Shown here: piece after piece, positions 1 to 28,885 of the stretch
How positions within the stretch are numbered: the first letter of the stretch is position 1
Layout: each line of letters starts with the position of its first letter
Position numbers and translations under genes: made by a program
IMG/VR virus record: IMGVR_UViG_3300031603_000020
Span: 1 to 28,885 of that record
DNA length: 28,885 nt
Reading direction: 5' to 3' (one strand)
Source: a virus
Taxonomy: Duplodnaviria > Caudoviricetes
Notes under the pieces: model-generated
Told to the model about the DNA's origin: nothing
Database searches by the model: none
Seen by the model: only the letters and a program-made list of their open reading frames with translations

Positions 1-1401
1 AAAGAGTTCAGTTTAAAAGAGGGTAAGTTACAGTACTACAAGAAGAAAGTGAATACAATTGTATACAAAGACGGTTCCCCGGTTATCTATAAGTCTGGTA
101 AGAATATAGGCCAGGAGAAAACTAAGATCGTAACTGAAGATGACCTAGATCGTGGGCCGAAGATGCGTAATTGTAATATGTACCACGAGCTACCGGGTAT
201 GTGCAACCCGGAAGATAACTGGAAGTCATCTGTAGAGGGTTACTGGAGTACTGCTGAGGATGTCCTGGTTCAGTTAGATGAAGAACAGGGTGTTCCTTTG
301 GTTCAGACTCTATTGAAACTCAAGGGTATGCTCAAGGACCTCGGGACGTACTACAAGCGGTTCTCTAAGGGTAAATGGACGGGTATGCTAACGAATATCC
401 AAGCTGATGGTTGTGTCCACGGTCAACTGAATCATGCAATTACAGTTACTGCTAGACTCAGTAGTAGCAAGCCAAATTTACAAAATATACCGAAGAAGGG
501 TAAATCTAAGATCAAGAAGACTTTCACCTCCAGGTTCCCAGACGGTGTAGTAGCTGAGATAGATTACAGTCAGCTAGAAGTTGTATGCAAAGGAGTACTC
601 TCGAAAGACGAGGCGTTACTCCAGGCTCTAGTCGATAAGGTCTGTTTCCATTGCGAGTGGGCTGCGTTCGTAACCGGGGAACCTTATGAGTTCGTTTATC
701 AGAAAGCTAAGGTAGAAGGAGATCAGAAGTGGATTGATACCCGTCAAGGGGTTAAGAGTATAACCTTCGGGGAAGCCTACGGGGCAGGAATTCAGAAACT
801 CTCTGAAAGCTCAGGTGTACCTGCGGATAAGATCGAGAAAGCTATAGAAGCGAGGAAGATTAAGTACCATAAGATGTACGAATTCGATGAAAATGTCGCA
901 GAGGAAGTCCGAGGAACAAGACAGGTTACAACTCTGCGTACAGATGGGGGTTACCAGAAGGCCGTTGGGTTCTACCGGAGCTGCACAGGGACGTTGTATT
1001 CTTTCGTAGAAACTGAGGCACAATCCTGGAGTAAATCTCGGGGTATCATGACGAGCTTCTCACCTACTCAGATGAAGAACTACCCATCTCAGGGATTAGG
1101 TGGGGAGATCATGCAGGTACAATCAGGTAGAGTCTGGAGGTACATCATACAGAACGAGCTAGAACATGATTGTTTACTAATTAATACTGTGCATGATAGC
1201 GTTTACTTAGACTTCAGAACCGAGGAGTTAGCCCAGGAGCACCTCCCGGTTATCTCGTGGGTACTCGAGGATGTCTGTAGTTATTTTAATGAAAAATATC
1301 CAGAGGTAGATTGGAACACCCCGTTCCCAGTAGATACAGAGTACGGGGATAATATTATGGGAACTAATACAAAAGTAAAAGAGAGGGTTCATGCTAATTA
1401 G
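1..1401 (+). CDS. Phage DNA polymerase, family A (C-terminal part; 5' end lies outside the window)
   Basis: The frame is open from base 1 (KEFSLKEG...). Motifs: TVTARLSSSKPNLQNIP, motif A AEIDYSQLE, motif B RQGVKSITFGEAYGAG, KNYPSQG, motif C NTVHDSVYLD. Confidence 0.95.
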   Translation, partial: KEFSLKEGKLQYYKKKVNTIVYKDGSPVIYKSGKNIGQEKTKIVTEDDLDRGPKMRNCNMYHELPGMCNPEDNWKSSVEGYWSTAEDVLVQLDEEQGVPLVQTLLKLKGMLKDLGTYYKRFSKGKWTGMLTNIQADGCVHGQLNHAITVTARLSSSKPNLQNIPKKGKSKIKKTFTSRFPDGVVAEIDYSQLEVVCKGVLSKDEALLQALVDKVCFHCEWAAFVTGEPYEFVYQKAKVEGDQKWIDTRQGVKSITFGEAYGAGIQKLSESSGVPADKIEKAIEARKIKYHKMYEFDENVAEEVRGTRQVTTLRTDGGYQKAVGFYRSCTGTLYSFVETEAQSWSKSRGIMTSFSPTQMKNYPSQGLGGEIMQVQSGRVWRYIIQNELEHDCLLINTVHDSVYLDFRTEELAQEHLPVISWVLEDVCSYFNEKYPEVDWNTPFPVDTEYGDNIMGTNTKVKERVHAN

Positions 1402-1588
1402 AACAGAAGTAGTTAAAGATGTACAATTCACTATTGAGAATCATGATGACTGTATTGATATCAAGTGCGGAGACTGGTACGTATTCAAAATTAATAAAGA
1501 GGGTACATTCGTGCGACAAGGTTATATACCAGCTAGTACAGGTCTTTGTTTAAATATCGATGGTACAATTAAAGAAACTTTAACATAG
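1391..1588 (+). CDS. Small hypothetical protein (65 aa), paralog of the next ORF
   Basis: SD GAGAGGG upstream, overlaps the polymerase stop, aligns with 1603..1809. Confidence 0.75.
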   Translation: MLIRTEVVKDVQFTIENHDDCIDIKCGDWYVFKINKEGTFVRQGYIPASTGLCLNIDGTIKETLT

Positions 1589-1602
1589 TAAGGAGTAATA
1601 AT

Positions 1603-1809
1603 ATGGAATTCACTAAGGTAGTAACTGAGGAAGTAACTGAAACATTTAATCAGGATGTAAAACTTGTCATAGATGATATGGTGTCATTAAAAATAGGGGA
1701 TAAGTGGATACTCAGTATTACCCCTGATGGGTACTTTCATAAGTATTATAGCGCTCAGGTAGATGGGTTACAGACTGATAAAGACGGTAGAATTAAGGAG
1801 GACAAGTAA
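1603..1809 (+). CDS. Small hypothetical protein (68 aa), paralog of the preceding ORF
   Basis: SD AAGGAG upstream; TAATG stop/start coupling with the next gene. Confidence 0.8.
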   Translation: MEFTKVVTEEVTETFNQDVKLVIDDMVSLKIGDKWILSITPDGYFHKYYSAQVDGLQTDKDGRIKEDK

Positions 1810-2648
1810 TGATCAAGGTTAACAAAGAAGCAATCGAGAATTATGACGGTGGTGACTACACACTAGAATTGCAGTTCATCGAAGCTGGACCCCAGGTTCC
1901 TGCTCGGTTAGTATCTTACGTAGAACTCGGGAAACATGCCCCGATGTTCCAGGGTAAACGTCAGGTGTACGATTCAGGGAAAGCTGCTGGTAAAGAGAAA
2001 CCCCCTGAGTTATTGATTCATCTTGTATTCGAGTTCCCGATGGAACCGTACGATGTTAATCCGTTGTGTATCAAGACCTCTGTACCATTCGGTACAAAGG
2101 GTGAGTTCATTAATAAACTGAGTGTATCCGATGCGTTAGCCTCAGGTAAGATCTCTCTGTCTTACGCTAACCGGAGTAAGTACATGAAGTACCTGAACGC
2201 TATGAATTCTGCCTTGGGTACTAACTACGAAGGTCTTGACTCTTTCGTAGGTGAAGCGTTCCTCGTGGGAGTCACGAATAAACCAGGGACTAAAGCCAGG
2301 GAAGACGGGTCGTTACCTGTTTACGCTAATATGAAACCTGATGCTATCCAGAGTACGATCTATAAAGATCCTCGGACACGTAAAGAGGAAACTATGGAAG
2401 TACCTGAGGTCGTAGGGACTTACTGCCCTGTGTTCGATTGGGATAACCCTCAGAAAGATGCTTGGGATCTAATCCCGGAGTACCTCCAGAAGTGCATCAA
2501 GTGCGCCGTGAATTATACCGGGAGTCTTACTGAGCTGATGCTCGTAGATTACCCTGAAGGTAACACTGAAGAGGGTACAACGGATGACCCAGGTAAACCT
2601 GAGGTTAACAAGGGTGCACCTGCGGAAGCAGATGATCTCCCGGTATGA
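1809..2648 (+). CDS. Putative ssDNA-binding / replication accessory protein (279 aa)
   Basis: Lies between polymerase and exonuclease as in phiKMV/SP6-type phages; KPPELLIHLVFEF segment; acidic C-tail ending ADDLPV, resembling the SSB DDDIPF tail. Function is inferred. Confidence 0.55.
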   Translation: MIKVNKEAIENYDGGDYTLELQFIEAGPQVPARLVSYVELGKHAPMFQGKRQVYDSGKAAGKEKPPELLIHLVFEFPMEPYDVNPLCIKTSVPFGTKGEFINKLSVSDALASGKISLSYANRSKYMKYLNAMNSALGTNYEGLDSFVGEAFLVGVTNKPGTKAREDGSLPVYANMKPDAIQSTIYKDPRTRKEETMEVPEVVGTYCPVFDWDNPQKDAWDLIPEYLQKCIKCAVNYTGSLTELMLVDYPEGNTEEGTTDDPGKPEVNKGAPAEADDLPV

Positions 2649-2860
2649 AAGTACTAGTAATACCAGACGATTGTCATATAACTAGAGTACCTGAGAACGA
2701 GAACTATCCATGCAAAGGGTGCGTCTTCGAGACTATAGATGAGGATGCAGAAGGGTTCACCTTCCAGTGCGCTATGGATTATCTCTTCAGGGTTCCTTGT
2801 GTAGACACGATCTACGCTATAGTAGAACGAGACGACGAAGAGGAGGAGGAATATTTATGA
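2645..2860 (+). CDS. Small Cys-containing hypothetical protein (71 aa)
   Basis: ATGA coupling at both ends; CKGC..C..C pattern; acidic tail. Confidence 0.65.
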   Translation: MKVLVIPDDCHITRVPENENYPCKGCVFETIDEDAEGFTFQCAMDYLFRVPCVDTIYAIVERDDEEEEEYL

Positions 2861-3768
2861 CCTTTAAAGTACCAACTGTAGCAGTAGTCAAGAGAGTACC
2901 TGGAAGGGAATGCCTCATTGATGCTGATATGGTAGCTTATTATGCCTCCTTCGGTCAAGACGATTGCGCCCTCGAGGTAGCAACTCGTAGGACTGATGAG
3001 AGGATGCAACAGATGCTATATGAGAGTCAGTCCGAGAGCTATACAGCGTATCTCACTGGGTCCGATAACTACAGGAACGCAATAGCAACCCTCCAGCGAT
3101 ACAAGGGGAACCGATATGATGCAGACGGAAATAGACTTAAACCGCAGCCTGGATGGTTACCGGAGGTTAGACAACATCTCATTACTTCCTGGAAGGCTAT
3201 CATATGTAATGGCGAAGAGGCTGATGATGCACTTGGCATACACCAAGCTAAAAACATTAAGGAGGGGAAATCATCTATCATCTCCTCCGGTGACAAAGAT
3301 CTTCAAATTAACCCCGGACTGCACCACAATATGTACAACGGGTTCATCACTGAAGTAACTGAGTTCGGTCACTTAGAGATAGATACTAAGGGGAAGGTCA
3401 GAGGCTCAGGGTTAATGTTCTTCTACGCTCAGATGCTCATGGGGGACTCTGCTGATTGGATCAAGGGGTTACCTAAGGTTACTGAGAGTATGAAAGAGAT
3501 GTTCCCTGGGATACGTAGGGGTGGGGTTGGTCCTAAGACAGCGTACCAGATACTTAGCCCTCTTAAGTATGAGAAACAGCTACACGATACCGTCTGGTTC
3601 TGCTATAAGTCCTATTGGATGGAACACGAGTATAAACACTGGCGTACTAGGGAAGTATTCAAAGCAGGTCTAGAGACAGCTAGAAAGCAATTCTTAGAAC
3701 AGGGGAGATTACTATGGATGAGACGGGAGATAGGAGAAATGTGGAACCCGAAGTTCCCTCTAGAATAA
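2857..3768 (+). CDS. 5'-3' exonuclease (T7 gp6 / flap-endonuclease family)
   Basis: LIDADMVAY, YKGNR, EEADDALG, SSGDKDL, QMLMGDSADWIKGLP. Start moved to ATG 2857 because of a strong GGAGGAGG SD and ATGA overlap. Confidence 0.92.
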   Translation: MTFKVPTVAVVKRVPGRECLIDADMVAYYASFGQDDCALEVATRRTDERMQQMLYESQSESYTAYLTGSDNYRNAIATLQRYKGNRYDADGNRLKPQPGWLPEVRQHLITSWKAIICNGEEADDALGIHQAKNIKEGKSSIISSGDKDLQINPGLHHNMYNGFITEVTEFGHLEIDTKGKVRGSGLMFFYAQMLMGDSADWIKGLPKVTESMKEMFPGIRRGGVGPKTAYQILSPLKYEKQLHDTVWFCYKSYWMEHEYKHWRTREVFKAGLETARKQFLEQGRLLWMRREIGEMWNPKFPLE

Positions 3769-3813
3769 CTGATTACACCGGAGTTAAAGCCGGGGAGTAC
3801 TACAGGGAGAGCT

Positions 3814-4176
3814 ATGCAGAAGATCCTGAAAGTAGGTAAGGAGTTAGCTGATTGGAAAGACCAGCATACCCCAGAGAATTGCCCTCTCTGTGAAAGAAAA
3901 TTCAGTACTTTCACAGCGAATAACCGGGTTGTAGATCATGATCATAAAACCGGGGCCGTTCGAGGGGTACTATGTAGGAACTGCAATGGCCTCATAGGTA
4001 AAGCTGAGGGCCTCGGGGTTCGAGCAGGGAACTTCATTGAGGGTATCAAGTGGTTAAAGAACTGCGTAGCTTATTTATTAACTTGGAAAGACACTGGGGT
4101 TTATTACCCAGGTACTACTATAATCAGGGGTAGAACTGTAGCCCCTAAGAAGAAACGGAAACGGAGAAAGAAATAA
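3814..4176 (+). CDS. Endonuclease VII-like (recombination/packaging) nuclease
   Basis: CPLC...VVDHDHKTGAVRGVLCRNCNGLIG signature; basic C-tail. Confidence 0.92.
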   Translation: MQKILKVGKELADWKDQHTPENCPLCERKFSTFTANNRVVDHDHKTGAVRGVLCRNCNGLIGKAEGLGVRAGNFIEGIKWLKNCVAYLLTWKDTGVYYPGTTIIRGRTVAPKKKRKRRKK

Positions 4177-4177
4177 T

Positions 4178-4867
4178 ATGCTAGAGTTACAAGACGTAAC
4201 CACTGGTGTGATATCTGATACGCATATCCCAGGGCATCTCGACGGTGCTCTGGGGTTCCTTCAGAGAACCTTCAAGGAACACGGGGTTCAACAGATTATT
4301 CACATCGGAGATCTAATGGATCATCATTACATAAGTAGACACCCTATTGAATTAGACGCTCTGTCTCCTGCTGAGGAGTGGGAGAGATCACTCGAGGAAC
4401 TAAAGAAGTGGGTCACAGCGTTCCCTAGGATGCACCTGTGTATAGGTAATCATGACCAGATACCAACTAAGAGACTAAAAGAAGTTAATATGCCAGCAGA
4501 TGTGTACCTAAGACCCTTTAATGAACTGTACGGGTTACCTGATACATGGGTCTGGGATAGATCTTTTAAACTATTCGGGTCCGTTCTGGTTGAACACGGG
4601 TTAGGCTCTGGGGGTATGTACGGAGCTAAGAACACAGCGAATAAACTCGGTGTCTCGTACGTCCAAGGGCATACTCATAGTCACGCAGGGGTATTCGATA
4701 TCCCTAGACCTTTCAAGAACGCTGCGGCTATGAACGTTGGATGCTTAGTTGATGAATTAAAGTACTTTTCTAGATATGGCGAGGACCGCTTTAAGGTTCC
4801 TGTGAGTACAGGCTGTGGTATAATTTATAACGAGAATCATATGGAGTTCGTACCTTATGGAAATTAA
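4178..4867 (+). CDS. Calcineurin-like metallophosphoesterase
   Basis: SDTH, GDLMD, GNHD, HG and GHTH motifs in the expected order. Confidence 0.9.
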
Positions 4868-5285
4868 AATAAAATATTTCAGAGGCGCTCAGCCCCTTGA
4901 GAAAATAGAACAGGGCGACTGGATTGATCTAAGAACAGCAGAACCCCTGAAATTACTCGGGGACCCATTCAAGTTAGTACCTCTAGGTGTAGCTATGGAG
5001 TTACCTAAGGGTTACGAGGCGCACGTAGTACCACGGAGTTCAACCTATAAGAAATACGGGTTACTCCAGTCGAATAGCTTCGGGGTAGTAGACGAGAGCT
5101 ACAAGGGAGATAACGATGAATGGTTCTTCCCTATTATAATTCATGACCCTAAGGTCACCTTCATACCTAAGGGCACTCGTCTGTGTCAATTCAGGATCAT
5201 GAAGAAACAACCTAAAATAGACTTCAAAGTCGTAGAGTCTTTAGAGAATAAAGACCGTGGTGGACTTGGGTCAACAGGAGACTAA
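4857..5285 (+). CDS. dut: Trimeric dUTPase
   Basis: [22 protein letters not shown] and RGGLGSTG motifs. Confidence 0.95.
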
Positions 5286-5287
5286 CT

Positions 5288-5662
5288 ATGAAAATTAGTA
5301 AGTTATTAGGTAACGTGACAGAGTACACGAAGAATGTACCAAATGGCATATACTGTAATCAAGACAGGTGTACAGGACGATCTACTGCACAGGTTCTTAG
5401 AGTAATCTCTGAAGCTATGCAATACCCTAATAAGATGATCCATATTGTAGATAGATCTAACCCAGAATCAACTAAATACTCAGAAGGGGTCTTTACTAAG
5501 ACAGTACAAAGAACTATAGAAAAACTTGGGTTAAAATATCTGGATGTTGTCTCTGGAAGGCGTGGGTACAAAAGAAATCAACTTGTATACAATATATATG
5601 GTAACTATTCAGAACGAAGTAGAATTGTTACAGAAGGGGTAGAGGAGGAAGATGACCTTTAG
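5288..5662 (+). CDS. Hypothetical protein (124 aa) with a degenerate P-loop-like RCTGRST segment
   Basis: SD AGGAG, fits tightly between dut and nrdJ; function unknown. Confidence 0.6.
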   Translation: MKISKLLGNVTEYTKNVPNGIYCNQDRCTGRSTAQVLRVISEAMQYPNKMIHIVDRSNPESTKYSEGVFTKTVQRTIEKLGLKYLDVVSGRRGYKRNQLVYNIYGNYSERSRIVTEGVEEEDDL

Positions 5663-7253
5663 AACTGAATTCGGGAAGACTATATTCAAGAATAAATATA
5701 GTAACCCAGGTGGTGACTGTTCCTCCTGGGCAGACCTCTGTGATACCCTCGTTAAACGAGTATGCACAGGGTTAATGACTAATGGTGATATGACCCAACT
5801 CTCAGCGTACATGCGGGATATGAAATTCATACCAGCCGGGAGATACCTTTATTACGCAGGTAGACCTGCTGCTTTCTTTAATAATTGCTTCAGCTTCATC
5901 GCAGAGGACTCTCGAGAGGGTTGGGCTGATCTAGGCTATAAGCATTTCATGGCTCTAATGGTTGGTGGTGGCTGCGGTACGCACTACGGTAAAGTCCGAG
6001 GTCACGGAGAAGTGATCACTAAAACCGGAGGATTAGCCTCAGGGCCTATTCCTCTTATGGAATCTATGAACGAAATAGGTAGGAATGTTCAGCAGGGAGG
6101 TAGTCGGAGATCCGCTCTGTACGCCTCATTACCCTATTGGCATCCGGATGTACCTGAATTCCTAGTTAGTAAAGATTGGAGTGCAGAAGTCAGTAATCTG
6201 AAAGCTAAAGATTATAACTTCCCTGCACCGATGGATATGACTAATATCTCTGTCCAGTACGACTCAGAGTTCTCGTTAGAATCTCCAGCGTTCATCCAGA
6301 ACGTAGAGCAAGCATGTAAAACAGGGGAACCTGGGATGCAATTCGATCTATTCGCTAAGAAAGAAGTAGGGCGGAACGCTTGCGCTGAGTTCATAACGGA
6401 CCAGGATTCTGATCTATGCAATCTCGGGTCGCTGAATCTTAGCCGAATTAAAGATCTGAAAGAATTCAGAGATGTAACTTATCTAGCTGCTCAGTTCCTA
6501 GTCTGTGGCTCAGTTAAAGCAGAGCTACCGTACGCTAAGTGTTACACGGTACGAGATACTAGCAGGAAGATAGGCTTAGGGCTAATGGGTGTACACGAAT
6601 GGCTCTTAAAAAGGGGTTACAAGTACACCGTTCCGCAAGAGTTACATAACTGGTTAACGCATTACGAATTACAATCAGAACACGGAGCGAATATCCTCAC
6701 GGACCGCTTGGGTATCTCTGGTTGCAAGAAATACCGCTCAGTGGCCCCTGCTGGATCAATCAGTATCCTCGCTGGTACTACCTCAGGTATAGAACCGTTG
6801 TTCGCTACAGGTATCAAGAGACGCTTCCTAGAGGGTAACGAGTGGAAGCATCAGTACATCGTGGAACCCTTAGCGAAATACCTAGTATCAGAAGGATTCA
6901 ACCCGGAGGATATCGAAACGTCCTCAGATCTCAGTAAGGATATTGAAAGAAGAATTTCTTTCCAGGCTGATATCCAGGAGTACGTTGATATGGGTATCAG
7001 TAGTACCCTGAATCTACCAGCCTGGGGTACTCAGTGGAATAACGAGAGTACCCTTAGTACAACAACAGAAATAGTTAAGAAGTACGCTCCTATGCTCAGA
7101 GGATTAACGTTCTATCCTGACGGGTCCAGAGGCGGTCAACCGTTAACTTCAGTCTCTTACAAAGAGGCACTAGATAAAGAAGGGACAACTTACGCTGAAG
7201 ATCTAGAATTCTTAGAGACAGTGAGTTGCCCCTCAGGAGCTTGTGGGATATGA
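5652..7253 (+). CDS. nrdJ: Ribonucleotide reductase, class II (adenosylcobalamin-dependent)
   Basis: KFIPAGRYLYYAGR..FFNNC, GGSRRSA, GEPG, active-site NACAE, CNLGSLN, APAGSIS, C-terminal CPSGAC pair; no NrdB partner nearby. Confidence 0.88.
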   Translation: MTFRTEFGKTIFKNKYSNPGGDCSSWADLCDTLVKRVCTGLMTNGDMTQLSAYMRDMKFIPAGRYLYYAGRPAAFFNNCFSFIAEDSREGWADLGYKHFMALMVGGGCGTHYGKVRGHGEVITKTGGLASGPIPLMESMNEIGRNVQQGGSRRSALYASLPYWHPDVPEFLVSKDWSAEVSNLKAKDYNFPAPMDMTNISVQYDSEFSLESPAFIQNVEQACKTGEPGMQFDLFAKKEVGRNACAEFITDQDSDLCNLGSLNLSRIKDLKEFRDVTYLAAQFLVCGSVKAELPYAKCYTVRDTSRKIGLGLMGVHEWLLKRGYKYTVPQELHNWLTHYELQSEHGANILTDRLGISGCKKYRSVAPAGSISILAGTTSGIEPLFATGIKRRFLEGNEWKHQYIVEPLAKYLVSEGFNPEDIETSSDLSKDIERRISFQADIQEYVDMGISSTLNLPAWGTQWNNESTLSTTTEIVKKYAPMLRGLTFYPDGSRGGQPLTSVSYKEALDKEGTTYAEDLEFLETVSCPSGACGI

Positions 7254-7720
7254 ATAAAATTAGATGCGATGAATGCGAACACCAGAATACTCTTTGTGGT
7301 ACTTTTGATCACTGTTGTACGCACCCTGGAGGATATCACGATTACTTCGAGGTTAAAGTAATAAAATCTTGTTTCAATTGTAAATACCAAGATACTACTT
7401 GTTACAATACAGTTGGATATTGTGAAGAATACGACAAATGGGAACCCAAGGAATCCGAGGAAGAACCATGTATAACCCCGGTGGACCTTATAGGTATCAA
7501 GTACGGACCAGACTCAGTACGCTCTAGGAACGTTGGAGAGTCCGATTACGCTCTGCATAAGATACAACCTTGGGATATCTGGGAAGAATACGAATTGAAC
7601 CCTTGGGACGCTGATATCGTTAAGAGGGTGCTCAGGAATAAAACCGGAGAATCTAGGGTCCAGGAGTACAATAAAATTATACATATTTGCGAAGAAAGAG
7701 TCAGACAATTGACCATATAA
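7250..7720 (+). CDS. T7 gp1.7-like / DUF3310-like nucleotide kinase with Cys-rich N-terminus
   Basis: ATGA coupling to the nrdJ stop; N-terminal CDEC, CC, CFNC; C-terminal VGESDY..HKIQPWD...DIVKRVLR..K...EYNKIIHI pattern. Confidence 0.65.
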   Translation: MNKIRCDECEHQNTLCGTFDHCCTHPGGYHDYFEVKVIKSCFNCKYQDTTCYNTVGYCEEYDKWEPKESEEEPCITPVDLIGIKYGPDSVRSRNVGESDYALHKIQPWDIWEEYELNPWDADIVKRVLRNKTGESRVQEYNKIIHICEERVRQLTI

Positions 7721-7723
7721 ACC

Positions 7724-7743
7724 GTGGAACAATCGTGTTCCAC
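7724..7743. promoter_or_regulatory. Hairpin directly after the last middle gene (possible processing/termination element)
   Basis: GTGGAACA-ATCG-TGTTCCAC perfect 8-bp stem; no immediate U tract. Confidence 0.4.
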
Positions 7744-7788
7744 AGTGAAAATAGGGGGTTTTTAAGTATCTGATATAACACCGGATTC

Positions 7789-7812
7789 TAATTCCCTGAC
7801 TAGTAGAGAAGA
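7789..7812 (+). promoter_or_regulatory. Candidate phage single-subunit RNAP late promoter
   Basis: TAATTCCCTGACTAGTAGAGAAGA resembles T3 AATTAACCCTCACTAAAGGGAGA (CCCT-x-ACTA core, purine-rich start) and sits at the middle/late boundary. I saw only one copy. Confidence 0.45.
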
Positions 7813-7825
7813 TTACCCCCTATTT

Positions 7826-7960
7826 ATACCTAAGTAACCTTTAGTTAATACCTGATTAATACCTATGTATTAATATAAGTATAATATAATTATATCATAA
7901 CTCTATTATACTCCTATTATAACTAAGTTAACCCTAAGGTAACCCCTTAATGAATAGGAA
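7826..7960. repeat. AT-rich tract with short direct and inverted repeats (origin-like)
   Basis: TTAATACCT x2, ATTAATAC-CTAT-GTATTAAT palindrome, CTATTATA x2. Confidence 0.4.
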
Positions 7961-7965
7961 ACAAT

Positions 7966-8184
7966 ATGCAATCTGGTCTAAGAATAGAGGAACTCGTTGA
8001 TGACTACATCAGCGCTGAAGAAAGAATGATTATCGTAGAGGACGCTATGGAGATACTACAAGACGGATATCCTCTGGATCTAGAAACTGAATTAAAACTG
8101 GAGGGAATTAACATTGATCCCATTGAGTTCACTCAGAGGTACTCCGAGCAAACGTCTAGCAGACTACGAACAGACCCTAAATGA
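7966..8184 (+). CDS. Acidic hypothetical protein (72 aa)
   Basis: SD AGGA; first ORF of the late block. Confidence 0.65.
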   Translation: MQSGLRIEELVDDYISAEERMIIVEDAMEILQDGYPLDLETELKLEGINIDPIEFTQRYSEQTSSRLRTDPK

Positions 8185-8380
8185 AGCCCCGGCTATCTCT
8201 AAGGTACTATTAGGGTACTTCGAGAAGCTATTCACAGCACCAGATATTAAACCTGGAGTACCCTATATGGCAGATCATCTTATTTATCAACAAGGGATCA
8301 ATCAGGTTCTTAGGCATATGAGGAGTTTGAATGAAAGACAAGAAGCAGGAATACGAGAGCGATATACTAAGGGAGATTAA
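8114..8380 (+). CDS. Hypothetical protein (88 aa), positional equivalent of the small pre-portal genes of T7-like phages
   Basis: TTG start with GGAGGG SD; PAISKVLLGYFEKLF..IYQQGINQVL pattern. Confidence 0.65.
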   Translation: MIPLSSLRGTPSKRLADYEQTLNEAPAISKVLLGYFEKLFTAPDIKPGVPYMADHLIYQQGINQVLRHMRSLNERQEAGIRERYTKGD

Positions 8381-8729
8381 TTTAGACCAAAGTGTAGCAC
8401 TGAGTATGTTCCCTACGTTAACACCAGGGACTTACCAAGGGTTAGCTGTAGTAGACTCTACTGGTTATACTGTAGCTTACTTAGCTATAGAGTTATCTGA
8501 AGGAGCAGCCTGTGCGTTACATCTTTATATCCCCGAAGAACATAAGAACAAAGAGAATATCATCTGGTTAAAATCAGTATTCGTAAGAGAGGTTCATCCC
8601 TGGATTAAATCTCAGGGTAAAGACTACGTTATCGTAACTTGTCCGTACGAAGATCAGAAGACTAAAGAATTATTCATAACTTTCGGGTTCGATCCGAGTT
8701 CCCTCTGGATGGGCCTAATGCAAATCTAG
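8331..8729 (+). CDS. Putative GNAT-fold acetyltransferase-like protein (start uncertain)
   Basis: LHLYIPEEHKN and KELFITFGF resemble GNAT motifs A/B; pre-portal position as in SP6-like phages. Confidence 0.5.
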   Translation: MKDKKQEYESDILREINLDQSVALSMFPTLTPGTYQGLAVVDSTGYTVAYLAIELSEGAACALHLYIPEEHKNKENIIWLKSVFVREVHPWIKSQGKDYVIVTCPYEDQKTKELFITFGFDPSSLWMGLMQI

Positions 8730-8739
8730 AGGAGGAACT

Positions 8740-9087
8740 ATGGGAGAAACCTTATTATTAATAGGATCTAGTATCCTAGGGGCAGGAGCTTCAGCAGGAG
8801 TAGCTACAGCAGTTGGTGGTCTAGTAACAGCCGGGGTATTCACTGGAGCAGCAGCTTTGACAGGAGCCTTTGATTCACCAGATATATCTACTCCAGCAGC
8901 CTTAGCTACACCGATTGATAAGACTACAGCAGAGCTACAGGATGAGCTAGACGCTCCCCTGATTGGTGATGAGAAGTCTAGGAAAAAGAAAGCCGCTGCC
9001 TCGAAGTCACAATTCAAGGTAGAGCTAGATACAGAATCAGGTATTAACATACAAGATACTCAGAAGGTAACTGGGGTACAACTATGA
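8740..9087 (+). CDS. Small virion/tail assembly protein (T7 gp7.3-like)
   Basis: Gly/Ala-rich N-terminus, KSRKKKAAASKSQFKV..SGINI C-terminus, directly before the portal; SD GGAGG. Confidence 0.6.
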   Translation: MGETLLLIGSSILGAGASAGVATAVGGLVTAGVFTGAAALTGAFDSPDISTPAALATPIDKTTAELQDELDAPLIGDEKSRKKKAAASKSQFKVELDTESGINIQDTQKVTGVQL

Positions 9088-10637
9088 TAGAATACGATCC
9101 AGCTATACCTAAATCTAGATACAACGTACTGAAAGCTGGACGAGATCAGTACGTGACTAGAGCCGAGGATTACAGTAAAGTAACCCTCTCTTATATTATG
9201 CCTGATGTAGAAGATCGGACTTCCTCTGAAGTACAGAATGACTTCAATTCTGAAGGTGCAGCTCTGGTTAATCATCTAGGTAACCGTTATGTACAAGAGT
9301 TATTCCCAACGGCTAAACCCTTCTTCCGCCTGAGGATAGATGAGTTCACTAAGAAACCAGACGAGGATACAACCGAGAACGATGCCCTGTTAGCTATCGG
9401 AGAAAGACGAGCTAGATGGGCCTTTGAACAACGAGAGGCCCGTCCGGTGTTACTCGATGCACTACAGCATTGTATCGTTACAGGTAACGGATTAGTTATG
9501 TTCCCTCCAGATGGAGCTAAACCTACGTTCTATGCTCTAGATGAGTACGTTATCCAGAGATCCCCGAACGGTGATGTCTTAGAGATAATCACGGAAGAGA
9601 CGAAGGCTATTAATGCCCTGAGTGCTGATATAAGAGACGCTGTTATAGCTGAGTTAGATATAGCAGCAGATGCTAATATGAACGAAGAGACAGCTACTAT
9701 CTATACTTACATCAGGATAGATGAGGAGAACCCGGATAACTTCCTGGTTGATCAATCCGTTGAATCTATAGCAGTAGGTGATGAACACCAGAGTTATCCT
9801 AAGGAGTTACTCCCTTGGATACCCTTGGTATGGAAGAGAACAAGACGAGAGCATTACGGTAGAGGTCTAGTAGAGGATCATTATGGTTCCTTCTGGGCGC
9901 TCTCAGTGTTAACCGAGGCGTTAATCACGGGTGCTGCTGTAATGACTGATATCAAATACCTAGTCAGACCTGGATCAGTACTAGATGTAGTAGCTATGAA
10001 CTCTGCTGCAACTGGGACGTATCACTACGGTTCCCCTGATGACGTAGGGGCGGTCCAGACTAATAAACAGGCTGACTTCCAGTTCATAGCAGCTATCATA
10101 GCGGATTACAAGAAACATCTAGGTAAAGCGTTCCTGATGATCTCGAGTCAGATCAGAGATTCAGAGAGGACTACAGCCGAAGAAAACAGGATCAGAGCGC
10201 AGGAGCTAGATCAGAGTCACGGTGGTACTTTCTCGAACTTCGCTAGTACTCTCCAGAGTCCTATAGCTCGGTTACTCCTTAGGGATATCGATATTAATAT
10301 CAAGGGTTCCGGGATTGAACCCGTGATCGTAACCGGATTAGACGCTATGGGTAGATCAGCAGAGAACGAGAAGATCCGGTATCTGCTCGATGATGTATCA
10401 CTAATTAATAACGTTCCAGAAGAGTTCAGAGCTAGGTTAAGACCATCGAATCTTATATCTGTATTAGCTACAGGTAGAGACGTAGAGTACGAGAAGTGGG
10501 TTATGACCGAAGAGGAATTCTTAGCGGAACAGCAAGCAGCCCAAGAAGCCCAGGCTGGACAAATGGCTGGAGAAGCTATGCTAGATAAAGCTGATGCTTC
10601 CCAGATCGCAGAAGGAGTACAACAAGGAGTACAATAA
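9084..10637 (+). CDS. Head-to-tail connector (portal), T7 gp8-like
   Basis: 517 aa; GAALVNHL, VTGNG, PWIPLVW..EHYGRGLVEDH, RDSERTTAEENR, VTGLDAMGR. Confidence 0.95.
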   Translation: MIEYDPAIPKSRYNVLKAGRDQYVTRAEDYSKVTLSYIMPDVEDRTSSEVQNDFNSEGAALVNHLGNRYVQELFPTAKPFFRLRIDEFTKKPDEDTTENDALLAIGERRARWAFEQREARPVLLDALQHCIVTGNGLVMFPPDGAKPTFYALDEYVIQRSPNGDVLEIITEETKAINALSADIRDAVIAELDIAADANMNEETATIYTYIRIDEENPDNFLVDQSVESIAVGDEHQSYPKELLPWIPLVWKRTRREHYGRGLVEDHYGSFWALSVLTEALITGAAVMTDIKYLVRPGSVLDVVAMNSAATGTYHYGSPDDVGAVQTNKQADFQFIAAIIADYKKHLGKAFLMISSQIRDSERTTAEENRIRAQELDQSHGGTFSNFASTLQSPIARLLLRDIDINIKGSGIEPVIVTGLDAMGRSAENEKIRYLLDDVSLINNVPEEFRARLRPSNLISVLATGRDVEYEKWVMTEEEFLAEQQAAQEAQAGQMAGEAMLDKADASQIAEGVQQGVQ

Positions 10638-11482
10638 TGGCAGTAGAATTAACAGACGAAACTAAAGAAGCCCTAGAAGCTCAGGGTGGAATAGAAGACG
10701 ATAAGGCCACGGGCGCATCGGACACCGACAAGGATACACCTGAGGACATCGACCTGCACCTTGAGGATACTGGGGATACTGATGAAGGCAATGAGGCCGA
10801 GGAATCCAGTGAGTCAACTGATCTGAACAAGACAGTAGACGAGACACTTAAGGATGCAGGATTTGATGTAACAGCTATAGCTAAGGAAATCACTGATACA
10901 GGTAAGATCTCAGACGAGTTAATAGCTAAGGCGAAAGAGAAGTTAGATCCTGATCTAGTTGATGCGCACGTACAGAGATTGAAGGCCGAAATAGAGCTAA
11001 CTAAGATCAAGGCTAGTAAAGAGTACAAAGAGCAACTAGAGAAGAACGCTAAGGTTAAAGAGATGAACGATTACGTCTTTAACGCAGTCGGTGGTGAGGA
11101 TAAATTCAAGGCCCTTGGAGAAACCCTCAAAGGCAATATGTCTAAAGAGGAGCTAGGTATCATTAACGCTAAGTTACTCTCAGGTAACAAAGCTCTGGTG
11201 AATGAAGGTTTAAAATCAGCAGTAACTGAATACAAGAAAGCTAAGGGACTAGGAGGAAAACTCATGGAAGGTGACGGTGACAATACTAACACAGGAAATA
11301 CTGTTCCGCATATCACTAAGGAAGATTTCAGGGCTATAACTGGTTCTGATAAATTTAAGACCGATCCCATTTATAGGGATAAAATGCAAGCTGCCAGGTT
11401 GAAGTCCATCGAGATCGATAAGAAGAAGTACGGTCCAGGGACGTATTACGGGTTTGGCCAAAATGGTAGATACGAACTTTAA
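10637..11482 (+). CDS. Capsid assembly scaffolding protein, T7 gp9-like
   Basis: Acidic N-terminus, VGGEDKF, KFKTDPIYR; lies between portal and capsid. Confidence 0.88.
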   Translation: MAVELTDETKEALEAQGGIEDDKATGASDTDKDTPEDIDLHLEDTGDTDEGNEAEESSESTDLNKTVDETLKDAGFDVTAIAKEITDTGKISDELIAKAKEKLDPDLVDAHVQRLKAEIELTKIKASKEYKEQLEKNAKVKEMNDYVFNAVGGEDKFKALGETLKGNMSKEELGIINAKLLSGNKALVNEGLKSAVTEYKKAKGLGGKLMEGDGDNTNTGNTVPHITKEDFRAITGSDKFKTDPIYRDKMQAARLKSIEIDKKKYGPGTYYGFGQNGRYEL

Positions 11483-11499
11483 TGTATTAAGGAGTAATT

Positions 11500-11598
11500 A
11501 TGACAGACAACGTATTTGATGCTACCACTTTAATGTACCCAATGGCGCAGAACTACTCAGCCGACAAGTTTGCGCTAACCATCGAGATGTTCGACGGT
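11500..11598 (+). CDS. Major capsid protein, exon 1 (33 aa; joins 12382..13290)
   Basis: SD AAGGAG then ATG 11500; MTDNVFDATTLMYPMAQNYSADKFALTIEMFDG resembles T7 gp10 DKLALFLKVFGG; ends in U at the P1 U-G wobble. Absent from the ORF track. Confidence 0.9.
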
Positions 11599-12381
11599 TA
11601 CACGGCCGTCCTAGCGTAGCGATATGCTATAAGAAAACAGTGCGAACTCAGGGGACCTCTCAATGAGACAATCCTGAGCTTTAGTGTCAGTTCGTATAAC
11701 CCTTTATAAGGAGAGTATATGAACTTTAAAGAATTGAAATACATAGCTGAATACCCACGGTACGGAGGAACACCTGATGGACGGATTTACTCCTTTAAAT
11801 CAGATAAGTACTTAACTCCTGTTACTAAGAGTAATGATTACCAATGTGTATCATTAACACGGTATGGGAAAGCAAAACAGATCTCTATACACAGGATTAT
11901 AGCTTCTTTATTCTGTGTTAAACCAGAAGGATATAATACTGTTAATCATTTAAACGGTATTAAATCAGACAACAGAGCATGTAATTTAGAGTGGTGCACA
12001 ACTGCTCAGAATAATAAGCATGCTTATACTACTGGCTTGAAATCTCATGTAGGAGAAGAGCATAATCAAACACATTTAACTAATAAAGATGTATTATTTA
12101 TTAGGCAAGCCTTAGCCGAAGGCGAGCGTAATGCTGATCTTGCCTTTCAGTATAACGTAAGCAGACCAACTATATGCGATATTAAATATCGTAGAAGTTG
12201 GACACATATTTAAAGCTATGAACTGACACTGGAGTGCAACGACTATCCCCTCGGGGAGTAGGGTTAAGTAACCCGAAGCGCACTGGATCTTTTTAAAGAT
12301 CATGATATAGTCTGATCTGTATAGTGATATACAGCAGCTTAATAAGCGGGTAAAGATTAACGACCTTTACTGAACACTAAG
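11599..12381 (+). mobile_element. Self-splicing group I intron (IA2-like), 783 nt, in the major capsid gene
   Basis: P1 exon GACGGT / IGS GCCGTC (11605-10); P2 with GCGA loop; P3 CAGTGCG/CGCACTG; P4 CTCAGG/CCTGAG; P6a 11683-96/12217-30; P7 GACTA (12241-45)/TAGTC (12308-12); P7.1, P7.2, P8; P9 with GTGA loop; terminal G 12381; splicing restores the reading frame. Confidence 0.95.
11719..12213 (+). CDS. Intron-encoded HNH homing endonuclease (NUMOD4-like + HNH + C-terminal HTH; I-HmuI/I-BasI-like)
   Basis: IHRIIASLF, VNHLNGIKSDNRACNLEWCTTAQNNKHA, LAFQYNVSRPTICDIKYRRSW; looped out in P6a; own SD AAGGAGAG. Confidence 0.93.
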   Translation: MNFKELKYIAEYPRYGGTPDGRIYSFKSDKYLTPVTKSNDYQCVSLTRYGKAKQISIHRIIASLFCVKPEGYNTVNHLNGIKSDNRACNLEWCTTAQNNKHAYTTGLKSHVGEEHNQTHLTNKDVLFIRQALAEGERNADLAFQYNVSRPTICDIKYRRSWTHI

Positions 12382-13290
12382 CGAGTACACGAAATTATGC
12401 AAGCTGAATCTACCCTCGATGGTATGTTCGTTTTTAAACCCCTGATCGGTACAGACACTATGTCTAATAACGTTATGGGTCAGCCTACACTTCAGGCTGT
12501 TTCTCCAGGTGTAGAGCCTGTTGCGAAAAAGATCGAAGTTGGTAAGAATATCGTCCAGGTTAAAACCCCGATTATCGCTCGTGTAACCACAGCGATGCTC
12601 GCTGACGTCCAGGATCACCTGGATATCAGGTCCAGGACTCCACAGAACTTCGGTAAGAGGATCGCTAAATCCCTCGATGAAGTCCAGTTCGTACAGATCG
12701 TTAAGTCTATTCTGTTCGATGATGGTGACACTAAGGGTACTGGTGGGATTCTTTCTAAGGGACAGACTGTAACCTTAGATACCGCCCTTGATGAACTCGT
12801 AGCAGCAGATCTTACTACTGCTATTTATGAACTATCTCAGGCCCTTATGGAAGAGGAAGTATCTCAGACTGATGGTAAACTCTTCATGGCCCCTGCGCAG
12901 TACTTCACTCTCCTGAAGAATGATGATCTGCTCGATAAGGATATCAATAAGGAAAATGGATCTTACGCACATGCTGCTATCCAGGTTGCCTCTGGTATGC
13001 CTATTGTAGCAACTAACAGGATGTCCCAGGCAGCAGATACAGTTGCTTCCCCGGTTAAGACTGATAGTACTGCTGCTCTTTATGGTGCTGCTTATGAGAC
13101 TTCTTCTGCTGAAGCTGATATCGTAGCTGCGTTCGTTACACCGGAAACTATCATGGTAGCTCAGAGTATCCCTCTGACTTCTGATGTGTACTGGGATAAG
13201 AGACTACTGACTTGGTTCATTGATTCATACCTCGCTATCGGTTGCGGTCCTGATCGAACTGATAAAGGCGCTGGTATTTTCAAAGCCTAA
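12382..13290 (+). CDS. Major capsid protein, exon 2 (spliced product 335 aa), T7 gp10-like
   Basis: RVHEIMQAES..GTDTMSNNVMG, PAQYFTLL, WFIDSYLAIGCGPDR; in frame with exon 1; followed by a strong terminator. Confidence 0.93.
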   Translation, partial: RVHEIMQAESTLDGMFVFKPLIGTDTMSNNVMGQPTLQAVSPGVEPVAKKIEVGKNIVQVKTPIIARVTTAMLADVQDHLDIRSRTPQNFGKRIAKSLDEVQFVQIVKSILFDDGDTKGTGGILSKGQTVTLDTALDELVAADLTTAIYELSQALMEEEVSQTDGKLFMAPAQYFTLLKNDDLLDKDINKENGSYAHAAIQVASGMPIVATNRMSQAADTVASPVKTDSTAALYGAAYETSSAEADIVAAFVTPETIMVAQSIPLTSDVYWDKRLLTWFIDSYLAIGCGPDRTDKGAGIFKA

Positions 13291-13300
13291 GTAACACAAT

Positions 13301-13335
13301 AAGCCTCCTTGGGAACACCGAGGGGGCTTTTTTTT
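13301..13335 (+). terminator. Intrinsic terminator after the capsid gene (T-phi equivalent)
   Basis: AAGCCTCCTTGG-GAACA-CCGAGGGGGCTT stem-loop followed by a T run. Confidence 0.9.
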
Positions 13336-13440
13336 CTATACTACGGCTTCGGGCTTAAATAACCATCTGCCTTCTTCGTCGACAAAAGTTGGAATAACAG
13401 TAAAGGCCCGACCCAATTATAATAATTATAGGATGGACAA

Positions 13441-14007
13441 ATGGAACAAACAGAACTAAGGGTAATAAATGCCTTACTTAAAGTTATAGGAGAGTCCCCG
13501 GTTAACACTAAAGATTTGAGTCATCCTGACGTATTATCTGCTATCGGGGTATGGGAAGAAACTAGTGCATCTATACAATCTATAGGCTGGTGGTTCAATG
13601 TAGAATCCTGGGAGTTAGCTGTGGAAACCTCAGGGGAAGTTAAACTACCGAGTAATACTATCTCTATCGATACAGACGATACGAATTATATCAAGAGGGG
13701 TAACCGGCTGTACGATCTAGAGACGCATACTTATGACTTCAGTGCAGAAGACACAGTAGACGTAGATGTACTATCCGAGTGGTCAATCGAGGATCTCCCG
13801 GCTACTGCTTATAATTATATCCTGGCGGAAGCTAAAGCTACTATGCTAGCTGACTTCGCTATGGACGCTAATAAGTTAACTAAATTAACTACAGCCGCTA
13901 CTGTAGCCTTTCACTTACTACAAGTACAGAATCTTAAATTCAACGGACCCTCAGCGACATCTAGCGGTGCTGCTCAGACGTTACTACAGAACCAACCTAC
14001 TAGGTAA
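13441..14007 (+). CDS. Tail tubular protein A (T7 gp11-like)
   Basis: TELRVINALLKVIGESPV, IQSIGWWFN, RGNRLYD, EDLP. Confidence 0.92.
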   Translation: MEQTELRVINALLKVIGESPVNTKDLSHPDVLSAIGVWEETSASIQSIGWWFNVESWELAVETSGEVKLPSNTISIDTDDTNYIKRGNRLYDLETHTYDFSAEDTVDVDVLSEWSIEDLPATAYNYILAEAKATMLADFAMDANKLTKLTTAATVAFHLLQVQNLKFNGPSATSSGAAQTLLQNQPTR

Positions 14008-14017
14008 GGAGGTTATT

Positions 14018-16612
14018 ATCACAAATTATAATGGAGCAATAGACAATCTCCTTCAGGGTGTATCTCAGCAGCCACCTAAGGAGCGTAGGCCAGAACAACT
14101 AGAGGAACAGACGAATTGTATTAGCTCTATTATTAATGGCCTTGGTAAACGTCCTGGTACTTATCATCTTAAAAAATTAGCAGCCTCTTTATTCCCCGGA
14201 GGTGACACCTCAGTATTCTACTCGTACGATAGAGGGGATACAGAAGAACGGTACTTATTCGGTATAGGAGACTCTCAGGTAACAGCCCTGGATCTAACTG
14301 ATGGTTCGTTCGTAGATACTATCTACACAGCAGATCAGGCTTATCTCTTGACCGCTAACCCGGTTGATGACTTGAGGTTCCACACGATAGCTGATACTAC
14401 GTTCATAGCTAATAAGAGCATAACTCCAGCTACGAGTACCCCTACGGATACCACGAGCGTATGGGAGCGTATGCTCTATGTGAAGACAGCGAACTACGGG
14501 AGGACTTACGGGGTACTAATCGATGGAGTAGTTATATCTACTTACGATACACCGAGTACAGTTACTCTAACTACTACCTCGTCTTCTATACAGGCAAGTA
14601 AAGCTATAACTCTCAGAACTACTACAGTGTTATCGAATCTATTACCTGATGTACAATCTTGGGCTACCGCTAATGGTGTAGCTTGGGATATCTTCGGGGA
14701 TGTAGTATATTTATTCAAAGCGGATGCTGACTACGATCTACAGGTTACTGATTCAAGTAACGGTAACGACTTCATAGCTGTAACGCATACTATATCTTCT
14801 TATGATGACCTCCCGGAGATAGCCTGGAACGGTTATAAGGTTAAGGTCACAGGAGTAGACTCAGCGAAAGAGAACGACTATTACGTTCAGTTCAAGACTA
14901 CTGAAGGGGTATCAATAGGAGATGGTGTCTGGGAAGAAGCAGCAGGATTCGGAGTAGATACAGCCTTTGATCCTACAACTATGCCTCATAAGTTAGTTAG
15001 GGAATCAGACGGGTATTTCTACTTCAGAGAGATAGACTGGGAAGATAGATCTGCTGGAGATGACGACACGAACCCTATCCCGTCTTTCGTTGGGAACAAG
15101 ATATCTTCTATAGTATCTTACCAAGGGCGACTAGTCTTTGATACTGAAGAGAACAAGTGCGGTTCTGTAACATTCGACTTCTTTAACTTCTGGGCCGCTT
15201 CGGTTATACAATCGTCAGACGATGATCCAATTGATACAGCCTCGAGTGATAACCAGGTAACGAACTTACATAGCACAGTAGTCTTTAACTCATCTCTTGT
15301 TTCTTTCTCCGACAAGGCGCAATTCTTGCATTCAGGAGATACTCCTTTTAGTTCAAAGACCTTTTCTTTAGCTTCTAAAGCTCGTTATAATAATAATATT
15401 AAATGTCTCCCTGTAGCCTCAGCTACCTCTGTGTTCTTCTCGAACGACTTCGGGTTATTCACAGGTATCCGAGAGATGCGCTTCGATGCAGCTACGGGTA
15501 ATATAGCAGCAGAGGCGATAACTGAGCAATGCAAGAAGTACATCCCAGGTTCTGCTGTACAGATAGATTCATCAACTGATTATAATATCTTAGTAGTTCG
15601 TACAGATACCTCAGATACAGACCTTTATGTTTACCAGTGGTACGATAGGGATAACAAGAGGGTACAAGCAGCGTGGCATAAGTGGACCTTCGGGGTTACT
15701 ATAATTACTCATAAGATAATTAATGAGTACTTATATTTACTAACTAAGCGAGGGACCGATTACTGCTTAGAGTACATCGATCTAGCTGATCAGAATACAG
15801 CAGGAGTAGACTTCCCTGTACGCCTAGGGTTACTCGAAAAGGTAGATTTAGAGAGAACTACTAGGGGTTACGAGGGTACACCTACACTACAAGATTATAG
15901 TACTATATCTTTAGCTGATGTTGAAATAGTAGGGGGTTTATATACAGGTTTAGCAGGTACTCCTATAACATGGGCTGGATCTAGTTCAGTGTACTTATCT
16001 TGGGACGCTATAGGGTACGATGAGTCTTGGGACTCCGTGGGATATTTTACTTCTTGGTACGACTTAGGGTTCGATGCTGACGTAGTAGAGGATCTAGATG
16101 CAGCTAATACAATCATAGTTCCTTTCGATGCGATACCTGCACCGGGGAATAACTTGTATGACGACTTAGGAGAATTATTGTATGATGATTCTGGTGCACT
16201 TCTCTTTGATGATGCTATCACAATATCCGTATGGGTAGGATTATCTTATGACTCAGTCGCAGAATTAACGAACCCTTATGTACGAGATCAGTATGAAAGA
16301 CCGAAAACTAAGGGTACTCTGAGGTATAGTTCGATGGCCTTTAATGTAGCTGATACTGGTTACGTTACAGTAGAAGTAACTAAAGAGACAGGTCAGGTTT
16401 ATACGAAGGTGTACGATACGAAGATCATAGATGATACCTTGTTCTTACTGAACGGCCCACCGACTATAACTGATGCAGATGTCCCGGTTAGTATCAGATC
16501 TAACAGAGACAGATGCGTAATTAAAATTAAATCAAGTAGTCATTTACCTTTCTATGTATCAGATATAGATTGGTCCGGTGATTACTACGAATCTGGTAGA
16601 CGAACCAGATAG
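14018..16612 (+). CDS. Tail tubular protein B (T7 gp12-like); probable non-ATG start at ATC 14018
   Basis: NLLQGVSQQP..R, GLGKRPG, TMPHKLVR, WEDRSAGDDDTNPIPSFVG, QAAWHKW. SD AAGGAGG at 14006-12; the ORF-track start (GTG 13967) lacks an SD. Confidence 0.9.
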   Translation: MTNYNGAIDNLLQGVSQQPPKERRPEQLEEQTNCISSIINGLGKRPGTYHLKKLAASLFPGGDTSVFYSYDRGDTEERYLFGIGDSQVTALDLTDGSFVDTIYTADQAYLLTANPVDDLRFHTIADTTFIANKSITPATSTPTDTTSVWERMLYVKTANYGRTYGVLIDGVVISTYDTPSTVTLTTTSSSIQASKAITLRTTTVLSNLLPDVQSWATANGVAWDIFGDVVYLFKADADYDLQVTDSSNGNDFIAVTHTISSYDDLPEIAWNGYKVKVTGVDSAKENDYYVQFKTTEGVSIGDGVWEEAAGFGVDTAFDPTTMPHKLVRESDGYFYFREIDWEDRSAGDDDTNPIPSFVGNKISSIVSYQGRLVFDTEENKCGSVTFDFFNFWAASVIQSSDDDPIDTASSDNQVTNLHSTVVFNSSLVSFSDKAQFLHSGDTPFSSKTFSLASKARYNNNIKCLPVASATSVFFSNDFGLFTGIREMRFDAATGNIAAEAITEQCKKYIPGSAVQIDSSTDYNILVVRTDTSDTDLYVYQWYDRDNKRVQAAWHKWTFGVTIITHKIINEYLYLLTKRGTDYCLEYIDLADQNTAGVDFPVRLGLLEKVDLERTTRGYEGTPTLQDYSTISLADVEIVGGLYTGLAGTPITWAGSSSVYLSWDAIGYDESWDSVGYFTSWYDLGFDADVVEDLDAANTIIVPFDAIPAPGNNLYDDLGELLYDDSGALLFDDAITISVWVGLSYDSVAELTNPYVRDQYERPKTKGTLRYSSMAFNVADTGYVTVEVTKETGQVYTKVYDTKIIDDTLFLLNGPPTITDADVPVSIRSNRDRCVIKIKSSSHLPFYVSDIDWSGDYYESGRRTR

Positions 16613-16620
16613 GAGGTTCT

Positions 16621-17235
16621 ATGTTCCAATTGTTCGCAGGGTTAGCCTCTTCTATACTCGGGGGTTTATCCAGTAAGAAACAAGCAGAAGCTCAGAACGA
16701 AGCCCTAGAGTTACAATTCGAGTTGAACAAGGATATAACTCAGGAAGGTCTGAGTACTCTGAGTTACAGAACAGAGGTAGCCCAGACAGAAATTGTAAGA
16801 GACCGAGTTAACAGGAATATAGCTACAAAGAAAGCTGTCAGGAAAGCTACAGGTACATCAAGAGTATCCGCAGCGCAACTCGGATTAGCAGGTAAGAGGG
16901 TAGACCTAGGGTTAACTGAGGCGAAGAAAGAGGGAGCGAATATAATTTCTGAGAGTAATATTAATGCTCAGGTTGAACTCCAGAATCTAACGAATCAGTT
17001 GAATGATACAGCTAGGAATATGATCATGAACCTGAATAACGCGCGGCCTACTTATCAGGATGTACCTAGTACAGGTGATATCCTATTGAATGCCGGGATG
17101 TCCCTAGTTAATACTTACGCTGATATGAGCGATCTATCTAAAGCAGAGTTGAATACAGATATATCTGGTTTATTCAAGAGTAAATCTATACCAGACTGGG
17201 GTATTAATCCTGTTGCAACTGGAGCTAATTTATAA
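16621..17235 (+). CDS. Internal virion protein (T7 gp14-like)
   Basis: Gly/Ser hydrophobic N-terminus, helical Gln/Ala-rich body, AAQLGLAG motif; synteny. Confidence 0.75.
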   Translation: MFQLFAGLASSILGGLSSKKQAEAQNEALELQFELNKDITQEGLSTLSYRTEVAQTEIVRDRVNRNIATKKAVRKATGTSRVSAAQLGLAGKRVDLGLTEAKKEGANIISESNINAQVELQNLTNQLNDTARNMIMNLNNARPTYQDVPSTGDILLNAGMSLVNTYADMSDLSKAELNTDISGLFKSKSIPDWGINPVATGANL

Positions 17236-17244
17236 GGAAATAAT

Positions 17245-20073
17245 ATGGCAGATTTAGAAAGAACAGCAATAGGGAGTCCTTTTGCTCCCCTAGATACTAA
17301 ACAGAGGGCAGTACAGTCCGATAGAACTTACGGTGTTCTGTCTCAGTTATCTGCCTTAGCTCAAGGTACTTACAAGGTATATAAACAAGAACACCAGAAA
17401 GAGATGACCAAGAGAGCTAAGAATGACCTCGTTAATAACACGATTAACCCTGATCTACAAGAACAGGAGATCGCTTACGCTACAACAGTAGCTAAGGGTC
17501 AAGCTCTAACATCATTCCAAGATATGAAATTCAGGATGTCCTCAGGGGAATTCGATGATATGAACCCAGAGGACTTCCAGGAATTCGTTAATACAGAGCA
17601 TAAGAAGACTACTGACGGGTATCAATCTAGTAAGTACTACGAGAATGCTACGAGTACTTATAACGACTTCTGGTTCAATAATGAGTCTACTCTCACAGCA
17701 GGTCATGCTGGTAGATACAGATTAGTCCTGAAGGGTAAACAGCAGAATTCCTTGACGGACCAGTTAGTGAATATGGCTAAAGCTGGTACGTTCTTACCTG
17801 AAGATTCTATAGCAGAGATAACAGATCCTGATTACGCTTTACTTAGCCAGGAAGACCGGATGGATACAGCGTTAATAGCTGGTGGTATCATGGCGTCCTT
17901 GGGTAAATCTGAGTTACTCCAGGCTTTTAATGAGGAGTTCAATTTCGCTCAAGACCCTGCTAGATACAAGCAATACCAAGCTGCTATGAAAGTAGCAGAT
18001 AAGATCGAGCGTACCCAGAGTATAGACCAGAATATGAAACTCTATACAGACTTCGTTAAGAAGAGAGATGATGGTACGTTATCCCAAGCAGACTGGGAAA
18101 CAGTCAAGGGTAAACTTAAACCGAACGGGAAACCTGTAGTATCTGTCGAGAAGTTTGCTGAGGCTATAGCTAAGTCATACGGAAATAGAGTAGATGCTAT
18201 TCATATTAAGAACGGTGTAACTGGTATGCAGAATGGTTTAGATCTTACAGCTACGCATAATGGTAAAGAATTCGATGAAGTTGCTACAACTGTGTTCAAT
18301 GGTATTATGAAGAAACAGCAAGATCCTCTGGATACTATGGCTGAACTCGGGAGTATCATAGTAGCCCAGAAGCGACCAATCAAGGAAGTAACTAGTATGG
18401 CCCAGAAGTGGGGAACCTCGGTACTGTATGATGCTAACGAGATTAACCCTTTAGTACATCAAGGGTACACTCAGTTCTCTGCTATGCGGTCAACTATGAA
18501 GAACGATGCCTTGTTCTATAAACAATTAGGACCGGGAGCAGATCGGTTTAAGTACATAGACTCTACAGCTAAATTCACTATCGGTACTGAAGCAGAGAAA
18601 GCGGAAGCTGGTATTAAATCAGCTAGGATCATAGAAGATAACGTAGCTAAGGGGTTAATTAAGAAAGATAGATTCATAGAAGACTCTGAGATTAAGGTAC
18701 GAGATAAGGTGTTAACTAAAGCGTTAGAGGCTGATGATACTTGGTTCGGTTGGGATGCTAATGAGTTAGATGAGGCAGTAACTGAGGCAAGAGAGTACAT
18801 CAATCAGAAGTACTTCGAGAACGTTAATATGAAGCTGCATGAACCTGAAGCTGCTATGGAGTTAGCTATAGACCAGGTGATGTCTACCATGGAGTTAATT
18901 GATGGTTCCTTAGTGAACCTCCAAGGGGCAGACACCGGAGTTACTGACTACAGAACTTTCATTGATTCTTTCAAGGAGAGCGAAGTTATAGCAGAGGCGT
19001 TACCCGAAGACTGGGATAACTACAAGATTAAAGTTTCTGTAGCTGACGAGGCTTATATCATAGTAGATAAGAATAATGAAATCCAGCATACTATAGGGTT
19101 CTCAGAAGCTATATCCCTTCTGAACTCAGAAAAGCAAGGTATCTATGATAACGTAGATTATGAAGCTATATTCACCCCAGAGTACGCCCGAGATCCTGCT
19201 CAGCGTAGACGGCAGAGTTTGGAGTTAGATGAAAATGATAAGTTCTATAAAGACGTTATTAAACCTAAGATATTCACGAGCGTCTCTGATGCACCTAAAT
19301 GGTCTACTATGAACCCTCCTGATAGGATGCGTGAGCGAGTACAGTTCTATAAGGATTATAAGTCTGATACAGAAGCAGCCTTTAAGGTTGTTAATGACTT
19401 ACGTAATAAAGAGAGATTCACTATACCTGGATTTAAACTACAGCAGTCTCCTATCGGGGGGTACCCGGATACAGATACGAGTTCTTCATTAAGAGCTTTT
19501 GATCCTCCTGGGGTATTACCTAGAGGGGAGGCTCAGGTTGATTGGGATTTTATAGAGGCTAGAGAAGGTAAAGGTAAAACTACAGGTTATGTACCAATAA
19601 CTAAAGGTAAAACTATAGGTAAAAGTGGTGTTACTATAGGATCTGGGGTAGACTTAGGATCTAAGAATAGGAAATACTTTAAGGATGCTGGTTTAGATTC
19701 TACTATTATAGATAAACTGGAACCTTTCTTCGGTATGAAAGGTGCGGAGGCTAAGAAAGAAGCTAAGAAACTAAAGTTAACGAAGGCTGAGGCAACTAAA
19801 GTTACTACTGCCGTAAAGAAGATTGAACTAGATAATGTAACTAAAGCCTTCAATAAAGCATCTAAGACTAAGTTCAGTTCTTTACCTAAATCTTGGCAAA
19901 CAGTAATTACTTCTGTGGTCTTTCAATACGGTACAGCACAGATAAAGAAACAGACTTTTTGGAAACAGATAACAAAAGGCGACTTCGATGCTGCCTATAA
20001 GAATTTACGTAATTGGGGAGAGTATCCAACTAGACGTAATCTTGAGGCTGATTTGATTAATAAGGAGAAATAA
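17245..20073 (+). CDS. Internal virion protein (gp15-like) with a C-terminal pesticin-type muramidase domain
   Basis: 942 aa helical protein; from 19537 VDWDFIEAREG..GYVP..SGVTIGSGVDLG..SVVFQYG..YPTRRNLEADLI. Confidence 0.8.
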   Translation: MADLERTAIGSPFAPLDTKQRAVQSDRTYGVLSQLSALAQGTYKVYKQEHQKEMTKRAKNDLVNNTINPDLQEQEIAYATTVAKGQALTSFQDMKFRMSSGEFDDMNPEDFQEFVNTEHKKTTDGYQSSKYYENATSTYNDFWFNNESTLTAGHAGRYRLVLKGKQQNSLTDQLVNMAKAGTFLPEDSIAEITDPDYALLSQEDRMDTALIAGGIMASLGKSELLQAFNEEFNFAQDPARYKQYQAAMKVADKIERTQSIDQNMKLYTDFVKKRDDGTLSQADWETVKGKLKPNGKPVVSVEKFAEAIAKSYGNRVDAIHIKNGVTGMQNGLDLTATHNGKEFDEVATTVFNGIMKKQQDPLDTMAELGSIIVAQKRPIKEVTSMAQKWGTSVLYDANEINPLVHQGYTQFSAMRSTMKNDALFYKQLGPGADRFKYIDSTAKFTIGTEAEKAEAGIKSARIIEDNVAKGLIKKDRFIEDSEIKVRDKVLTKALEADDTWFGWDANELDEAVTEAREYINQKYFENVNMKLHEPEAAMELAIDQVMSTMELIDGSLVNLQGADTGVTDYRTFIDSFKESEVIAEALPEDWDNYKIKVSVADEAYIIVDKNNEIQHTIGFSEAISLLNSEKQGIYDNVDYEAIFTPEYARDPAQRRRQSLELDENDKFYKDVIKPKIFTSVSDAPKWSTMNPPDRMRERVQFYKDYKSDTEAAFKVVNDLRNKERFTIPGFKLQQSPIGGYPDTDTSSSLRAFDPPGVLPRGEAQVDWDFIEAREGKGKTTGYVPITKGKTIGKSGVTIGSGVDLGSKNRKYFKDAGLDSTIIDKLEPFFGMKGAEAKKEAKKLKLTKAEATKVTTAVKKIELDNVTKAFNKASKTKFSSLPKSWQTVITSVVFQYGTAQIKKQTFWKQITKGDFDAAYKNLRNWGEYPTRRNLEADLINKEK

Positions 20074-23000
20074 TGCTTAAAGAACTATATAGCAACCAGG
20101 GAGATCTACAAGCTATGAGTTCAGTTGTTCAAGAGGCTGGTTTAGTATCTTCACCTGAGGATACTAATCAGTACTCTTTAGATGAACTATACGCTAAGGG
20201 TGCAGCTAAGAGGGATGCTATGAATGCTTATAACGAGGAACTAGAGAATTATAACCCTAGTATCCTTAAAGCAGTATATGGATCTTTTAGGCATAATACA
20301 GCCTTTGGTGCTCTGACTGAACAAGCTGTAGAGAGAATGAACGATGAACCAGATGAAGACTTCGATATAGTTACCGCTATAGATTCAATCAGGGGTAACG
20401 GTTATGCGAAAGATGAGTTAGAAGTACTGAGTACAGCCAGGAACCAGGAGCACTTTGCTGCTATTACTGAAAGAGTTAATGATTACAAAGATCATAAGAT
20501 GAACCTCCAGGCCCTTGGTATGCCACTTGCTATGGCCTCTCAGTTCGCTGCTGAGGGTTTGAACCCTATTAATTATATCCCTTTTATAGGACAGGGTAGG
20601 GCTGCTGCTTTAACAGCTAAAATTGTACTAGCAGGTTCTGCTATACAAGCCTCCGCTAATTTAGTAGAGGAAAAACTAATAAATTCTGTCTATAAAGACA
20701 GGAGTACCTCAGATTACATAGCGAGTTTCGCTATGGGAGCCGCCTTATCTGGTACTATTAACGCTGCTCGTTACGGTTGGAATAAGAAAACTATAACTGA
20801 TGCGAAGGTTAATGAAGTACAGACTAGGGCGTACGCTAACAGTATCTTGAAGGATAAAGCTGATGAAGGTATAGCGACGGCTAAGGATGGGCCTAAGGCT
20901 GATCGAGAGTACACTAATTCTAAAGACCTCAGAGATCCTGATGGAAAACTAGACCCTGTTATAGCAGAAGATATGACTGCTAAGGGTTACGATCCAGATA
21001 ACGAGATGGACGTTTGGGTGCATAAATACGAGACACATGGGTTAATCCCTAGAGTACAGAAGGTTCTACAAGAGAATCTGAAGTTAGCTGGATTCTCGCA
21101 GACGTTAGCAGGGAGTCAGAATAGGTACGTTCGTGCTATGAACCGGGTGCTATTTGAACACGGTGAAGGTGGTACAGGAGTACATAAGGAGCACACGGCT
21201 GCACTCGAGGCGCACATGCAGCATAACTTCGTGTACGCCCCGTACGCTAAGAAGTACGAAGAGTCTAAAGCTCTGTTCACTCAGATGTCTAAGGACTCTG
21301 GATTAACTATGAAAGACTTCAATACAGTAGCCTTTAAGTACATAGACGGTGGAGAGAACTGGAAAGATCCTAGAGTAACACCTGAGGTAGAGAAGGTACT
21401 CCAGGACTTCGCTGAGACGTACAATAAGGCTGTATCTGAGGTAATGAAGATAGCGCATGAAGCTGGTGTAGCTGAGTTCAAGAACTGGAAGCAGATAGAT
21501 AACTTCTTGTTCCGTCGGCATGACCCCTCGGCCCTGTACAAGATAGCACAAGAGATGGGAGATGATGGAGCAGGAATCAGAGCCTTGTACCGAGAAGCTA
21601 TTAACAAGGGTGGTCTTAGGCATTACTCTGATATAGTAATCCAGAGGAACGCTGATAAGTACGATGCTCTATTTGAACCTTGGAAGAAAACTAAGGATGC
21701 CCTCCAGAAGAAGATCGATGAACACAAGAGCACTATGGGGAAAGCAGAGGACTTAACTAAGAATACCAAAGCTGAAGCTCGATTAGATAAGGCTATAAAG
21801 AAACTAGAAGATCATACTAAGAAGGAACCGAAGGCTATTGAATACGATCCTAAGATGCTAGATAAGGATATAATCAAGATGTCCGAGGCGTTATATAACA
21901 GGATGATCAATAGAGCTACGTCTACCTCTGCTGATGCTAATTTACTGAGTTCAGCTAATCAATCATTACTAATAGATGGGTTAGAGGATCTAGGTATGGA
22001 AGCAGCGAGTATGCGTCATATTAAATCTATCTTAGATACAGCAGGTAGAGACGTTAAAGCTGATCCATCCTTAGATAGAATCCAGATGGATATGACGGCT
22101 ACTATAGATATAAACGGGCGTACCCTGAGTATGACTGATCTGTTAGATACAGATCTATCTCAAGGATTCAGTTCCGTAGGAAGATACTGGTTAGGTAGAG
22201 CAGCTATGGCCCGTAAGGGTGATCACTTAGCTTCTATGCCTGATATACAGAAGTCATTAGATCATAGTGCTAAGAAAGGGAAAGACGCTGGTGTACCTGA
22301 GGATATTAATACTAAAGAAAAGAAGATGATGCAGCAAGGTATCCGTCTTATTTTAGGTCAGACTGCTGAAGATTCTAATACAGTTTCTGCTAAGATAATG
22401 AGATTGATGCGTAAAGCTGTAGCCTCTAGTTCCTTAGGTAAACTCGGGATAGTACAAGCAGGAGAAACCGGGCGTATGATAGGGGCCGTTAATGCTGCCC
22501 AGAGAATACCCATGATCCGAGATCTTACCAAAGGGTTACTAACCGGGAATTACACAACGAAGTCCTTGAAGAACATAGAAGACTTCGTAGTAGGTGATAT
22601 AGGATTCAGGAAGTACATGAATCATCCAGACTTCAGGGCTGATGATTACGGTTCTAAAGCTAATAAAGTTGAGTTAGCGTTCGATAAACTCGGGTATTAC
22701 CTAAGTCAAGCCTCTGGGTGGCACATAATGCACACGATGCAGACTAAGAGTTTAATGAATACTCTTACGCAGAAGTGGTACAAAGAGGTCATGGATGGTA
22801 CGATGAAACCTACGCAGATGCGAGATCTCGGTGTAGACGATATACTCCTAGCTGACCTCCAGAGGAACATGAAAGCGCACGCTAAACAGACAGAAGGGTT
22901 AACCGGGAAGAAGACTCAGTGGGAAATGAATATAGAGAACTGGGACCCTAAGACCCGTAGAGCCTTCGGTATGATGCTCACAAGGAAATCTAATAACGCT

Positions 23001-23615
23001 GTCCAGGGTATAATGACAGGTGAAACCCCTATGTGGTTGAATACAGAAATAGGGAAGTTCTTAGGTCAGTTCAGAACGTTCTCTGTAGCTGCTCTCTCTA
23101 AGCAAACAACTAGAGATTACAAGATGCTCCGAGAGGGTGATATGGAAGGAGCTATAAGTATGTTCTATAATACTTGTACTTCAGTTATGGCTAATACCGC
23201 TAAGATCGGTTTCATAGCCGCTACGTTACCATCAGATAAACGCCAGGAGTACTTAGAGAAAGCTCTGAATCCAGTATCATTAGTGAACCAAACTATGTCT
23301 TACGTTGGTCCTTTGTCTCCTTTGATGGAAGCCGGGAATCTAACAGGAGATACTCTGTTCGGTGATAAATGGGGAGAGTACGCTGGAGGTAAGATCTATC
23401 GTGGTAAAGGATTATTCGGTATGGTCCCTGGTATTAGTTATGGAGAGAATGCTTACAAGGGAATAACTGGTATGGCTGCTAGTGCTCTAACTGATAAGGA
23501 GTTCACCCCCTCAGAATACAGAGCTATCTATAGCACTATACCCTTTAGTAATAACTACGCTTTTGACTTCATTAATAATTCGGTAATAACACCTACGTTA
23601 TTCCCAGATAAGTAA
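20073..23615 (+). CDS. Large internal virion protein (gp16-like)
   Basis: 1180 aa; synteny before the tail fibre; GETPMWLNTEIGKFLGQFRTFS motif near the C-terminus. Confidence 0.8.
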   Translation: MLKELYSNQGDLQAMSSVVQEAGLVSSPEDTNQYSLDELYAKGAAKRDAMNAYNEELENYNPSILKAVYGSFRHNTAFGALTEQAVERMNDEPDEDFDIVTAIDSIRGNGYAKDELEVLSTARNQEHFAAITERVNDYKDHKMNLQALGMPLAMASQFAAEGLNPINYIPFIGQGRAAALTAKIVLAGSAIQASANLVEEKLINSVYKDRSTSDYIASFAMGAALSGTINAARYGWNKKTITDAKVNEVQTRAYANSILKDKADEGIATAKDGPKADREYTNSKDLRDPDGKLDPVIAEDMTAKGYDPDNEMDVWVHKYETHGLIPRVQKVLQENLKLAGFSQTLAGSQNRYVRAMNRVLFEHGEGGTGVHKEHTAALEAHMQHNFVYAPYAKKYEESKALFTQMSKDSGLTMKDFNTVAFKYIDGGENWKDPRVTPEVEKVLQDFAETYNKAVSEVMKIAHEAGVAEFKNWKQIDNFLFRRHDPSALYKIAQEMGDDGAGIRALYREAINKGGLRHYSDIVIQRNADKYDALFEPWKKTKDALQKKIDEHKSTMGKAEDLTKNTKAEARLDKAIKKLEDHTKKEPKAIEYDPKMLDKDIIKMSEALYNRMINRATSTSADANLLSSANQSLLIDGLEDLGMEAASMRHIKSILDTAGRDVKADPSLDRIQMDMTATIDINGRTLSMTDLLDTDLSQGFSSVGRYWLGRAAMARKGDHLASMPDIQKSLDHSAKKGKDAGVPEDINTKEKKMMQQGIRLILGQTAEDSNTVSAKIMRLMRKAVASSSLGKLGIVQAGETGRMIGAVNAAQRIPMIRDLTKGLLTGNYTTKSLKNIEDFVVGDIGFRKYMNHPDFRADDYGSKANKVELAFDKLGYYLSQASGWHIMHTMQTKSLMNTLTQKWYKEVMDGTMKPTQMRDLGVDDILLADLQRNMKAHAKQTEGLTGKKTQWEMNIENWDPKTRRAFGMMLTRKSNNAVQGIMTGETPMWLNTEIGKFLGQFRTFSVAALSKQTTRDYKMLREGDMEGAISMFYNTCTSVMANTAKIGFIAATLPSDKRQEYLEKALNPVSLVNQTMSYVGPLSPLMEAGNLTGDTLFGDKWGEYAGGKIYRGKGLFGMVPGISYGENAYKGITGMAASALTDKEFTPSEYRAIYSTIPFSNNYAFDFINNSVITPTLFPDK

Positions 23616-23627
23616 ATAGGAGAAACT

Positions 23628-26486
23628 ATGCCTTATAGCTACAAAGAGGTAACAGGTGACGGTACAACTGCTGTGTACACCATAGCATTTTCTGGTCCGT
23701 CACCTGGGTACATATCAGAGGATCACATATTCGTGACCTACGATACAGTACTCCAAGATCAAGCGAACAGAGAGTTCATAACAGAGGAACAGGTTAAGTT
23801 ATTGAATGTACCCGTTTCAGGTACAACTATACGTATATACAGGAATTCTAGTATCAAGACTGCTCTAGTAGACTTCGAGGGAGGCTCAACGTTATCCGAG
23901 GCGAACCTCGATAAGAATACTACGCAGATGCTGATGTTAGCTCAGGAATCATACGACAAGGGTGGGACTAGTGCAGAAGACTTAGCTATAATAGCTGCTG
24001 CTGCTGCATTGTCAGCACAGAATGCAGCTATATCTGCTAATACAGCAGACCTTTATGCGAACGCTCCAGAGGACTCTGAGGTAGCACCTGGAAAGTACTC
24101 TGGTCTGCATTATCTAACGAAGTCTGAAGCTATCGCTGCGACTGTAGCATTGAATGCAGGAGATATGCTCGAGGCTGACTATGATGTTGACGGTGACGGT
24201 ACAGTCGACTCTGCGGATACCGCAGCGGCCCTCACGGGTACACAAGCTACCGCTATAGAAACTAATACAACTCATAAAGATGCTAATGGCAGTAGTCATT
24301 CTCATGTAGTGCTTAATTCTGCTCATGTTGCTATAGTAACAGGGGAGAATCCGCATAATACTCTACCGAACGTAACAGATGATGCACAACTTAAAGTATC
24401 CCAGTTAGAACAAACAGTATCTGATGATGCAGCTACAGTACCTTCAGGGGCCGCTGTAACAGCGTACGTAGTATCAGCCTCTGGTGCTGATATGCTCAAA
24501 TCAGTGTACGACACAGATGCCGATGGGACAGTAGATTCAGCAGATACCTCAGCGGCACTCACGGGTACACAGGCAGCAGAGATAGTTGTTAACTCAGCGC
24601 ACGCAGCGTTAGTTGCAGGTAACCCACATGCAGTAACAGCTACAGAAATCGGACTCGGGAATGTTACTAACTTCGAGCAACTTCCTGTCTCTTATTTAGA
24701 GACAACTATAACTGATAGTGACGTAAAGGTTCCGTCGAGTAAAGCCGTGACTACCGCTATAACTGCTGCTGCTGGCACAGAGAATGCTTACATAGCGAAC
24801 GTAAGAGACTACGGGGCTACTGGAGATTATAACTTCGCTACTAGTACAGGTACTGATGACACAGCAGCTATAGTTGCCGCCTTAGCTACCTTAGCTACTA
24901 CAGGGGGTGTACTATACTTCCCAGGAGGTAATTACTTAACGGATACAATTACTATAACTTCTGCAGGGGTTCTTGAATACAGTCCAAAAATATCTGTTAA
25001 AGGGGATGGTAAAGGTGTAACTTCTATTGTTACTAATGTAGGACAGAGTAATGGTATAGTTCTATCTGGTCCTGGTGGGGAATCTGGGGCAGAATCTAAA
25101 CAGTATTTAAGAGATTTCACTGTTACTAGGAGTGCTGGATATGATGCTTATACAGGAATTGGTATATATTGTAGTGATATGGCTTGGGTATCAATTGAGA
25201 ATGTTACTTCTATGTGGTTCCAGTACGGCTTCTATGGTATAGATTATTTATCCTCTTGGTTCTACGGATGCGAGTTCAGAGATAACCAGTTTGGTATGAG
25301 GGTAGAATACGGTTTATCAGGAGCATTTACGCACACTAATGCTGTTAATCTTAATAGCTGCATTATTGGTAGGAATTTAGACTACGGGGCTATATTTAAT
25401 GATGTTAATACCCTGAATATAACAGGTGGTAGTATAGAAGGCAATGGCATAACTCCTATAGGAGCTTCTGCCTTCGGTATCTTTATTGGTAACTCAGGTG
25501 TACAAGGTGCTGTAGGTGTGAATATGACAGGTACTCATATAGAGTCTAACTCTGGTACTGCTGATGTATGGATTAATAATACTAAGCAACAATCTGTGCA
25601 TACTTTCACAGGTGTTACCTTCGCTAGAGTCTTCGGCCCTGCTGATACTTATGGTCGTGTTAGTGTAACGAATAATGTATTAGTAGAATCCGCTACTACA
25701 GATTTAACAGCGAACTTCGTAGGTTGTGGGTTCTATGGTTTAGATACGTACGAGGCTAGTGCTTCGTATATGACTATAGCTAAAGCTGGTACAAGTACTG
25801 TTATTAATAACTATGGTTCTGACTTCAGTGATGCTATAAATACACCTGTGTTCGACAACGTAGCAGCATCCGGGGATGGTATAGCAGAAAGAGATGTGAG
25901 TAACTTGTACGACTCTGCTGGGGTTAATAAGGTAGTTGAGGTTATATCCTCATCTTCTGCTAAAGTTAATGGAGCATTAACTGTTACAGATGCCTTAACA
26001 ACTAATGCAGCATTAACAGCAGATGGTGTTCTTAATCCTGCTGGTGGAGTTTCACAAAGTACTAATGAATGGAACACTTTTAAAGGTTTAGTCTTAGCTA
26101 ATGGTGGATTATCAACTACTACTATAACAGCATCAAGTACAGTAACAGCCCCTGCGTTAACAATTAATGGAAATATAACTGTATCTGGTACAGTTGATGG
26201 TGTAGATCTATCTTCCCTAGGATCATTAACATCTACCCAGAAAGCCGACTTAACAGACGGTGGTAGTAGTACTCTGCATTATCATGCAGCAGATAGAGCT
26301 AGAGCAGTGCACACAGGTACACAGCTAGCTAGTACTATATCTAACTTCTCGGCTGCGGTTGGGGCGAACTCTGCTGTAGCTACTAGTACTGCCTTATTGA
26401 ATGGTGTAGGATTTCAAGCCTCAGGTACTACCTTATGGATATCTGCTGGTGGTATTTCTTATTATATCACGATGACACCAGCTTAA
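23628..26486 (+). CDS. Tail fibre/tailspike: T7 gp17-like N-terminal adaptor plus parallel beta-helix (pectate-lyase-3-like) domain
   Basis: GDGTTAVYTIAF..IRIYRNS..LVDFEGGSTLSEANLD..QE; NVRDYGATGD..DDTAAI..GGVLYFPGGNY followed by beta-helix-type repeats. Confidence 0.9.
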   Translation: MPYSYKEVTGDGTTAVYTIAFSGPSPGYISEDHIFVTYDTVLQDQANREFITEEQVKLLNVPVSGTTIRIYRNSSIKTALVDFEGGSTLSEANLDKNTTQMLMLAQESYDKGGTSAEDLAIIAAAAALSAQNAAISANTADLYANAPEDSEVAPGKYSGLHYLTKSEAIAATVALNAGDMLEADYDVDGDGTVDSADTAAALTGTQATAIETNTTHKDANGSSHSHVVLNSAHVAIVTGENPHNTLPNVTDDAQLKVSQLEQTVSDDAATVPSGAAVTAYVVSASGADMLKSVYDTDADGTVDSADTSAALTGTQAAEIVVNSAHAALVAGNPHAVTATEIGLGNVTNFEQLPVSYLETTITDSDVKVPSSKAVTTAITAAAGTENAYIANVRDYGATGDYNFATSTGTDDTAAIVAALATLATTGGVLYFPGGNYLTDTITITSAGVLEYSPKISVKGDGKGVTSIVTNVGQSNGIVLSGPGGESGAESKQYLRDFTVTRSAGYDAYTGIGIYCSDMAWVSIENVTSMWFQYGFYGIDYLSSWFYGCEFRDNQFGMRVEYGLSGAFTHTNAVNLNSCIIGRNLDYGAIFNDVNTLNITGGSIEGNGITPIGASAFGIFIGNSGVQGAVGVNMTGTHIESNSGTADVWINNTKQQSVHTFTGVTFARVFGPADTYGRVSVTNNVLVESATTDLTANFVGCGFYGLDTYEASASYMTIAKAGTSTVINNYGSDFSDAINTPVFDNVAASGDGIAERDVSNLYDSAGVNKVVEVISSSSAKVNGALTVTDALTTNAALTADGVLNPAGGVSQSTNEWNTFKGLVLANGGLSTTTITASSTVTAPALTINGNITVSGTVDGVDLSSLGSLTSTQKADLTDGGSSTLHYHAADRARAVHTGTQLASTISNFSAAVGANSAVATSTALLNGVGFQASGTTLWISAGGISYYITMTPA
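24162..24770 (+). repeat. Tandem ~100-aa module duplication in the tailspike stalk
   Basis: DMLEADYDVDGDGTVDSADTAAALTGTQA (24162) and DMLKSVYDTDADGTVDSADTSAALTGTQA (24489), each followed by NSAH..NPH..NVT..QL.VS.LE.T..VPS..AVT. End coordinate is approximate. Confidence 0.85.
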
Positions 26487-26495
26487 AGGAGATGT

Positions 26496-26660
26496 ATGCA
26501 AGATGTACTAGATGTACTAGAAACCTTTGGTCACTGTTGTATAACCGGGTTCGCCTACGTTATATCTCATTGGGAACCTGCTTGCGCCTTCGTATTAATG
26601 GGAATGCAGGGGGTTTACCTCTTCTATAAAATTAAACAGAAACGAAAGGAATGCCTATAA
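26496..26660 (+). CDS. Putative holin (54 aa, T7 gp17.5 position); not in the ORF track
   Basis: SD AAGGAG; MQDVLDVLETFGHCCITGFAYVISHWEPACAFVLMGMQGVYLFYKIKQKRKECL has hydrophobic segments and a basic C-tail; TAATG coupling to terS. Confidence 0.72.
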   Translation: MQDVLDVLETFGHCCITGFAYVISHWEPACAFVLMGMQGVYLFYKIKQKRKECL

Positions 26661-26947
26661 TGTCAACCGGAGCAGCCACCGAGGTAACACTCGGTGAACT
26701 CCATGCAGCGATTGCAAGGAGACTCAGAGAGCACGTAGAGGATATCGAGAGTGATCCGAGGTATCTCCAGATGGCTATTAAGTTCGTATCAGATAATAAG
26801 ATAACTTGCGTAATAGCTGAGAGGAACGATATAGGAGAACTCGATAAGAGCCTAGCTCGTAGGAAACAACGGAAGTTCGGGACTACTTCTGGCGAGAACA
26901 TAACAGATATAGCAACGCATATGGCTCAAGAAGCTATGAATGAATAA
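26660..26947 (+). CDS. terS: Terminase small subunit (DNA maturase A)
   Basis: AATEVTLGELHAAIARRL..PRYLQMAIKFVSDNKIT pattern; follows the holin. Confidence 0.8.
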   Translation: MSTGAATEVTLGELHAAIARRLREHVEDIESDPRYLQMAIKFVSDNKITCVIAERNDIGELDKSLARRKQRKFGTTSGENITDIATHMAQEAMNE

Positions 26948-26955
26948 GGAGAATT

Positions 26956-27639
26956 ATGAGTATAACATTAATACAGATTGAGCCTACGACTCCACTCGTG
27001 ACTACCCCCGAGGATACCCTCCAGGATATAGATACGAATTTCGAGGGTATCAAGACGGCTGTAGATCTGAATACATTGAAGGATGCGAATGTATCAACAG
27101 AGTTAAGCCTCGGTACTATCGGGGGTTCCACGGTTGCTATCAGTAGTGACGGTGGGGCGAATGACGTAACTATCCCTGCGGCTACTTCGAGTACAGCCGG
27201 GGTAGCGACTGGGGCGCAGATAACAGCTATCACAGCGAATACCGCTAAGGTATCCTATAGTACTGCTGCGTCAGATGCTGCTGCTCTGAATACATCAAAA
27301 CTTACCAATGCCACGCATACTGGAGAAGTAACAGGTTCAGGCGCTTTAACAATCACAGACAACATAATTGATGAGGCCAACCTGAAATTGGATGAGGCCC
27401 CAACGAATGACTTTGTATTGACTGCGGATTCTGCAAAAACAGGTGGAATGAAATGGGTAGCAGCTACGGGTGGTATGGCTGATATAGTAGAAGACACCAC
27501 ACCCCAACTTGGCGGTGATCTTGATCTTAATGGCTTCACGATATTAGATTTACCAGGTGTGAGTGATTTTGATGGCGGGGCTTCAACAACAGTGTACTCA
27601 AGCGCAGACATAATTCTTGAGAGTGGAGGATCAATCTAA
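26956..27639 (+). CDS. Putative virion fibre/adaptor protein (227 aa)
   Basis: Thr/Ala/Gly-rich; THTGEVTGS, VLTADS..GGMKW, DTTPQLGGDLDLNG and terminal DFDGG motifs typical of fibre proteins; SD AAGGAG. Confidence 0.65.
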   Translation: MSITLIQIEPTTPLVTTPEDTLQDIDTNFEGIKTAVDLNTLKDANVSTELSLGTIGGSTVAISSDGGANDVTIPAATSSTAGVATGAQITAITANTAKVSYSTAASDAAALNTSKLTNATHTGEVTGSGALTITDNIIDEANLKLDEAPTNDFVLTADSAKTGGMKWVAATGGMADIVEDTTPQLGGDLDLNGFTILDLPGVSDFDGGASTTVYSSADIILESGGSI

Positions 27640-28280
27640 TGGCAGTAATATTAAGACAAAGACGTGACACAGCAGCTAACTGGACCACTAACAATCCGGT
27701 TATTCCAGATGGACAGCTATGCTTCGACGAGACAAACAACACATTCAGGATAGGAAATGGGGCATCTAACTACGCCGATCTATCAATCCAGTCTGGGGTA
27801 GCGGGAGGTGGCTTATCAAACACAGTAGATGACACCACCCCACAATTAGGCGGTGACCTGGATTTGAATGGACACGCAATAACAGGAATTACAACAGGAG
27901 CAGACGTATCATACACAGCCCTTGCAGTAGCAGATCTTTCGGACTCAGCAACTCCATCTGTTCTTACAACAGCAGAGACAACAGGAAAGCTTATTTCAAA
28001 TTACAAAACCTCTGGTGCAGACCATGTTTTTACAATGCCAGCAGCACACACAAAGGGTAATGTGATATTCATAATCGGTGACGAATTTCAGATAGACATT
28101 GAGCCAGTTGCAGGGGACTTATTTTATCTCAATGGAACTGCAATGGCAGCAGATGAACATATTGTAAACATCGCCGATACGCTTGGACAACAAATAGTGG
28201 GCATGTGCGCAAATATCAACGGGACACTTAGGTGGATGTTTAAGTCTGATAGTGCTGATTTTGCGGAGGCTACGCCATAA
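27639..28280 (+). CDS. Fibre-associated protein with an Mtd/hyaluronidase N-terminal-like domain (213 aa)
   Basis: ILRQRRDTAANWTTNNPVIPDGQLCFDETNNTFRIGNG..YADL; second DTTPQLGGDLDLNG; TAATG coupling on both sides. Confidence 0.72.
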   Translation: MAVILRQRRDTAANWTTNNPVIPDGQLCFDETNNTFRIGNGASNYADLSIQSGVAGGGLSNTVDDTTPQLGGDLDLNGHAITGITTGADVSYTALAVADLSDSATPSVLTTAETTGKLISNYKTSGADHVFTMPAAHTKGNVIFIIGDEFQIDIEPVAGDLFYLNGTAMAADEHIVNIADTLGQQIVGMCANINGTLRWMFKSDSADFAEATP

Positions 28281-28885
28281 TGACTAATTTAGCGGTTTTA
28301 GGATTATTAGGGCTTAGTGGAGGGGTGAGTGGACCGTCTTTATGGACATTTGGACGTAACAACTATGGTCAATTAGGCCAAGGTGATATAGTTTATTTAT
28401 CAAGTCCGGTTCAGGTTGGCTCTTTAACAGATTGGAGTTCTATAAGTTGTGGCGAATACCACACGACAGGAATTAAAACAGATGGGACTTTATGGACATT
28501 TGGATATAACGACTTTGGTGGATTAGGCCAAGGTGATCTAGTTAATTTATCAAGTCCAGTTCAAGTTGGATCATTAACAGATTGGAGTTCTATAAGTTGT
28601 GGCCTATATCACACAACAGGAATTAAAACAGATGGGTCTTTATGGACATTTGGACGTAACTACTATGGTGAATTAGGTCAAGGAGATGTAGTTAATTTAT
28701 CAAGTCCAGTTCAAGTAGGATCATTAACAGATTGGAGTTCTATAAGTTGTGGCTCATATCACACAACAGGAATTAAAACAGATGGGACTTTATGGACATT
28801 TGGAAGTAACTACTATGGTGGATTAGGCCAAGGTGATACAGTTAATTTATCGAGTCCAGTTCAAGTAGGATCCTTAACAGATTGG
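28280..28885 (+). CDS. RCC1/BLIP-II-like beta-propeller repeat protein (3' truncated; not in the ORF track)
   Basis: ATG 28280, 202 open codons to the window end; repeats of (S/T)LWTFGxNxxGxLGQGD..LSSPVQVGSLTDWSSISCGxYHTTGIKTDG. Confidence 0.9.
   Translation, partial: MTNLAVLGLLGLSGGVSGPSLWTFGRNNYGQLGQGDIVYLSSPVQVGSLTDWSSISCGEYHTTGIKTDGTLWTFGYNDFGGLGQGDLVNLSSPVQVGSLTDWSSISCGLYHTTGIKTDGSLWTFGRNYYGELGQGDVVNLSSPVQVGSLTDWSSISCGSYHTTGIKTDGTLWTFGSNYYGGLGQGDTVNLSSPVQVGSLTDW
28337..28885 (+). repeat. 150-bp tandem repeat array (3 full units plus 1 partial)
   Basis: Units start at 28337, 28487, 28637 and 28787; manual count of 17/150 differences (unit 1 vs 2) and 12/150 (unit 2 vs 3). Confidence 0.95.

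Follow-up and report, generated by a model that had tools for sequence, protein, structure and literature searches.

The T7-type major capsid gene of an uncultured marine phage is very probably interrupted after codon 33 by a group I intron. We hold with high confidence that the intron is of the td type (subgroup IA), that it carries an HNH homing endonuclease gene in its P6 loop, and that its predicted self-splicing yields a capsid protein of 335 aa. The window, that is, the whole stretch of DNA analysed, spans 28,885 nt of the IMG/VR record IMGVR_UViG_3300031603_000020, a metagenome-derived fragment estimated to be 67% complete. Its genes run in the order DNA polymerase, exonuclease, portal, scaffold, capsid, tail tube, internal virion proteins and tail fibre. 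The best capsid matches were to Foturvirus, Kalppathivirus and Napahaivirus; together with the gene order, they indicated that the phage is T7-like. The fragment starts inside the DNA polymerase gene, and none of the 24 ORFs scanned encoded a phage RNA polymerase.

A first-pass annotation of this DNA had read a 33-codon exon 1 ending in GAC GGT, followed by a 783-nt insert ending in G, and both were found as described (Table 1). Exon 2 scored 32.5 bits against Pfam Gp10A-like (PF21703; cut-off 27), matched PHROG 267, the major head protein, and aligned with PDB 7y3t (E 2e-29), in whose chain 29 residues precede the counterpart of exon 2 residue 9. The Gp10A-like match and the gene order bore out the assignment to a T7-like major capsid. 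Removal of the insert joined the two exons in frame, giving a 335-aa product that reads ..FDG/RVHE.. across the joint (slash). Comparison of this product with intronless alleles had been set beforehand as a test. In eight intronless homologues (332–342 aa), residues 24–43 aligned with 0 gaps and with 12–17 identities in 20 positions, and in one of them (P0003) the ten residues at the joint were identical to those of the spliced product. Exon 1 shared 16–24 of its 33 residues with the N-termini of the same eight proteins. The annotated capsids of four isolate phages extend 30–36 residues N-terminal of the point at which the exon 2 alignment starts, and their alignment with the spliced product was continuous at the joint, with no break.

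Without splicing, the frame opened by exon 1 ends at the stop codon TAG 11617–11619, leaving a 39-aa ORF (11500..11619), as had been noted before. The truncated capsid call of 297 aa that had been anticipated from automated annotation does exist: the public gene callers' product P0001 is 297 aa long, 100% identical, and lacks the first 38 capsid residues. Sequence inspection found no ribosome-binding site upstream of its start codon, ATG 12397, comparable to that of exon 1. The capsid is recorded as a 297-aa protein, and trees or structural models based on the capsids of such marine podoviruses would carry the error over. Downstream of the capsid gene, we found one terminator-like hairpin; the mean in shuffled sequences was 1.6.

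Table 1. Features of the interrupted capsid gene (positions in the window).
Feature	Position	Strand	Basis or remark
Ribosome-binding site AAGGAG, capsid gene	11489..11494	+	5 nt upstream of ATG 11500; read in sequence
Capsid exon 1, 33 codons, last codons GAC GGT	11500..11598	+	N-termini of intronless homologues
P1: exon 11593–11598 with internal guide 11605–11610	11593..11610	+	U11598–G11605 at 5' splice site; minimum-energy fold
Group I intron, td-like, 783 nt, ends in G	11599..12381	+	Structure, td homology, same-site introns
P2 hairpin, 7 pairs, GCGA loop	11612..11629	+	Contains in-frame stop TAG 11617–11619
P3 5' strand	11638..11644	+	Pairs with 12279–12285; 95.1% of cells paired, 2 double changes
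P4 (11647–11652/11673–11678) enclosing P5 (11658–11661/11665–11668)	11647..11678	+	Covariation; partial RF00028 match
P6/P6a 5' strand	11679..11693	+	15-pair helix with 12220–12234; loop holds endonuclease gene
Ribosome-binding site AAGGAG, endonuclease gene	11708..11713	+	Read in sequence
HNH homing endonuclease gene, intact, 164 aa, I-HmuI-like	11719..12213	+	HNH_3, PDB 1u3e, PHROG 59; in P6 loop
P6/P6a 3' strand	12220..12234	+	Drawn structure, covariation
Catalytic core	12241..12312	+	P7 12241–12246/12307–12312; P7.1 12247–12256; P7.2 12261–12274; P3 3' strand 12279–12285; P8 12286–12301
P9 (GUGA loop) 12317–12334, P9.1 12337–12347, P9.2 12349–12371	12317..12371	+	Covariation, centroid fold
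Terminal G of intron, 3' splice site	12381..12381	+	td, L013 and L029 introns also G-ended
Capsid exon 2, 302 codons + stop	12382..13290	+	Pfam Gp10A-like; PHROG 267; PDB 7y3t
Terminator-like hairpin + T run, 3' of capsid gene	13301..13339	+	Consensus match only

The insert was drawn by hand as a group I structure from P1 to P9.2, and all 83 pairs were standard in the window. These include P1 with its U-G pair, P2–P9, P7.1/P7.2 and the two GNRA loops (GCGA and GUGA), all listed by the first reading; the P10-like pairing that it had proposed between intron and exon 2 formed 5 of 6 pairs (11599–11604 with 12382–12387). The minimum-energy fold reproduced P1, and the centroid fold reproduced P9 and P9.2. 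We set the borders by the group I rule that a U precedes the 5' splice site and that the intron ends in G. Borders shifted one base to the left would leave the encoded protein unchanged.

To evaluate the structure, we aligned six related capsid introns. Over the 83 pairs, including the P3/P7 pseudoknot, 92.4% of cells were paired, compared with 33–43% in slid controls; 41 of the 83 pairs had changed on both sides, compared with 4–8 in the controls, and none of 500 shuffles reached the observed value. The six introns amount to about four lineages (L013/L032 and L033/L034 are near-duplicates), and shared ancestry inflates the covariation counts. The P3–P8 core and the P3/P7 pseudoknot were kept by compensatory change, in only about four independent lineages. 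Among the single helices, P4 was 97% and P5 100% paired, with three double changes each, and P6/P6a 82% with nine. P7 was 89–100% paired; in P7.1, P7.2 and P8 every cell was paired, and double changes numbered 1, 3 and 5, respectively; P9, P9.1 and P9.2, also fully paired, had 4, 2 and 5. The weakest helices were P1 (66.7%) and P2 (80%), partly because MAFFT misaligned them and partly because L033/L034 lie at another site and L029 is without these helices. The splice-site pair was UG in all five aligned sequences with letters there, and in L013 the P1 guide co-varied with the exon (C-G to G-C). The covariation indicated that the structure is more than chance. Folding energy, weak evidence by itself, gave z −2.44 for the 5' domain and z −0.74, no better than shuffles, for the 3' domain.

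A search with group I covariance models, which the first-pass annotation had recommended, gave a mixed answer. Rfam RF00028 matched 12170–12334 with an E value of 3.7e-7 for the region and 1e-5 for the whole window, where nothing else matched at E ≤ 0.1, but its 35.5 bits fell under the 50-bit gathering score. No match was found at the gathering threshold, and a further Rfam search of the whole record gave none at E ≤ 1. A second, partial match of RF00028 reached 11.3 bits at 11648–11677. The ORF-bearing loop of 526 nt splits the model, whose P1–P2 was aligned to the final part of the endonuclease gene instead of to the true P1–P2. The related introns scored 27.7–45.1 bits against the same model.

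Nucleotide homology to a known group I intron came from blastn: 139 nt (12238–12376) were 75–77% identical to the td intron in phages of the T4 type (annotation 'td | I-TevI'), and the helix order from P7 to P9.2 is common to the td intron of RB3 (1016 nt; 434–1449 of locus L036). For the 5' half of the intron, short-word blastn against the td locus returned chance words of 8–9 nt only. This homology and the covarying structure upheld the group I assignment, and P7.1 and P7.2, together with the td homology, placed the intron in subgroup IA, within which the td intron of T4 belongs to IA2. The T4 td intron has the same helix order, including P7.1/P7.2 and P9.1/P9.2, an endonuclease gene looped out of P6, the U-G pair at the 5' splice site and the terminal G. 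It also has an early in-frame stop. However, the td intron is 1016 nt long and ours 783 nt, with no significant blastn similarity between the 5' halves; its host gene encodes thymidylate synthase, whereas the gene here is a late capsid gene; and its endonuclease is the GIY-YIG enzyme I-TevI, whereas that here is of the HNH, I-HmuI-like type.

The homing endonuclease proposed for the intron was recovered by several profiles. The 164-aa ORF scored 29.8 bits against Pfam HNH_3 (cut-off 24.8) and 20.9 bits against NUMOD4 (cut-off 23.4), and it matched PHROG 59 (E 4.7e-41) and the solved homing endonuclease I-HmuI (PDB 1u3e, E 1.2e-10). The HNH core aligned with I-HmuI over residues 14–107; I-HmuI has 174 aa, and both proteins are intron-encoded. 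I-HmuI is presumably a nickase from the SPO1 DNA polymerase intron, whereas the target of the predicted endonuclease must be a capsid-gene sequence. Intact homologous ORFs of 171–184 aa occupy the same loop in the introns of L013, L029, L033 and L034.

We examined how widely the intron is distributed. Among 30 viral-contig relatives, three had an intron at or near the site, 26 had none and one was uninformative. Two of the three (L013, L032) carry it exactly at this site; the third (L029) lies near it with its 5' border not placed, and by eye its insert offered no convincing P1 or 5' splice site. The 18 metagenome loci, several of which duplicate viral contigs, comprised the window itself, one intron 3' end (L039), 14 intronless loci and two uninformative ones. 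Homologous inserts stand at the identical codon boundary in L013, L032 and L039, and L033 and L034 have related introns at a second site of the capsid gene. Relatives of the intron 3' half were also found at split portal and terminase genes of isolated Autographiviridae. Megablast of 11300–13500 against isolated phages gave no match. Recent horizontal transfer between lineages was considered and found unsupported: the intron and endonuclease are about as diverged as the capsid exons, with residue identities between lineages of 52% for the endonuclease and 71% for exon 2.

The insert is not an assembly artefact. Contigs X4 and X5, which come from two additional runs in other studies, contained parts of the intron-plus allele with zero differences; in X4, two pieces jointly cover 11300–12724, and the insert is not spanned end to end by any one piece. 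No intronless joint of this phage was found in contigs from four DNA runs, and none of the sequencing runs listed for the locus was recorded as RNA.

In the mechanism that we propose, the intron would excise itself from the late message with ligation of U11598 to C12382, and the 335-aa capsid would be translated from the spliced RNA. Splicing would be initiated by guanosine at the P1 helix with its U-G pair and completed through P10 and the terminal G. Ribosomes on unspliced RNA likely halt at TAG 11617 in P2, before the core. When relatives co-infect, their intronless capsid alleles are likely nicked or cut by the endonuclease close to the FDG/RVHE joint, and repair may then copy the intron into the cut allele, which would amount to homing. 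Most likely, the element is selfish and neutral to the phage while splicing is efficient.

The first-pass annotation had gone further, to splicing that could time or tune capsid output, which is speculation. We consider it unlikely that a real intron has here become regulatory, its splicing efficiency setting capsid output through, for example, translation coupling or host state. All capsid protein has to go through splicing, and a 2007 paper by Sandegren and Sjoberg is said, by its title, to show that T4 intron splicing in vivo needs efficient translation and correlates with host growth state; both points fit such a role. However, no sequence feature specific to regulation was found, and the intron is dispensable, since of the 29 informative viral-contig relatives 26 produce this capsid from a gene uninterrupted at the site. 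A selfish element also fits both the presence of an endonuclease gene and the intron's patchy occurrence.

It is less likely still that the intron is decayed or inactive, with the capsid gene broken or the 297-aa protein from Met 12397 as its product. The 297-aa ORF given by the gene callers and the Rfam score under threshold would agree with decay, as would the related intron of L029, which has no recognisable P1/P2 and accompanies a capsid about 33 residues short. Against this, every drawn pair in the window is intact; exon 1 shows conservation, stays in frame and follows a ribosome-binding site of a kind that Met 12397 lacks; the N-terminal 30-odd residues are present in all eight intronless homologues examined; and contigs from separate runs agree exactly over parts of the allele.

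It is hardly credible that the insert is a chimera made in assembly, or an endonuclease gene standing free between two separate genes without RNA splicing, even though the record is metagenome-derived and free-standing HNH genes are common beside T7-like capsid genes (for example, after that of Curvibacter phage P26059B): identical intron-plus pieces occur in runs of other studies, homologous inserts sit at the exact codon boundary in three other loci, the ORF is flanked by a td-like ribozyme with covariation, and exon 1, with 33 codons, could not function as a product of its own, since homologues have it fused.

A td-type intron predicted to splice out of the capsid message can be set beside known cases. 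The first-pass annotation did not recall this insertion site in a T7-like capsid gene, and full-text literature searches found no capsid-gene intron in T7-like phages or Autographiviridae; its estimate of novelty was nevertheless too high, since capsid-gene introns have been published for other phages. A group I intron has reportedly been published for the capsid gene of Tuc2009. The major capsid gene of mycobacteriophage LittleE is interrupted by an intron of about 820 nt, for which RT-PCR and N-terminal protein sequencing demonstrated splicing (Pope et al., 2013; PMC3706429). By description, it resembles ours in its HNH endonuclease, in close relatives without the intron, in the U that precedes the 5' splice site and in the terminal G; LittleE differs in being a temperate siphovirus whose host has a high GC content, and its endonuclease gene lies on the opposite strand. 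The authors call the intron 'most likely group I' (PMC3706429). Metagenome-derived crAss-like phages have major capsid genes split by endonuclease-encoding group I introns, which complicate annotation (PMC7886860; Yutin et al., 2021). Those phages are of a different order, their endonucleases are of other types (the paper mentions LAGLIDADG), and there the introns were recognised by protein domains, not by RNA structure (PMC7886860).

In T7-like podoviruses, td-like ribozymes are met in a replication gene. The intron 3' half was matched over 88% at 69.7% identity in Yersinia phage Yep-phi, under the label 'DNA polymerase', and phiL7 is said to have a group I intron in its DNA polymerase gene (attributed to Lee, 2009). 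The T7-like phage K1F has such an intron in its DNA polymerase gene (gp5.3; PMC4925675). In all three, the host gene is an early or middle replication gene instead of the capsid gene. Among the candidate papers checked, PMC4925675, PMC10580990, PMC10410586, PMC9145550 and PMC8557907 describe DNA polymerase or psbA introns, or merely cite one.

The T7-like capsid gene is thus added to the homes of td-type introns; it opens no new mechanism, and the selfish element is real but ordinary in kind. We tentatively suggest that td-like, HNH-carrying introns may form a family at no fewer than two capsid-gene sites of marine T7-like phages, and probably in other late genes, with the endonuclease as a possible weapon between co-infecting relatives that blocks or converts a rival's intronless capsid allele. 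Such a role would be comparable to that of the PhiPA3 intron endonuclease, which reportedly interferes with a competing phage (PMC11620839). Taken with the second capsid site and the portal and terminase inserts of isolated Autographiviridae, the present case shows late structural genes to be a regular niche of these introns, beside DNA-metabolism genes.

The predicted genes of the 28,885-base fragment, whose record is estimated to be 67% complete, follow the T7 order by PHROGs. The fragment contains no RNA polymerase gene, so gene order and protein families are the basis for the label 'T7-like'. The best matches of the capsid among isolated phages were Autographiviridae and other marine podoviruses (30–37% identity). 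Four ORFs of 115–227 aa (7226–7720, 8331–8729, 8740–9087 and 26956–27639) had no PHROG match at E <= 1e-5; the first shares 28 nt with the end of the ribonucleotide reductase gene. The last ORF (28280–28885), cut by the window end and 3' of the tail-fibre genes, matched RCC1 repeats ('regulator of chromosome condensation', E 4.4e-28).

Features of the split capsid gene, its intron and neighbouring genes (P1 to P9.2 are from the hand-drawn structure)
Feature	Position	Length	Remarks
DNA polymerase (cut by window start), exonuclease, endonuclease VII, dUTPase, ribonucleotide reductase	upstream of portal		PHROGs
Portal	9084–10637		PHROGs
Scaffold	10637–11482		PHROGs
ORF, capsid 5' part	11500–11619	39 aa	first 33 codons end GAC GGT at 11598; in-frame TAG 11617
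ORF, endonuclease	11719–12213	164 aa	HNH endonuclease; Pfam HNH_3 29.8 bits, cut-off 24.8
ORF, capsid 3' part	12397–13290	297 aa	Gp10A-like capsid protein, 32.5 bits, cut-off 27
Capsid, then two tail-tube proteins, internal virion proteins, tail fibre	downstream of scaffold		PHROGs
P1	11593–98 with 11605–10
P2	11612–18 with 11623–29		GCGA loop
P3	11638–44 with 12279–85
P4	11647–52 with 11673–78
P5	11658–61 with 11665–68
P6/P6a	11679–93 with 12220–34
P7	12241–46 with 12307–12
P7.1	12247–56
P7.2	12261–74
P8	12286–12301
P9	12317–34		GUGA loop
P9.1	12337–47
P9.2	12349–71

The frame of the 297-aa capsid ORF stays open upstream to 12382. An AAGGAG ribosome-binding site lies upstream of ATG 11500, and reading of the sequence upstream of ATG 12397 revealed no such site. 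Four isolates (Vibrio 526E57-1, Alteromonas H4/4, Curvibacter P26059B and Pseudomonas VSW-3) have an annotated capsid start 30–36 residues before the position aligned to residue 1 of exon 2; exon 1 is 33 codons long. A metagenome protein collection gave 101 matches to the capsid: P0001 is the 297-aa call from the window locus, and the next matches were 332–344 aa long (66–80% identity). We aligned the 335-aa translation of exon 1 plus exon 2 with eight homologues (P0002, P0003, P0005–P0008, P0017 and P0019). Residues 24–43 aligned to all eight without a gap, with 12–17 identities out of 20, and exon 1 shared 16–24 of its 33 residues. P0003 carries FDGRVHEIMQ across the joint, identical to the FDG/RVHE junction claimed in the first-pass annotation. 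Because shifting both intron borders one base to the left leaves the encoded protein the same, the borders were chosen by the group I rule, under which a U precedes the 5' splice site and the intron ends in G.

Rfam at gathering thresholds gave no match. In E-value mode, the RF00028 model matched 12170–12334 (35.5 bits, E 3.7e-7; E 1e-5 over the whole window) and 11648–11677 (11.3 bits); the 526-nt loop causes this alignment to place the model's P1–P2, artefactually, where the endonuclease gene ends. A blastn search matched 737 records in all, and 12238–12376 showed 75–77% identity to T4-type phages, with the match falling precisely on the td intron's 3' part (annotated 'td | I-TevI'). This homology is much stronger evidence than the Rfam scores. 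The td intron of phage RB3 (L036:434–1449, 1016 nt) has a 3' part with the same order of elements as the window intron. The structure that we drew by hand has 83 pairs, all of them standard in the window. The minimum-energy fold of 11588–11700 recovered P1, P2, P4 and P5 (z −2.44), and the centroid fold of 12214–12381 recovered P7.1, P7.2, P8, P9 and P9.2, with an energy that is not unusual (z −0.74).

Six full related inserts were aligned with MAFFT, and the window structure, including the P3/P7 pseudoknot, was projected onto the columns. Paired cells made up 92.4% of 460, compared with 33.5–43.2% when the 3' partners were slid by 1–3 columns. Both sides had changed in 41 of the 83 pairs, compared with 4–8 in the slid controls, although the six rows come from about four lineages, so such counts overstate independent events. 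In none of 500 shuffles did the pairing, the double changes or the covariation score reach the observed value. P5, P7.1, P7.2, P8, P9, P9.1 and P9.2 were 100% paired; the lower values for P1 (66.7%) and P2 (80%) were due to a misplaced MAFFT gap in P2, to two rows (L033 and L034) at another exon site and to one (L029) without P1 and P2. In the related locus L013, the internal guide and the exon change jointly, from C-G to G-C.

The endonuclease ORF fell below the NUMOD4 cut-off (20.9 versus 23.4 bits) but matched PHROG 59 (E 4.7e-41), and its residues 14–107 matched the HNH homing endonuclease 1u3e (E 1.2e-10). Its ATG is also preceded by AAGGAG. The related inserts, including those of L013, L029, L033 and L034, carry a homologous intact HNH gene (171–184 aa) in the same loop. 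Intron-containing pieces occurred with zero differences in contigs of two runs from other studies, X4 (11300–12119; 12115–12724) and X5; runs X1–X3 may be the source sample. All runs that contain window sequence are marine metagenomes.

These results showed that a group I core, homologous to td and intact in structure, exactly occupies the gap in the capsid gene, with the endonuclease gene looped out of P6. That the insert is a real td-type mobile group I intron, predicted to splice, is well supported. Splicing would be started by guanosine at U11598, a P10-like pairing of 11599–11604 with 12382–12387 (5/6 pairs) would align exon 2, and the exons would be ligated after G12381. The in-frame stop at 11617 lies within P2, before P3, so ribosomes on unspliced RNA would terminate ahead of the core. 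The endonuclease would drive homing into intronless alleles.

The intron is patchily distributed among relatives. Among 30 viral-contig loci encoding related capsids, L013 and L032 are interrupted by an insert of 806 nt exactly where the window's codon boundary lies, L029 has one of some 831 nt there or close by, 26 have none there and one (L017) was uninformative; L007, cut 12 nt before the joint yet reading through it, was counted as lacking the insert. Among 18 metagenome loci, several duplicating viral contigs, one is the window itself, 14 are intronless, two were uninformative and in one (L039) exon 2 is preceded by the 3' end of an L013-type intron. Between the window and L013, 52% of endonuclease residues, 71% of capsid exon 2 residues and 84% of nucleotides in the ribozyme 3' part are identical, an intron and endonuclease divergence about equal to that of the capsid. 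On these comparisons, long residence or old invasions fit better than recent spread.

In the L029 insert (L029:2150–2997) the HNH gene and the core (RF00028, 45.1 bits) are intact, and a search of it by eye for P1, P2 and a clean 5' splice site found none. The L029 capsid (P0085, called at 286 aa) lacks about 33 residues present in all other homologues. Decay of the copy or misassembly could explain this insert. L033 (2182–2997) and L034 (same coordinates), intronless at the window's own site, have a related intron some 55 codons inside exon 2, after EVG/EVGD (5' border approximate; RF00028 31.6 and 30.6 bits; 171-aa HNH gene). RF00028 also matched L033:298–447 (27.3 bits) and L029:702–732 (26.5 bits), each upstream of the capsid gene by about 2 kb, which suggests that the portal or scaffold region contains further introns.

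The published introns that we found in T7-like phages all lie in DNA polymerase genes. That of phiL7 is reportedly in this gene, and Yep-phi matched the 3' half of the window intron under 'DNA polymerase'. Full-text literature searches found no report of a capsid-gene intron in a T7-like phage. For T7-like phage K1F, gp5.3 is described with an intron within the gene for DNA polymerase (PMC4925675), and group I introns are described in MCP genes of crAss-like phages (PMC7886860). Mycobacteriophage LittleE is described with a capsid-gene intron of about 820 nt that carries an HNH gene, similar to the window intron of 783 nt with its HNH gene; its splicing was demonstrated by RT-PCR and N-terminal sequencing in a paper that also cites a capsid-gene intron of lactococcal phage Tuc2009 (PMC3706429). 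The window intron is ordinary in kind, and the regulatory role that the first-pass annotation suggested for its splicing is speculative.

Several short contigs of other organisms in marine runs match the window only at 12293–12337, the conserved P7'/P9 stretch, and then diverge, so td-like introns of other phages occur in those samples. The intron query also matched 43 Pectobacterium phage records. In Pectobacterium phage Clickz_B8 (Autographiviridae; MK095200.1, 855–3092), an HNH homing endonuclease gene and, after it, a td-like ribozyme 3' half (70% identical to that of the window intron) apparently split the 'collar protein' (portal) gene, with no intron annotation. Intron annotation is likewise absent at four other loci. 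The 3' half matched between the halves of the N4-like RNA polymerase in Acinetobacter phage vB_MZM_4AB-P (134–3324), between those of the primase/helicase in phage KZY1 (1171–3322), and directly after the DNA polymerase gene in Xanthomonas phage CP1 (about 2330–2690); in Vibrio phage VEN (Autographiviridae; 1182–3778), only a 31-nt core match lies between the terminase large subunit halves.
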